DNA of 64,000 nt from an uncultured Anaerolineaceae bacterium (GCA_964549865.1 CAZJYB010000002.1:512-64511); one strand, 5' to 3'. Positions 1 to 64,000 are shown, numbered from the stretch's first letter. The notes: generated from the letters alone by a model not told the origin. Numbers and translations: made by a program.

Positions 1-379
1 CGTTGCCGCGGCGTATAACCTTGTATTGGCCGCGGGTTTTGTGCTCTTTGGAAAATGGCTGCTCTCCATTTATGGCGATCAATATATGGCCGCATATCCC
101 GCGCTGATCGCATTGCTGATCGGCTTCACTTTCAATTACATCCTGTTTTGGAATCGTCCGCTGCTTTTGTCGCTGGGCCTGCCGGGATTTCCACTGAAAG
201 CCACGGTCATTTCCGGGCTGGTAAAACTTGCACTGGCCTTTCCGCTTGTACCACGCTTCGGTTATGTGGCCGAGGCCGCTTTACTTTCGCTTTATTACAT
301 TTCGTCTGTGGGCGCGATCGTCTGGCGCGGCGTTAAGGAAATTCGTTATCAGGAAAATTTGAACCGCCAAGACCGCTAA
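1..379 (+). CDS. Wzx/MOP-type polysaccharide flippase, C-terminal fragment (5' end lies upstream of the window)
   Basis: The frame is open from the window edge to TAA at 377-379. The tail is a run of hydrophobic helices (LIALLIGFTFNYILFWNRPLLLSLGLPGFP...) like the last TMs of Wzx/RfbX-family transporters. Confidence 0.5.
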   Translation, partial: VAAAYNLVLAAGFVLFGKWLLSIYGDQYMAAYPALIALLIGFTFNYILFWNRPLLLSLGLPGFPLKATVISGLVKLALAFPLVPRFGYVAEAALLSLYYISSVGAIVWRGVKEIRYQENLNRQDR

Positions 380-433
380 GCTCGCGAAGAAAAACAAAAG
401 GATTCTTTGCGCTCTTCGCATGCTTCGCGGTGG
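361..433 (-). repeat. REP/MITE-like element, copy 1 (reverse orientation relative to 59972-60035)
   Basis: The reverse complement reads CCACCGCGAAG..GCGAAGAGCGCAAAGAATCC..TTTTCTTCGCGAGC..CTTGGCGGTTC. It aligns end to end with 59972-60035, and its termini are mutually complementary. Confidence 0.6.
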
Positions 434-442
434 AAAAGAATT

Positions 443-1594
443 ATGAAAATCGCAGTTATCACGAATTCCCGCATTCCATCTCTTACCGCCAATTCGATCC
501 AGGCCATGAAAGTGACCCAGGCCTTAATGCAATTGGATCACGATGTGCGGATGTTCGCCCCCGCAGAAGCGGACCGCGTCTCAAAAGAGACTCTGCTAAA
601 TCACTACGGTCTGCGCCTCGCACCGCCCCTCGAACTGCTCCCGTCCAACAGGCATCTCAAACGCCTCGACTTTACCCTGCATGCGCAGCGCGCTGCGAAA
701 AGATTCCATGCCGATCTGATCTATACATGGCTTCCGCAATCTGCTGTATTGGGGTTGTGGGCCGGCTATCCCGTTGTGCTTGAAATGCACGCGGATGTGG
801 CAGGGACAATGGGCGCGTGGTGGCTCCGTCAATTTTGGAAGGCGCGCGGAAAAAAACGGATGACCGTCACCACGCTAGCCCTGAGAAATGCCCTCGAACG
901 TTCGAGCAGACTGTCGTTCCCAAATGATGCGGTGATCGTCGCACCGAACGGCGTGGAACTGGAAAAATATGAAGGGTTGCCGAGTCCGAGTGAGGCGCGT
1001 CGTCAATTAAATCTGCCTGAGGGAATGACGGTTGGATTCACAGGTCACATTTACGCGGGCCGCGGCGCGGGTCTGTTATTTGAACTTGCAGAACAAATGA
1101 AGGAGGTGAACTTTTTGTGGGTGGGCGGCACGCCGGAGTTGGTTGACATGTGGCGCGGAAAATTGAACGAAGCAAAAATAATGAACGTGACGATGACGGG
1201 TTTTGTTCCCCATGAACGTATCCCCCTTTATCAGGCCGCGGCGGACGTTTTGCTTATGCCATACAGTCGTTCCATTGAAGCGAGCAGCGGGCAGGACATT
1301 GCCGAGGTGATCAACCCGATGAAGATGTTCGAGTACATGGCGGCCGCGCGCGCGATTGTATGTGCAGATTTGAGTGTAATTCGTGAAATACTAAATGAAA
1401 AGAATGCGGTGTTTTGTGATGCAGGTGGAGCAGAGAGCGGAGAGCAGAGAGCAGATGAGTGGAAGGCGGCGATCGAGGCTTTGCTTGGGGATGAGCCGCG
1501 CAGGCGTCAGTTGGGAAATCAGGCACAGCGCGATGTGGAGAGGTTTACGTGGGCCAAGAGGGAGGAGAAGGTTATTAAAGGAATAGCTGTATAA
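443..1594 (+). CDS. Glycosyltransferase family 4 (GT-B)
   Basis: It has a KIAVITNS N-terminus and a C-terminal GT1/GT4 nucleotide-sugar-binding region (GHIYAGRGAGLL, NPMKMFEYMAAARAIV). I chose ATG 443 because 407-442 lies inside the repeat element. Confidence 0.8.
   Translation: MKIAVITNSRIPSLTANSIQAMKVTQALMQLDHDVRMFAPAEADRVSKETLLNHYGLRLAPPLELLPSNRHLKRLDFTLHAQRAAKRFHADLIYTWLPQSAVLGLWAGYPVVLEMHADVAGTMGAWWLRQFWKARGKKRMTVTTLALRNALERSSRLSFPNDAVIVAPNGVELEKYEGLPSPSEARRQLNLPEGMTVGFTGHIYAGRGAGLLFELAEQMKEVNFLWVGGTPELVDMWRGKLNEAKIMNVTMTGFVPHERIPLYQAAADVLLMPYSRSIEASSGQDIAEVINPMKMFEYMAAARAIVCADLSVIREILNEKNAVFCDAGGAESGEQRADEWKAAIEALLGDEPRRRQLGNQAQRDVERFTWAKREEKVIKGIAV
1479..1573 (+). repeat. Direct repeat copy 1 (current 3' end of the GT4 gene), matching the relic at 2229-2324
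   Basis: CTTTGCTTGG..CGCGCAGGCGT.AGTTGGG..GATGTGGAGA.GTTTACGTGGG..AAGAGGGAGGAGAAGGTT aligns with 2229-2324, with scattered substitutions and one 1-nt indel. Confidence 0.7.
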
Positions 1595-1601
1595 TTGAAT
1601 T

Positions 1602-2075
1602 ATGAAGACGCAGCGGATTTACATTGATACATCTGTTATTGGCGGTTGTTTTGACCCTGAGTTTTCCGAATGGTCAAATGGTTTGTTGAAGGATTTTAGA
1701 AATGGAACTTTTCAGCCTTTGCTTTCAGAAGTTATTTCCGCTGAAATTGAAGAAGCGCCTGTGAATGTTCAAATAATTTATGCCGAGTTGATTTCGCTGA
1801 AAGCAGAGCTTTTAACTGTTGATGAAAGTGCTTTGGAATTGGCAGACGAATATCAAAGACGGAATATCCTAACATCCAATTTCTATGATGATGGATTGCA
1901 TATTGCCCTTGCGACAGTCTCAGAAGCTGACTTGTTAGTGAGTTGGAATTTCAAGCACATTGTCCGTTTTGATAAAATTCGTTTGTTCAATGCTGTCAAC
2001 ATTGAGTTTGGATATAAATCTTTACAAATATTTAGTCCCCGCGAGGTAACCACCCATGGACGTGAAGAAGATTGA
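1602..2075 (+). CDS. PIN-domain protein (VapC-like toxin candidate)
   Basis: It has conserved acidic positions in PIN-like spacing (IYIDTSV near the N-terminus, DDGLHIA, SWNFKHI). It is a small 157-aa protein unrelated to the surrounding glycan genes. Confidence 0.7.
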   Translation: MKTQRIYIDTSVIGGCFDPEFSEWSNGLLKDFRNGTFQPLLSEVISAEIEEAPVNVQIIYAELISLKAELLTVDESALELADEYQRRNILTSNFYDDGLHIALATVSEADLLVSWNFKHIVRFDKIRLFNAVNIEFGYKSLQIFSPREVTTHGREED

Positions 2076-2226
2076 CACAATTGAAATGACCCGCCAGATC
2101 CGCGAGAAGAATGCCAGGCAGCTGGTAAATAAATCTCACGCGGAGCGGATTGCGTTCTATCGTGAGCGCGCAAAGAAAATGGAAAAGAAAATTCCTGCCC
2201 TGCTTAAGGAAATTGAAAGAGCTTAA
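2056..2226 (+). CDS. Small 56-aa charged helical protein, possible cognate partner/antitoxin of the PIN protein
   Basis: This is my own translation (MDVKKIDTIEMTRQIREKNARQLVNKSHAERIAFYRERAKKMEKKIPALLKEIERA). Its ATG overlaps the PIN gene's 3' end by 20 nt. It is too short for the ORF track, and no homology was recognised. Confidence 0.3.
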   Translation: MDVKKIDTIEMTRQIREKNARQLVNKSHAERIAFYRERAKKMEKKIPALLKEIERA

Positions 2227-2228
2227 CT

Positions 2229-2348
2229 CTTTGCTTGGAGACGAATCGCGCAGGCGTGAGTTGGGGGACTCAGGCGCGGAAAGATGTGGAGATGTTTACG
2301 TGGGTGAAGAGGGAGGAGAAGGTTGTCATGAGTTTTGAAACTGTCTAA
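2229..2348 (+). pseudogene. Relic duplicate of the GT4 gene's 3' end, frameshifted
   Basis: It translates as LLGDESRRRELG.. and then, after a 1-nt indel, DVEMFTWVKREEKVV...*, which parallels LLGDEPRRRQLGNQAQRDVERFTWAKREEKVI of the intact gene. Confidence 0.6.
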
Positions 2349-2369
2349 CTTCGTGGTAAAAGTGGGGAT

Positions 2370-5014
<2,645 letters not shown>

Positions 5015-5038
5015 GATTGCATCCTCCATCGGAAATCT

Positions 5039-6880
5039 ATGATTAGAAGTGCAATTTTGCAAAAACGAGAGTGGCCTGCCTGGACAGCGGACGCGGTGGC
5101 TTTATTCGGCCTCGTGGTCTTTTTTGTCCAGGCCATTACCTTCGCCCATACGACGATCTCAAATCTTGATGAGGGGGCGTATTTACTAAAGGGGATCCTG
5201 TTTGCCTCTGGAGAGTATCGTCCTTTTGACCCCGGTATCTCCACAAACAAGGGCCCTCTGGCTTTTTTGATTCCCGGATATGTTCAGCTTCTATTCGGGG
5301 CGGGACTGCGAACGGGTCGCTTTTTAGCGGTCTTTTTTGGTGTTATGGCTGTGCTTGGAACGTGGGCAGCCTCGCGGCGCCTGGGTGGAAAATGGCTTGC
5401 GGCTGGGGCGGTATGGATCCTTGCTGCCAGCCCCATGGTCATCAAGATGTATAGTGGAGGTGCCACACAGAGTACAGTCGCCTGCATGTTGGCGTGGTCC
5501 TTGGCTCTTTCTCTGGGTGAGAAGCGTGCGCCCTGGCAATTGGCATTGAGTGGTATTCTCGCAGGGCTTATGATGCTGGTGCGCCAGAATATGATGCCGG
5601 TTCTTCCGCTCCTGGCAATTTATGCTTTTTGGCAACATGGGTGGAAGGCGACCTGGTTATTATTATCCGGCATGTTAACGGTTGCGATCCCTTTTTTTAT
5701 TTATTGGCCGGATATCCTTCAGTTGTGGACGTGGCTGCCCTGGATAAGGTTTCCATCAGAGGTGCATTATAGTGGGGGTGGCACACCCATTTGGACACCC
5801 GACATTGACCTGGGTTCTCGTTTGCTTTCGATTTTCCAGGCCTTTCGGATTCATTTTGCTGCCCTGGCCGGGAGCATTGTTTGTCTATTTTTATGGCCGC
5901 GCACGAGTGGTTGGAAATCGCGTGCTGATTATCGTAGCGGGCTATTCCTGCTTGTTTTGTTTGCAGGTTTGGTTTATATGCATTCGATGGCCTCGATTGC
6001 CAGAGATTTTTGCGTTTATTGTTTCGCACCGTACATTGCATTTTTCAACATTGCCGGTATTTTGTTGCTGATTCTGATCGCCGGGTCATGGAACTGGCGA
6101 CCCTCGATCCTGACAAATATCGTAATTGTTGCTTTTTTTCTTCTCCTTTTTATAGGCATGGGTTACTCAGCTTTTGAAGATATCGGTTCCCGGGTTTTGA
6201 ACCTGCCTGCCCCGCGCATGCGCGATCTGACCGTCCTGCCAGGCTTTGTCACCTGGCGGGAAATCCTGTCAAACCGCTTTCAGCTTGATTACAATGCAGC
6301 GAAAAAATATGCATCGGCGATGTTTGGATTGATCATCGGCGGAGTTGTATCTTTGCTGGTTTATGGTTTATGGCGTCGCGTATGGCGAAGTTCAGGCACG
6401 TTGGGTTTTGGTGCGATTTATGCATCGACAATCCTTGTTTTAGGCGTTATCCTGTCTCCAATTCTCAGTGGAAGCCTTGGATATCGTGATTGCAGGATGG
6501 ATGTTATTTCAGCCAATGAACAAATTGGCGTACATTTAAGAGGCATCATTCCCGAGGGCAGCGTGGTCTACTGGAATGGCGGCCTGTCTACCGCACCCCT
6601 TCTGTACCTGCCGGGCGTTGAAATATTTCCCGCGCAGATCAATAATGGATACTCTTTTCTCAGTCATGGTGATCGCGCTGAATTATTCAAATTTGGTTTC
6701 TGGAATGAGGAAATGGATGCTGAATGGAAAGCAACCGCTGATTTTTTCATCCTCGAAGAAAAGCGATATCCCGAGTGGAAAGAGTTCCTGAACCCCGAAC
6801 AATTTGATGAATATGAGCGTACGCCTGTGGGTACATCCTGCCAGGAAGAAACTCATCTGCGTATTTTCCGAAGGAAATAA
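5039..6880 (+). CDS. GT-C fold membrane glycosyltransferase (GT39/GT83, ArnT/PMT-like)
   Basis: It is a 613-aa protein with more than 10 TM helices. An acidic first-loop motif (SNLDEGAYLLKG) follows TM1, and there is a C-terminal soluble domain. Confidence 0.55.
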   Translation: MIRSAILQKREWPAWTADAVALFGLVVFFVQAITFAHTTISNLDEGAYLLKGILFASGEYRPFDPGISTNKGPLAFLIPGYVQLLFGAGLRTGRFLAVFFGVMAVLGTWAASRRLGGKWLAAGAVWILAASPMVIKMYSGGATQSTVACMLAWSLALSLGEKRAPWQLALSGILAGLMMLVRQNMMPVLPLLAIYAFWQHGWKATWLLLSGMLTVAIPFFIYWPDILQLWTWLPWIRFPSEVHYSGGGTPIWTPDIDLGSRLLSIFQAFRIHFAALAGSIVCLFLWPRTSGWKSRADYRSGLFLLVLFAGLVYMHSMASIARDFCVYCFAPYIAFFNIAGILLLILIAGSWNWRPSILTNIVIVAFFLLLFIGMGYSAFEDIGSRVLNLPAPRMRDLTVLPGFVTWREILSNRFQLDYNAAKKYASAMFGLIIGGVVSLLVYGLWRRVWRSSGTLGFGAIYASTILVLGVILSPILSGSLGYRDCRMDVISANEQIGVHLRGIIPEGSVVYWNGGLSTAPLLYLPGVEIFPAQINNGYSFLSHGDRAELFKFGFWNEEMDAEWKATADFFILEEKRYPEWKEFLNPEQFDEYERTPVGTSCQEETHLRIFRRK

Positions 6881-7842
6881 TGAACCTGTCTTTAGTGATC
6901 CCTGTATTCAACGAGCAAGAGAACCTGCCTCTGTTGTTCCAAGCCATCTACAAAACCATGAATGAACTCAATCGTTCATGGGAGGTGCTGCTGGTGGACG
7001 ATGGCAGCCGTGACGGCAGTTTGTCTGTGCTCAGCGAATACGCCGAAAAAGATCCCCAGCATGTACGCGTCATATCCTTTCGGCGCAATTTTGGCCAAAC
7101 CGCTGCGCTTGCAGCCGGGATCGATCATGCGCTCGGCGATATCATCGTGTTGCTCGATTCTGACATGCAAAACGACCCTGCCGATATTCCGATCATGCTT
7201 GCGAAACTTGACGAGGGCTATGACCTGGTCAGCGGCTGGCGCAAGGTTCGCCAGGATAATGCCATCACCCGCAACCTGCCTTCCGGTATTGCAAACCGGC
7301 TGATCTCTCTCGTTACAGGTGTTCATTTGCATGATTATGGTTGTACGCTGAAGGCCTATCGCCGCGGCGCGCTCGAGGGATTCCGTCTTTATGGTGAAAT
7401 GCATCGCTTCATCCCCGTTTTCGCAAACTCGGTCGGCGCGCGTATCACAGAGATCCCCGTCCGCCACTACCCGCGCAAGTTTGGAAAGACCAAGTACGGG
7501 CTGGAGCGAACCGCGAAGGTCGTCCTGGATCTGTTTACCGTAAAATTCCTGGTCAGTTATTCTTCAAAACCGATCTATCTCTTTGGCGGCACTGGTGGGT
7601 TGTTGATGATCGTCAGCGCCATTTTTATGACCTATCTGTTCATCCGCCGTCTTTTCTTCGATGTAAGTATTGCGGGTTCGCCGCTCTTTCAAATGAGCGC
7701 CATGTTTTTCATCCTTGGTTTTCAATCCATTCTGATGGGCTTGATCGCTGAATTGCTCGTGCGAACTTATCATGAATCCCAGCGCAAGCGCACCTATATC
7801 ATCGGCACCATGATCAATTTGGAAAAAGATCCTCGCGACTAA
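6880..7842 (+). CDS. GT2 polyprenyl-phosphate sugar synthase (DPM1/ArnC/GtrB-like)
   Basis: Motifs seen are VIPVFNE, LVDDGSRDGS, DSDMQND, GWRKVRQD and YGCTLKAYRR, plus two C-terminal TM helices. Its start overlaps the upstream stop (TAATG). Confidence 0.85.
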   Translation: MNLSLVIPVFNEQENLPLLFQAIYKTMNELNRSWEVLLVDDGSRDGSLSVLSEYAEKDPQHVRVISFRRNFGQTAALAAGIDHALGDIIVLLDSDMQNDPADIPIMLAKLDEGYDLVSGWRKVRQDNAITRNLPSGIANRLISLVTGVHLHDYGCTLKAYRRGALEGFRLYGEMHRFIPVFANSVGARITEIPVRHYPRKFGKTKYGLERTAKVVLDLFTVKFLVSYSSKPIYLFGGTGGLLMIVSAIFMTYLFIRRLFFDVSIAGSPLFQMSAMFFILGFQSILMGLIAELLVRTYHESQRKRTYIIGTMINLEKDPRD

Positions 7843-7850
7843 GTGTCGGT

Positions 7851-8984
7851 ATGCGAATCCTTGTCATCAGCTACGAATTCCCGCCCGTCGGCGGTGGCGG
7901 AGGCCGGGCTGCCCGCGATATTTGCAGGAAGCTTGCATCGAACGGACACGAAGTCACCGTGCTTAGCGCGCATATGCACGGCCTTCCTTTCGATGAAACG
8001 CGCGATGGGATCCGCCTGGTGCGGATTCGGTCTCTCCGAAGAGAATCGTTTCGAGCCAGCTTCGTTGCCATGCTTGCCTACGTTCTCGCGGGACTTTGGG
8101 CCGGTCTGCGATTAATTCATCTATCGCGACCCGAAATCATTCATACTCATTTTGCCGTGCCGTCCGGCGCGCTTGCCTGGATGCTTTCCGTCATAACCGG
8201 CATACCCTATGTATTAACGGCTCATCTTGGCGATGTGCCCGGCGGTGTTCCTGAAAAGACAGGCACGTGGTTCCGTTGGATCAAACCATTCACAGTTCCC
8301 ATTTGGAAACGTGCAAAACACGTTGTTGCTGTAAGCGAGCATACGCGTCAGCTGGCTTTGCGACATTATCCCGTTGAAATATCCGTCATCCCAAACGGTG
8401 CGGATATAAAACTTCTTGCTCCTGCTGAAATAAAACTTAATCACCCGCCGCGCCTTGTTTTTGCCGGGCGTTTCGTGCCGCAGAAAAACCCGCTTGCCAT
8501 TGTGCAAGTCCTCGCACAGTTAACAGACCTGAACTGGAATTGTGCGATGCTGGGCGATGGGCCTCTGCTGAATGATGTAAAGCGCGAAATAGAAAAGAAG
8601 GGGATGAACGATCGTTTCGATCTGCCTGGTTGGGTCACCCCCGAAGAAGTACTGGACTGGTTCTCAAAAAGCGATATTCTCTTCATGCCTTCGCTGTCAG
8701 AGGGATTGCCGGTTGTGGGGGTTCAGGCTTTAGCCACGGGCCTCGCGATCGTGGCCAGCAGGATCGGCGGTTTCACGGATCTGGTGGATGAAGGAAAGAA
8801 TGGCTTCCTGATAGAAACCAGTGACCTATACAGGTTCGTGGATACTTTGCGAAACTTGTTATCTAACCCGCCATCCCTTTTTGAATGTCGTAAAGAAAGT
8901 CTACATAGATCGGCGAAATTTGATATCGTGCGAATTGCAGGGGAATATGAAGTGATTTTTCGGGAGGTGATCGAACGATCGTAG
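7851..8984 (+). CDS. Glycosyltransferase family 4
   Basis: Motifs seen are MRILVISYEFPPVGGGGG and PSLSEGLPVVGVQALATGLAIV. Confidence 0.85.
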   Translation: MRILVISYEFPPVGGGGGRAARDICRKLASNGHEVTVLSAHMHGLPFDETRDGIRLVRIRSLRRESFRASFVAMLAYVLAGLWAGLRLIHLSRPEIIHTHFAVPSGALAWMLSVITGIPYVLTAHLGDVPGGVPEKTGTWFRWIKPFTVPIWKRAKHVVAVSEHTRQLALRHYPVEISVIPNGADIKLLAPAEIKLNHPPRLVFAGRFVPQKNPLAIVQVLAQLTDLNWNCAMLGDGPLLNDVKREIEKKGMNDRFDLPGWVTPEEVLDWFSKSDILFMPSLSEGLPVVGVQALATGLAIVASRIGGFTDLVDEGKNGFLIETSDLYRFVDTLRNLLSNPPSLFECRKESLHRSAKFDIVRIAGEYEVIFREVIERS

Positions 8985-9250
8985 CCGGGGGAGATCCTTT
9001 ATATGAGCAGGCTGTTTTTTACACCGATCGGCCCGGGCTCCGCGAGAAAAACGTCCGCAGGCGTTGTCCTGAGCCTGTCGAAGGGTTTATTCTGCAAACC
9101 GGCTTGTTTCCAGGCAGCCTGCCTTCTTCGCCTCTACACCCTTCGGGTGCGCACGCGGCGAGATGCTCACCTGCACTGCAAAGTACGCAGTGCGGCGCAA
9201 GTGTCGCGAGAGACCTTTGGCGGTACAGTGTCTAACATCACTTATTTCAC

Positions 9251-9296
9251 TTGACAGTAAGCTTTTTATGTGCGAGAATTCAGAAAATGAATTCTC
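9251..9296 (+). promoter_or_regulatory. Type-A promoter/operator module: TTGACAG-N13-TGCGAGAATTCAGAAAATGAATTCTC
   Basis: It has a -35 TTGACA, a 17-nt spacer and a -10 GAGAAT. A perfect 8-bp inverted repeat GAGAATTC-N7-GAATTCTC overlaps the -10, the predicted TSS and ATG 9287. The same arrangement recurs at 12394-12439. Confidence 0.6.
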
Positions 9297-9769
9297 AACC
9301 GAAAACTGACGTGAAACAGCACGAATATGAACTTTTGAATGAAATTGCCCAGGATTCCCTGGTTACGCAGGCGAGCCTGTCTGATCGCTTGGGCATTGCT
9401 GTGGGCAGTGTTAATTGGTATATCAAACGCCTGATCACTCGCGGTTGGTTGAAGGTCTCACATCTGGATCGTACCCGCTTGAAATATGACCTTACCCCGG
9501 AAGGCATGACTGTTTTTACGCAGCGTGCCCTGCTTTATGCGCGCGATTCTTTGAAAGTGTACGGCGATTACCGTGAAAAAGCCAAAACATTAGTGGCGGA
9601 ATTAAAACAAAACGGGATCAAAGAAGTGTATCTTAAGGGTGATGATGAAACCATCGATATTTTGCGCCTTACTTGTATTGAGGCCGAAATTCATATAAAC
9701 AATAAACCAAATGGCTGCGTGATTGAAGCAGATGGAAAGGGATATCGAAAGGTATCCCAAAGGAATTAA
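9287..9769 (+). CDS. Winged-helix (MarR-like) transcriptional regulator, paralog 1
   Basis: It has an HTH segment (TQASLSDRLGIAVGSVNWYIKRLITRGWL) and is paralogous to 54383-54853. ATG 9287 lies about 7 nt after the -10, so the mRNA is probably leaderless. Confidence 0.7.
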   Translation: MNSQPKTDVKQHEYELLNEIAQDSLVTQASLSDRLGIAVGSVNWYIKRLITRGWLKVSHLDRTRLKYDLTPEGMTVFTQRALLYARDSLKVYGDYREKAKTLVAELKQNGIKEVYLKGDDETIDILRLTCIEAEIHINNKPNGCVIEADGKGYRKVSQRN

Positions 9770-10711
9770 ATGACGAAAAATTTTGCTGTGATTGGCGTTG
9801 GAGGTTATATTGCTCCTCGCCATTTACGGGCCATTCGTGATACAGGCAATCAACTGCTCGCCGCAGTAGACCCCAGAGATTCTGTGGGTGTGCTTGACCA
9901 ATATTCTTTCGACGTCAAATTTTTTACCGAGATTGAACGTTTTGACCGCCATCTTGAAAAATTAAGGCGCGGTCCTGAAGAAGGCCGTGTCGATTATGTG
10001 TCGATTTGCTCTCCCAATTATCTGCATGATTCACATTGCCGCCTTGCATTGCGTGTTGGCGCGGATGTGATCTGCGAAAAGCCACTTGTGATCAACCCAT
10101 GGAATTTTGACGCGCTGGAAGAATTGGAGGCAGAGACCAAACATCGCATCCATACGATCTTACAGCTGCGTGTTCACCCGGAGTTGATCAAGCTGAAAGA
10201 GTCTTTGCAAAAAGGGGGCAGTCAGCATGATGTGGAACTTGCCTATGTCACCAGCCGTGGCCCGTGGTATCAAGTCTCATGGAAGGGACAAGACGATAAG
10301 TCCGGCGGTGTGGCTACAAATATTGGCGTGCATTTCTTCGATCTTTTGTTATGGCTTTTTGGTTCTGTAAATGGGATCAAGGTGTATCACTCTGACGAAT
10401 GTCGCATGTCTGGGTTCATTGAGCTGGAACATGCGCGCGTGCGCTGGTTCCTTTCAGTGGATTCAAATGACCTGCCTTTTCCTGCAAAGGTTGGCGGCAA
10501 GACAACGTACCGATCGATCACGGTGGATGGGAAGGAAATTGAATTTTCTGAAGGATTTACAGATTTACATACACGTGTATATGAAGAAACACTCGCAGGT
10601 CGAGGTTTTGGCATAGCAGATGCGCGTCCATCGATTGACCTGACTTATGCGATTCGCACGGCTGAAATCATGCCAAAAGATGAATTGGCTCACCCATTTT
10701 TGAAAAAATAA
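9770..10711 (+). CDS. Gfo/Idh/MocA oxidoreductase, WbpB/WlbA-like (UDP-2-acetamido-sugar 3-dehydrogenase)
   Basis: Motifs seen are [18 protein letters not shown] and [14 protein letters not shown]. It lies next to the matching acetyltransferase and aminotransferase. Confidence 0.75.
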
Positions 10712-10715
10712 GATC

Positions 10716-11300
10716 ATGACGTCTGATCATTTTGTTCACGAATCCAGTTATGTGGATGAGGGTGCCGAGATCGGCAAAGGTACAAGGATATGGCATTTTT
10801 GCCACATCATGCCACGCGCACTCATTGGCGAAGGATGCAATATCGGTCAGAATGTCCTTGTCTCTTCTGGTGTGACGATCGGGAATAATGTGAAGATCCA
10901 GAACAACGTTTCACTTTACACGGGCGTGACCGTTGAAGACGATGTCTTTCTCGGCCCTTCAATGGTATTTACCAATGTGATCAATCCGCGTAGCCATGTG
11001 AGTCGCAAGGAAGAGTATAAGACTACTCTGGTCCGCAGGGGTTCTTCTATTGGGGCGAATGCCACGATTGTTTGCGGCATCACTCTTGGAAAATACTCCT
11101 TTGTAGGCGCAGGCTCTGTTGTTACCCGGGATGTCCCAGATTATGCGCTTGTGTATGGCTCGCCTGCACGGCTGTACGGCTGGGTGTGTCAGTGCGGCGA
11201 ACAATTGACGTTCACTGAACAAGATCGAGCCGTCTGTAAGAGTTGTGGCGATGCCTATCGAAAACAGGATCAGGTTGTCAGTCCTGAAGGAGCCGTTTGA
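10716..11300 (+). CDS. Left-handed beta-helix N-acetyltransferase, WbpD/WlbB-like
   Basis: It has hexapeptide repeats ([24 protein letters not shown]) and a C-terminal Cys-rich tail (CQCG..CKSCG). Confidence 0.75.
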
Positions 11301-12397
11301 TGATCCCTCTTGTAGATCTTACTGCACAGTATCATTCCATCAAGAAGGAAATTGACGAGGCTGTGCTGTCCACATTGGAGTCGGGTCATTTTATTTTAGG
11401 ACCTGCGGTCAGTAAATTCGAGGAGAGCATCGCCTCGTATCTTGGTGTGGACTTGGCGATTGGCTTGGCATCCGGAACAGATGCCCTGGTCCTGGCATTG
11501 CGTGCACTGGATATCGGGCCGGGCGACGAGGTGATCATTCCTGCTTATACATTTTTTGCGACGGTAGGCACCGTGATGTCTGTTGGCGCAAAACCAGTGT
11601 TTGTGGATATTGACCCGCAAAGTTATCAGATCGATGTAGGGCAGATAAGGGCCGGTATCACTGTCAATACGAAGGCGATCATCCCAGTGCATCTATATGG
11701 TCATCCTTCTGAAATGAATCCCATCATGGCGATTGCGCGTGAGCACGGTTTGAAAGTGATCGAGGATAATGCACAGGGGTTTGGTGCCGAATATGATGGA
11801 AGGAAGACCGGTTCTTTTGGTGATATCGGGTGTCTTAGCTTCTTCCCCACGAAAAATCTTGGAGCTTATGGGGACGCCGGCATGGTGGTGACGAACGACC
11901 CCGCGCTTGCAGAACGGATGCGTATGTTACGCACGCATGGCTGGAAGAAAAAATATTATTCAGAGGAAGTTGGCTATAACAGCCGGCTGGATGCCCTGCA
12001 GGCCGCGATCTTGCAGGTGAAACTGCCTTACCTGGATTCGTGGAATGAAAAGCGCCGCGAGCTTGCGGATCTTTACACCGACTGTTTTTCATCTTTGGGC
12101 GTCGGTGTGCCTGTTGAGCGTACATGGGCGAAGCATGTTTATCATTTATATATCATTCGGTCTTCACGGCGCGACGAGTTACAGGCATTTTTGAAGCAGA
12201 AGAATATTGCTTCTGAAGTCTACTATCCTTTACCACCGCATCTATCTGTGCCTTGCAGGAAACTTGGTTACAAAGAGGGCGATTTTCCGCATGCTGAACG
12301 GGCTGCACGAGAGACCCTAGCTCTTCCGCTCTACCCTGAGTTGATAGAGCAGCAGCAGGAAGAGGTGATTGCCTCATTAACCAAGTTTGTGGGTTGA
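11297..12397 (+). CDS. DegT/DnrJ/EryC1 PLP-dependent sugar aminotransferase, WbpE/WlbC-like
   Basis: Motifs seen are [19 protein letters not shown] and [15 protein letters not shown] (the PLP lysine region). Its start overlaps the upstream stop. Confidence 0.85.
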
Positions 12398-12439
12398 CAG
12401 GAAATTGCTTCCATGCGAGAATTCAGAAAATGAATTCTC
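12394..12439 (+). promoter_or_regulatory. Type-A promoter/operator module, copy 2, upstream of wzm/wzt set 1
   Basis: It has the same TTGACAG, the same 13-nt spacing and the same 26-nt TGCGAGAATTCAGAAAATGAATTCTC as 9251-9296. Confidence 0.6.
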
Positions 12440-12451
12440 GATCTTGTTGTT

Positions 12452-13324
12452 GTGAAGGATGTTATGGAAATACAATCGTCTGATCAAGAAAATTGGTCTC
12501 TCGTAATTCGCCCGCAACGCGCCTGGTGGGATTTACGTGTGGGTGAATTGTGGCGGTATCGGGACCTGATCTGGTTATTTGTATGGCGTGATTTTGTTGC
12601 TTATTACAAACAGACCATTCTCGGCCCGCTGTGGTACATCATCCAACCAGTGCTGACGACTGTTGTATTTACGATTATCTTCGGAAATATTGCCAAACTT
12701 TCCACCGATGGGTTGCCTCCCTTTTTGTTTTATATGGCCGGAAATATCGTTTGGAGTTATTTTAGCACCTGCCTAGTTACCACGTCTAATACATTCACAG
12801 CTAATGCTGGGATATTTGGAAAGGTATATTTTCCGCGCTTGAGTATGCCTGTTTCTGTGGTGATCTCCAATTTGATCTCGTTTTTCATCCGTCTTGCTAT
12901 ATTTTTGCTCTTCATAGGTTACTTTATATTGACAGGTGCAGACTTTCATCTCACTTGGTGGATTTTAAGCCTGCCACTTCTGGTGGTTATCATGGCCATG
13001 ATGGGGCTCGGGTTCGGTATGATCATTTCCTCGCTTACAACCAAATATCGTGATCTCCAGCAATTGGTGAGCTTCGGTGTTCAACTCCTGATGTATGCCA
13101 CGCCGGTGATTTATCCGCTTTCAAGTATCGAAGGTAGCTGGCGCTGGCTGATTCTGGCAAACCCGATGACTCCCATTGTGGAGGTCTTTCGCTTGGCCTT
13201 TTTTGGGGTAAGCGCGATCGACCCTGTTTCTTTGCTTTATAGCGCCATTTTTACAGTGGTTGTTTTTTTGGCAGGTGCATTGATCTTCAATCACGTTGAA
13301 ACCACCTTTATGGATACGGTTTAA
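12452..13324 (+). CDS. wzm: ABC-2 type polysaccharide exporter permease
   Basis: It has YKQTILGPLWYIIQP and six TM helices, and sits adjacent to the ATPase. The start (GTG 12452 or ATG 12464) is uncertain. Confidence 0.88.
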   Translation: MKDVMEIQSSDQENWSLVIRPQRAWWDLRVGELWRYRDLIWLFVWRDFVAYYKQTILGPLWYIIQPVLTTVVFTIIFGNIAKLSTDGLPPFLFYMAGNIVWSYFSTCLVTTSNTFTANAGIFGKVYFPRLSMPVSVVISNLISFFIRLAIFLLFIGYFILTGADFHLTWWILSLPLLVVIMAMMGLGFGMIISSLTTKYRDLQQLVSFGVQLLMYATPVIYPLSSIEGSWRWLILANPMTPIVEVFRLAFFGVSAIDPVSLLYSAIFTVVVFLAGALIFNHVETTFMDTV

Positions 13325-13328
13325 TAAG

Positions 13329-14636
13329 ATGTCGAACACGGTTATTTCAATTGAAAATGTTTCCAAAAGTTACCAACTGGGTGTGATCGGTACCGGCACT
13401 TTTTACGGTGATTTAAAACGATGGTGGGCAAAACAGCGCGGTCGGCCCGATCCTTATCAGAAAATTGGAGGAGCAGATCACGGCAGTCGTGATGGCGAAA
13501 CGATCTGGGCGCTTAAGGATGTTAATTTTCAGATTCAAGAGGGACAGGCCGTTGGCATCATAGGACGCAATGGAGCAGGTAAAAGTACCTTGCTCAAGAT
13601 CCTTTCAAGAGTAACTGCTCCTACTACAGGTGAAATAAAGGTGAATGGCAGGATCGCCAGCTTATTGGAAGTAGGTACAGGTTTTCACTCAGAACTGACA
13701 GGGCGTGAAAATATTTTTTTGAATGGTGCCATCATGGGGATGGATCGTAATGAGATTCAACGCAAACTGGATGAAATTGTGGATTTTTCAGGGGTGGAAC
13801 AGTTTATTGATACTCCAGTAAAACGCTACTCAAGTGGTATGTATGTACGCCTGGCCTTTGCTGTTGCAGCACATCTCGAGCCAGAGATCCTGATCGTGGA
13901 TGAGGTGTTGGCAGTGGGGGATTCTAACTTTCAGAGGAAGTGTTTAGGAAAAATGAGTGATGTGGCCGAAGGAGGGCGTACAGTTCTCTTTGTTAGTCAT
14001 AATATGTCGGCAATTAATCGTCTCTGTTCACGTGCGGTTTTGTTAAATGCGGGAACAGTAATGGAGGACGGTTCGGCTCTTGAAGTTACTGCCAAATATC
14101 TATCAGGCGCAGGTGAAGAGAGTGGTATACGAATTTGGAATATGGAAGATGCCCCAGGCACTGATGACCTAAGACTTATTTCTGCCAAACTTTTGGGAAC
14201 GGATGGCAAACCTGTCTCAGTTGTCGATGTCCGTGATCAGCTTACTTTACGAATTGAATACTATGTGAACAAACCAGGTTTACGATTCCGCTGTACTTTT
14301 AATATTCATACACAGGGAATTTTGGCGTTTGCTGTCATGGAATCCACCGAGGAGGCGCGTTCTAAGGCGGGCACTTACTATTCTAGTGTGGTTATCCCCC
14401 CACACTTGTTGGCAGAGAGCGAGTATATTGTCGGGGTCTCCATCTTCTCATCTTCAGGCGGCAAGACACGTTTTGTAGCATTGAGGGACGTGATTGGGTT
14501 CCAAGTTTATGACTCAATGATAGGACCATCAGCGCGTGGTGATTATGCCCAAAACTTTGCTGGTATTGTTCGCCCTCTTCTTAACTGGGAAAGTGGCATG
14601 TTGAATGCAGGCTCTCCATCTATTATTGATAATTAA
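13329..14636 (+). CDS. wzt: ABC polysaccharide exporter ATPase with a C-terminal glycan-terminus-binding-type domain
   Basis: It has Walker A (GRNGAGKST), the signature YSSGM and Walker B (ILIVDE). An extra C-terminal domain of about 170 aa is arranged as in Wzt of O8/O9a-type systems. Confidence 0.88.
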   Translation: MSNTVISIENVSKSYQLGVIGTGTFYGDLKRWWAKQRGRPDPYQKIGGADHGSRDGETIWALKDVNFQIQEGQAVGIIGRNGAGKSTLLKILSRVTAPTTGEIKVNGRIASLLEVGTGFHSELTGRENIFLNGAIMGMDRNEIQRKLDEIVDFSGVEQFIDTPVKRYSSGMYVRLAFAVAAHLEPEILIVDEVLAVGDSNFQRKCLGKMSDVAEGGRTVLFVSHNMSAINRLCSRAVLLNAGTVMEDGSALEVTAKYLSGAGEESGIRIWNMEDAPGTDDLRLISAKLLGTDGKPVSVVDVRDQLTLRIEYYVNKPGLRFRCTFNIHTQGILAFAVMESTEEARSKAGTYYSSVVIPPHLLAESEYIVGVSIFSSSGGKTRFVALRDVIGFQVYDSMIGPSARGDYAQNFAGIVRPLLNWESGMLNAGSPSIIDN

Positions 14637-14806
14637 TATAAGAATGGCGATTTTGTGAAAATTTATCCTTTACCAGACCAGAAAATGTATCTTTACTTTG
14701 TTAGGCAAGCCAGCGAGAGCTGGCAAGTAAGGCGATGCTGTAAAAAAATTACAAGCATTGTGTAATCTAAACAAGTTCAAACAGAGAAAATGAGCGAAAT
14801 AATTTG

Positions 14807-15613
14807 ATGAAAGCTTCTTTTAAAAACGAAATATGGCGCTTTCTTTTAGCCGCCAGAACTGCGATTTTCAAACTTTTTCAGATTACTCTTAGAGCAATCA
14901 GAATTGATGCTTTTATTCGCAAGCAAAACTATCATTATGTACCGGACTATTTTGGCAGGGCGGCTCATAAACAAAGGAATATAAGGCTATTACCACAATT
15001 TGGAGAACTGGCGGCTGAAGTTGTCAATACCGGAAGATCATCTCTTTACTATGACCGCTTACACACGATCTATCAGTTAATTCTTCAATTAAATGTTGCT
15101 GTTAAATCCGGGCAAAAGATCAATCTGGCTGAAGTTGGCGTATATAAGGGAGGTACCAGCTATTTTATTGCGGCCCTGGCTCACCGCTTGAAATTGAATA
15201 TAACTCATTGTTGCTTCGACACCTTTGAAGGTCATGCGGCGCAGGATATTGATCTATCTGTAGAAACCTCGCATAAGGCCCGCTATTTTAATGATACAAG
15301 CTACGAATCCGTAAGGGATTATTTAAGTCGCTTTAAAAATGTCGATGTCTATAAGGGTCGCTTTCAAGACACATGCCATTATATACAGGACACGCCAATA
15401 CATTTTGTTCATTTGGATATGGATATCTACGAGCCCACGATATTTGCCTTGAAGTTCTTTGACAAAAGGGTGGTTAACGGTGGGATGATCCTGGTGGACG
15501 ATTATGGATTTGAATCCTGTCCCGGAATCGAGAAAGCAGTTGCAGAGTTTACTTCGGTTAACTCGCAATATTTTGGAATGGCCCTTCTTACCGGTCAATA
15601 TATATTAATATAA
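14807..15613 (+). CDS. Class I SAM-dependent O-methyltransferase, TylF/MycF-like
   Basis: Motifs seen are EVGVYKGGTSYFIA, VHLDMDIYEPT and GGMILVDDY. Confidence 0.7.
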   Translation: MKASFKNEIWRFLLAARTAIFKLFQITLRAIRIDAFIRKQNYHYVPDYFGRAAHKQRNIRLLPQFGELAAEVVNTGRSSLYYDRLHTIYQLILQLNVAVKSGQKINLAEVGVYKGGTSYFIAALAHRLKLNITHCCFDTFEGHAAQDIDLSVETSHKARYFNDTSYESVRDYLSRFKNVDVYKGRFQDTCHYIQDTPIHFVHLDMDIYEPTIFALKFFDKRVVNGGMILVDDYGFESCPGIEKAVAEFTSVNSQYFGMALLTGQYILI

Positions 15614-15641
15614 TTTTAAATAAAAGACTAGGAAACAAATC

Positions 15642-16691
15642 GTGACCAGAGAACTGAAAATCAACAATTTCAACATTTCCGACACGAGTGCCTGTTTTGT
15701 GATCGCTGAGATCGGGCATAATCATCAGGGCAATGTACAAAAGGCTAGGGAATTATTCAAGGCTGCAGCCGAATGTGGCGTCAACGCGGTCAAATTGCAA
15801 AAACGCGACAATAAGGCTTTGTTCACGAAAGCTGCTTACGACAAGCCGTATGAGAATGAGAACAGTTTCGGCCCCACCTACGGTGCACATCGCGAGGCGC
15901 TCGAGTTTGGGCGTACAGAATTCATGGAATTACAAAAGTATGCCAAAGAACTTGGCCTGATCATGTTTTCCACCGCATTCGATATTTCCAGCGCCGATTT
16001 CCTTGCTGAGTTGGATATGCCTGCTTACAAGATCGCATCAGGCGATATCAAAAACACGCCGTTGCTTAAACACGTGGCCAAATTCAGCAAACCCATGATC
16101 ATCAGTACGGGCGGCGCAGATATGGTGGATGTTCAACGCGCGTACGACGTGATTATGCCCCTCAATCAACAGTTGGCGATCTTGCAGTGCACTTCCTCAT
16201 ACCCTGCAGAGCACAAAGATCTAAACCTGCGGGTCATTGAGACCTTTCGCAGGCAATTCAAGGATACGGTTATCGGTCTTTCCGATCACGAGAATGGTAT
16301 TGCTATGGCGGTGGCAGCATATGTCTTGGGTGCGCGTATCATTGAACAACACTTTACGATCAATCATACATGGAAGGGTACGGACCAGGTTTTTTCGCTT
16401 GAACCGATTGGCATGAAAAAACTTGTGCGTGATCTTCGCCACCTTCATGATGCGCTGGGCGATGGCGTCAAGAAGGTATATCCCAATGAAGTAGCGCCGA
16501 TCACAAAAATGAGCAAAAAACTGGTTGCAGCTGGCAGCTTACCGGCAGGCCATAAATTGACCGCCGGCGACCTGGCCGTTAAATCTCCCGGCGATGGTCT
16601 GCATCCTTATGAAATTGATAATGTCATCGGCAAGAGTCTTAAACGAGCACTGATTGAAGACGACGACATCAAGTTCGAGGATCTTGCATGA
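15642..16691 (+). CDS. Ulosonic acid synthase of the NANS type (Neu5Ac-9-P / KDN-9-P synthase-like) with a C-terminal SAF domain
   Basis: It has IAEIGHNHQG. KALFTKAAYDKPYENENSFGPTYGAHREALEF aligns with the NANS-specific segment (..ERPYTSKHSWGKTYGEHKRHLEF). LQCTSSYPAEHKDLNLRVI and HTWKGTDQVFSLEP are also present. Confidence 0.8.
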   Translation: MTRELKINNFNISDTSACFVIAEIGHNHQGNVQKARELFKAAAECGVNAVKLQKRDNKALFTKAAYDKPYENENSFGPTYGAHREALEFGRTEFMELQKYAKELGLIMFSTAFDISSADFLAELDMPAYKIASGDIKNTPLLKHVAKFSKPMIISTGGADMVDVQRAYDVIMPLNQQLAILQCTSSYPAEHKDLNLRVIETFRRQFKDTVIGLSDHENGIAMAVAAYVLGARIIEQHFTINHTWKGTDQVFSLEPIGMKKLVRDLRHLHDALGDGVKKVYPNEVAPITKMSKKLVAAGSLPAGHKLTAGDLAVKSPGDGLHPYEIDNVIGKSLKRALIEDDDIKFEDLA

Positions 16692-18148
16692 TCCCGCAAC
16701 AGATACCAAATTGGATTGCCGGCGAAGAACGTCTCGCGTTATCCAATGAATGGTTTGACAAGCTTAACCCGGCAGATGGAAAACTTCTGACGAAAGCGGC
16801 CCGTTCGCGCGTAGCGGATATCAATGCTTCCGTTGAAACAGCCAAACGTGCATTTCCAGCATGGTCTGAGACGCCTGGGGTGCAGCGAGGACTTATATTG
16901 CACAAGCTTGTTGTAGGGATGCAAAACCATCAGGATGAGATCGCGCATATTGTGGCCGCGGAAACTGGAAAATCCCATAAAGACGCGTTGGGTGAAACTG
17001 GGGCGGCCATTCAGTGTGGTTTATTCTATGCCAGCGAAGGGCAGCGTTTATACGGTCATACCATGACATCCGGTACCGCAAATAAATATGCCATGACGAT
17101 CCGCCAGCCAATCGGGATTGCCGGTCTGATCATTGCCGCGAACACCCCCATCGCGAATGTGGCCTGGAAGGTCTTTCCTGCGCTTGTGTGTGGCAATACT
17201 GCGATATTGAAAGCTTCTGAAGATACGCCTGCCACTGCGTGGATTGTGGGAAAGATTGCCAGGGAAGTCGGTTTGCCCGATGGCGTTTTGAACATTGTGC
17301 ATGGCTTCGGCGAAGAGGCTGGGGCGCCTTTGGTTGGGCATCCGGCGGTAGGGGTTCTTTCATTCACGGGTTCTACAGGGGTGGGACGCATCATCCAGCG
17401 CACTGCGGGCGAAAGGTTTGCACGCGTTTCACTGGAACTTGGTGGTAAGAACGCCTTTGTGGTCTGTGATGATGCCGATCTTGAGAATGCGGCAAAGTGG
17501 GTTTTACTTTCTGCGTTCAGCAATGCCGGCCAGCGTTGTGCCTCTGCCAGCCGTATCATTGTCTTTGATACGGTATATGATAAATTTCGCGATATGCTTG
17601 TGGAAAAGACAGGAAAACTTCGCCTGGGTACTGCAGATGAAGATGACTTCGGACCTGTGATCAACGAAGATCAACTTAACGGCATGGTTTCCGTTTTGGA
17701 GCGCACCCGTAAAAGCGGGGCAAATATTCTTGCTGGTGGAGAGCGTTTGATGGATGCCCTGCATCGCAACGGCTATTACATGGCTCCGACCCTGATGGAT
17801 GGTGTTCAGCCGCATGATGAGATTTCGGAATGTGAACTGTTTGGTCCGGTTGCGATCTTATATCGTGTGAAGGACTTTGAAGAAGCGCTTGCTCTTGCAA
17901 ATGATTCGCCGTATGGGTTGACTGCCAGCATACATACACGCAGTTTACACCGCGCCATGCGGTTTGTGGATAAGGTCCAAACTGGAGTCGCTGTTGTAAA
18001 CGCCGGCACACACGGTTCCGAACCGCATATGCCATTTGGCGGGCGTAAACAATCGGGCAATGGCTCTCGCGAGCCCGGTACAGAGGCGTTAAACATTTAT
18101 TCCGAGTTGAAGGATGTTTACGTCAACATTGACCCCTCCCAGCTATGA
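16688..18148 (+). CDS. NAD(P)-dependent aldehyde dehydrogenase
   Basis: It has the ELGGKNAFVV and NAGQRCASASR catalytic motifs. An ATGA overlap joins it to the upstream gene. Confidence 0.85.
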   Translation: MIPQQIPNWIAGEERLALSNEWFDKLNPADGKLLTKAARSRVADINASVETAKRAFPAWSETPGVQRGLILHKLVVGMQNHQDEIAHIVAAETGKSHKDALGETGAAIQCGLFYASEGQRLYGHTMTSGTANKYAMTIRQPIGIAGLIIAANTPIANVAWKVFPALVCGNTAILKASEDTPATAWIVGKIAREVGLPDGVLNIVHGFGEEAGAPLVGHPAVGVLSFTGSTGVGRIIQRTAGERFARVSLELGGKNAFVVCDDADLENAAKWVLLSAFSNAGQRCASASRIIVFDTVYDKFRDMLVEKTGKLRLGTADEDDFGPVINEDQLNGMVSVLERTRKSGANILAGGERLMDALHRNGYYMAPTLMDGVQPHDEISECELFGPVAILYRVKDFEEALALANDSPYGLTASIHTRSLHRAMRFVDKVQTGVAVVNAGTHGSEPHMPFGGRKQSGNGSREPGTEALNIYSELKDVYVNIDPSQL

Positions 18149-18894
18149 ACAGTAAATCGCCTTCCATAGTTGCTTTAATACCGGCTCGTTCAGGCTCCAA
18201 ACGCGTGGTGGACAAGAATATTCGTCCGCTGGCTGGGCATCCTGCAATCGCTTACACCATCTCGGCAGCCGTGCAGAGCAATATATTTTCTGCAGTGATC
18301 GTCTCCACAGACTCTGAAGAATATGCAAAAGTATCGCGCGAATATGGAGCAGAAGTGCCCTTCCTGCGGCCCGATGGAATGGCGGGTGATATTTCGCCTG
18401 ATATTGAATGGCTCGATTTCACGCTGACCAAACTCAGGGAAATGGGACGCGAATATGAGTGCTTTGCCCTGCTACGCCCCACCAGCCCATTTCGTTTGCC
18501 TGAGACCATTCAACGGGCGTGGAAGGCATTTCTTGCAGAAGACGGTGTCGACTCGCTGAGGGCTGTGGAAAAATGTCATGAGCATCCCGGCAAAATGTGG
18601 GTCTTGCGCGGCAATCGCATGACACCGTTGCTGCCCTTTTCCGGAGATCACGCCTGGCACAGTACGCCCTATCAGGCATTGCCCGAGATCTATATACAAA
18701 ATGCAAGCCTTGAAATCGCATGGTCGCGCGTTGTGCTGGATGATCACACAATTGCCGGAAATGTCATCATGCCATTCCTTACCAGGGATTATGAGGGTTT
18801 TGACCTGAATCATCCGTATGATTGGAATTTGGCTGAAGAGTTTGTAAAGGCCGGCCAGGCCAGGTTGCCAGAGATCGGCATGAAAGATAAATAG
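18145..18894 (+). CDS. Acylneuraminate/ulosonate cytidylyltransferase (CMP-sugar synthetase family)
   Basis: It has the N-terminal motif ALIPARSGSKRVVDKNIRPLAG, plus LRPTSPFR. An ATGA overlap joins it to the ALDH gene. Confidence 0.82.
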   Translation: MNSKSPSIVALIPARSGSKRVVDKNIRPLAGHPAIAYTISAAVQSNIFSAVIVSTDSEEYAKVSREYGAEVPFLRPDGMAGDISPDIEWLDFTLTKLREMGREYECFALLRPTSPFRLPETIQRAWKAFLAEDGVDSLRAVEKCHEHPGKMWVLRGNRMTPLLPFSGDHAWHSTPYQALPEIYIQNASLEIAWSRVVLDDHTIAGNVIMPFLTRDYEGFDLNHPYDWNLAEEFVKAGQARLPEIGMKDK

Positions 18895-18920
18895 CTTTTG
18901 TTGTTAATAAAAAGGAAACC

Positions 18921-20903
18921 ATGGTAGATATAAAGCTCATTCCATTTGAAGAATTTAAGCGAATACGTGAATCTCAAATTGACAGGTATCAGAAGCTTGC
19001 CATCATTGCAGATATGAATCGCGCCAATACCCTGGCTGAGGTCAAACGCGCGGGCTCCGGCCATCTTGGCTCATCGTTCAGCGCGATGGATCTTGTCACC
19101 TGGCTGTATCATGAGGAAATGAACGTCCTCAAAGTCGGCTTTAGCAGCCCGGACCGCGATATTTATTTCTCGTCCAAGGGTCATGATGTCCCGGGCCTGT
19201 ATGCCACCATGTATTCTCTGGGTGTATTATCGGAGGAGAAACTTCTCAAATTACGCCGGCTGGGCGGCCTCGACGGTCATCCCGATCTTAACATTCCCGG
19301 TATAGAGGCAAATTCCGGTTCGTTGGGAATGGGCATCTCAAAAGGGCGCGGCATGGCCTGGGCCAAGAAACACTTTGGGCATGATGGGCAGGTATATGTC
19401 CTGACCGGAGACGGGGAGTGGCAGGAGGGCCAGAACTACGAAGCGCTTCACTCCACAGTTCAGCAAAAGATCGATAATCTGACTGTCATTGTGGATGACA
19501 ACAAGGTGCAATCCGACAAGCTGGTGAATGAGATAACGAGTCTTGGCGACATCGAAACCAAATATCGTGCCTTTGGCTGGCATGTTATTCGTGTCGACGG
19601 GCATGACTATCGACAAATTGAAAAGGCGTTTGCCGAAGCGCGCCACATTAGAGGGAAGCCGAAGATCATACTTGCAGATACGATCAAGGGGCGCGGGATA
19701 TCTTTCATGGAACACCCTGTTGCACTTGAAACAGGCCACGGGCTTTATCCATGGCATTCCGGCGCACCGGACGACGCGTCGTTTGACGCAGGCTATAACG
19801 AGCTGATCGAACGGGTTGATCGCCTCCTGTTAAGCTTTGGCCTGACGCGCTTGCAATTTAAAGACGTTGCGCCCGAGGAACATCGTCCAAGCGCGGCTGT
19901 GTTGGCCGGTGAACCGCTTAGTCAGGCCGCACAGGAAAAGATCTCTGCAAAGGTAACAGATGAATATGTTGCGCGCGCATATGGGCAGGCCCTTGTAGAG
20001 ATTGCCGCCCGGCGAAAGGATATTGTGGTGTTGGATGCCGATCTTTCTTCGGATTGTAAAGTGCGCGATTTTGAAAATGCCTACCCTGAGCGATTTATCG
20101 AAAATGGTATTGCCGAGCAGGATATGGTTTCAATGGCTGGAGGGCTGGCGAGCCAGGGTTTATTGCCTGTGGTGAATTCCTTTGCCAGTTTCCTAGCCTC
20201 ACGTGCCAATGAGCAGATCTATAACAACGCCAGTGAGAAGACAAAGATCATCTACGCTTTGCATTATGCCGGGTTGATCCCGGCCGGGCCGGGCAAATCC
20301 CACCAATCCCTGCGCGATATTTCACTCTTTGCGGCCCTGCCGAATTGCACGATCCTGCAGCCTTGCAATGCCGATGAAACCAAAATGGTCGTGGAATATG
20401 GTGTGGAAGAAGCGAAAGAAAATGTGGCGATGCGATTTATCATTGGTCCTTCCCCGCGCAAGATCCAATTGCCAAAAGGCTATAAGCTCACATTTGGCAA
20501 AGGTGTGGCTCTTGCCGAGGGCCGCGATGCGATCATGTTTGCGTACGGGCCGGTGATGCTGCACGAGGCTTTGCTTGCAAACGAACTATTGGCCGAACGA
20601 GGCCTTGGCCTGAAAGTTATCAATCTCCCCTGGCTCAATCGTGTGGATGCCACATGGCTCGAAGAGATGATTGATCCGTATGAACTGGTCTTTGTCTTGG
20701 AGGATCATCATCCTGCCGGCGCGTTAACAGACCACATACTTGAATTACTGGCTTCTGGCAATAATCAACTGCTGGCCAAACGGCGCCTGGTCCGTTTCGC
20801 GGTGGAAGGCTGGCCGGCTTGTGGCACGCCTGCGCAAGCCCTGGCCCATCACCAACTGGATGCAGTATCCCTGGCAAAAAGGGTCATGAAATATTGTGAT
20901 TAG
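18921..20903 (+). CDS. Transketolase, single-chain (N- and C-terminal halves fused)
   Basis: Motifs seen are GHLGSSFSAMDL, the ThDP motif GDGEWQEGQNYEAL, the pyrimidine-binding half (IAEQDMVSMAGGLA) and a C-terminal domain. Confidence 0.85.
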   Translation: MVDIKLIPFEEFKRIRESQIDRYQKLAIIADMNRANTLAEVKRAGSGHLGSSFSAMDLVTWLYHEEMNVLKVGFSSPDRDIYFSSKGHDVPGLYATMYSLGVLSEEKLLKLRRLGGLDGHPDLNIPGIEANSGSLGMGISKGRGMAWAKKHFGHDGQVYVLTGDGEWQEGQNYEALHSTVQQKIDNLTVIVDDNKVQSDKLVNEITSLGDIETKYRAFGWHVIRVDGHDYRQIEKAFAEARHIRGKPKIILADTIKGRGISFMEHPVALETGHGLYPWHSGAPDDASFDAGYNELIERVDRLLLSFGLTRLQFKDVAPEEHRPSAAVLAGEPLSQAAQEKISAKVTDEYVARAYGQALVEIAARRKDIVVLDADLSSDCKVRDFENAYPERFIENGIAEQDMVSMAGGLASQGLLPVVNSFASFLASRANEQIYNNASEKTKIIYALHYAGLIPAGPGKSHQSLRDISLFAALPNCTILQPCNADETKMVVEYGVEEAKENVAMRFIIGPSPRKIQLPKGYKLTFGKGVALAEGRDAIMFAYGPVMLHEALLANELLAERGLGLKVINLPWLNRVDATWLEEMIDPYELVFVLEDHHPAGALTDHILELLASGNNQLLAKRRLVRFAVEGWPACGTPAQALAHHQLDAVSLAKRVMKYCD

Positions 20904-20905
20904 AT

Positions 20906-22315
20906 ATGAGTGATGAAAAGGTAGGCATCCCTTTGCACGGAAAGATGGCCGCCCGCGCGTTGCATTCGGCCTCTTTTCGCGAGTGTTTGGGTGCGAATGG
21001 TTTGAAACCGGTCTATTTTCTTAGCCCCCATTATTTCCGTTCCTTCGATTTCGACCCCAACCAGTATTTTGAGCTTCGAATAGAAGATTATGATCAGTAT
21101 TTCCGGAAGCATGCCTTATTGCAGAATTTAAAAATGCTCAGGCGCTTTGTCGTTCGGACGGAAACAACGGATCTTCGTTTTCGTGAAATGATAGCAAGCA
21201 AACTCTTCAATGCCTCCATCTGGGGTATTGGCGCATCCCTTTTCTACATCGATATCGTACGCCGTATCCCTAATATTGGGAATCTACTCTTGTGGCTCGA
21301 GACCACTTTTTATGCGACCCATGCTCATGATCGATCCTTCGAGGAACAGGGAATCGACTGTGTTTTGACCCCAGGCATGGGGAATTTCAACTTTTGGAAC
21401 GAAGGCAATTTTGCCCTTGAGGCGCAAAGATCGAACATCCCGGCTTTTGCAGCGATAACGAATTATGACAATATTGTGAACATGGGATTTCGCGGTTTTA
21501 CCCCGACCTGTCTTGCTGTCTGGAGTCGGCAAATGGCGGATGAGGCCATCAAATTGCACGGTTTGCCAGCCCGTAAAATTGAAATTACTGGCCCGGTGCA
21601 ATATGACAGGTTCATGCAGCCTTTACCTCTGGATCGTGATGCCTTTCTAAGATCGATTGGTCTTGACCCCAACCGCAAGACGATCTTTTATGCGGGTGGA
21701 GTCAATATCACCCGTTATTTTGAGATATACCGTTTATTTGTTGAACAGAAAGAAAGTATTTCGTCCGAACCCTTTAATCTAATTGTACGACCAATGCCGC
21801 ATATTAAATTATTAGGCTCCCCAGGCTGGCAGGTCCTGGAGAAGCTGTTTCCTGGAGCCGGAGTGTATATCTCGAATCCCGGTTCCATCGATGCAAGTGG
21901 TGATCGTACCGATGAATTTCGCCTTGATCTTTCCTTTGAAGAAGGCACTGATGAATTAAGTTATTTGTTGCGTTACAGTGACGTGTTGATCAATAGTTTT
22001 TCAACGATGAGTCTCGAAGCTGCCATTTGTGATTTGCCGGCCATCCATTTTGGATATGATTCTTACACATTTGGACACAACTTTAATACAACATCGGCTT
22101 TTCAACAGCGCATGACCCATAACCGCAGAAAGCTGCGCCTGCAGGCATCAAAAGTGGCCAAAAACGAATCGGAACTGGTGATGTTTGTCGATCAATACTT
22201 GAACGATCGCACCCTGGACCAGGGAGCTCGACACGAGTATGCAGTTTCGGAATGCGGTGAACTCGACGGGCAGGCAGGCATTCGCCTGATGGAAATGATC
22301 AAAAGCAGGCTGTAA
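20906..22315 (+). CDS. Unassigned GT-B-like protein, candidate transferase for the CMP-activated sugar
   Basis: It starts 2 nt after the transketolase gene. It shows a generic GT-B pattern (KIEITGPVQYDRF ... KTIFYAGG ... SDVLINSFSTMSLEAAICDLPAI). I did not recognise a family. Confidence 0.3.
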   Translation: MSDEKVGIPLHGKMAARALHSASFRECLGANGLKPVYFLSPHYFRSFDFDPNQYFELRIEDYDQYFRKHALLQNLKMLRRFVVRTETTDLRFREMIASKLFNASIWGIGASLFYIDIVRRIPNIGNLLLWLETTFYATHAHDRSFEEQGIDCVLTPGMGNFNFWNEGNFALEAQRSNIPAFAAITNYDNIVNMGFRGFTPTCLAVWSRQMADEAIKLHGLPARKIEITGPVQYDRFMQPLPLDRDAFLRSIGLDPNRKTIFYAGGVNITRYFEIYRLFVEQKESISSEPFNLIVRPMPHIKLLGSPGWQVLEKLFPGAGVYISNPGSIDASGDRTDEFRLDLSFEEGTDELSYLLRYSDVLINSFSTMSLEAAICDLPAIHFGYDSYTFGHNFNTTSAFQQRMTHNRRKLRLQASKVAKNESELVMFVDQYLNDRTLDQGARHEYAVSECGELDGQAGIRLMEMIKSRL

Positions 22316-22355
22316 CGAAATCAAACGATCTGTATAAATAATATAAGGTCTTAAA

Positions 22356-23111
22356 ATGAAAACACTTTACCCCTGGCTTAACCCTATTTTGATGCGAATA
22401 TTGCGCTGGCTCTATGCTATCTGGCGGAAGATCAACATTCGCCAGACTAATCCACGATTATGGTCGAACGATGAACTGGCAAAATTTGCGCCGCTTTTTT
22501 CTGGAAAGGTCATCAATGTTTCCGGAGGAAGGGATAACGATAAGGAGGGCAGGTCATATAAGGATTATTTTGTTAATGCGGAGTCGTATACTTTGTCGAA
22601 CTATATTCTTGAATTCAAGGATTCAAATGCCTATAACGAGATGCAATTGGATCTCTCCGGACCATTATTAATTGATTCCAACCTAGCCGGGAAGTTTGAA
22701 ACGGTCCTGACGCACACTGTCCTGGAGCATATTTATGATGTGCACCAGGCCGTCGAAAACCTGTGTAAATTGTCGAACGATATTGTGATCACCATCATAC
22801 CTTTTCTGCAGGAATTTCATCATGTGCCTGAGCAATATCATGACTATTGGCGTATTTCACCATATTCACTGGCTTTGTTATTCAAGCAACATGGCTTTCA
22901 GACCCTTTACGTGAACTGGAATGATGACCCCATGGGTAACGTATATATTTTTCATATTGCTTCGCGCCAACCTGAAAGATGGGATGATCAAATACGACCT
23001 GCTGTTATTACCCATGGACCTGGATCTTCACGGGTCTTGATACACCCGGAGCAGGATGGTTCGATGGGTAGTACTGCTGTTGCCTTTCGCGATCTTTATA
23101 TACTGGAGTGA
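22356..23111 (+). CDS. Class I SAM-dependent methyltransferase-like
   Basis: It has VINVSGG and VLTHTVLEHIYDVHQAVENL (the Methyltransf_11-like post-motif region). Confidence 0.55.
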   Translation: MKTLYPWLNPILMRILRWLYAIWRKINIRQTNPRLWSNDELAKFAPLFSGKVINVSGGRDNDKEGRSYKDYFVNAESYTLSNYILEFKDSNAYNEMQLDLSGPLLIDSNLAGKFETVLTHTVLEHIYDVHQAVENLCKLSNDIVITIIPFLQEFHHVPEQYHDYWRISPYSLALLFKQHGFQTLYVNWNDDPMGNVYIFHIASRQPERWDDQIRPAVITHGPGSSRVLIHPEQDGSMGSTAVAFRDLYILE

Positions 23112-23118
23112 TTTTAGG

Positions 23119-23406
23119 ATGCAGAGTATTCGTCGCGTAATTGAGGCTGTTGGTCAACAGGTATGTTTGCGGATGAAATGGTTCCGTGCAATCAGGTATT
23201 CGCCGTCATCATCCAAGATTGGCTGGAATGCCATTGTTCTTGGCAACGTGCAGATTGGCGAGCAATCTACAATACAGGATCACGTTGTTTTGGATGGCAC
23301 ACGTATGGGAAATGATGCTGAATCTATTAAAATTGGTGCACGCACCAGGATCGAGTGCGGAGCGCAAATCCACAGTTGGGGTGGAGAAATTACAATTGCT
23401 CCCTGA
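23119..23406 (+). CDS. Hexapeptide-repeat acyltransferase, N-terminal fragment (the gene appears split)
   Basis: The LbH repeats (VLGNVQIGEQSTIQDHVVLDG..IKIGARTRIECGAQIHSWGGEITIAP) end at a TGA. The beta-helix resumes in another frame at 23439. Confidence 0.5.
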   Translation: MQSIRRVIEAVGQQVCLRMKWFRAIRYSPSSSKIGWNAIVLGNVQIGEQSTIQDHVVLDGTRMGNDAESIKIGARTRIECGAQIHSWGGEITIAP

Positions 23407-23438
23407 ACCCTTATTGCCTGATCTAGGGTACGGGAGGG

Positions 23439-24413
23439 GTGAAAATTGGAAATAATGTGCGCATTGCGGCGAATACGATCATTGCGGCCTCCATGCATAA
23501 GTTTGAACGGATTGATGTCACTATTATTAGCCAGGGGTTCGAAGCCAGGGGCATTACGATTGGGAATGATACCTGGATCGGCGCGAGTTGTCGTATTTTG
23601 GATGGTGTAAGAATCGGCAAGGGTGCTATTTTAGCTGCGGGTGCTGTAGTTACAAAAGATGTGCCTGCTTATACAATTGTGGGAGGAGTGCCTGCGAAGG
23701 TGATCCGCCAGCGGAAAAAACACATGAAAAATCACATCCCCGAAAAGTCAGCTGTCTGGAAAAAAAGCTATATTAGCTATCGTCGTCTATGGCTTGATCA
23801 ATGCCTTAAGGCGTTTTCGACTGAAATGCGCGGTCTTGTAGTTGACCTCGGGGGTAAGCGTGAAAAGAAGCGCGGCACCTTTCTTCCTCCACATGAGCAG
23901 GCAGATGCGTGGTGGTATGTCAACCTCGATCTTAATACTCATCCTGATATTTTTGCGGATGTTGGAGATGTTCCGCTGGATGCACAGAGCATAGATTGCA
24001 TAATATGTACAGAAGTATTAGAACATTTACCTGAACCAAAAGCCTGTGTCAATGAAATGTACCGGCTTTTGCGTAAAGGCGGGATTGCTTTTGCGTCTGC
24101 TCCATTTATGTACCCCGTCCATGCAGACCCTTTTGATTTTCAGCGCTTTACTGAAGATGGGTTGCGGAAACTTTTTAGCGATTTTGCCTCAGTTGAAGTA
24201 TTTCAAATGGGGAGTTACCCAGGTACCATGGGAATGCTGATTGAACTTGGAATAGATGGAATTCAAGGCAGGTCTTTTCTGCCCAAAATTTTGAGGCGTT
24301 CTTTGCGTTTGATTTCTCGTTGGCTATGTTCTTACGATCTTTCTCGTGCAAGCCAGAACAATACTACGTGGCAAAAATTTACCACTGGGTATTTTATGAA
24401 AGTTATTAGGTAG
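23439..24413 (+). CDS. C-terminal half of the hexapeptide acyltransferase fused to a class I SAM methyltransferase domain
   Basis: The acyltransferase part has [65 protein letters not shown]. The methyltransferase part has VVDLGG and [27 protein letters not shown]. Confidence 0.6.
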
Positions 24414-24441
24414 ATATTATGATGCGACTCAATAAATTTGG

Positions 24442-25263
24442 ATGTGGAAGATGAATGATCAAAGGTTAAATCACGACGGCAATCGCCGCATTGAAAATGG
24501 ACGATTGGTTTACTTTCATAAAACGGCCGATCAGGGATATTGGGAGAATCTTTGGGAGCAAGAATTTGACCCGGCTTCTTACGAGCCTTTTCGGGCCGGT
24601 AAATTATATAATTTTGACAGGCCATTCAAACGCCATTTGCCAAAGGATGGGCTGATTCTCGAAGCCGGATGCGGGCCCGCCCAGTTGGTTGTTGCACTGG
24701 ATGCCAACGGGTATAACTGTATTGGTTTGGACTATGCAATTCACGCCATGCGTAAGGCCCGGCAAATAGTTGGATCGTTGCGGCTTGTCTCCGGGGATTT
24801 GACAGCGCTTGGCATTTCAAACGATGCTTTCGATGCGATCATCTCGATTGGCGTTGTGGAACACCGTCGCTCTGGCCCAGAAGTTTTTCTATATGAAATG
24901 CGTCGTATTTTGAAACCTGACGGCTTATTAATGATATCCGTGCCTTATTTCAACCCTTTGCGCCAATGGCGCGCGAGCCGTGGAGCATACCAGGATGATG
25001 TCAGCGGGTTGGATTTTTATCAGTACGCCTTCACGCGCAGGGAATTCTGTAAGATTTTGGAGGATGTGGGTTATGAGATCGAAACCACCTATTCCTATTC
25101 GTATCAACATAGTCTATCTCAAGAGCTCCGCTGGTTGAAGACAGTTCATCCTGTTTTGCGGGGGTTCGTTTTGAGATTTAGTAAATACATTCCCTACGTG
25201 AATTCGGAACTCGGACATATGTTGATGGTTGTAGTGCGGAAGAAAATTTCAACATCACTATAA
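24442..25263 (+). CDS. Class I SAM-dependent methyltransferase
   Basis: Motifs seen are ILEAGCGPAQ, FDAIISIGVVEH and ILKPDGLLMISVP. An alternative start is ATG 24451. Confidence 0.75.
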   Translation: MWKMNDQRLNHDGNRRIENGRLVYFHKTADQGYWENLWEQEFDPASYEPFRAGKLYNFDRPFKRHLPKDGLILEAGCGPAQLVVALDANGYNCIGLDYAIHAMRKARQIVGSLRLVSGDLTALGISNDAFDAIISIGVVEHRRSGPEVFLYEMRRILKPDGLLMISVPYFNPLRQWRASRGAYQDDVSGLDFYQYAFTRREFCKILEDVGYEIETTYSYSYQHSLSQELRWLKTVHPVLRGFVLRFSKYIPYVNSELGHMLMVVVRKKISTSL

Positions 25264-25347
25264 ATAATGGATTATTAATATCGGTCAGGTTCGTTTTGCG
25301 CAAATTGTCTTTCCATCAGTGTCAGAATATTTTGAGATTATTCTAAA

Positions 25348-26316
25348 ATGAAAATTGGTTTTCACAAGGCAGTAGCTGACCTGTACGCTGCCATCGCAGG
25401 AACATTCACATCTGCTGACCTGTCCATTTTCCATGAATTCGATCCGCCTCCAACCGGGGGAGGGCATCAGTTTTTACGCGCTTTTTGGAAGGAGGCCGAG
25501 TCGCGGGGCTTGCAGATCGAGAACAATACAATATCACCCACTACACGCGCTTGCTTGATGAATTCCTTTAATTTTAATTACAAACGGCTTCTAAGGATAA
25601 AACGCGAGTCAGTGTTATACATCCACCGCGTGGATGGCCCAGTAGATTATTATCGCGGGCGGAATGATGGCGTGGACCGGCAGATTTGGGAAATGAATCA
25701 AAAGGTTGCAGATCGAACTATTTTTCAATCCCGCTACAGTCTCGAAAAGCATCTGGAGTTTGGAATGCAATTTCGTGAGCCGGTCATTATTTTGAACGCA
25801 GCGGATCCACAAATTTTCCATGCACGTGGAAAGGCTCCCTTTTCTCGCGAAAGAAAAATCCGTTTGATTGCTTCGAGCTGGTCCGACAATGCGAACAAAG
25901 GCGCGTCCGTGTATCAATGGCTGGATGAGCACCTGGATTGGGATCGTTTTGATTTCACCTTTGTTGGCCGCAGTCCAGTTGAATTTAATAATATTCAAAT
26001 GATTCCAGCGGTTGATTCATTGCACATGGCTGACCTGTTTCGAAACCATGATATTTATATAACTGCCAGTCGAAATGATCCGTGTTCGAATTCGTTGATC
26101 GAAGCGCTTACCTGCGGTTTGCCGGCGTTGCATCTCCAAAGTGGTGGTCATGCCGAAATCGTGAAACAGGCCGGGGCCGGGTTTGAAACGGCGGAGCAAA
26201 TCCCTGTTATGTTGGATCGTCTTATAGACGAGTATGAGCTTAAGCAGAAAAAAATTTCCATTCCTTCGCTTCATGAAGTTAGCGAGCTTTATCTAAAAAC
26301 TTTAGGATTGGTGTAA
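25348..26316 (+). CDS. Glycosyltransferase (GT4-like C-terminal domain)
   Basis: Motifs seen are IYITASRNDPCSNSLIEALTCGLPAL and GGHAEIV. Confidence 0.6.
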   Translation: MKIGFHKAVADLYAAIAGTFTSADLSIFHEFDPPPTGGGHQFLRAFWKEAESRGLQIENNTISPTTRACLMNSFNFNYKRLLRIKRESVLYIHRVDGPVDYYRGRNDGVDRQIWEMNQKVADRTIFQSRYSLEKHLEFGMQFREPVIILNAADPQIFHARGKAPFSRERKIRLIASSWSDNANKGASVYQWLDEHLDWDRFDFTFVGRSPVEFNNIQMIPAVDSLHMADLFRNHDIYITASRNDPCSNSLIEALTCGLPALHLQSGGHAEIVKQAGAGFETAEQIPVMLDRLIDEYELKQKKISIPSLHEVSELYLKTLGLV

Positions 26317-26323
26317 TTCTCGT

Positions 26324-27412
26324 ATGAAATCGGTTTTACAAGATACAGCCAAAAAAGTATTGAGATTGTCTTCATCTTTTTGGAGGCCTTATTCTCGTTT
26401 GATCTTGAATGGAGACAATGCGGGCTGGGTCCTGGATTGGGAAACACGGGAGATCGGGAAGATCGCGCGCCAGCTTGGCATTCGCCTGGCGCGGCCGCTT
26501 TGGAGACACTCAGCTTCTCCTCAATCCATTTTCTTCTCGAATCAGTTCTTTCTACTAAACGATGACTGGCTTCGCCTGTTGCCTCATCGCATTGGTTTTG
26601 CCTATTTCCATGGGATGCCGGATACAGGAGATGCTTATTTTGATTCGGTTTATCGTAGTTTATGCAGGCATCATGAATATATAACGCGTATTCAAGTTTC
26701 GCATTCGCAAATGTGGGACGTGATCCTGCAAACAGGGATCGACCCGTCGAAAATCTTTCTTATTCCCATCGGAATTAACCTGGATTATTTTCCTTTCAGA
26801 AAAGCCGGGGGCAAAAAAAATGCATGCGCTGATTTGGGCATTCCACAATCTGCATTTATAATTGGCTCATTTCAGAAAGATGGCGTCGGCTGGGATGAAG
26901 GCCTTGAGCCGAAGTTGATCAAGGGTCCTGATTTATTCCTGTCGACGATCAAGTTATTAAAAAAAGATATTCCAGAGCTGTATGTTTTGCTTTCCGGTCC
27001 CGCGCGCGGTTATATAAAGCGGGGCCTGGATGAGCTGCGAATCCCTTACAAACATGTTTATCTGAAATCCTATCCTGATATTGCAAAAATGTTCCAGGCA
27101 CTTGATTTGTATCTTGTAACTTCACGGCAGGAAGGCGGGCCGAAAGCGATTTTGGAGAGCATGGCAAGTGGTGTGCCACTTGTGAGTACAAAGGTGGGCC
27201 AGGCGATGGATCTGATCCGTCACGGCGGAAATGGCTGGCTGTCTGAGGTCGAAGATGTGCAGGGCCTGGCAGCTTGTGCCTTGCAGGTTTATCGTTTGAC
27301 CGATGATGCTTTACTTCCGATCCTGGATCATGGCCGGGAGACTGCCGAAGCGAACAGTTATAATATGCAGCTTCCATTATGGGCTGCATTTATGAAAGGG
27401 TTTGTTGAATGA
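26324..27412 (+). CDS. Glycosyltransferase family 4
   Basis: It has LYLVTSRQEGGPKAILESMASGVPLVSTKVGQAMDLI. Confidence 0.8.
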   Translation: MKSVLQDTAKKVLRLSSSFWRPYSRLILNGDNAGWVLDWETREIGKIARQLGIRLARPLWRHSASPQSIFFSNQFFLLNDDWLRLLPHRIGFAYFHGMPDTGDAYFDSVYRSLCRHHEYITRIQVSHSQMWDVILQTGIDPSKIFLIPIGINLDYFPFRKAGGKKNACADLGIPQSAFIIGSFQKDGVGWDEGLEPKLIKGPDLFLSTIKLLKKDIPELYVLLSGPARGYIKRGLDELRIPYKHVYLKSYPDIAKMFQALDLYLVTSRQEGGPKAILESMASGVPLVSTKVGQAMDLIRHGGNGWLSEVEDVQGLAACALQVYRLTDDALLPILDHGRETAEANSYNMQLPLWAAFMKGFVE

Positions 27413-28173
27413 TGACTAGCGTGAAAACGATCATAAATTCCATTGCTTTCAAGCTCGCTTATTTTTTATTGCCGCGTGGCTTGCGAAAATATATTATCAA
27501 GGTGATGATCCATTCTGAGGAATCTGCCGCGCCGCGCGATGCGATCCGCTGGTTGTTGGGCGTTTTTGATCAGGTCGGCTATGCAATCGATGTTCAGAGC
27601 AGACGTTGGGGAAACGGTGTGCATATCAAACACGAGATCATGGATGGAATCCACTCCTTTTTCTATGACCGCATTTCGCCAAACTCGCGCGTGCTTGACC
27701 TGGGATGCGGGTACGGTGCAGTTGCCTTTTCGATTGCCACCCATGCAGATTCTCAGGTGTTGGGGATCGACTTTGACCAGATTCAAATTGCATTTGCCAG
27801 GGAACGCTTTCCCCATCCGAAGATCAGGTACGTGGTGGGCAATGTTTTCACTGATATCCCCGAGGCTGAATCATTCGATGTGGTCGTTCTTTCCAGCGTG
27901 CTTGAACACCTGGAGGATCGCGAAAAATTTCTCATGCACTTATCTGAACGGTTTCACCCTGAAAAGTTTTTGATCCGTGTTCCCACCTTTGAACGTCACT
28001 TTTTTGCAGCTTTAAAACGTGAACTGGGCCTGTATCCTTATACGGATGCGACACACGTTCTTGAATATTCACCTCAGGTCTTTATGGATGAAATGAAAAA
28101 GGCCGGGCTGGACATCCGTCATTTCGAAATTCGCTGGGGAGATATTTGGGCCGAATGTGTTCCAGCCAGGTAA
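27409..28173 (+). CDS. Class I SAM-dependent methyltransferase
   Basis: Motifs seen are VLDLGCGYGAVAF and FDVVVLSSVLEHLEDREKF. Confidence 0.75.
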   Translation: MMTSVKTIINSIAFKLAYFLLPRGLRKYIIKVMIHSEESAAPRDAIRWLLGVFDQVGYAIDVQSRRWGNGVHIKHEIMDGIHSFFYDRISPNSRVLDLGCGYGAVAFSIATHADSQVLGIDFDQIQIAFARERFPHPKIRYVVGNVFTDIPEAESFDVVVLSSVLEHLEDREKFLMHLSERFHPEKFLIRVPTFERHFFAALKRELGLYPYTDATHVLEYSPQVFMDEMKKAGLDIRHFEIRWGDIWAECVPAR

Positions 28174-28186
28174 CGTCGGTTCCATT

Positions 28187-29326
28187 ATGAAGGATTTTAT
28201 CAAATCAAAATTTCCCTCTTTTTTTCGGCTGGTCATCGGCCTGCGGGATTTTTTACTTAACACAATTGCCTTTTTGAATATAATGCGAATTAAGAAGGCG
28301 TCTTCGAGTATTTCAGTTCTATATCTGACCCTGCATTTTCCGAAACGACCACCCACTCGTTCTGAATTTTCACACGGCGGGACAGTTAAGATGACCTACC
28401 TTGCAGAGACTTTTCCTCATTCCTTTCCTTCCGCCAACCTTTTATATGCAGTAAGTAGTGTTGACAATTCCATGAACTCCGTTGTTCTTGCAGAATCAAG
28501 GAAGAAGGGTTTGAAGATTGTCGTAAACCAGAACGGGGTGGCGTTCCCAGCGTGGGATGGTGCTAATTATCAAAAGACCAATCAAATTTTAAAGCAGACT
28601 TTGGGGTACGCTGATCATATCATTTATCAAAGCCGGTTTTGTGCACTGGGTGCTGAACGGTATCTTTCGCCGCCAGATGTGCCCAATGAAATTATTTACA
28701 ACCCGGTGGATATCCGCCTCTTCACTCCCCAAGCCTGCTCTAAAAAACCCGAAAATTTAACCCTGCTATTGGGTGGCAATCAGTATGAAAAGTATCGGTT
28801 GGAGCTGGCGCTCAAGATATTAAAGGCGGTTCATCTTCAAATACCGAAGGCAAAATTGATTGTCACAGGAAATTTATGGATGCCATACAATGAATCCAGG
28901 GAATGGACAGCAAAAGCATTGAAAGAAATGGGATTGTTCGATTCCGTGGTCTTTACAGGGCCTTATATTCAGGAACATGCACCCATGATTTACTGCGGAG
29001 CGCATCTTCTACTTCATACAAAGTATGCAGATCCATCCCCTGGGCTTGTTCTCGAAGCACTTGCCTGTGGATTGCCCGTGGTGTATATCGATAATGGCGG
29101 TGTTCCTGAATTGGTACAGGATGCCGGGATCGGTGTTCCTGTGGAACATGATTGGGATGCCATCAACCTGCCGGCTCCGGAAAAAATGGCAGATGCTGTG
29201 ATAGAGATTTACTCTCGCTGTAATGAATTCTCAGAAATTGCGCGCAAGAGAGCGATACAGGAATTCTCGCTGGAGAAATTTATGGCGAAGCACAGGGAAA
29301 TTTTCACCAAAATGTTGGGTGCATAA
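28187..29326 (+). CDS. Glycosyltransferase family 4
   Basis: Motifs seen are LLLHTKYADPSPGLVLEALACGLPVVYIDNGGVPELV. ATG 28187 is the first start after the upstream stop. Confidence 0.78.
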   Translation: MKDFIKSKFPSFFRLVIGLRDFLLNTIAFLNIMRIKKASSSISVLYLTLHFPKRPPTRSEFSHGGTVKMTYLAETFPHSFPSANLLYAVSSVDNSMNSVVLAESRKKGLKIVVNQNGVAFPAWDGANYQKTNQILKQTLGYADHIIYQSRFCALGAERYLSPPDVPNEIIYNPVDIRLFTPQACSKKPENLTLLLGGNQYEKYRLELALKILKAVHLQIPKAKLIVTGNLWMPYNESREWTAKALKEMGLFDSVVFTGPYIQEHAPMIYCGAHLLLHTKYADPSPGLVLEALACGLPVVYIDNGGVPELVQDAGIGVPVEHDWDAINLPAPEKMADAVIEIYSRCNEFSEIARKRAIQEFSLEKFMAKHREIFTKMLGA

Positions 29327-29335
29327 GAAATCATC

Positions 29336-30241
29336 ATGGAATTGACAATCAGCGTTATTATTTGCACCCGTAATCGGTTTGATGATTTTCAAAAGACCAT
29401 CCCGTCTGTATTTCGGCAAAGCCGCCTGCCGGATGAGTTGGTTGTCGTGGATTCTTCGGAGTCGCCACAAATCGAAGGTTATTTAAATTCGATTAACCGG
29501 CCCATGGTATTTCGCTATTTTCACACAACACCCGGGCTGACTTTACAGCGTAATCATGGAATTCGTAAAAGCAAGGGAGACCTGCTGTTTTTTTTTGACG
29601 ACGATGTGGATTTGGATATCGATTACATTTACCAGGTTGAAAAGGTTTTCAAAGAAGACCGAGAGGGTGAAATCGGTGCTGTAGGCGGGCGGATCACAAG
29701 TTTGCATGAAATAAAAGCAGGCACATTTTTGTCCCGGGTGAAAGATAAAATATTCGACCTGATCAGAAATCTTTTTGGGCTGGGTAATTTGGGCAACGGT
29801 CGATTTCGTTATTCGGGCATGCCAACTCATTTGAATCCTGATGGAAGGAGTCAGTATATTGAATGTTTATCCGGTTGTTGCATGGCTTTTCGACGTGAAG
29901 TCTTTAAGAAGATCGAATTCGACGAAAATTTACCCAGTTATGGCCTTATGGAAGATGTCGATATTTCAAAGAGGACTTTGGATTTGGGATACAGGATTTA
30001 TTATGAAGCTTCTGCCATGCTGGTCCATAACACCAGTCCACAAAATCGATTGGACATTTATCGTTGGGCTGAGATGACAGTAATAAATTATGCTTATTTG
30101 TTCCGTAAAAACTGGAGTAAAAATTGGTTGCGCAAGGTTTATTTCTACTGGGCATTGATCGGCTTGCTTGTATTAAACTTGCACAATTTGGAAGGTTTAA
30201 GAGGCACATTGAACGGTATGAGGAAAATGCAGTGGAAGTAA
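29336..30241 (+). CDS. Glycosyltransferase family 2
   Basis: Motifs seen are ISVIICTRNR, LVVVDSS and FFFDDDVD. Confidence 0.8.
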   Translation: MELTISVIICTRNRFDDFQKTIPSVFRQSRLPDELVVVDSSESPQIEGYLNSINRPMVFRYFHTTPGLTLQRNHGIRKSKGDLLFFFDDDVDLDIDYIYQVEKVFKEDREGEIGAVGGRITSLHEIKAGTFLSRVKDKIFDLIRNLFGLGNLGNGRFRYSGMPTHLNPDGRSQYIECLSGCCMAFRREVFKKIEFDENLPSYGLMEDVDISKRTLDLGYRIYYEASAMLVHNTSPQNRLDIYRWAEMTVINYAYLFRKNWSKNWLRKVYFYWALIGLLVLNLHNLEGLRGTLNGMRKMQWK

Positions 30242-30245
30242 CCCA

Positions 30246-31172
30246 ATGTTGAACGCTTTGATCACCGGTGTTGGCGGTTTTGTTGGGGTTGGCCTCGAAC
30301 AGCATCTCACCTTGAATGGCTGGCAGGCTTACGGTTTGGATTTGCGTTCGGTGGGTGAATCTACGAAATATTTTCTTGGAGATATTTCTGACCGCGGTAT
30401 GCTCAAGCGCTCTTTAACCGAATCCAACCCACAAGTCATCTTTCATCTGGCGGGCATTATAAAATCTGATCAACCAGAAAAGCTGTATTTAGCAAATCTG
30501 GTTGGTACTGTGGCGTTGTTCGAGGCCGTGATGGAGTTTGGGATTCGCCCTGTTATCGTGGTTGCAAGTTCAAGTGCAGTATATGGTCACACCTCTGGGG
30601 CCAGGCCAGTCAGTGAGAAAATGCAATTGCATCCCGTGACCCATTATGCGGTCAGTAAAATGGCGCAGGAAGCGGTGGCTTTGCGTTATTATGAATCCTT
30701 TAAACTGCCTGTCAAGATCGTGCGTATGTTCAATTTACTAGGCCCGGGCCAACCGGCAGATCTGGCTTGTTCGGCTTTCGCGCGCCAGATCGCACTCGCT
30801 GAACTGCGCGGCGAAAATGAAATTGTGACGGGTAATTTGGAAGCGCAGCGCGATTTTGTGGATGTGCGCGATGCAGTACGAGCTTTTACCTTGATCGCCG
30901 AAAAAGGAAAGGCGGGCCAGGTTTATAATGTATGTTCGGGACGGGCAGTGACACTCCGCCAGTGTTTGGATGAGATGCTTTCCATGTCACCAAGGAAGTT
31001 TACGGTCCGGATGGATGAGGATCGGATCCAGAAGAACGATATTCCTATTCAAGTGGGAAGTGCGCAAAAGCTAAATCAGATTACTGGCTGGCATCCTCAA
31101 ATTTCTTTGCGAGAATCCTTGCAAGATCTATTAAACGATTGGCGTGAAAGAGTAAAATCAGGAGTGGAGTAA
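30246..31172 (+). CDS. rmd: GDP-4-dehydro-6-deoxy-D-mannose reductase-like SDR (GDP-D-rhamnose forming)
   Basis: Motifs seen are [53 protein letters not shown] and GWHPQISLRESL. From memory, these parallel Pseudomonas Rmd blockwise. Confidence 0.65.
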   Translation: MLNALITGVGGFVGVGLEQHLTLNGWQAYGLDLRSVGESTKYFLGDISDRGMLKRSLTESNPQVIFHLAGIIKSDQPEKLYLANLVGTVALFEAVMEFGIRPVIVVASSSAVYGHTSGARPVSEKMQLHPVTHYAVSKMAQEAVALRYYESFKLPVKIVRMFNLLGPGQPADLACSAFARQIALAELRGENEIVTGNLEAQRDFVDVRDAVRAFTLIAEKGKAGQVYNVCSGRAVTLRQCLDEMLSMSPRKFTVRMDEDRIQKNDIPIQVGSAQKLNQITGWHPQISLRESLQDLLNDWRERVKSGVE

Positions 31173-31174
31173 AA

Positions 31175-32164
31175 ATGGATTGGAAAGGTAAAAAAGTGCT
31201 GGTTACTGGCGCCGGTGGATTCATTGCCAGCCATCTGGTCGAACAATTGGTGATGGAAGGTGCACAAGTACGGGCATTCATTCGGTATAACTCACGCAAT
31301 GATATGGGTATGTTGCGTCTCATTCCGGCAGAGGTGTTTTCGCGGCTTGAGATCATCCATGGTGACTTGCGTGATGTGGAGGCTGTCCGTGGTGCAGTGC
31401 GGGATGTGGATACAGTTTTTCACCTCGGTGCACTGATCGCCATTCCTTATTCATATGTTCATCCTCGCGAAGTTGTTGAAGTGAACGTTATGGGGACCAT
31501 GAATGTATTGATGGCAGCTCGTGATTTGCGTGTGCGGCGCGTGGTGCATACTTCCACAAGTGAAGTATATGGCACAGCGCAATATGTGCCGATTGATGAG
31601 GCGCATCCACTCCAGGGTCAGTCACCGTATTCTGCCAGCAAGATCGGTGCAGATAAGATCGCAGAAAGTTTTTACCGTTCATTTGAAGTGCCGGTGGTTA
31701 CCCTGCGCCCCTTCAATACCTACGGGCCGCGCCAGTCTACGCGTGCAGTCATCCCCACGATCATTACTCAGGCGCTTACTCGGGATGAAGTGAAACTCGG
31801 GAGCCTGGATCCCATGCGCGATTTCACCTATGTTGCTGATACTGTCAATGGTTTTATGCGTGTGGCAGAAGCCGATCATGTGCTGGGGCAGGAGATCAAC
31901 CTCGGCAACGACAATACCATTCGCATCGGTGATCTGGCCGATAAGATTTTTGGGATCATCGGCAGGACCCCCAAATTGATCTCTGACTCACAGCGCATTC
32001 GCCCCGGAAAAAGTGAAGTGATGAAACTTTGGGCTTCAAATCATAAGGCAAAAGAAATGATCGGATGGGAACCCCGCATCTCTCTGGATGAGGGCCTGCG
32101 CCTCACCATTGAGTGGATTGCCGCTCATATCGATTTGTATCGCCCGGACCAATATACGGTATAG
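31175..32164 (+). CDS. NDP-sugar dehydratase/epimerase (extended SDR)
   Basis: Motifs seen are VLVTGAGGFIASHL, TSTSEVYG and SPYSASKIGADK. The substrate cannot be assigned by eye. Confidence 0.7.
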   Translation: MDWKGKKVLVTGAGGFIASHLVEQLVMEGAQVRAFIRYNSRNDMGMLRLIPAEVFSRLEIIHGDLRDVEAVRGAVRDVDTVFHLGALIAIPYSYVHPREVVEVNVMGTMNVLMAARDLRVRRVVHTSTSEVYGTAQYVPIDEAHPLQGQSPYSASKIGADKIAESFYRSFEVPVVTLRPFNTYGPRQSTRAVIPTIITQALTRDEVKLGSLDPMRDFTYVADTVNGFMRVAEADHVLGQEINLGNDNTIRIGDLADKIFGIIGRTPKLISDSQRIRPGKSEVMKLWASNHKAKEMIGWEPRISLDEGLRLTIEWIAAHIDLYRPDQYTV

Positions 32165-32171
32165 AGAAAAG

Positions 32172-32882
32172 ATGCGCGCTATTATTCTTGCCGGCGGCAA
32201 AGGTACACGCCTTGCCCCGTACACAACTGTTTTTCCCAAACCGCTTATGCCGATCGGTGAAATGCCGATCCTTGAAATTGTTATTCGTCAATTGCAGCAG
32301 CATGGTTTTAATGATCTAACCCTTGCAGTTGGCTACCTAGCTGAATTGCTCATGGCCTATTGTGGAGACGGCAGCAAGTTCAATGTTAAGTTGGGATATT
32401 CACGCGAAGAACAGCCGCTTGGTACCGCTGGCCCCATTGCACTTGTGCCTGATTTGAATGAAACCTTCCTGGTGATGAATGGAGATTTACTCACCACCAT
32501 TGATTACAGCGAAATGCTTAAGCGTCATCGTGAACGAGGCGCGCTGGCCACTGTTGCCTGTTACCAACGCGATGTGAAGATCGATCTCGGTGTCATCGAC
32601 GTGGATTCCGATAACTGGGTCGCCAATTATATTGAAAAGCCCACCTATCATTATGCCGTCAGCATGGGCATCTATATCTTCGAGCCGGCCATCCTTGATT
32701 ATATTCTCCCAAACCAGCGCCTGGACCTGCCCGAACTTGTATTGAAGTTGATCAGTCAAAAGCAGAAAGTTAATGTGTTCAATTTCGATGGTTACTGGCT
32801 GGATATTGGGCGGCATGAGGATTACGAGACCGCCATCCATGAATTCGTCAAGAATCGGGAAAAGTTCCTGAGGGAAGAGTGA
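32172..32882 (+). CDS. Sugar-1-phosphate nucleotidylyltransferase
   Basis: It has the motif MRAIILAGGKGTRLAPYTTVFPKPL and LGTAGP. NTP specificity is unknown. Confidence 0.8.
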   Translation: MRAIILAGGKGTRLAPYTTVFPKPLMPIGEMPILEIVIRQLQQHGFNDLTLAVGYLAELLMAYCGDGSKFNVKLGYSREEQPLGTAGPIALVPDLNETFLVMNGDLLTTIDYSEMLKRHRERGALATVACYQRDVKIDLGVIDVDSDNWVANYIEKPTYHYAVSMGIYIFEPAILDYILPNQRLDLPELVLKLISQKQKVNVFNFDGYWLDIGRHEDYETAIHEFVKNREKFLREE

Positions 32883-34138
32883 GTTCTGCAATCCTGGTGC
32901 TTTTTACCGCCTCCTATCCTTATATAGTTGGAGGCGAGCAAAATTTCCTCGAAATGGAATTACAACATTTATTGCCGTCTTTTAAGCGGGTTGTGCTTGT
33001 ACCGGAGCAGTCTAATGGGTCGCGCCTGAACGAGCTCCCTCTCACGGAGGTTGACGGTAGTTATTCCAGTCATCTGGGTTCATATGGCATACTGCACACG
33101 TTTTTACGCGGACTCCTTTCGCCTCTTTTCTATCGCGGCCTTATGGAGAAACCCGTCCTGTTTTTTTCCTTTTCCGCGCTAAGGCGCTTGTTTTCGTTTG
33201 CAGGGAAGGCGGAAATAACAAGGCAATGGGTGACGAAATGGTTAAGAGCCCAGGACCTGGATGGAAAGGATTGCCTTTTCTACACGTACTGGTTCGATCA
33301 GGCAGCCGCAGGCATTTCCCTTGCCCGGCAAAGTTTTCCGGGATTGCGGTTGATTTCGCGCGCGCATGGCTACGACGTATACGAGGAACAATACTATAAT
33401 CCTCCCTTCTGGCCGTGTCGTAAATGGGTCCTGTCGGTCATCGATCGCGTTTATCCGGACTCAAAAGCCGCGGTCGCATATCTTCGCAGGAAATATCCTG
33501 ATTTTTCATCGAAATATGAAGCTTCGTTGTTGGGCGTCAGGGATCCCGGCTTTATTACAATGCCATCACAGGACGGTGTTTTTCGGATTATTTCATGTTC
33601 AATGATACGACCCGTAAAACGGGTGGATCGGTTGCTCAAAGCCATTCGGCATGCCGCGGTGCTGCGCCCGGACCAAAAAATTGACTGGCATCATTTTGGG
33701 ACTGGGGATATGCTGAATGCATTACAGAAGACCGCGGACGAGACCTTTTCTTCAAATGCCCGGGCTTATTTTCATGGATATTCAGACAATCCGGCATTGA
33801 TGCGCTTTTACAGGGAAAATCCACTCGATGTGTTCGTCAATCTTAGTGAATCCGAAGGTACCCCGGTCTCCGTCATGGAGGCCATTAGCTGCGGCATTTC
33901 TGTGATTGCAACCGCGGTCGGAGGAAATACGGAGATCGTATCGGAACAGAATGGCCTGCTGCTGAGCCCGGACCCTCTTGTGGACGAGGTGGCTTCCGCC
34001 TTCTTTTACTTTATGGACAATCCGACAGAGGCGGAAAAGAAACGAAACGCCAGTCGTGAGGTGTGGCAATCACAATATAACGCTGACCGTAATTTTTCGA
34101 TCTTCGCTCAAAAATTGATATCCGTGCGATCTGAATAA
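32879..34138 (+). CDS. Glycosyltransferase family 4
   Basis: It has VFVNLSESEGTPVSVMEAISCGISVIATAVGGNTEIV. Confidence 0.75.
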   Translation: MSSAILVLFTASYPYIVGGEQNFLEMELQHLLPSFKRVVLVPEQSNGSRLNELPLTEVDGSYSSHLGSYGILHTFLRGLLSPLFYRGLMEKPVLFFSFSALRRLFSFAGKAEITRQWVTKWLRAQDLDGKDCLFYTYWFDQAAAGISLARQSFPGLRLISRAHGYDVYEEQYYNPPFWPCRKWVLSVIDRVYPDSKAAVAYLRRKYPDFSSKYEASLLGVRDPGFITMPSQDGVFRIISCSMIRPVKRVDRLLKAIRHAAVLRPDQKIDWHHFGTGDMLNALQKTADETFSSNARAYFHGYSDNPALMRFYRENPLDVFVNLSESEGTPVSVMEAISCGISVIATAVGGNTEIVSEQNGLLLSPDPLVDEVASAFFYFMDNPTEAEKKRNASREVWQSQYNADRNFSIFAQKLISVRSE

Positions 34139-34313
34139 TATACAAATGAAAATAAATGCAACCTGTTTTGTCATGACAGTTCGAATTGGGCCATCCCGTG
34201 AGACCAAAACACCTGCCGGGTCGTTGGCGACGGATATTGGTTTTTGGCGGCATCACACGATCTTTTGCCGTGCTCAAACCGCGCATACGGTCATTGATCG
34301 AAGGCCATTGTAG

Positions 34314-35420
34314 ATGCGGATCGCATACGTCACCATCCATGTGGCTCCGCAGATCATGCAGGGAGGCGTGGGCGGTAAGATAAAAAGTCAGATATCCATC
34401 TGGCGCGAACACGGCCATGAAGTCACCCTGTTCGCGCTGACACCCGCGCCGATCCCCTTTTCGGACGCCCGTTCGTTTATTTTTGAAAGCCATTTCAGGT
34501 TCAGGTTGTTTGAGCTGATCGAACGCGAGATCAATCGTTCGATCATGCTAAAGCGCATGCTTGCTTCCGTGCGGGAATACCGGCCCGACCTGGTCTACCT
34601 TCGATTTGGTCTGTATTCATTTCCATTACACCGCATTTTCAAGATTGTCCCTGTCATACTGGAGGTCAACTCAAACGACCTGGACGAATACCGTTCGCGT
34701 GGAATGTTCTTTTACTGGTTAAATCGTGCGACCCGGGGTTTTATGTTCTCACATTGCGCAGGCTGGGTGGCTTCCAGTCATGAATTGGCCGACCGCAGGG
34801 AAAATCGCCGGCACGACAAGCCGGTGTCTGTGGTCTCGAATGGAATTGAACTGGATAAATATGAACCCTTTACGCCACCAGATAACCAGACGCCCTGCCT
34901 GTCTCTGGTGGGATCTCCCGGTATGAACTGGCACGGGGTGGATAAACTATTTGCACTTGCGACGCAGTATCCAGACCTGCTGATCAACATTATCGGGTAT
35001 CGGCCGGAGGATATAAGCCTGTCCATACCTGCCAATCTTCGTTTACACGGTTACCTGACCCATGAAGATATCAAGAGGGTGCTTGCCGCCACGGATGTGG
35101 TGTTCGGGACCCTGGCTTTACATCGCAAAAAAATGGAGGAAGCCTCACCGCTTAAAGTGCGCGAAGCGCTCGCCTATGGGATTCCCATCGTGATAGCCTA
35201 TCGCGATACGGATTTGAATGAACTTCACATGGACACCATTTTACGACTTCCCAATACTGAAGAAAATGTCATTCAAAATGCAGGGCATATTCGCAAATTT
35301 GCCTACGAGATGATGGGAAAACGTGTGGATGTTGACTTCCTTGCACCGTATATTGACCAGTGTCGCAAGGAGGAAACCCGCTTAAGCTTTTTCCGCGCGA
35401 TCCTGGATGGCAAGGTCTAA
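34314..35420 (+). CDS. Glycosyltransferase (GT4-like)
   Basis: Motifs seen are MRIAYVTIH..GGVGGK and EEASPLKVREALAYGIPIV. Confidence 0.65.
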   Translation: MRIAYVTIHVAPQIMQGGVGGKIKSQISIWREHGHEVTLFALTPAPIPFSDARSFIFESHFRFRLFELIEREINRSIMLKRMLASVREYRPDLVYLRFGLYSFPLHRIFKIVPVILEVNSNDLDEYRSRGMFFYWLNRATRGFMFSHCAGWVASSHELADRRENRRHDKPVSVVSNGIELDKYEPFTPPDNQTPCLSLVGSPGMNWHGVDKLFALATQYPDLLINIIGYRPEDISLSIPANLRLHGYLTHEDIKRVLAATDVVFGTLALHRKKMEEASPLKVREALAYGIPIVIAYRDTDLNELHMDTILRLPNTEENVIQNAGHIRKFAYEMMGKRVDVDFLAPYIDQCRKEETRLSFFRAILDGKV

Positions 35421-36560
35421 ATGAAGCCCTTGTCCATTTTGCTCCTTGGATCCCAAATGGCCACCGGCGGTGCCCAGAAGATCCTTCTTGATCAGGCGCG
35501 CTGGTTCCATGAGCACGGACATAAAGTAACTGTTGCGTTCTTTTATGACCGGGATGGTCTATTCAATGCCTGGAGGGAATCCCTGGGTCTGCCTCTGCAT
35601 GATCTGCAGGCATTCGACCGCAAGTCAGGTTTTTTTAAACGGGGCCTCTTATTCTTTAATGGCATGAGGAGACTATGGTCCATTCTTCGACGTGAAAAAT
35701 TCGATGTCGTGGTGACCTATACTCACGATAGTAACATGGTGGGCCTGCCCCTGGCGTGGCTGGCTGGCGTACCCGTCCGTATCGGGACACATCTGGGAGC
35801 GATACGCGGAATTCCAAAATGGCGGGAAAAGATCCATGCCCTGATGGTTAATATTGGATGTATTCAGACCCTGATCGTGGCATCCAAAGGAACGCAACAA
35901 AACGCAGTAAGAGAGGGTGTTTCGCCTGCTCGAATCCAGGTGATTCCAAACGGCGCCCAGCTATTTCACCTGGATCTCACAGATAGAAATAAAGTTCGCC
36001 ACAAGTTGGGGGTGGGCGAAGACCAGGTTCTACTGCTTTCAGTTGGACGCCTGGTCTATGAGAAGGGTCATGAGTTTCTTATACGTGCCATGCCGCAGGT
36101 GATTAAAGAATTTCCCGATGCGAAGGCCGCAATTTGCGGAAGTGGTCCTTTACAGGAATATTTGGCTTCCCTTATTTCACTCAACGTCCTCGATGATCAT
36201 GTGAAATTGCTTGGCCAGTGGGATGATATACCCAGCCTTCTGGGCGCGGCCGATGTTTTCGTATTACCATCCCGTTGGGAAGGATTATCGATCGCTTTGT
36301 TGGAAGGCATGATTGCAAAACTCCCGGTGGTAATCACGCGGGTGGAGGGAGTGGATGAGGTTATTGAAGACAATCTGAACGGTTTACTGGTGCCCCAGGA
36401 GGATTCGATGGCTCTCGCAAAAGCTATATTACAATTATTGAGGAATCCTGAAAAACGAGTCGGCATGGGTCTTGCAGGCCATGCGCGCGTCCTGCAAGGA
36501 TACACGACCGACCGCATGTGTGAACAATACTTGAAAGTGATAGAGAAACTTCTTGAATAG
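35421..36560 (+). CDS. Glycosyltransferase family 4
   Basis: Motifs seen are LLLGSQMATGGAQK and VFVLPSRWEGLSIALLEGMIAKLPVVITRVEGVDEVI. Confidence 0.85.
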   Translation: MKPLSILLLGSQMATGGAQKILLDQARWFHEHGHKVTVAFFYDRDGLFNAWRESLGLPLHDLQAFDRKSGFFKRGLLFFNGMRRLWSILRREKFDVVVTYTHDSNMVGLPLAWLAGVPVRIGTHLGAIRGIPKWREKIHALMVNIGCIQTLIVASKGTQQNAVREGVSPARIQVIPNGAQLFHLDLTDRNKVRHKLGVGEDQVLLLSVGRLVYEKGHEFLIRAMPQVIKEFPDAKAAICGSGPLQEYLASLISLNVLDDHVKLLGQWDDIPSLLGAADVFVLPSRWEGLSIALLEGMIAKLPVVITRVEGVDEVIEDNLNGLLVPQEDSMALAKAILQLLRNPEKRVGMGLAGHARVLQGYTTDRMCEQYLKVIEKLLE

Positions 36561-36599
36561 CATCCTGTTTGAATATTTTCCCCGGATCAAGGTCCTTTT

Positions 36600-38795
36600 A
36601 TGAATAGGGCTTTTTCACAAGCTGTCGTTGGAAAAGCGCTGGGATCCCTGCTGCTTGCGTGGGTACTACTGGGCCTATGTTCCGAGTTTTACCAAATCGC
36701 CTGGGGCACCGGGAACTGGCGCGGTGAATTTTCGCGTACCTGGGCTTTACTTTATTACGGTTTAATTTTTACTTGTGTTGTACTCTTTGTATTTGCCGGT
36801 TCTTTTATCTGGCAGCGCGAGCGATTCGTGCGTTTCATTGATCGCATCATTATGGTCCGCCGGCGTTTTGGAAATCTGCGCTGGTTATTGGGCCTGTTTG
36901 TACTGCTTGCTCCGATCTGGTTTTTCCAGCATAGCCCATGGGGATTGGTCTTTCAAAAATTTTATTTTCGTATGGCGATCTGGGCGGTCATGGTTTATTT
37001 ACTCGCCATTATTTTTTCGAACGGCGCTTATCTCGCGGGTTGGAGGGAATTCCTGGCATCACTTGTGCTGACCTCCAGCATCTTTTCCATTGCAGCTTCG
37101 CTGAATTTTGTGAACGGATATCCGTTCTCGCTGGCTTGGTCGGAGGGCAATCGTCTGTGGGACTATTCCATTCTCTTTGGGAGGGAGTTGTATGATTATC
37201 CGGCCGACCAGGGTATTTTTGTATTCCTTGATTCTGGCCGTAAACTCGTGGGTGGCCTGCCTTTCATCTTCCCCGGCGTAACGATCAGTATTCAGAGGCT
37301 GTGGGTGGGGCTCACCTTGATCATTCCTTATCTTTTGCTTGGGCTTGCCGCCTTTCGGATGATGGCAAAAGATAAAAAAATCTGGCTGATCGCAACTCTT
37401 TGGACCTATCTCTTCCTCAACCAGGGTCCCATTCATGCCCCCCTTGTTTTAAGTGCCGCACTGGTTGCGCTGGCCTGGCGCTCGCCATTGTGGTTTGCAA
37501 TTCCATTGGTGGTCGGCGCGGGATATTTTGTGCAGGCGAGCCGCTTCACATGGGTTTTCGCCCCCGGTATTTGGATCGTTATGTTGGAATTTACATCCGC
37601 TTCCTTATCGGACCCCAAAACTGCCCGGGCTACATGGGCACGTTCCATCGCTTTGGGTTTTTTTGGCATCTTCGGCGGTTTTTTTCTGCCGACAGTACTC
37701 GCGCTATCAACCGCTGCTTCAAATGCCGTAGCTGCGATTGACCCTGTCACAGTGACTCCAATTGCAACAGTAGCTTCTCAATCTGCGATGCCGCTCGCAG
37801 CCACCCCTGTTCCCACTGCCGTAATAGTGGAGAATATTTCTCGTCCCGCATATATTGATCATGTAATCCAATTGGTCATGGATCAACCACTATTGTGGTA
37901 TCGTCTGCTGCCCAATTCCACTTACGGCAATGGAATCCTGTACGCGCTTTTGCTTGCAGTTGGCCCGTTGCTGGTGATTTTGTTTTACCTTGCGATCAAA
38001 AAATTGTGGCGCTTGAACGCCCTGCAAAAACTTTGTCTTGTTTTGCCATTACTTGCATTCCTCGCTGTTGGGCTTGTTGCAAGTACGAAGATCGGCGGCG
38101 GCGGTGACTTGCACAACATGGATATGTTTCTGATCGGCCTGTTTTTCAGCGGGGTGGTTGCCTGGCAAAATGGCGGCAAAGATTGGTTACAGGATGCGCA
38201 AGCTGTGCCTCAAATTATGAAGATCGTGGTGGTTGTTCTTCTGGTGACATTATCTTCTGTAGGTCCTCTTATGGAGATGCGTTCCTATAGCTTTGCAGGA
38301 GATACCCGTTGGCTGAAAACGCTGACCGATTTGCCTGAAATGGCCACGCTCGATATGTTGCCCGTACCAAAAGTTGTGGATTCCGCCATTCAAACCATTC
38401 AAGCAGAAGTGGATCAGGCTGAACCGCGAGGGGAGATCCTGTTCATTGACCAGCGTCAGTTATTAACTTTTGGATATATTAAGAACGTTCCTCTTGTTCC
38501 AGAGTATGAGAAGAAAGTATTGATGAATCAAGCCTTAAGCTCCGATGCCGAATATTTCAAGGAATTTTATGCCGATCTTGCTGCCCAGCGTTTTTCATTG
38601 ATTGTTAGTGAACCACTGCGTACCCCGATAAAAGATAGTTCGTATCAGTTTGGCGAAGAAAATAACGCCTGGGTAAAATGGGTGGCAGCACCGATTTTGT
38701 GCTATTATGAGCCGCTTGATACACTAAAAGAAGTTAATGTTCAGTTGCTAATTCCCAAAACCGAGGCTGTTGATTGCCAGGCCATACTTCCCTGA
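36600..38795 (+). CDS. Polytopic membrane protein with a soluble C-terminal domain; unassigned family (paralog A)
   Basis: It is a long 731-aa ORF with many TM helices. The conserved blocks YPFSLAWSEGNRLWDYSILFGR, STKIGGGGDLHNMDM and FGEENNAWVKWVA are shared with 38823-40916. Confidence 0.5.
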   Translation: MNRAFSQAVVGKALGSLLLAWVLLGLCSEFYQIAWGTGNWRGEFSRTWALLYYGLIFTCVVLFVFAGSFIWQRERFVRFIDRIIMVRRRFGNLRWLLGLFVLLAPIWFFQHSPWGLVFQKFYFRMAIWAVMVYLLAIIFSNGAYLAGWREFLASLVLTSSIFSIAASLNFVNGYPFSLAWSEGNRLWDYSILFGRELYDYPADQGIFVFLDSGRKLVGGLPFIFPGVTISIQRLWVGLTLIIPYLLLGLAAFRMMAKDKKIWLIATLWTYLFLNQGPIHAPLVLSAALVALAWRSPLWFAIPLVVGAGYFVQASRFTWVFAPGIWIVMLEFTSASLSDPKTARATWARSIALGFFGIFGGFFLPTVLALSTAASNAVAAIDPVTVTPIATVASQSAMPLAATPVPTAVIVENISRPAYIDHVIQLVMDQPLLWYRLLPNSTYGNGILYALLLAVGPLLVILFYLAIKKLWRLNALQKLCLVLPLLAFLAVGLVASTKIGGGGDLHNMDMFLIGLFFSGVVAWQNGGKDWLQDAQAVPQIMKIVVVVLLVTLSSVGPLMEMRSYSFAGDTRWLKTLTDLPEMATLDMLPVPKVVDSAIQTIQAEVDQAEPRGEILFIDQRQLLTFGYIKNVPLVPEYEKKVLMNQALSSDAEYFKEFYADLAAQRFSLIVSEPLRTPIKDSSYQFGEENNAWVKWVAAPILCYYEPLDTLKEVNVQLLIPKTEAVDCQAILP

Positions 38796-38822
38796 ATATT
38801 TGTTATTTAATCAAACAAACTT

Positions 38823-40916
38823 ATGAAACGATCAGAAAAAATCCTATTTACCTTATATGCATTTGTATTACTTGCAGGTTCTTGCATCGATTTTTTTGAC
38901 ATTGCCTGGGGTACGGGCATATGGCTTGGCGAATTTGCGCTGACCTGGGCGATGCTGTTCGCCTTCTTTTGCTTCTGCTGTCTGTTGGCCTTCATTCCAA
39001 TAGTTCAGATTATTTGGAATGACAAAAGCTTTAATACCCTCGTTGGCAGATTAATTGTTTTTCGCAGCGATCTAAAGCGTGGACGCTGGCTATTCGCTGC
39101 AATTGTCTTTATTTTTCCTCTATGGTTGCTTCAATTTACGGTATTGGGAATTGTCTTCCAAGGCTTGTTTTTAAGATTAAGTTTATGGACTCTTGAACTG
39201 TTTTTTCTTTCGTTTTTATTTACAACAAAAAAAGATGCCCTGATCGATTGGAAGGTTTTCCTGTTTTGTCTTGTGTTGACGGCAGGTTCTTTTTCAGTGT
39301 TGGCCTCCTTGAAACTTGTTACCGATTATCCGTTTTCTCTGGGATGGTCCGAGGGAAATCGTCTTTGGGATTATTCGATCTTATTTGGTCGTGCGAGATA
39401 TGATTATCCTGATGGGCAAAAAATAGATGTCCTCCTTGAAACGGGCAGGCAAATGGTCGGTGGCCTGCCGTTTTTAATACCCGGTCTTACCATTAAAATG
39501 GAAAGAATGTGGGTTGGGCTTGTCTCCATTTTGCCCTATATTTTATTAGGCCTGGTTGTTTTTCGCCCGTTTGCTCGTGAAAAATATATCTGGCTGAGTG
39601 CAGTGTTATGGGCATACCTTTTCCTGAAGCAAGGGCCCATAAATCCCTCGCTTGTTCTATGCGCAGTTTTGGTTGCTTTTGCATGGAGGCACAAGCTTTG
39701 GCTTTCAGGTTTACTGGTTGTACTTGCAAGTTATGCAGCATATATAAGCAGGTATACATGGACCTTTGCGCCCGCCATGTGGTTTGTTCTGCTTGAATTC
39801 CTGGATGCCCCGCCTGCCGATGGGAATAAATTTCATTTGACGCCAAGAATTCGTTCATTCCTGCAGCTGTTTGCCTTCGGCCTGATTGGCGCTTTTTTTG
39901 TTTTGGGCGCGCTGTTTTATTTTCAACCAGGTGGCCCAGTGGATGTTTTGGGATTTTTTCGTACTTTGGAAATATCCCCTGAAAACGTGCGGGAGAAAAT
40001 ATCCCAACAGGCTCTTCTATGGTATCGCCTGCTGCCCAATGAAACCTATGGGAATGGCATCCTGATAGGCCTGGTTCTTGCCGTTCTACCTCTTATTCTT
40101 ATATTGCTTTATCTTTTGATGTTCAGAAAATGGAGCATCAATATTTGGCAGAAGTGGACGATGGTTCTCTGCCTGCTTGCTTTTTTGCTGGTTGGTCTGG
40201 TTGTTAGCACTAAAATTGGAGGCGGCGGTGATCTGCACAATATGGATATGCTTCTGATCGGATTGTTTTTTGTGGCGCTTGTTGTCTTTTACAATGGGGG
40301 CAAGGATTGGTTGCAAAACAGCCAGCTTGAACCTTTGTGGATTAAAGCTGCGCTTGTATTTTTGATCGCCATTCCTGCGATTGGACCTTTACAGGAACTG
40401 CGATCGTATAATTCTGGCAGTGCTGCACCCTGGCTTGTTGCGCTTACCGACGCGTCCAATGAAAGGGCCCTGGATATATATCCATCGGAGCAGGTAATTC
40501 AGGAATCGTTAAATGCGATTCAACATGAAGTCGATCTGGCAAAAGTGCAGGGCGAGGTCCTTTTTATGGATCAGAGACAGTTATTAACCTTTGGGTTTAT
40601 AGATAACGTGCCACTTGTCCCTGATTATGACAAAAAGGTCTTGATGGAACGGGCGCTTACAAAAAACCGCGGCTACTTTCAGGAATTTTACAGGGATTTG
40701 GAGGAAGGCAGGTTTTCTCTCATTGTTGTCCAGCCGTTGAATACGCCAAGAAAAGGAAGCGATTTTGAGTTTGGTGAAGAGAACAATGCGTGGGTAAAAT
40801 GGGTCGCCAACCCATTGTTGTGCTTTTACGAAATCAGGCAGACATTGATCGATGTAAATGTACAGCTGCTGGTCCCAGGATCGCTTCCGATGGATTGTGC
40901 TGAAACCCTGCCCTGA
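38823..40916 (+). CDS. Polytopic membrane protein with a soluble C-terminal domain; unassigned family (paralog B)
   Basis: This 697-aa protein is colinear with 36600-38795 over its full length. Confidence 0.5.
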   Translation: MKRSEKILFTLYAFVLLAGSCIDFFDIAWGTGIWLGEFALTWAMLFAFFCFCCLLAFIPIVQIIWNDKSFNTLVGRLIVFRSDLKRGRWLFAAIVFIFPLWLLQFTVLGIVFQGLFLRLSLWTLELFFLSFLFTTKKDALIDWKVFLFCLVLTAGSFSVLASLKLVTDYPFSLGWSEGNRLWDYSILFGRARYDYPDGQKIDVLLETGRQMVGGLPFLIPGLTIKMERMWVGLVSILPYILLGLVVFRPFAREKYIWLSAVLWAYLFLKQGPINPSLVLCAVLVAFAWRHKLWLSGLLVVLASYAAYISRYTWTFAPAMWFVLLEFLDAPPADGNKFHLTPRIRSFLQLFAFGLIGAFFVLGALFYFQPGGPVDVLGFFRTLEISPENVREKISQQALLWYRLLPNETYGNGILIGLVLAVLPLILILLYLLMFRKWSINIWQKWTMVLCLLAFLLVGLVVSTKIGGGGDLHNMDMLLIGLFFVALVVFYNGGKDWLQNSQLEPLWIKAALVFLIAIPAIGPLQELRSYNSGSAAPWLVALTDASNERALDIYPSEQVIQESLNAIQHEVDLAKVQGEVLFMDQRQLLTFGFIDNVPLVPDYDKKVLMERALTKNRGYFQEFYRDLEEGRFSLIVVQPLNTPRKGSDFEFGEENNAWVKWVANPLLCFYEIRQTLIDVNVQLLVPGSLPMDCAETLP

Positions 40917-40929
40917 GAAGGACGTGCCA

Positions 40930-41757
40930 GTGAATTTTCAATATTTCTTGTTGCGATTGTTTCGCCATTTTATGCCGGAAGGCGTTGCGCGTTTTCTATT
41001 GAAGCGCAGGTGGATCATTCGTCCCGGCCTTGAATCAAGGGACCCGCTGGCGGCGGTCGAAAAATATGTTCAAGCACTGGGAGTCTATGGCAAATCGATC
41101 CAGGGTAAACGCATCCTTGTTTTTGGTTACGGCGGACGTTTTGCTGTCGGTGTGGAACTGCTGCGGCGGGGGGCAGCACATGTCGTGCTCTGTGATCACT
41201 ATGTGCTGCTGGATACGGAGCGTAATTTGGAGTTGCTCCCCGCATATTCAGATTATCTGATTGTTGAGACGGGGTATGTAAAACCACATGCGGATTTTAT
41301 CACCCTGCTTCATGGTGATATTCGGGATCCGCTGATCCAGACGCAGATTTTGGCCGTTGACATTGTGCTAAGTACATCTGTCTATGAACACCTGGAGGAT
41401 GTGGATGGAATTACACGTGCCCTGGCCAGGTTGACCACGCTGCAGGGCGCCCAATTGCACTTTGTGGATTTACGGGATCATTATTTTACATACCCCTTTG
41501 AAATGCTCACGTTCTCCGAGAATATGTGGAGGAATTTTCTCAACCCCACGAGCAATCTCAATCGCTTTCGGTTCCATGATTACCGTAAAGTGTTTGATGC
41601 GTACTTTCAAAAAACCGATATTATTATTTTAGATCGCCAGCAGGCCGAATTTAACGCCAGGCGTTCGCGCATTCGCCCCGAATTTCTTACAGGCGATGCC
41701 TCCATGGATTCTGTGACATTGATTCAAATCCTTGCCGAGTCCCCGGCCTCCACATGA
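40930..41757 (+). CDS. Class I SAM-dependent methyltransferase
   Basis: Motifs seen are ILVFGYGGRFAVG and IVLSTSVYEHLEDVDG. I chose GTG 40930 because GAAGGA lies 7 nt upstream, but the start is uncertain. Confidence 0.6.
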   Translation: MNFQYFLLRLFRHFMPEGVARFLLKRRWIIRPGLESRDPLAAVEKYVQALGVYGKSIQGKRILVFGYGGRFAVGVELLRRGAAHVVLCDHYVLLDTERNLELLPAYSDYLIVETGYVKPHADFITLLHGDIRDPLIQTQILAVDIVLSTSVYEHLEDVDGITRALARLTTLQGAQLHFVDLRDHYFTYPFEMLTFSENMWRNFLNPTSNLNRFRFHDYRKVFDAYFQKTDIIILDRQQAEFNARRSRIRPEFLTGDASMDSVTLIQILAESPAST

Positions 41758-44303
41758 GTATGCTCAAGAACAGGCTTTTTCTTCTTAAGATATTTTTATT
41801 ATTCGCGACCATCGAAAGTATGGTCGCATTATTTGTTCTCGCCTCGATCCCTTCGGATTCAAAAAATGCAATATTTTTTGGTTTCTCCACTTCGCGCCTC
41901 TTATTAATTGGCGTCGTCTTCATAATTTTCTTGACGGCAACTGGCCTGCTGGGGTGGTTGCATATTTCCCGGTCGAAAACAGACCGCTTAATGGATTTTA
42001 TGAGTGTTTTTTTATCCGATCACAAAAAACACCAGGCCCTTGTATTTGTTTTTGGTTCGATCATAATATTCGGCGGGGTATTCCTGCTTATCCCGGCCGA
42101 AAGACTTGGCGAAGCCATGGTTCAGCGCGTCATCCCTGTGGTGGTGTTGGGAATGCTGCTTGCAATTCAGGTGCTTGTTTTTCAGTTTTTATGGTTGGAG
42201 AGAAAAATATATTGGGAACAGCTCCTGCGATGGAAACACGAGTTTTCGATTGCGGGAATTGTGCTTGTTTTTTTCATTTTGTTATGGATCTTGATGGCAT
42301 GGAGCGGTATTGGGGTTCGGCCCGAGCCAAGCGGGTGGTTCCCACCTGGCACCCCGCTGCTTGCTCAACAAGTTTTGTGTGCATGGATTATTGGCTTTGG
42401 GGTCGCTTTCTTCGGTATGCGGCTAAATCGATCCAGTGAATTGAATAAATTTGATTACATCATCGTGTCTGTCCTGTGGCTGGTGGCGGGTTTGATCTGG
42501 TGGGCCGAACCTCTGCAGCGCTCGAGTTATTTCGCGCCGGACCCGACACCGCCGAATTTTGAATACTATCCCTATTCAGACGCGGCACTTTATGACGAAT
42601 TCTCCCAAAATATTTTGATCGGTACAAGCCGGCGGGTGGGCCTGACGCACCGTCCGCTATATTCGTTCTTTCTTGCATTGTTGCATGGACTTGCAGGACA
42701 AAAATTTGAAACAGTCATATTCTTTCAGGTCTTCAGCGTGGCACTTATGGTGGTCTTTATATATTTGCTCGCATCCAATCTCGGAGGGCGGCCCGCCGGT
42801 ATAGTTGCGGGGTTGCTGCTGATATTTCGTGAGAGAAATTCCATAGCCTTGACCAATATTATTGAGGTCTCGCACGTTAAATTGATCATGTCTGATGTGC
42901 CGACGATGATGCTGCTGCTCATGTTCATATACTTTTTTGTCAGGTGGCTTCAAGACGAGCGCGGCCGATATTATCTTGGCGCACTGGCAGGCGTGCTCTT
43001 TGGTTTTACCATTCTTATTCGCAGCCAGGCGCAGTTATTGATCCCGATTGCCTTGTTGGGAATTGCGATCTCGAAATGGGATGGTTGGAAGTCGGTCCTT
43101 AAAAAGTCGCTGATCTTTTTGTTCGGGCTGTTGGTTGTTGTTGCACCGTGGGTGTGGAGAAACTATCAAGTATCTGGAAATGTGGTTGTTGAATATCAGG
43201 AGTTTTATACGCGCATCATTGCGAGCGGATATTCGTCATCTCCCCATGATATCGATATGTTGCCCGGCGAATCCGTTGAGCAGTATAAGGCCAGGATGAA
43301 GTCGCTGATTATCGGCTTTATCATCGATCGTCCATGGGAAGTGGCGCGCTTCTATTCCTCATATTTTCTTCATAACGAAATTTCGTCGGTTGTTTACCTG
43401 CCCATGTCGCCTCAATTCCAGGACATACATGCTTATGTCAAACAAATGGATTTTTGGGGCAGTACCCCTCTGGGAATGCCTCCGCCGGGAACCCTGCCCA
43501 TGTTCCTTTTATCTCTTGGGTTGATTGCAGTGGGGATTGGAACCGCCTTTTCGCGTGCACGCTGGGCAGGCCTGATGCCACTCTTTTTTCATCTTGGTTA
43601 TAGCTTTAGTGTAGTGCCCGTGCGCATGTCTGGGTGGCGGTTCATTCTGCCTGTGGACTGGGTTTCAGCCTTGTACTTCAGTATTGGCTTGATGCAAATC
43701 ACGATCATCTTGCTGGCGTTATTCTCCGGCAAGCCCGGGTTGAATTTTTTCATTAATGGAGAGTATCAAACTGAATCACAAACTATTGTTTGGAAACGAA
43801 CAGGGCTGGTGCTGGCTGTGTGCGCATTGATCGGCCTGTCTTTTCCGTTACTGGAATGGGGCATACCTGAACGTTATCCTCGTTTGAGCTCCACCGAGCT
43901 GGTCCAGACGTACGCACCGCATGGATTTGTGATGGATGGTGGAGAAACGGTCACTCTCGCAGCGTTGAAAACTTTCCTCGAAACAGAAGCAGGTTCAACG
44001 GTCCTGTACGGACGCGCTCTTTACCCTGCTTATTATGAGCAGGGGGAGTTTTGGGGCGAGGCCAGCCCCAACTTGATCGATGCCAGCCAATACGATCGTT
44101 TACAATTAAATTTGATCGGCCCTGATAATGCATTTGTTTACATCCCCATGCAGGACGTGCCACTATATTTTCCGCATGCTTCCGATGTTTTTATTGTGGG
44201 TTGTATGCAGGGGAACAGCGTACGGGCTTTGCTGGTCAAAGTGAACGATCGTTGGTTAATATCCTCCGCTTTCCATGGGTTGACATGTTCTATGTTGGAG
44301 TGA
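41754..44303 (+). CDS. GT-C fold membrane glycosyltransferase (GT39/PMT_2-like), paralog of 48230-50797
   Basis: It is an 849-aa protein with many TM helices. It has the loop motif PNFEYYPYSDAALYDEFSQNILIG, and its C-terminal domain is shared with the paralog. Confidence 0.6.
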   Translation: MSMLKNRLFLLKIFLLFATIESMVALFVLASIPSDSKNAIFFGFSTSRLLLIGVVFIIFLTATGLLGWLHISRSKTDRLMDFMSVFLSDHKKHQALVFVFGSIIIFGGVFLLIPAERLGEAMVQRVIPVVVLGMLLAIQVLVFQFLWLERKIYWEQLLRWKHEFSIAGIVLVFFILLWILMAWSGIGVRPEPSGWFPPGTPLLAQQVLCAWIIGFGVAFFGMRLNRSSELNKFDYIIVSVLWLVAGLIWWAEPLQRSSYFAPDPTPPNFEYYPYSDAALYDEFSQNILIGTSRRVGLTHRPLYSFFLALLHGLAGQKFETVIFFQVFSVALMVVFIYLLASNLGGRPAGIVAGLLLIFRERNSIALTNIIEVSHVKLIMSDVPTMMLLLMFIYFFVRWLQDERGRYYLGALAGVLFGFTILIRSQAQLLIPIALLGIAISKWDGWKSVLKKSLIFLFGLLVVVAPWVWRNYQVSGNVVVEYQEFYTRIIASGYSSSPHDIDMLPGESVEQYKARMKSLIIGFIIDRPWEVARFYSSYFLHNEISSVVYLPMSPQFQDIHAYVKQMDFWGSTPLGMPPPGTLPMFLLSLGLIAVGIGTAFSRARWAGLMPLFFHLGYSFSVVPVRMSGWRFILPVDWVSALYFSIGLMQITIILLALFSGKPGLNFFINGEYQTESQTIVWKRTGLVLAVCALIGLSFPLLEWGIPERYPRLSSTELVQTYAPHGFVMDGGETVTLAALKTFLETEAGSTVLYGRALYPAYYEQGEFWGEASPNLIDASQYDRLQLNLIGPDNAFVYIPMQDVPLYFPHASDVFIVGCMQGNSVRALLVKVNDRWLISSAFHGLTCSMLE

Positions 44304-44316
44304 GGTTGGAGCAGGA

Positions 44317-45960
44317 ATGTTGATGAAGTTTTCAGTTTTTCTCGAACGATACGAAAAAACCATCCCGATATTTTTATTCCTTTTGTTCCTGGCGGTTTCC
44401 ATTCCAGGGGCAAATTGGGGCGTTCCCGCGCTTTGGAACCCGGATGAAATGGTCTGGCGCGTGGATAGCGCCTTGCGCGGCGAGATTGTGTTTGACGAGA
44501 CGGAACCTGATTATAACTATCCATCCCTGCCAAAATACATTATGTTTGGAATTGGGAAGATCGTATATGGGCTTGGATATTCCCGCTCTATATTTTTTAT
44601 CTCGGCCCGTGTATTTTCCGCGATACTAGGCGCCGTGGGTGCGGTTCTTATTTATTATTTGACACGAACCATCGGCGCAAAAGTCTCAACTTCTGCATTG
44701 GCCGGGTTGCTTTATATTGCAAGTGGTCTGGCGCCTGCGAATGGGCGATTTGCACATAACGATCTGTATCTGCAATTATTTTCCATTCTTTGTGTTACCT
44801 TTGCGATAAAGTATCAATATACCAAATCCAGGTTGTGGATTTACGCCTCATTTCTTGCTGTTGGTTTGGCCGCTTCCAGCAAGTTTACGGGTGGAACTCT
44901 TCTACTTGTACCTTTGTTTGTTCTGGTCGTAATGAATTGGCACGCAGTCCGACGGGACGGGTTGCGTTCGTTGGAAACATTGTTGATCAGCGCGGGGTTA
45001 TGTTTTGGTGGTTATGTGATCGGCACCCCCAAGGCCCTGTTATGGATGGCGTATTATTTTAAACGGGTCATCCCTGCTCTTCAACGTTATCCCTTGTATG
45101 GTCAAAATTCTGGAAGTCCGATTGGGTTACTTGGGCAGTGGGCAGTGTTTGAGCAAGCTGTAGGTACATTCGCTTATTATTTATTCATTGGATGTTTTCT
45201 CTGGTTTGGGGTCAAGTTGGTCTTGTGGAGCTTGGGAAAAACAAAAATGGAGCAAGGGCAGGTGCAGGCGATTATTATCCTGATCGTTGCCCTGATTATT
45301 TTTGACATCCCTTTCCTGGTGTCCATTAATTATATTCCGCGTTATTTCATTCCATTTGTTCCATTTCTGGCCATTCTTGCGTCATTGTTCGTGGCGGATC
45401 TTTTAGAATTGGCTGAAAATAGAAGCTGGAAGTTTGTATCTGCCGCGATCGCCATCCTGCTCGTTGTTGGGATTTCGTATTCCTTTTTACGTTTGGTCAG
45501 CACTGCTTTATTGTTTATGAATGATGCACGCATGCCGGCCGGTGAATATATCGCAACAATACCCGGCGAAAATAAAACAATAGAATACACCCTCTATCCG
45601 CCAATCGTTAATAAAGCGCAATTCTTGAAAGCGCGTAACTACCCCATTTTTTTTGTGAAGTACCCCGGGGATATTGTGCCTACTGGAGGCAGGTTTGAAT
45701 ATAATCAGGGTGAGTTCGGTTTGATCGACCGCGAAGTGGATTACCTGGTAATCGATACATTTACATATTCAAGGTTTTATACCGATTCCATCTGTGATAC
45801 CAACCCCATGGAGTGCGATTTTTTCAAGCGTTTGCTTGCGGGTCAGGTGACGACATTCCGTTTGCTAGGGGAATTTACCTATACGCTGCCGCCCTATCTG
45901 CCAAAGGTTTCCATCTCGGCTGTTAATCCTGAGATACGTGTTTACGAACGGGTCCCTTGA
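44317..45960 (+). CDS. GT-C fold membrane glycosyltransferase (GT39/GT83-like)
   Basis: It has the first-loop motif WNPDEMVWRVDS, YPSLPKYIMFGIG, and multiple TM helices. Confidence 0.6.
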   Translation: MLMKFSVFLERYEKTIPIFLFLLFLAVSIPGANWGVPALWNPDEMVWRVDSALRGEIVFDETEPDYNYPSLPKYIMFGIGKIVYGLGYSRSIFFISARVFSAILGAVGAVLIYYLTRTIGAKVSTSALAGLLYIASGLAPANGRFAHNDLYLQLFSILCVTFAIKYQYTKSRLWIYASFLAVGLAASSKFTGGTLLLVPLFVLVVMNWHAVRRDGLRSLETLLISAGLCFGGYVIGTPKALLWMAYYFKRVIPALQRYPLYGQNSGSPIGLLGQWAVFEQAVGTFAYYLFIGCFLWFGVKLVLWSLGKTKMEQGQVQAIIILIVALIIFDIPFLVSINYIPRYFIPFVPFLAILASLFVADLLELAENRSWKFVSAAIAILLVVGISYSFLRLVSTALLFMNDARMPAGEYIATIPGENKTIEYTLYPPIVNKAQFLKARNYPIFFVKYPGDIVPTGGRFEYNQGEFGLIDREVDYLVIDTFTYSRFYTDSICDTNPMECDFFKRLLAGQVTTFRLLGEFTYTLPPYLPKVSISAVNPEIRVYERVP

Positions 45961-45972
45961 ATCATGCAATCG

Positions 45973-45996
45973 CAGTGACGGCAATGCAAGTCACTG
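45973..45996. terminator. Hairpin between convergent genes (CAGTGAC-N10-GTCACTG followed by TTT)
   Basis: It has a 7-bp stem in the 30-nt gap between the convergent stops. It overlaps the stop codon of the minus-strand gene, and the U-tract is short. Confidence 0.35.
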
Positions 45997-46635
45997 TTTG
46001 ATGAAATTCCCAACCTCGTAGACCACCCCGCCGATGGGTGGTGTGCTTTTCATTTGAACCACATGACCTTTTGAAAATGCCTTGTGGGCAGCCTGCGCGA
46101 TTTCTCTTTCAGTGGAGAAATGCTCCTCGCGGATATCATGCCCGAGCATGCGGAACATGAACACCATGAACGGCTTTTCCACGGGCGTTCCATAGACCAT
46201 CTGCCCACCCGGCTTGAGTACGCGTCGCACCTCGACGAAGGCCTGCTCCAGCTCGACCGGCTTCAGATGCTCCAATATACTTACCATTAGAACCGTGTCG
46301 AAAAAATTATCCGAATATGGCATTTTCAATACATCACCCTTCTCCAGAAATAAGGGAATATCGAGGGGTTCGAAAACGGACCTGACCGCTTGAATATCCG
46401 CGGTCAGGTCAATGCCGTGGATTTCCCTGTACATGTCATGCAGATTGGGGAAAGCCAGGCCTGTTCCAAAACCCACCTCGAGCACGCGTTCCCCCCCGTT
46501 ACATTCGTTCAGGGCCAATTCCACGCGCTGCCGATACATTCGGCCCAATACCGGCCAGTAATAATATTTAATAGGGTCATATTGATTGACGCCTTTATAT
46601 TGTTCGGCAGGTAACAGTTTTAATTTTGGCGGCAT
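45991..46635 (-). CDS. Class I SAM-dependent methyltransferase
   Basis: Motifs seen are VLEVGFGTGLAF, FDTVLMVSILEHL and LKPGGQMV. Confidence 0.8.
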   Translation of the reverse strand: MPPKLKLLPAEQYKGVNQYDPIKYYYWPVLGRMYRQRVELALNECNGGERVLEVGFGTGLAFPNLHDMYREIHGIDLTADIQAVRSVFEPLDIPLFLEKGDVLKMPYSDNFFDTVLMVSILEHLKPVELEQAFVEVRRVLKPGGQMVYGTPVEKPFMVFMFRMLGHDIREEHFSTEREIAQAAHKAFSKGHVVQMKSTPPIGGVVYEVGNFIKQ

Positions 46636-46697
46636 AAATATTCCTTGATTAATATGAACTTGCTTCCAGACGCATCGAACGTTGATATCGACGGCGG

Positions 46698-46731
46698 CAT
46701 GATTTTACCTGAATATTAAATATATGGCCAA
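46698..46731 (-). promoter_or_regulatory. Type-C motif TCAGGTAAAATCATG (minus strand) with an upstream TTGGCC
   Basis: The identical 15-mer recurs at 54270-54284 upstream of the other minus-strand gene. It contains the -10-like TAAAAT, and TTGGCC lies 18 nt upstream. Confidence 0.4.
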
Positions 46732-46931
46732 GCGACTTGTTTTAAATGTACACGCCAGGGCTGCCGGATCGTGAAGCGCACTGGAAAGCACGGGTTTTGG
46801 CATTAAAATAACCTTTAAGGTTTGGGCTTCCATATCTTGTTGATGGCATATCCTCATCATTTGCTTTAGTATAATGAAAATAACAAGGATGAAAGAGTTT
46901 ATAATTCAAAAACTGCGCAGACAGGGTGCCC

Positions 46932-47954
46932 ATGCAAACAAATAATGCAATCGACCAACCTCATTTTCGCTGGATAGACTTAATTCGTGCGCTCGCCGCG
47001 TTTTTGGTCATCCTTGCGCATGTTGAATATTCCGGGCCCGGTTCAAGCCTGGTCGGAATTTTTTATTACGCCCTTACGCGTGTGGCCGTTCCACTGTTTT
47101 TCATGGTTAGCGGATTTTTGTTGTTATCCAGAAACGAGTCTTATCTGGAGTTTTTTCGCAAACGCCTACTTAAGGTTTTTGTTCCATTCATCATATGGTC
47201 TGTGATCTACCTTGTATGGAAAGGGGAAAATCTCGATCAGCCGCTTTTCAGCATGTTAAAGAGCTATCTTGTGCGGATTGTTCGAGGCCCACGCGAAAAT
47301 CATTTATGGTTCTTTTACGAATTATTTGGTTTGTATTTATTTACTCCCATCCTGCGTGTCTATGTGCAGAAGGCCTCAATTAAAGATCTGCTTTATTTTT
47401 GTGGATTGTGGTTCTTGCTAACTCCATTGGCTAATTTAATGCAGGAATTCACGCCCATACAGATCGGTTTCGAATATTATTTCCTTAATGGTTATATTGG
47501 ATACTTTATATTTGGCTATTTGACGGCCAAATTACAATTCGATCGCTCCCATAAGTTGATTGCTCTGGCAGTTTTTTTTGTGCAACTTGTTGTGACCGTG
47601 ACCGCGATTTATCTGTCGCGCAATGATGGGATAAAAACCCAGTATTTCGAGGATTACCTCAGTGTCAATGTTGTTTTGATGTCCTGCTCGCTCTTTATTG
47701 CGCTGATCCAATTGCGTGTATCTGATTTTATTTATCGCATTGTCCTGCCATTAAGTCGCGCCAGTTTTGGAATCTATCTCGCGCATGTAATTGTGATGTT
47801 TCAATTCTTTTCGATCTATCCTTTTTCGATTTTACCCATGATCGGTTCGGCGATTTTCATGATTCCTCTTTTGGGATTGTTGGGATTTGGATTATCCTTT
47901 CTTCTGGTCTTTGTCCTGCAAAAGATACCCATTCTGAGGATTGCCGTACCTTAG
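46932..47954 (+). CDS. Acyltransferase family 3 membrane O-acyltransferase
   Basis: Motifs seen are RWIDLIRALAAFLVILAHV and VPLFFMVSGFLL, with about 10 TM helices. Confidence 0.8.
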   Translation: MQTNNAIDQPHFRWIDLIRALAAFLVILAHVEYSGPGSSLVGIFYYALTRVAVPLFFMVSGFLLLSRNESYLEFFRKRLLKVFVPFIIWSVIYLVWKGENLDQPLFSMLKSYLVRIVRGPRENHLWFFYELFGLYLFTPILRVYVQKASIKDLLYFCGLWFLLTPLANLMQEFTPIQIGFEYYFLNGYIGYFIFGYLTAKLQFDRSHKLIALAVFFVQLVVTVTAIYLSRNDGIKTQYFEDYLSVNVVLMSCSLFIALIQLRVSDFIYRIVLPLSRASFGIYLAHVIVMFQFFSIYPFSILPMIGSAIFMIPLLGLLGFGLSFLLVFVLQKIPILRIAVP

Positions 47955-48229
47955 GACGAAAATAATGGTTTCGTTCGTGTGAACGAAGTCATCGAACGGG
48001 GACTGGGTGCTGGATTGGATTTAACCGGCAATTCCATCTCGCGGTTCATATTTCATACTCTTTACAACAAATTGTTGTTCCTCCTTATTGGAAAAATGAA
48101 TTTTGCAATACTTTCGAATACCCTTCGGGTGTGATGGAATTCATAATATTAAACAAGGATATAATCAAATTTTTGAAATAACCCCGGCTATTTTGGCATG
48201 AATAACCGGATGTTAACCCTGGAGCGTTT

Positions 48230-50797
48230 ATGTCTGTTTCATCAGGCTTTTCTGTTCAAAACAAGTGGATTGCTCTTTTTGTTTTATGGGCCCTGCATGG
48301 GTGTGTTGCTCTTTGGCAGTTTACAGCTTTATCTTCTGATAGCCATAAATTGTTGCCTGGCCCGTCCTTTTACAGGTTGGTGTTGGGTGGATTGTTATTG
48401 TCCTGGATTGTCATTAATTTTGTCTTGATCATCTCCATTTCCCGAAGATCGATGTGGCTGCATAAATTAATTGACAGATTTAAGGATCCTCTTGTGAAGG
48501 ATGTTTTTCTTGTAGTCGGAGTACTGGCGGTGATCTTACGGATATGGCTGGCCACCCAGGAAGGATTATTTGAAGCATCCGCGAATTTTCCATATGCTGC
48601 ATATTCGGATGTTCTTTCACCTCTGCTTGACCTGATGGTTTTTGTTTTCGTTGAGATCATCGCGTTGAATCTGTTTTTTGTTGTTCGCAGCAGGCCGGAA
48701 CATAAAAACCTATTTAAAGTCTTTCCCACCAGGCTGCTGATCGTTCTGGCGGTTTTGGGGATTGTGACTCTCTATATTTCCATAACGGGCCTGGGTATAG
48801 CCCCAAGCTATAAAGGCGACTGGGCGCGTGGGCTGCCTGCAGTTCCCTTGCTGGAATGGCAGATTATTCTGGCCTGTCTGTTTTGTGGTGGCATGGTTAT
48901 TGTTGAATCCAATGAGAAAATGTTAAAAATTTCCCGATTGGATTTATGGATTGCACTGGGGATATGGGTGGCAACAGTTGCTTTATGGCTTGGGCAGCCC
49001 ATCGTGCCGAACGCTGCGGCGCTCAAACCACACGAACCAAATTTCGAAATCTATCCTTTTAGTGACGCGCAAACCTATGACGAGTTCTCCCAATCCATTT
49101 TGATCGGCAATGGGTTTGACGTGGACAAAATTCCGCCACGCCCCTTGTACATCGTCATCCTTGCCATTATGCACATTTTGGTTGGACAGGATTACAGCAA
49201 TATGATCGCACTCCAGTCCATATTATTTGCCTTGTTTCCGGTTCTCCTGTATTTTTTTGGCACCGAATTCTTTGGGCGTCCAATTGGAATTTCCATTGCC
49301 CTTTTGGCGATTTTACGCGACTACACTTCAAATCTTGTTTCTCCGTTTACTGGCAATCTTGCTTATTCCAAACTTTACCTTTCCGAGATCCCCACTGCAA
49401 TGTTGTTAATTCTGTTTTTGCTGGTCGGCCTGCGCTGGATCAAGTCCGGGTTTCCGGTTTTTTCGGGACTGCTATTGGGAGGAATTTTGGGAGTGGCCAT
49501 GTTAATTCGCCCTCAGGTGGTGGTGGCATTCCCCATGCTTGTTTTGTTCGCCTTTGTTGTTCAGCCAAAAAGAATGGCGCCGATAATAAAAGGCTCGTTG
49601 TTGGCATTAATTACCGTGATCATGGTGATCAGCCCATGGCTCTGGAGAAACTCAAAAATTACAGGCGAATTCGTCTTTGATAGCCCAATATCTCAAATGG
49701 CCAACCTGGCTTTGCGATATAACAGATTGAATGGGGTTGATGTTAACATTATGCCTTTGCCTGGAGAAGCAGACTCCAACTACCATGCAAGATTGACCGA
49801 GCTTACAGCCAATGCAATTGATCTAAATCCATTGGGGATCGTCAGCGGGATCGCCAGTTCTTTTTTGAATCATGGAGTTAATAATATTCTTGTGTTCCCA
49901 TTAAGGAATACTCTCGGAAATTTTGGCGAACTCTGGACGCCCACAGATGCTTTCTGGGAAGGGTGGGAAGGCAGACCGACCCTATCTCAGGGATTATTGC
50001 TTGCTTTTTATGTTTTCCTGTTTGGGCTTGGATTAAGCACTGCATGGCAAAGAAATGGCTGGCTGGGCTTTCTGCCTTTGGGAGTTAATCTTCTCTATAA
50101 TTTATCGACCTCAGTGGCATTGATCTCCGGACAACGATTTATGTTGACATTGGATTGGTCCATATACTTATATTATATGATCGGTCTTTTTGCGTTGCTG
50201 AGCGCTTTTCTTTTTACGCTGGAAAGCGGACGGTCAGTGATACTCAAGTGGTATGAAGCCAATGCGTTGTCGTTTGTTGAGCAGGTTGACCTGAAAAAAT
50301 GGAGACAGTATATCTTTGCCGGCTTGTTATTCTTCGGGATCGGCGCTTCCCTGCCACTCAGCGAGATGGTGTTTCCGAAAAAATATCAGCCAGTTACTAA
50401 AGATGAGATGCTGGATGAGCTGGCGTCTTCCCCTGCCGTGAAACAATCAAAGCTGGACGCTTTTTGCCTTCAAAAGATTGTTGATGAGAACCATTTAAGT
50501 TTTGCTCAAGGGCTGGCAGTTTATCCCCGCTATTATCAAGCAGGTGACGGTGAAACATTTACCGATTCTGCCGGGTATAAACCTGTTGACGAAGGCAGGT
50601 TGGTATTTCAAATGATTGGCACGATCGATCAACGGATTATTTTCCCCATGTCGCTGCAGCCTGAATTCTTTCCCAATGCATCGGATGCAACTTTGTGGTT
50701 TGATGCCAGAGGAAATACGTGGGTTATTCTTGTCGAACAGGGCGACGTGCAAAGGATCTATTTTTCAGAGGCGTTGTTTCCCTCCATTTGTGACTGA
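48230..50797 (+). CDS. GT-C fold membrane glycosyltransferase (GT39/PMT_2-like), paralog of 41754-44303
   Basis: It is an 855-aa protein with the motif PNFEIYPFSDAQTYDEFSQSILIG and a colinear C-terminal domain. Confidence 0.6.
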   Translation: MSVSSGFSVQNKWIALFVLWALHGCVALWQFTALSSDSHKLLPGPSFYRLVLGGLLLSWIVINFVLIISISRRSMWLHKLIDRFKDPLVKDVFLVVGVLAVILRIWLATQEGLFEASANFPYAAYSDVLSPLLDLMVFVFVEIIALNLFFVVRSRPEHKNLFKVFPTRLLIVLAVLGIVTLYISITGLGIAPSYKGDWARGLPAVPLLEWQIILACLFCGGMVIVESNEKMLKISRLDLWIALGIWVATVALWLGQPIVPNAAALKPHEPNFEIYPFSDAQTYDEFSQSILIGNGFDVDKIPPRPLYIVILAIMHILVGQDYSNMIALQSILFALFPVLLYFFGTEFFGRPIGISIALLAILRDYTSNLVSPFTGNLAYSKLYLSEIPTAMLLILFLLVGLRWIKSGFPVFSGLLLGGILGVAMLIRPQVVVAFPMLVLFAFVVQPKRMAPIIKGSLLALITVIMVISPWLWRNSKITGEFVFDSPISQMANLALRYNRLNGVDVNIMPLPGEADSNYHARLTELTANAIDLNPLGIVSGIASSFLNHGVNNILVFPLRNTLGNFGELWTPTDAFWEGWEGRPTLSQGLLLAFYVFLFGLGLSTAWQRNGWLGFLPLGVNLLYNLSTSVALISGQRFMLTLDWSIYLYYMIGLFALLSAFLFTLESGRSVILKWYEANALSFVEQVDLKKWRQYIFAGLLFFGIGASLPLSEMVFPKKYQPVTKDEMLDELASSPAVKQSKLDAFCLQKIVDENHLSFAQGLAVYPRYYQAGDGETFTDSAGYKPVDEGRLVFQMIGTIDQRIIFPMSLQPEFFPNASDATLWFDARGNTWVILVEQGDVQRIYFSEALFPSICD

Positions 50798-50955
50798 CTT
50801 AAAATGAATAATGGAGCGGCAAAAAAGCGGTTTGTTTCGACGGATTTCGAGTGGTAGGGAACCCTTTTGGGCTGTCTGCATTCAAAATGTATTTTTTGGG
50901 CATGGAATCCTCATCCACTATTGACCTCCATAAATGCTTGAATAAATGAAATTTT

Positions 50956-50989
50956 AGTCTCCGCAGAAAAATTGATGCGGACTGAAAGT
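50956..50989. repeat. Degenerate core copy of the 57320-57373 palindromic element
   Basis: AGTC(T)CCGC-N12-GCGGACTGAA reproduces the central AGTCCGC-N12-GCGGACTGAA of the full element. The outer arms are missing. Confidence 0.3.
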
Positions 50990-50999
50990 TTGGTAGAAT
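50972..50999 (+). promoter_or_regulatory. Candidate sigma70-type promoter TTGATG-N16-(TG)G-TAGAAT
   Basis: It has an extended -10, TGGTAGAAT, at 50991-50999. It lies in the 370-nt gap upstream of the rmlD-like gene. Confidence 0.35.
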
Positions 51000-51174
51000 A
51001 ATACGTTGCTCACCATTGGCAGAGCAGAGATCATTCCGCTATTTTGGATAAAGATATGGCTCTTTGGATCACCTCATTGATTTGAATGGCATCAAGGTCT
51101 TGATTGCTGGATGTGGTCGCGAGTTATTGGATGAAGTTGGCGTGAATGTACTGGTAGAGATTGGAGATTATGAC

Positions 51175-52023
51175 TTGATACTTTTGATCGTTGGCGCCTC
51201 AGGTATGTTGGGACAAATGCTGTTCAAAGTGGCCGGGCAGCAGCCTGATTTGGATGTTTATGGTACGGTTCGTCGACGGGATGCACGCGTGCTGAAGTTT
51301 TTGCAAACGAGCGAGGCACGTTTATTTGAGTGTGATTTGGAAGCGGCAATTGATCCGCTGCTCTATTGCTCGCCGGATGTCGTTATCAATTGTGCCGGTA
51401 TCATCAAACAGCAGGGTGCGGCTCACACAGCTCTTGGTTATATTCGGGTGAATGCGCTGGCGCCATATGTTCTTGCCGATTTGTGTGAGCGCCGAGGGGC
51501 ACGGCTTATTCAGCTCAGTACAGATTGCGTCTTCTCGGGGCATATCGGTGACTATACTGAAGCAGATATTCCTGATCCCGTCGATATCTATGACCGATCC
51601 AAGTTATTGGGTGAAGTAACCCACGCGCCCCATCTAACAGTTCGTACTTCCTTCATAGGCTTTGAGCGTTTTCACAATCAGGGGCTTTCGTTATTGGACT
51701 GGTTTGAAGGTCAATCCGGAGAAATAAAGGGTTACAGACGGGCGATTTGGTCCGGGCTGACATCCCTGGAATTGTCGCGCAATTTGGTGTTTCTTGCCCG
51801 TCGCCCGGAAGTGACGGGGCTGTTGCATTTGTGCGGCGAAAAAATAAGCAAGTATGAGTTATTGGTTTTGGCTCGGGAGATACTCGGCAAAACGGATGTT
51901 ACGGTCCTACCCGACGAGAATTATGTTTGCGATAGGTCGTTGATCAGTTCTCGGTTGTCTGAGTTGGGAATCACAGTCCCCAGCCTTCGCCAGATGCTGA
52001 TGGAGCTGCGCGATCTGAAATGA
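51175..52023 (+). CDS. RmlD-family NDP-4-dehydro-6-deoxyhexose reductase-like SDR
   Basis: Motifs seen are IVGASGMLG, STDCVFSG and YDRSKLLGE. I chose TTG 51175 because GGAG lies 8 nt upstream; GTG 51142 is an alternative. Confidence 0.6.
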   Translation: MILLIVGASGMLGQMLFKVAGQQPDLDVYGTVRRRDARVLKFLQTSEARLFECDLEAAIDPLLYCSPDVVINCAGIIKQQGAAHTALGYIRVNALAPYVLADLCERRGARLIQLSTDCVFSGHIGDYTEADIPDPVDIYDRSKLLGEVTHAPHLTVRTSFIGFERFHNQGLSLLDWFEGQSGEIKGYRRAIWSGLTSLELSRNLVFLARRPEVTGLLHLCGEKISKYELLVLAREILGKTDVTVLPDENYVCDRSLISSRLSELGITVPSLRQMLMELRDLK

Positions 52024-52033
52024 GGATTGATCG

Positions 52034-52801
52034 ATGAAAACCTGTGTGATCATGCCGGCCTATAATGCGGGGAAAGTGGTAACCAGTGTTATTGAACGCA
52101 TCCCGGCCGGGGTCATTGATGAGATCATTGTTGTAGATGATGCCAGTCGCGATAATACGTTTGAAGTACTCTCGGCGATACCGGGTCTGACGGTGTTGCG
52201 CCATGCCGAAAATCGCGGCTATGGTGGCGCGCAGATTACACTCCATGATGCAGCCATTCAAGGCAGGGCTGATGTGGTTGTGCTGATGCATTCCGATGGC
52301 GGACATTTTCCGGAAGAACTACCGCTGTTATTGGAGCCGATACTCGCTGGTCAGGCTCAGGTGGTCCTGGGAGCGCGGATTCATGGGACGATTGATAAAG
52401 CCCGTCCATTGATGGGTTCACCCTTATTAGGAGCATTGATGAACGGGCCCATGCCGCCCACCCGGCTAATGGGACATTTGTTTCTGACTGGAATTCAGAA
52501 TTTTGTTTTTGGAACGCATTACGATGCCTGGCATAGCGGTTTCCGGGCGATGTCCAAAGAGGCCATCCTACGGGTGCCTTACTGTGACTTTGGTGCGGGC
52601 TATTTATTCGATACCGAATTCTTACTGATGGCTCATTTGGCGGGATTAAAAATCAAGGAAGTGCCGGTAAGCAGTTTCTATGATCCCAGGTCTGGTTCAA
52701 CTGTCGAGCCGTTTTCTTATGGATTAAAGGTCTTGCGATATGTGTTGATGCGGCGCTGGAAAATGTTCTTTCAACCCAAGTCAATGAAAAGCAATGGCTA
52801 A
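52034..52801 (+). CDS. Glycosyltransferase family 2
   Basis: Motifs seen are CVIMPAYNAG, IVVDDASRDNT and ENRGYGGAQ. Confidence 0.78.
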   Translation: MKTCVIMPAYNAGKVVTSVIERIPAGVIDEIIVVDDASRDNTFEVLSAIPGLTVLRHAENRGYGGAQITLHDAAIQGRADVVVLMHSDGGHFPEELPLLLEPILAGQAQVVLGARIHGTIDKARPLMGSPLLGALMNGPMPPTRLMGHLFLTGIQNFVFGTHYDAWHSGFRAMSKEAILRVPYCDFGAGYLFDTEFLLMAHLAGLKIKEVPVSSFYDPRSGSTVEPFSYGLKVLRYVLMRRWKMFFQPKSMKSNG

Positions 52802-52831
52802 AGCGTGAAACTGCCGATTATGGTGAAAGAC

Positions 52832-54265
52832 TCAAACGAACTTGATCCTGCGCGCGGCAAAAGCGACCATTCTCAACAATAAAATGCCGTGTTTCCAGCG
52901 CGAGATGTTGGTTGTGCCATAGGTGCGTTCGCGATAGCGGATGGGCAGGTCGACGATTTTTCGGTTCAGTTTGGCTGCCCCAAAGATCAGGTCGAAATCA
53001 CCAAAGGGATCGAAGTCCCCGAAGTAGGATCGGTTCGCGGCGATCTTTTCATAATCGTCACGCCACAATACTTTTGTCCCACACAATGTATCCTTGATGG
53101 GCTGACCCAGCATCCACGAGAAGGCCATGCTGAAGAGTTTGTTACCTATGAAGTTCAAGGTACGCATGGCTTCCTTTTCCATTGGGTAGACAAGACGCAC
53201 CCCGTTGATAAATTCGCCCTTGCCGGATGCGATGGCATCGTAGAAACGCGGCAGGTCTTCGGGGGGAACGGTCAGATCCGCATCGAGGATCATCAGGATG
53301 TCGCCGCTGGCTTTTTCGAAGCCGAGGCGGATGGCGTCAGCCTTGCCAATGCCGGTTTGTCGAAAGAGCAGGCTTGGGGTTTGGGAATGAAGCGGAATTT
53401 CCTGCTCGATGGTTTCGTAGGTGTTGTCGCCTGAATGTCCCTCGACAAAGATCAACTCTGTTCTTGTCCCCATCTTTGGAAGGCGCTCAAAAATGGATTT
53501 AATATTGCCGGCCTCGTTACGCGCCGCCACAACGACGGAGACGCTGGGTTCCTGGGTGCGTTGCGGCGCGGGACGGGCGACCACAAAGTTTGAGAGAGCG
53601 AACTCGCGGAAGGGCCAGAGTTTGACGAGATAGCGATTGGCGACCCCCCCGAGGGGCAGGGGCCATAAAACCTCCTCGGCGGAACGGATGCTTTCAAAGC
53701 CTGCAAGACGCAGCATATTATTAATATCTTCGGGGGTAAGCCAGTTTTGATAAAGCAGGGGCGCGGCAAGATCTAAACTTTGCGCGATGGTAAGCGGCAA
53801 CTGCCAGAGATGGCTGTAAAAATTAAGAATTAATCGCGTGTGTGAATTACAGAATTTTTTGACCTGCTCGAGCGCACGTTGCACATCCCACAGTTCGTTG
53901 ATCGTGTCTGAAAAAATGATGACATCGAACGTGCCTTCCAGGCTGGAAAGATCGTGAACATCTGCCTGGTGATATTCGATATCGGGATGGCGCTTTTTGG
54001 CCCGTTCTATCATCATCGTGGAGAAGTCGACTCCAACGCCATGAGAAGGTCGCAGTTGCGAAATCAGATCACCCATGCCGCAACCGATCTCCAGGATACG
54101 CTGATTGGGATTGACAAGGAAACGATAGACCTCGATCAACCTGCGGTGATACCACCTTCCCATGCCGCGCCAGTTGTCACGTTTTTGAGCGACAAGATCC
54201 CAATGTGCCATGCGGGTTTCCTGATATGCCCTGCCTGCTTCGTCAAAAGATGGATTTACATTCAT
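52832..54265 (-). CDS. Bifunctional class I SAM methyltransferase / GT2 glycosyltransferase fusion
   Basis: The N-terminal methyltransferase has ILEIGCGMGDL and FDVIIFSDTINEL. The C-terminal GT2 has VSVVVAARNE, VEGHSGDNT, ILDADL and CGTKVLWR. Confidence 0.82.
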   Translation of the reverse strand: MNVNPSFDEAGRAYQETRMAHWDLVAQKRDNWRGMGRWYHRRLIEVYRFLVNPNQRILEIGCGMGDLISQLRPSHGVGVDFSTMMIERAKKRHPDIEYHQADVHDLSSLEGTFDVIIFSDTINELWDVQRALEQVKKFCNSHTRLILNFYSHLWQLPLTIAQSLDLAAPLLYQNWLTPEDINNMLRLAGFESIRSAEEVLWPLPLGGVANRYLVKLWPFREFALSNFVVARPAPQRTQEPSVSVVVAARNEAGNIKSIFERLPKMGTRTELIFVEGHSGDNTYETIEQEIPLHSQTPSLLFRQTGIGKADAIRLGFEKASGDILMILDADLTVPPEDLPRFYDAIASGKGEFINGVRLVYPMEKEAMRTLNFIGNKLFSMAFSWMLGQPIKDTLCGTKVLWRDDYEKIAANRSYFGDFDPFGDFDLIFGAAKLNRKIVDLPIRYRERTYGTTNISRWKHGILLLRMVAFAARRIKFV

Positions 54266-54269
54266 AGCG

Positions 54270-54284
54270 CCATGATTTTACCTG
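54270..54284 (-). promoter_or_regulatory. Type-C motif TCAGGTAAAATCATG, copy 2
   Basis: The 15-mer is identical to 46698-46712. The -10-like TAAAAT ends 8 nt upstream of ATG 54265, which would give a near-leaderless transcript. Confidence 0.4.
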
Positions 54285-54324
54285 ATAAATTTGCGTAGCC
54301 CGTCCCATCCGCAGAATAGTGGAC

Positions 54325-54373
54325 TTGACCTTGCCTCGAATGGGGTTATAATTCAGTGACTGAATTTTGGATT
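54325..54373 (+). promoter_or_regulatory. Type-B promoter/operator: TTGACC-N16-TATAATTCAGTGACTGAATTTTGGATT
   Basis: It has near-consensus -35 and -10 hexamers. The palindrome AATTCAG-N3-CTGAATT starts inside the -10. The module is duplicated at 4015-4041. Confidence 0.6.
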
Positions 54374-54382
54374 GTAAAGTAT

Positions 54383-54853
54383 ATGGAATCAACCAACGAC
54401 GAGATCCGCGAACTCTCCCTGCTTGAACAGATCGAGAACGACCCGAATGTCAACCAGTCCACGCTTGCCACCCAACTGGGTGTTGCGGTTGGAACGGTCA
54501 ATTGGCATTTAAAACGTCTCATTGCCAAAGGCGCTGTAAAGGTTTCGCGCGCTGAGCGCAAGAAATTGCGTTACATCATCACGCCCGAGGGACTTGCCCT
54601 GCGTGCCCGTCTGGCAATCGATTACGTGGAACGTTCATTCTCTGTATATCGACGAACACGCCAGCGCGTGAAGGATCATGTTTCTTCGATTCGCCGCGCA
54701 GGATACGATCGTGTGCGCATCGTTGGCTCCGGCGATGTGGCTGATATTTGCAAACTGACATGTCTTGAACAGGGTATTTCCGTGGTGAACGATAAATCTG
54801 CGCCCGCATTAATTTTGGATGGCTACAAAGTACGGCTGGAGGGTTTGGAATGA
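54383..54853 (+). CDS. Winged-helix (MarR-like) transcriptional regulator, paralog 2
   Basis: NQSTLATQLGVAVGTVNWHLKRLIAKGAVKVSRAERKKLRYIITPEG is colinear with the regulator at 9287. I preferred ATG 54383 to GTG 54356, which lies inside the operator. Confidence 0.7.
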   Translation: MESTNDEIRELSLLEQIENDPNVNQSTLATQLGVAVGTVNWHLKRLIAKGAVKVSRAERKKLRYIITPEGLALRARLAIDYVERSFSVYRRTRQRVKDHVSSIRRAGYDRVRIVGSGDVADICKLTCLEQGISVVNDKSAPALILDGYKVRLEGLE

Positions 54854-55860
54854 CCGATCGCCATGTGCTCATTACGGGAGGCGCAGGATATATCGGTTCC
54901 ATCCTGACCTCGGAACTGCTGCGCGCCAATTACAGGGTTACCGTCCTGGACTCTTTACTGTTCGGCGGCGAAGCGATCGTTCCGTTTTTGCATCACCCCA
55001 ACTTTCACTTTGTGAAAGCGGATGTGACTGAAAATCGCGCAGTGCGTGACTCGATCAAGCGCGATTGGCAGAAACCTGACTCAGTTGTTCATCTTGCCGC
55101 GATTGTGGGTTTTCCTGCATGTCAGGCGGTGGGCAGGCAGGTGTCGTGGAAATACAATGTCGACGCCACGAAAATGGTTTTCGAACAAGCATTGGATCTG
55201 GGCATCGCGCGATTCGTTTTTGCATCCACTTATAGCAACTATGGGCTGTCGCCGGATGGCAAACCTGTGACGGAAGAATCTGCATTAAATCCGCAATCCC
55301 TGTATGCCGAGACCAAGATCGCGGCGGAGGAGTTCTTGAGCTCACAAAAGGACTCGGTCTGCGCGCCGTTGCTGTTCCGTTTTGCGACCCTGTATGGAAT
55401 TTCCCCGCGTACCCGTTTTGACCTGATCGTCAATCAATTTGTGTTGGAGGCATTCACCAAACGCGAATTGATCATTTACCAGCGCGGCTATTCACGTTCA
55501 TTCGTACATATTCGTGACGTGGTACGCGGCGTGATGATGGGTCTCGAAGCCGAACGCGAAAAGGTGTGCGGGCAGATTTTCAATCTGGGAACTGAGAACG
55601 GAAATTATTCGAAGGACGATATCGTGCAATTGGTGCTTAAACGCATGCCGGAGACAGTCGTTGAATACAAGGATCTGACTTTCGGGGGCGATATGCGCGA
55701 TATTACGGTTTCGTTCGAGAAAATCAAGCGTGTACTTGGTTTTGATGCGACCCTGACCGTGGATGACGGCGTGCGCGAGGTTTTACACGCCTTAAAGACG
55801 GGTTTGATAAGAAACCCAACGGATGACAGATACAGGAATGCACAATTCATCGTGCAATAG
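54850..55860 (+). CDS. NAD-dependent NDP-sugar epimerase/dehydratase (SDR)
   Basis: Motifs seen are VLITGGAGYIGS and YAETKIAAEE. Confidence 0.7.
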   Translation: MTDRHVLITGGAGYIGSILTSELLRANYRVTVLDSLLFGGEAIVPFLHHPNFHFVKADVTENRAVRDSIKRDWQKPDSVVHLAAIVGFPACQAVGRQVSWKYNVDATKMVFEQALDLGIARFVFASTYSNYGLSPDGKPVTEESALNPQSLYAETKIAAEEFLSSQKDSVCAPLLFRFATLYGISPRTRFDLIVNQFVLEAFTKRELIIYQRGYSRSFVHIRDVVRGVMMGLEAEREKVCGQIFNLGTENGNYSKDDIVQLVLKRMPETVVEYKDLTFGGDMRDITVSFEKIKRVLGFDATLTVDDGVREVLHALKTGLIRNPTDDRYRNAQFIVQ

Positions 55861-55875
55861 GTTGCAAGTTACCGA

Positions 55876-55890
55876 GTTGAAGGTTGAAGG
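55876..55890 (+). repeat. Left arm of the inverted repeat bracketing four-helix-bundle gene 1
   Basis: GTTGAAGGTTGAA is the exact complement of 56343-56355. Confidence 0.6.
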
Positions 55891-55899
55891 AGTATATGA

Positions 55900-56313
55900 A
55901 TGACGACTGCAAAGCGGTTTGAGGAATTGGAAGTTTGGCAAAGAGCCAAAGATCTGACAAACCTGGTTTATAAATTTTCCACAGATGGGTCGTTTGCGCG
56001 TGATTTCGGTTTGCGCGACCAAATCAGACGCGCGTCTGTTTCGATTATGTCCAATATAGCCGAAGGATTTGAGAGTCAAACTCAGGCTGTGTTTATTAAG
56101 TACCTCGCGTATGCCAAAGGTTCTGCGGGTGAGTTGCGGGCTCAACTTTATATTGTCAGGGATCAAGGCTACATAACTGATGAAGAATTTGATCAAGCAT
56201 TTTCCGCAGCGGAAATTTGCAGCAAGCAATTATCACGTTTTATTCATTATTTGGAATCCCAACCCAACGCGCGGCGGGTCCGCGAAGAAGAAGTAGCGTA
56301 CAATGTCGAATAG
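55900..56313 (+). CDS. Four-helix-bundle protein (23S rRNA intervening-sequence protein / Avd-like family)
   Basis: Motifs seen are [48 protein letters not shown]. Confidence 0.8.
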
Positions 56314-57316
56314 CCAACCTTCCAACTTTCAACCTTCTGACTTTCAACCTTCAACCTTTTGGCAGAACAAACGTGTGATCGTTACGGGGGGAGGAGGTTT
56401 CCTCGGCTCCTTTGTTGTTGAAGAACTTAAGCAGCGCGGCGCGACCGATATTTTCATCCCGCGCAAAAAGGATTATGACCTGACCGATCACAACGCAATT
56501 GATCGTTTCTATAATGATGCGTTGAAAGGTGTCGAGCCCGGGCATACGATCGTGATTCATCTGGCCGCCAATGTGGGCGGCATCGGCGCCAACCGTGAAC
56601 ACCCCGCTGAATTTTTCTACGATAACCTGGTGATGGGCGTGGAATTGATGCACCAGGCCTGGAAGCGCGGTGTCGGCAAATTCGTTGCCACCGGAACGGT
56701 GTGTGCGTATCCCAAATTCACCCCGGTTCCGTTCAAGGAAGATGACCTGTGGATCGGCTATCCTGAAGAGACCAATGCTCCCTATGGCCTCGCCAAAAAA
56801 ATGATGCTGGTGCAGGCGCAGTCTTATCGCCAGCAATATGGATTCAATTCCATTTTCCTTTTGCCTGTAAATCTATATGGCCCTGGCGATAATTTCAATC
56901 TGCAAACCTCGCATGTGATCCCGGCCTTGATCCGCAAGGCGGTCGAAGCGGGTGAGCGCGGTGATCAGGAACTGCAAGTGTGGGGGGATGGCTCTCCAAC
57001 CCGCGAATTCCTGTATGTGGAAGATGCTGCAGATGGCATTGTCACTGCTGCTGAAAAATATGACGGCGATCAGCCTGTCAATCTTGGTTCCGGTTATGAG
57101 ATCTCGATCAAGGATTTGAGCGAAATCATTGTGAAAATGACCGGTTTTCAGGGAAAGCTTGCATGGCAGACCGATAAACCGAACGGCCAGCCACGCCGAG
57201 GGCTGGACGTCACCCGTGCAAAGGAATTATTCAATTGGCGTGCGCGAGTTACCTTTGAAGAAGGCATGCGTCGCACGATCGAATGGTTTAAAGCCAATCG
57301 TGAAAAAATTAAATAG
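56303..57316 (+). CDS. fcl: GDP-L-fucose synthase (GDP-4-keto-6-deoxymannose 3,5-epimerase/4-reductase)
   Basis: Motifs seen are [45 protein letters not shown] and [12 protein letters not shown]. The true start may lie downstream of the repeat-encoded first ~20 codons. Confidence 0.88.
56314..56356 (+). repeat. Right arm: reiterated CAACCTT/CAACTTT heptamers, also read as the fcl N-terminal codons
   Basis: The sequence is CCAACCTTCCAACTTTCAACCTTCTGACTTTCAACCTTCAACC, and 13 nt are complementary to the left arm. Confidence 0.6.
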
Positions 57317-57319
57317 CCT

Positions 57320-57373
57320 GGATCGCGGACTTCAGTCCGCAATTCATATATAGCGGACTGAAGTCCGCGATCC
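57320..57373. repeat. Perfect 21-bp inverted repeat with a 12-nt loop (GGATCGCGGACTTCAGTCCGC-N12-GCGGACTGAAGTCCGCGATCC)
   Basis: I read it directly from the sequence. Each arm holds a nested mini-palindrome (GCGGACT-TC-AGTCCGC). It ends 7 nt before the wzm2 ATG, and a second copy lies at 61681-61731. Confidence 0.85.
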
Positions 57374-57380
57374 GAGAAAA

Positions 57381-58226
57381 ATGACTGAAATTGTAAAACA
57401 CGAACCCACCACGGTTTACATCAAGCCATCCAAAGGTCTTGCAGCATTAAACCTGCATGACCTGTGGGTTTACCGTGAATTGATCTTCTTCATGGTCTGG
57501 CGTGATATAAAAGTCAAATATAAACAAACTCTTTTGGGCATGGCCTGGGCGGTTATTCAACCGTTGATGACCATGTTGGTGTTCACCTTCCTGTTTGATC
57601 GGGTTGCAAAACTACCGACGGAAGGGATCCCTTATCCTGTTTTTTCTTTTACTGCATTGTTGCCGTGGGGCCTGTTTGTCGTGGCGCTTAATCAGGGGAG
57701 TCGCTCGCTTGTGGCGCATAACAATATGGTGACCAAGATCTACTTCCCGCGCTTGATCCTGCCCATGTCATCGGTCTTTGCCGGGCTGGTTGATTTTGCG
57801 ATCGCCTTCGTCATTCTGGTTATTCTGATGTTTTACTATCAAGTCACCCCTGCATGGAATTTACTGTGGACTCTTCCGCTGTTTCTATTATTGGCAATTA
57901 TCACCGCGCTTGGCGTGGCGCTCTGGCTTTCAGCGATCAATGTACAATATCGCGACGTAAACCAGGCCCTCCCGTTTCTGACCCAGTTCTGGCTGTTTGC
58001 CACACCTGTTGCATATTCCGCCACTGTCATCTCTGAAAAATGGCAGGTTTTATATTTTCTGAATCCGATGGCCGGAGTGGTCAATGGATTTCGCTGGTCT
58101 TTGCTCGGCATTGGCAATGGACCGGATATTACACTCTGGGTTTCAACCGGTATTTCGATATTGATTTTCATCTCTGGCCTTTTCTACTTTCGCAGCATGG
58201 AAAAGACCTTTGCGGATACTATATAA
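57381..58226 (+). CDS. wzm: ABC-2 type polysaccharide exporter permease, set 2
   Basis: It has YKQTLLGMAWAVIQP and six TM helices, and is paralogous to 12452-13324. Confidence 0.88.
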   Translation: MTEIVKHEPTTVYIKPSKGLAALNLHDLWVYRELIFFMVWRDIKVKYKQTLLGMAWAVIQPLMTMLVFTFLFDRVAKLPTEGIPYPVFSFTALLPWGLFVVALNQGSRSLVAHNNMVTKIYFPRLILPMSSVFAGLVDFAIAFVILVILMFYYQVTPAWNLLWTLPLFLLLAIITALGVALWLSAINVQYRDVNQALPFLTQFWLFATPVAYSATVISEKWQVLYFLNPMAGVVNGFRWSLLGIGNGPDITLWVSTGISILIFISGLFYFRSMEKTFADTI

Positions 58227-58227
58227 A

Positions 58228-58263
58228 GTGTCAGGTTTCAGGTGCCATGTATCAGGTCATCTG
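58228..58263 (+). repeat. Left arm of the inverted repeat bracketing four-helix-bundle gene 2 (reiterated CAGGT units)
   Basis: GTGTCAGG and TTTCAGGTG pair with CCTGACAC (58662-58669) and CACCTGAAA (58646-58654). Confidence 0.6.
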
Positions 58264-58277
58264 AAAAGTAGATTATC

Positions 58278-58640
58278 ATGGCGATGATTCAACGATTTGA
58301 AGATATTCAAGCCTGGCAGGAAGCAAGGATATTAGTGAAAATGATTTATCAATTAACAAATAAAGATAAATTTTCGAAGGACTTTGGAATGAGAGATCAG
58401 ATTAGGCGTGCCTCCGTTTCTGTGATGAACAATGTTGCAGAAGGTTTTGATTGTGAATCTAAGGCTGAGTTTGCTCGTTTTCTTGGAATTGCAAGGCGTT
58501 CGGCTGTAGAAGTCCAATCCCTTCTATATGCGGCAATGGATGTAGGTTATGTTGATCAAACTGAATTTGACTTGCATTATGAACAAGCACGTAAGGCAAA
58601 AGCCCTTATCGGCGGCTTCAAACGTTCCCTCACCAAGTAA
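58278..58640 (+). CDS. Four-helix-bundle protein (23S rRNA intervening-sequence protein / Avd-like family), second copy
   Basis: Motifs seen are [30 protein letters not shown] and FLGIARRSAVEVQSLLY. Confidence 0.8.
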   Translation: MAMIQRFEDIQAWQEARILVKMIYQLTNKDKFSKDFGMRDQIRRASVSVMNNVAEGFDCESKAEFARFLGIARRSAVEVQSLLYAAMDVGYVDQTEFDLHYEQARKAKALIGGFKRSLTK

Positions 58641-58669
58641 CCTGACACCTGAAACGTGATACCTGACAC
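58641..58669 (+). repeat. Right arm of the inverted repeat bracketing four-helix-bundle gene 2
   Basis: CCTGACACCTGAAACGTGATACCTGACAC ends 6 nt before the wzt2 ATG. Confidence 0.6.
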
Positions 58670-58675
58670 ATACTT

Positions 58676-59965
58676 ATGACAACAGCGATTTCAGTAAAAA
58701 ACATTGGCAAACAATACAAGATTGGCGCGGCTGAGTCGAAATTCCGCTACAACATGCTCCGCGATGTGATCGTGGATACCGTTTCTGCACCAATTCGTCT
58801 GGCGAAAGCGATGGTGGGAAGGTCTGACCGCAGACAGAACCAGAACTACGTCTGGGCATTGAAGGATGTTTCCTTTGATCTGGAAGAAGGGAAGGTCCTT
58901 GGCATTGTTGGGCGTAATGGCGCGGGGAAAAGTACCCTGCTCAAGATCCTTTCTCGTGTTACCGAGCCAACGGTCGGCATGGTTTCTGTACGTGGGCGTG
59001 TCGGCTCGCTCCTCGAAGTAGGTACCGGCTTTCACCCCGAACTCACTGGCCGTGAAAATATTTATATGAACGGCGCGATCCTGGGCATGAAGCGTGCTGA
59101 GATCGATTCCAAATTTGATGAGATCGTTGACTTTTCTGAGGTTACTCAATTCATTGATACACCGGTCAAGCGCTATTCATCAGGCATGTATCTGCGCCTG
59201 GCTTTCGCGGTTGCCGCGCATCTCGAACCTGAGATCCTTGTAGTTGACGAAGTGCTTGCGGTGGGCGACGCGGAATTCCAGCGCAAGTGTCTTGGCAAAA
59301 TGGGGGACGTGGCGCAGCAGGGCCGCACGGTCTTGTTCGTCAGCCATAACATGTCCGCGATCCTGAGATTAACGCAAGAAGCCATCGTCTTGAACAAGGG
59401 TCAATTGCTGATGCGCGGCCCCACCCAGGAGGCTGTCGATTTTTATCTCTCATCGGGGCAGGCACAAGCCGGGGAGCGCGCCTGGGATGTTGATGAAATC
59501 CCGGCATCCAGTGCTCCATTCAGGCCGATCAGTTTGAGGGTCAAGGACAGAAGCGGAAAGGTCGTGGATACTGTCCGCTCCACGGAGCCACTCAACGTCG
59601 AATTTGAATATCAACTGGATGCACCCATTACCGGGCTGCGCATCGGTTTTTATCTCAGCACCATGCGCGGCGAATATGTGCTGACCTCATTTGATACCGA
59701 TGAGCCGCAGATGTTCGATCAATTTGATTCACGCAAATCCGGTCGTTATGTCAGTCGTTGCGTGATCCCGGCGGATATCTTCAACGAGGGACGGTATGGC
59801 CTGGGTGTGAACGCCAGTTCGTTTGGCGTGCGTCGTTATTTCATGGATGAGAATGCTTTGGCATTCAATGTGGATATTTCGGGCGCGCCAGGTACGCAAT
59901 GGCCCGAGCCGCGTGTGGGCCCGGTACGCCCGCGCCTTGAATGGAAGATCGAGAAACTGGATTAA
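58676..59965 (+). CDS. wzt: ABC polysaccharide exporter ATPase with a divergent C-terminal binding-type domain, set 2
   Basis: It has GRNGAGKST, YSSGM and ILVVDE. The N-terminal ~250 aa are close to 13329-14636, while the C-terminal domain is much more divergent. Confidence 0.88.
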   Translation: MTTAISVKNIGKQYKIGAAESKFRYNMLRDVIVDTVSAPIRLAKAMVGRSDRRQNQNYVWALKDVSFDLEEGKVLGIVGRNGAGKSTLLKILSRVTEPTVGMVSVRGRVGSLLEVGTGFHPELTGRENIYMNGAILGMKRAEIDSKFDEIVDFSEVTQFIDTPVKRYSSGMYLRLAFAVAAHLEPEILVVDEVLAVGDAEFQRKCLGKMGDVAQQGRTVLFVSHNMSAILRLTQEAIVLNKGQLLMRGPTQEAVDFYLSSGQAQAGERAWDVDEIPASSAPFRPISLRVKDRSGKVVDTVRSTEPLNVEFEYQLDAPITGLRIGFYLSTMRGEYVLTSFDTDEPQMFDQFDSRKSGRYVSRCVIPADIFNEGRYGLGVNASSFGVRRYFMDENALAFNVDISGAPGTQWPEPRVGPVRPRLEWKIEKLD

Positions 59966-59971
59966 AAAATT

Positions 59972-60035
59972 AACCGCGAAGAGCGCAAAGAATTCTAAAA
60001 GCTTTTCTTGGCGACCTTGGCGTGCTTTGCGGTTC
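59972..60035 (+). repeat. REP/MITE-like element, copy 2
   Basis: AACCGCGAAGAGCGCAAAGAATTC..CTTTTCTTGGCGACCTTGGCGTGCTTTGCGGTTC has complementary termini (AACCGCGAAG / CTTTGCGGTT) and matches 361-433 on the opposite strand. Confidence 0.6.
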
Positions 60036-60043
60036 AAAAAAAC

Positions 60044-61678
60044 ATGGCTACAAAATCAACTCTCAAAAATTTCCTGGGCGATCTGCCCTTTACTGCTGAA
60101 ATCGATTGGATGCTTCGGCAGAAGAACCACGCCCGCAAGGATCATTTCAATCTCGATCGTTTGGGTGGATCCCTGCCCGAGGCGCGCGCAGCGGTTGAAC
60201 CTTTTGCGCGCAATGCAAAACCAGGAAAAAATGTTTTGTTCTTTGCCACGCTGCATTACTGGATCGAGCAATCTGCTTATTTGGGTCTGGCCCTCGCCGG
60301 CCTTGGGCATAAAGTCACTTTGCTGACCTTGCCCTATGCCGAATGGCACAAGCAGAAGGATAATTTCACACAACGGCAACGCGTGCTTCACACACGGGAT
60401 GTACTTTCATCTTTATCGCCCTTGATCGAACACGCTTCCATGCTGGACCCTTCGACACGGCTTCGCCAGTCAGGACGGCGCCTCAAGCCTGCTTCCGTTC
60501 TCCCGGAGAAGATCCTGGCTGACATACAGGAGATCTCACTGTGGGACGCGCAATATACCCTGATGCGCGAAGAAGTGGATATGAACGATCCCGAAGAGCG
60601 CGCCTTATATGACCTGCGCGTTCAGCGAAACACATTTGCCGCTGGTGCCGCGCTTGAATGGATGCGATCGAAGAAGCCCGATGTCCTGCTGGTTCCCAAC
60701 GGGTTGATCCTCGAAATGGGCATTGTTTTTCGCGTGGCCCGTTATTTGGACATCCCCGCGGTGACGTATGAATTCAACGACCAGCGCGAGCAGATCTGGC
60801 TGGCGCAGAATTCGTCGATCATGCAGCAGGATACGGATTATATTGTTGAGGCGCGCTGTCATTTGCCGATGACCGATGAAATGTTCGAACGCGTGGCCGA
60901 TCTTGAAAATGCGCGTCGCGGTGCGCGTGTCTGGGGAAAGTCCAAGCGCTTATGGCAATATGTCTCTGCGCAGGGAGCCGATGAAACCCATAAGATGCTT
61001 GGTCTGGATGATCGCCCTGTTGTGATGCTTGCCGCGAACGTGCTGGGCGATAGTCTCACGCTGGGACGGGATATCTTCGCGGGGTCGATGACTGAATGGA
61101 TCACAAAAACTGTTCAGTTTTTTGCGAACAGGCCGGATGTCCAGATGGTGATCCGTGTACATCCCGGCGAGACGCTTGTACCGCAGGCGAAATCCATGGG
61201 GCAGGTGGTGCGTGAGGCGCTGCCGGTCCTGCCCGATCATATACACGTCATTGGCGCGGCGGACAAGGTCAATACATATGACCTGATCGAGATCGCCGAC
61301 CTGGGGCTGGCCTACACAACAACGGTCGGGCTTGAGACTGCAATGAACAGCCGTCCCGTGATCTCGTGTGGTGAGACACATTATCGCGGCCGCGGCTTCA
61401 CACTTGACCCGAATTCGTGGGACGAGTATTACGCCATACTCGAAAAGGTATTGAGCGATCTGCCCGCGCATCGTTTGAATGAAAAGCAGACCGAATTTGC
61501 ATGGAACTACGCCTATCGTTTCTTCTTTGAATATCCGTGTCCTTTCCCATGGAGGTTAATGAATTTCTGGGACGATCTGGAAACATGGCCATTGGAAAAG
61601 GTATTGAGCGAAGAAGGGCAGGCGCAATTTAAAGATACGTTTGATTTTCTGGTTGGAAAACCTTTTACGTGGAAATGA
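60044..61678 (+). CDS. Capsule_synth (KpsC/KpsS)-like GT-B protein with an HP motif; candidate ulosonic-acid transferase
   Basis: It has VVMLAANVLGDSLTL followed by MVIRVHPGE (HP motif) and AYTTTVGLETAMNSRPVI. This assignment is from motif memory only. Confidence 0.4.
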   Translation: MATKSTLKNFLGDLPFTAEIDWMLRQKNHARKDHFNLDRLGGSLPEARAAVEPFARNAKPGKNVLFFATLHYWIEQSAYLGLALAGLGHKVTLLTLPYAEWHKQKDNFTQRQRVLHTRDVLSSLSPLIEHASMLDPSTRLRQSGRRLKPASVLPEKILADIQEISLWDAQYTLMREEVDMNDPEERALYDLRVQRNTFAAGAALEWMRSKKPDVLLVPNGLILEMGIVFRVARYLDIPAVTYEFNDQREQIWLAQNSSIMQQDTDYIVEARCHLPMTDEMFERVADLENARRGARVWGKSKRLWQYVSAQGADETHKMLGLDDRPVVMLAANVLGDSLTLGRDIFAGSMTEWITKTVQFFANRPDVQMVIRVHPGETLVPQAKSMGQVVREALPVLPDHIHVIGAADKVNTYDLIEIADLGLAYTTTVGLETAMNSRPVISCGETHYRGRGFTLDPNSWDEYYAILEKVLSDLPAHRLNEKQTEFAWNYAYRFFFEYPCPFPWRLMNFWDDLETWPLEKVLSEEGQAQFKDTFDFLVGKPFTWK

Positions 61679-61680
61679 TC

Positions 61681-61731
61681 GGATCGCGGACTTCAGTCCG
61701 CTATAAAATTGCAGGCTGAAGTCCGCGATCC
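61681..61731. repeat. Second copy of the 21-bp-arm palindromic element (right arm carries a 3-nt deletion)
   Basis: GGATCGCGGACTTCAGTCCGC-N12-GGCTGAAGTCCGCGATCC has a left arm identical to 57320-57340. Confidence 0.8.
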
Positions 61732-61761
61732 GTCAGAAAATATGCATTCCGTTAGGAACAA

Positions 61762-62580
61762 ATGACAGATACAAAACAAAAAGTACGTGAGTTTTACGAT
61801 GAGATCGGCTGGCAGCAGGAAGATGATGGTCATTATCAGAATGCCCGTTATGAAGACCTGCGGCCCGTTTCGCGCGAATACATCCACAAAACGCGTTTGC
61901 GTGTGATGCATGGATTGATCCCGACCGGCAGATTTATATTGGATGCCGGTTCCGGGCCTGTGCAATACGAAGAATACAAAACCTATTCGCTGGGGTATCA
62001 GAAGCGCGTATGCCTTGATATTTCGATCCAGGCGCTACGAGAGGCACGCGAACGTATTGGCGATCATGGGTTGTTCGTAGTAGGTGACCTTGCCAACCTG
62101 CCATTCAAGGCAGAAGCTTTTGATGGCGCGGTTTCAATGCATGCAATCCATCACCTTGCGTTAGCCGAACATCCGCGAGCATATGGAGAGATCCATCGTG
62201 TGCTTGCAAACGGACGAACCGCGGCCATTGTCAATGGCTGGCATGAACCTCTTTTGAGCCGCATGGCAGAACCGTTGATCGGCCTGATGCGCAGGTTATC
62301 CGGCCGCTCCGAGAAAAAGAAAAAAGAATGGCTCAACGTCGAAGATCCGGCCGGGACATTTGTGCAAAAAATGACCCCCGAGTGGCTTAAGCGTGAGGTC
62401 GGTTCGAAGATGAGCATCGAGATCAAGCCGTGGCGCAGCATGAGCACGCGCATTTTGCGCTGGTTCGTGCGTCCGTTTGGTGGCAGGCTATTCTTGAAAT
62501 TTGTTTTCTGGCTTGAGGGGTTATTTCCAAAGTTCTTTGCAGAGAACGGCCAGTATCCGCTGATTGTGGTGAAGAAATAA
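61762..62580 (+). CDS. Class I SAM-dependent methyltransferase
   Basis: Motifs seen are ILDAGSGPVQ and FDGAVSMHAIHHL. Confidence 0.75.
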   Translation: MTDTKQKVREFYDEIGWQQEDDGHYQNARYEDLRPVSREYIHKTRLRVMHGLIPTGRFILDAGSGPVQYEEYKTYSLGYQKRVCLDISIQALREARERIGDHGLFVVGDLANLPFKAEAFDGAVSMHAIHHLALAEHPRAYGEIHRVLANGRTAAIVNGWHEPLLSRMAEPLIGLMRRLSGRSEKKKKEWLNVEDPAGTFVQKMTPEWLKREVGSKMSIEIKPWRSMSTRILRWFVRPFGGRLFLKFVFWLEGLFPKFFAENGQYPLIVVKK

Positions 62581-62582
62581 AA

Positions 62583-64000
62583 ATGCTTCTGAAGAAAAGA
62601 CCTTTTCCCGAAGTTATCTTTTTGCTGCTCATCTCTGCCATTGTTTATCTCCCGAACATTGGCGACCTGACCTATTTTAAAGACGATTGGTATTACATCT
62701 ATGATGGATTGATCGCGGGTGCGAAAGTCTTTCACCCCATGTTCGCGATTGACCGCCCGGCGCGCGGCTTTTTCTTCGAAATTTATTATTCACTTTTTGG
62801 CCCTCAGCCCCTCGCGTATCATATTGGCGCCTACGTCTGGCGTGCGCTTGCCGCACTTGGCGCTCTTTGGTTGTTCAATATTCTCTGGCCCAAAGAGAGA
62901 AAGTTTGCATTTTTCGCCGCCTTGCTTTTTGCACTTTACCCGGGATATTACTGGTGGATCAGCGCGATTGAATACCAACCAATGATCGCAAGCCTTGCCC
63001 TTCAGGTGATTTCAATTATCCTGACCTTGAAGGCATTTCAAGCATCAGGATATGCGTCCCGCATCGCTTATGCTGCAGGCGCGATTCTTAGCGGTTGGGC
63101 CTGCATTGCGCTGGTAGATTACGCCATCGGCATGGAGGCGTTCCGTTTTATCTGTGTCTATGTGCTTGTCAATCGCCATACACAAGCCGTTTTCTGGCAG
63201 AGAGTTGTTGAGACCTTTAAAGTATGGGCGTGGAATGTATTGATCCCATTGGGATTTGTTGTTTGGCGCATCTTCTTTTTCGAAAACGAACGAAAGGCAA
63301 CCGATATTGGACTGCAGCTTGGTGGATTGTTCAATTCCCCGATCTCCACTTTGACGAACTGGTTTTTGCAGTTTTTCAATAGCATGTTGAATTTGGCCAT
63401 CCTGGCCTGGGTGAATCAATTTCCGCGTTACTTTTTTGGGATGAGATTGCGTGATATCGCATACGGGTTAATGATTGCCTGTTTTGCCCTGCTTCTGGTG
63501 TGGTTGGCCGAAAAATTGTTGGAATACAGGAATGGCAGATCTACAAATTCAACAGACACAATTTACAAGGAAGCATTATTGATCGGTGTGCCGGGTATGA
63601 TGCTGGGTATTTTGCCGATCATCCTGGCGAATCGTTATATCAACCTTGAAGGTTTTTCACATTACGCCTTGCCGGCATCGCTGGCGGCAGCGCTCTCCTT
63701 GACGGGTTTTATTTTTACGATATCCTCCCGTCGCCTGCAGACTATATTTCTGTATGGGATGATTCTATCTGCGTCCCTGGCTCATAGCTCCATCTCTGTC
63801 AATGCGATCAGCGAGGAAAATGCGATCGAAAAATTCTGGTGGCAGGTGAGCTGGCGTGTGCCTGCGCTTCGCCCCGGAACCACTCTGGTCATCAATTATC
63901 CTTCCGCGAACATTGGCGATGATGGGAACGGTGTACTGGAAGCGGCCAATATGATCTACTTCCCTCAGCCATCTGATCAGGTGCCTGTTCGTTACAATAT
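62583..64000 (+). CDS. GT-C-like polytopic membrane glycosyltransferase, 3' end beyond the window
   Basis: This is my own translation from ATG 62583 (MLLKKRPFPEVIFLLLISAIVYLPNIGDLTYFKDDWYYIYDG...), which has no stop codon to the window end. It has the acidic first-loop motif KDDWYY and many hydrophobic helices. It is absent from the ORF track, presumably because it is open-ended. Confidence 0.55.
   Translation, partial: MLLKKRPFPEVIFLLLISAIVYLPNIGDLTYFKDDWYYIYDGLIAGAKVFHPMFAIDRPARGFFFEIYYSLFGPQPLAYHIGAYVWRALAALGALWLFNILWPKERKFAFFAALLFALYPGYYWWISAIEYQPMIASLALQVISIILTLKAFQASGYASRIAYAAGAILSGWACIALVDYAIGMEAFRFICVYVLVNRHTQAVFWQRVVETFKVWAWNVLIPLGFVVWRIFFFENERKATDIGLQLGGLFNSPISTLTNWFLQFFNSMLNLAILAWVNQFPRYFFGMRLRDIAYGLMIACFALLLVWLAEKLLEYRNGRSTNSTDTIYKEALLIGVPGMMLGILPIILANRYINLEGFSHYALPASLAAALSLTGFIFTISSRRLQTIFLYGMILSASLAHSSISVNAISEENAIEKFWWQVSWRVPALRPGTTLVINYPSANIGDDGNGVLEAANMIYFPQPSDQVPVRYN

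Follow-up and report, generated by a model that had tools for sequence, protein, structure and literature searches.

The gap between the exporter genes wzm2 and wzt2 of an uncultured Anaerolineaceae bacterium appears to hold a selfish cassette of the intervening sequence (IVS) type that lives in an mRNA operon, a reading to which we assign a probability of roughly 0.6. According to this reading, a gene of the PF05635 family (S23p- or Avd-like, pentamer-forming) would occupy the loop enclosed by two inverted arrays of tandem heptamers, the heptamer being specific to the clade, and the element would have entered at the exact point where the wzm2 stop codon meets the wzt2 start codon. The window that was analysed, a stretch of 64,000 nt, contains two PF05635 genes and no further member of the family; the elements around them are referred to here as cassettes 1 and 2, the latter being the one that splits the wzm2/wzt2 pair (Table 1).

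The stop codon of wzm2 ends at 58226 and the ATG of wzt2 lies at 58676, leaving a gap of 449 nt (58227-58675). In exporter set 1 of the same window the corresponding genes are separated by 4 nt, with the stop codon of wzm1 at 13322-13324 and the ATG of wzt1 at 13329. Both the gap and the tight spacing had been pointed out in the original prediction, made from the sequence alone, and all of its positions are correct. The nearest proteins come from metagenome-assembled genomes of Anaerolineales (Chloroflexota), and the most similar Wzt in a locus search, 93% identical over the best segment, belongs to Candidatus Villigracilis proximus. A promoter and terminator scan identified a sole strong promoter-like site in the operon, at 54325, which probably marks the beginning of the operon in which both cassettes lie; the same scan found no terminator between the operon genes, and neither a promoter-like nor a terminator-like site beside either cassette. 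With a lone strong promoter-like site, ahead of the MarR gene, and no separating terminator, cassette 2 is therefore probably part of the operon RNA. An Rfam scan of 54000-62500 recovered no family and no rRNA; its sub-threshold, miRNA-like matches fell on an unrelated palindrome.

Table 1. Features of the cassette-bearing operon, numbered from the first letter of the window.
Feature	Position	Strand	Evidence
Promoter-like site TTGACC-16-TATAAT (11/12), upstream of MarR-type gene	54325-54352	+	promoter scan
Cassette 1 left arm: GTTGCAA GTTACCGA GTTGAAG GTTGAAG G	55859-55891	+	
Cassette 1 PF05635 gene, 137 aa	55900-56313	+	PF05635 E 7e-34
Cassette 1 right arm: CCAACCTT CCAACTTT CAACCTT CTGACTTT CAACCTT CAACC	56313-56360	+	
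wzm2, ABC-2 permease	57381-58226	+	PF01061 ABC2_membrane profile match
Cassette 2 left arm: GTGTCAG GTTTCAG GTGCCAT GTATCAG (+GT)	58228-58257	+	
Cassette 2 5' leader	58258-58277	+	
Cassette 2 PF05635/TIGR02436 four-helix-bundle gene, 120 aa	58278-58640	+	
Cassette 2 right arm, inverted array: ACCTGAC ACCTGAA ACGTGAT ACCTGAC AC	58640-58669	+	
wzt2, ABC ATPase with Wzt_C domain	58676-59965	+	ABC_tran and Wzt_C match

Each arm of cassette 2 consists of four degenerate heptamers, GTNTCAG on the left and, inverted, CTGANAC on the right. The left arm begins 1 nt past the wzm2 stop codon, and the right arm extends from the final base of the PF05635 ORF's stop codon to 6 nt before the wzt2 ATG, a distance that had been predicted correctly. 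Over their length of 30 nt the arms are 80% complementary; phased against the left arm, the right units read CCTGACA, CCTGAAA, CGTGATA and CCTGACA, and pairing is possible in more than one register. The original prediction described a 17-bp interrupted stem, formed on the left by GTGTCAGG and TTTCAGGTG at 58228-58244 and on the right by CACCTGAAA at 58646-58654 plus CCTGACAC at 58662-58669. The quoted sequences are present, but the repeat is larger than described: the 8 + 9 bp with their 7-nt bulge represent one register of the 30-nt arms. The duplex between the arms has a dG of -33.5 kcal/mol, compared with -13.4 +/- 3.3 for shuffled arms (z -6.1, matched by 0/1000 shuffles), and the arms of cassette 1 form a duplex with a dG of -27.6, for which 7/1000 shuffles were equally good. 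When the entire region of 476 nt is folded, the MFE and the centroid structure both contain the terminal stem of cassette 2, and the stability of the fold is not unusual (z -1.16); as the ORF dominates the z of whole-cassette folds (-1.16 and -1.19, not significant), the arms were scored apart from the rest. The stem comprises nine contiguous base pairs at its base, followed by a mismatch about every 7 nt, and is a poor RNase III substrate.

The protein encoded between the arms matches PF05635 ('23S rRNA-intervening sequence protein') with 109.6 bits (cut-off 33.8, E 1e-31) and TIGR02436 ('four helix bundle protein') with 101.9 (cut-off 24). An AF2 model of the monomer (pLDDT 91.5) places helices at residues 3-27, 38-57, 62-88 and 94-119; its best structural matches are XCC0516 (2GSC) and BT_0352 (2RLD), with TM 0.80-0.87 and rmsd 1.4-2.8 A, and the sequence match to 2GSC has an E of 7e-14. 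Profiles and fold thus bear out the 120-aa four-helix-bundle gene foreseen in the gap. No second ORF is present in cassette 2, and an exact-sequence look-up of the protein matched nothing. The leader reads GTAG at 58268-58271, a position occupied by GGAG in 59/67 related cassettes. The predicted fold also resembles the Avd chains 4DWL/8UB7 (TM 0.76-0.84), and PF05635 is the family used in annotating Avd-like proteins, which raises the question of whether the gene could be the Avd accessory of a diversity-generating retroelement (DGR). This is highly improbable: sequence identity to Avd amounts to ~6%, the 64 kb contain no [YF]xDD motif within an ORF of 200 aa or more, the long direct repeats found there are paralogous genes only, with no TR/VR pair among them, and in the gene tables of relatives the 4 kb to the left and right of the gene contain no reverse transcriptase.

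The uninterrupted junctions called for as a comparison exist in abundance. Of 80 species-representative wzt orthologs fetched, 62 were assessable, and in 32 of these operons wzm and wzt overlap or lie at most 20 nt apart, several of them with a Wzt 84-93% identical to the wzt2 product (TAATG, or TAA followed directly by ATG). A spacing of 0-2 nt or an overlapping TAATG, as found at the junction in most relatives, is the usual arrangement of translationally coupled genes. Inserts of 21-130 nt are present in 22/62 operons, a distant PF05635 gene in three (L044, L047 and L099, with different heptamer arms in each) and other long inserts in five. The short inserts include ORF-less heptamer hairpins (L024, L027, L037, L041 and L043), in which tandem heptamers are followed by a tiny loop and inverted copies, the unit being peculiar to each; the hairpin of L027, for example, reads GTCAAAA GTTGAAG GTCGAAA GTC, tctt, GAC CTTCGAC TTTTGAC. 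The toxin-antitoxin insert at the junction of L065 has no clear heptamer arms, which suggests that the repeat system is not a general carrier of cassettes. A comparison of filled and empty sites places cassette 2 between TAA and ATG, with no target-site duplication.

In the relatives L001-L022 the gene order is MarR-epimerase-epimerase-wzm-PF05635-wzt-capsule synthesis-methyltransferase; their cassette 2 proteins are 88-89% identical to the one described here, their arms are of the same type, and cassette 1 is absent. The PF05635 gene is thus intact and conserved at this junction in a clade of Anaerolineales, and members of the family recur near polysaccharide or ABC-transporter genes (cassette 1; L044, L047, L099, L136 and L169), as would be expected if the protein had an accessory function in glycan export by Wzm2/Wzt2 or in the polysaccharide pathway, with the repeats serving intercistronic regulation. 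We regard such a role as very unlikely. The gene is missing from 59/62 orthologous operons, including that of L023, whose Wzt is 90% identical to the wzt2 product; exporter set 1 has none; and homologues with the same arms lie beside methylmalonyl-CoA mutase/phosphofructokinase, a carB half-gene, a defence island and other genes. In a simple neighbour-joining tree of Wzt, moreover, cassette 2 loci are interspersed among empty ones, and together with the presence of PF05635 at only 3/62 junctions this indicates that the gene is not a routine partner of the exporter. The finding would have been commonplace had the family habitually been found between wzm and wzt, or had the repeats not been conserved; what is seen instead is an occasional occupant, the arms of which are kept in 24-27 distinct orthologous cassettes.

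Cassette 1 lies between two NAD-epimerase genes and has the predicted layout of a PF05635 ORF with GTTGAAG-type and CAACCTT-type arms, unlike those of cassette 2. The two proteins are 39% identical, in line with the moderate similarity noted originally. When filled and empty sites are compared, cassette 1 has taken the place of 24 nt in which the downstream epimerase gene had its ribosome-binding site and codons 1-4. The N-terminus of the epimerase reads MAENFWQNKK in relatives, and here the start codon of the ORF, an ATG at 56303, is located within the 3'-terminal part of the PF05635 ORF; consequently, the right arm falls within the new 5' end of the epimerase ORF and is translated. The same fusion occurs in L025 and L030, the relatives in which cassette 1 is also found (frameshifted in L025), and the cassette is missing from L001-L022. 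All four combinations of the cassettes therefore exist: cassette 2 only (L001-L022), cassette 1 only (L025 and L030), neither (in many relatives) and both (here). Since the presence of one is independent of the other, the two cassettes represent independent insertions of the same kind of element, as had been proposed. The features of a conventional DNA transposon or MITE are not seen: target-site duplications and a transposase are lacking, cassette 1 having replaced 24 nt, and there are no near-identical copies in the 64 kb, the two PF05635 genes being as dissimilar as stated above and having different arms.

The architecture of an ORF within an inverted repeat of heptamers is a property of the family as a whole, across more than 15 phyla. 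This was established with a sample of 79 PF05635 genes, 45-64% identical to cassette 2. The 100-nt flanks of these loci form duplexes with a median dG of -53.4, compared with -39.1 for flanks of mismatched loci (p 2e-13), and in 39% of the 79 the value for the locus's own flanks falls below the 5th percentile of the mismatched control. Repeat statistics, for which nine genes from this lineage were added to give 88, show a lag-7 autocorrelation of 0.39 in both flanks against a background of ~0.25 and a value of 0.28 inside the ORF; the best flank lag is 7 in 43-44/88, 8 in 20-24/88, and one or the other in 64-67/88. A 5-mer that occurs at least three times upstream, with its reverse complement at least three times downstream, is found at 31% of PF05635 loci, against 2.4% when loci are mismatched and 2.7% around a control gene. 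The clearest flanks combine (GGTTTGT)n with (ACAAACC)n, and arrays of GTTCCGA, GTGAACA, GTCCGAA, GGACTGA and GTGATGA, among others, are also present. About 38% of the surveyed cassettes, with neighbouring genes called by ORF length alone, have no co-oriented gene downstream, and translational coupling can therefore not be the general role of the family; some of the truncated-looking metagenome ORFs may be assembly errors.

Heptamer arrays are far more widespread than PF05635 genes. Among the matches listed for GACAGAT, 4/80 arrays adjoin a PF05635 gene, and 24/80 (30%) have an inverted partner, either at 30-140 nt, forming hairpins, or at ~390-475 nt; all four of the listed arrays in the latter class carry PF05635. 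That most arrays have no such neighbour, and that the arms of cassette 2 are imperfect, is what one would expect if the inverted repeat were a functionless product of chance or neutral slippage beside a small gene. Such an origin is scarcely credible, however, given that none of 1000 shuffles reached the observed pairing, that the architecture is family-wide while controls remain at 2-3%, and that motif and placement are conserved in spite of near-saturated synonymous sites. In the literature searched, which included few papers from subscription journals, no account was found of PF05635 genes that lie outside rRNA and are flanked by inverted heptamer repeats; the matches concerned rRNA intervening sequences and DGRs, and none dealt with heptamer-bracketed PF05635 genes in mRNA operons.

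Arms and protein diverge together, and they move jointly between unrelated loci. The share of cassette pairs with repeated arm hexamers in common increases with protein identity, from 0.8% below 55% identity and 12% at 55-65% to 60% at 65-75%, 89% at 75-85% and 96% above 85%. Metagenome copies at least about 77% identical to cassette 2 occur in the wzm-wzt context; copies that are 64-76% identical have kept arms of the GTGTCAN/NTGACAC type and are located elsewhere, including the methylmalonyl-CoA mutase/phosphofructokinase gap and a site upstream of the carB half-gene. Arms of the GGACTGA type are found in unrelated contexts in Chloroflexota, Deinococcota and Desulfobacterota, and those of the GAGTTGC type likewise in Gammaproteobacteria and Desulfobacterota.

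Both parts of cassette 2 are conserved. Orthologous proteins differ at 11% of residues compared with 53% of four-fold degenerate sites, and the protein is thus under strong purifying selection. With a consensus of GT[G>a,t][T>c]CA[G>a], the arms contain ~3 strict units each against 0.33 expected by chance; orthologous arms retain 3-4 GTNYCA units each, and within the cassette 2 family the spacing between units is exactly 7 nt in 100/124 cases. In 22/24 distinct orthologous cassettes the first unit lies 0-2 nt past the wzm stop codon, and in 22/24 the distance from the last unit to the wzt ATG is 2-8 nt. Motif and placement have been kept over a time in which four-fold sites have come to differ by 53%, which suggests that the arms have a function where the element sits.

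Whether that function is exerted by an RNA stem is a separate matter. The original prediction envisaged a selected stem that masks or exposes the ribosome-binding region of wzt2, or that serves as an RNase III site. The geometry fits, but the tests of pairing are negative, and there is no Shine-Dalgarno-like sequence in the right arm that the stem could mask, which speaks against the first of these roles. In 27 orthologous copies of cassette 2, the arms pair with their own partners no better than with swapped ones (-38.0 vs -38.3 kcal/mol, permutation p 0.64). Complementarity at heptamer position 3 does not exceed chance (0.32 vs 0.36), and positions 4 and 7 are weakly complementary beyond it. 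Over 80 cassettes read as sense RNA, G·U-compatible mismatches are about as frequent as A·C mismatches (121 vs 111, p 0.55), and no compensatory covariation between the arms was found. The most apt description of the stem is a pair of arrays that share a conserved motif, rather than a co-evolving helix.

Since the arms behave in this manner, a role at the level of DNA or of protein recognition has to be taken seriously as a rival. The arms would then act mainly as DNA, as inverted arrays of a clade-specific 7-bp motif at the ends of a mobile element, and the RNA stem would be a by-product. Much like the subterminal repeats of transposons, the arrays would be recognised by the pentameric PF05635 protein, alone or together with a host or retroelement enzyme, and recognition would serve mobilisation, maintenance or autoregulation. 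Several observations agree with this: the motif is kept on both arms, and the same positions (3 and 7) are free in all units, as expected of a recognition motif and not of a helix; covariation and wobble asymmetry are absent; the protein is strongly constrained; and its divergence is tracked by that of the arms, with which it travels between loci and phyla. The polarity of the repeats is symmetric as in terminal inverted repeats, the G-rich version pointing, 5' to 3', from each end towards the interior of the element and lying upstream of the gene in 71/79 cassettes; the same polarity is found in 20/24 of the paired GACAGAT arrays among the matches listed. On the other hand, filled and empty sites reveal no target-site duplication, the cassette has no catalytic gene, and no DNA-binding or recombinase activity is known for PF05635 proteins. 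Cassettes that have been resident long enough for 53% of their four-fold sites to differ still keep their arms, suggesting a function beyond transposition, and in the rRNA homologues the event shown experimentally is cleavage of RNA. Overall, we consider an action mainly as DNA to be rather unlikely, although it is the rival with most in its favour.

A role at the RNA level is favoured on account of the precedents set by the Coxiella IVS and by Avd, and of the probable reading of the cassette within the operon RNA. If cassette 2 is an IVS-type element, it would be transcribed without a promoter of its own as part of the operon RNA, in which the two arrays would pair as a long-range stem, like the homologous intervening sequences of 23S rRNA. 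This stem would place the wzm2 stop codon next to the wzt2 start codon, so that the split pair could still be expressed in a coupled fashion, and may in addition allow the mRNA of the cassette to be cut out. A ribosome terminating on wzm2 would unwind the left arm, and the right arm, immediately in front of the wzt2 ATG, would thereby be released from pairing. Taken jointly, transcription in the operon RNA, formation of the stem, joining of stop and start codon, possible excision and unwinding by the ribosome have, in our estimation, slightly less than even odds. The PF05635 protein would most likely bind the arrays or the stem of its own element, in analogy to the binding of DGR RNA by Avd.

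A broader and more speculative proposal, which we offer as doubtful, is that PF05635 cassettes, ORF-less heptamer hairpins and rRNA intervening sequences all belong to one class of mobile elements with a self-recognising, Avd-like protein. The ends of such elements would be inverted arrays of a clade-specific heptamer, and their sole gene would encode a pentameric Avd-like protein that recognises its own arrays, which would explain the co-divergence of protein and repeats. The protein would promote the spread or the retention of the element, possibly in conjunction with a reverse transcriptase as in the case of Avd. Operons would be colonised at stop/start junctions, and rRNA in exposed helices, because insertion is tolerated only there.

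If an element of this type does inhabit ordinary operons across most phyla, thousands of independent insertions are available for comparison and the problem becomes tractable: empty sites, ORF-less derivatives and clade-specific pairs of repeat and protein would all be open to testing. Genes annotated as 'Four helix bundle protein' within operons for polysaccharides, ABC transporters and other functions would have to be regarded as insertions and not as members of the respective pathway. The epimerase downstream of cassette 1 illustrates that the repeats can enter neighbouring coding regions, and the wzm2/wzt2 locus provides a natural case of a translationally coupled pair that is split by 449 nt and has persisted in this state over long evolutionary time.

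The closest parallel to cassette 2 is found in the intervening sequences of rRNA with their S23p ORFs, a type of element known from the early 1990s onwards. In the 23S rRNA of Leptospira, Coxiella burnetii, Xanthomonas and Brucella, terminal inverted repeats form a stem, and a PF05635 ORF in the sense orientation occupies its loop, as it does here; the elements have no promoter and ride on the host transcript, and versions with and without an ORF occur at the same sites and are patchily distributed among relatives, a situation paralleled by the ORF-less heptamer hairpins at wzm-wzt junctions. Tandem heptameric repeats are likewise present in the 5' part of the rRNA elements, cassette 2 having four units on each side. 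The IVS of Coxiella carries its S23p ORF in a 28-bp terminal stem, within which RNase III cuts, and tandem GACAGAT heptamers in variable number between its 5' end and the ORF (PMC4990558). The function of the S23p protein and the origin of IVSs are regarded as unsettled (PMC4990558). The two systems also differ. The rRNA elements occupy the tip of helix 25 or 45 of 23S rRNA, whereas cassette 2 resides at a stop/start junction in a polycistronic mRNA, and its stem is much less perfect than that of Coxiella. Most copies of the cassette have a ribosome-binding site of their own, and the ORF is subject to strong purifying selection; that of Coxiella, by contrast, is in decay and probably not translated. 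Finally, cleavage by RNase III has been demonstrated for the Coxiella element and is a possibility for cassette 2.

The second parallel is provided by Avd, a pentamer that binds to one particular RNA stem-loop (bioRxiv 10.1101/2023.10.23.563531) and whose pentameric barrel has been described as 'similar to S23 ribosomal proteins'. Avd and the cassette 2 protein have the four-helix bundle in common at the low sequence identity given above, but cassette 2 lacks a reverse transcriptase, a template and a variable repeat, and flanking heptamer arrays are not a described feature of DGRs.

Correia elements of Neisseria, REP/BIME and ERIC sequences are inverted repeats between operon genes that are co-transcribed and processed and whose hairpins can be cut by RNase III; their presence varies between strains, and each genome has many near-identical copies of one conserved sequence. 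The ORF-less heptamer hairpins (L024, L027, L037, L041 and L043) resemble these elements. The differences are that each element described here has its own heptamer, arms made of tandem arrays and often a protein gene, and that no target duplication is seen, whereas Correia elements duplicate a TA target. Tandem heptanucleotide arrays in intergenic DNA, with lineage-specific repeat families, are also known as the STRR sequences of heterocystous cyanobacteria, which to our knowledge have not been described as inverted pairs bracketing a gene; a PF05635 gene of Nostoc (L136) is flanked on both sides by such heptanucleotide arrays.

The insertion of cassette 1, a PF05635 gene lying between two NAD-epimerase genes, has replaced the original start of the downstream epimerase, and the new ATG is located inside the 3′ end of the cassette's own PF05635 ORF (window 56303-56380). 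The resulting N-terminal extension of the epimerase consists of the translated repeats of the cassette 1 right arm (18 residues), which lead into the conserved FWQNK, while the epimerase of cassette-free relatives begins MAENFWQNKK. At L025 (about 1108-1160) and L030 (about 1089-1150), two loci from other genomes, the epimerase start is altered in the same way.

Cassette 2 is situated between wzm2 and wzt2, and its leader reads AAGTAGATTATC at 58266-58277; at this position 59 out of 67 related cassettes carry a GGAG-type Shine-Dalgarno sequence, as in AAGGAGAATATC. Judged by its leader sequence, the window copy of cassette 2 may be poorly translated despite its intact ORF. In orthologous cassettes at six loci (L185, L192, L220, L249, L262 and L025) the PF05635 ORF is truncated or frameshifted with the arms retained, which reflects either decay of the copy or an error in assembly. 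Cassettes of the cassette 2 type outside the wzm/wzt context (loci in the table below) harbour an extra short hairpin followed by a T-run, e.g. GTGCCATGT...ACATGGCAC TTTTTT, positioned after the left arm but ahead of the ribosome-binding site, which resembles an intrinsic terminator located within the cassette.

Selfish genes seem to have landed repeatedly at the wzm/wzt junction. In a Dehalococcoidales genome this junction is split by toxin-antitoxin-like genes encoding a small antitoxin and a PIN-domain protein, and in a Pirellulaceae genome by HicA/HicB-like genes together with other small genes; clear heptamer arms are absent at both of these inserts. A distant PF05635 cassette at the same junction (L099) is flanked on the left by GCTGAAA-type heptamers over >150 nt, and on the right by direct copies first and then inverted ones (CCTTCAC CTTTCAC ...).

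Additional repeats are present in the window and in related loci. A near-perfect palindrome occupies the epimerase/wzm2 gap and the gap between a capsule-synthesis gene and a methyltransferase gene in the same operon as the cassettes; it is a small repeated hairpin element different from the PF05635 cassettes, and a search of Rfam returned only sub-threshold, miRNA-like matches. A second palindromic family fills epimerase/epimerase or wzm/wzt gaps in some relatives. The two copies of a direct repeat, each starting with TTGACAG and enclosing the hairpin GAGAATTC-AGAAAAT-GAATTCTC, precede the ORF at 9251 and wzm1, respectively, and may serve exporter locus 1 as a common promoter or leader element.

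Positions of repeats, hairpins and inserts in the window and in related loci
Feature	Position	Sequence or context
Palindrome, roughly 54 nt, two copies	window 57320-57373 and 61680-61732	GGATCGCGGACTTCAGTCCGC ... GCGGACTGAAGTCCGCGATCC
Second palindromic family	L001 1899-2013; L029 2897-3000; L032 2934-3000	cattgcgagg...cgaagcaatc...gattgcttcg...cctcgcaatg
Direct repeat, 46 nt	window 9251-9296 and 12394-12439	83% identical
Extra hairpin and T-run	L213, L218, L219, L225, L227, L246, L248, L255, L261	30-60 nt upstream of PF05635 ATG
Distant PF05635 cassette	L099 2367-3000	between wzm and wzt
Toxin-antitoxin-like insert	L065 2151-3000	Dehalococcoidales
HicA/HicB-like insert	L085 740-2990	Pirellulaceae

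A purine-G-T trinucleotide (AGT or GGT) is contained in all 12 consensus heptamers, a small sample that comprises the 12 loci among L103-L182 with clean period-7 runs in both arms, and likewise in the units of cassettes 1 and 2. Unlike all of these, GACAGAT, the tandem heptamer of the Coxiella 23S rRNA intervening sequence, does not include this trinucleotide.
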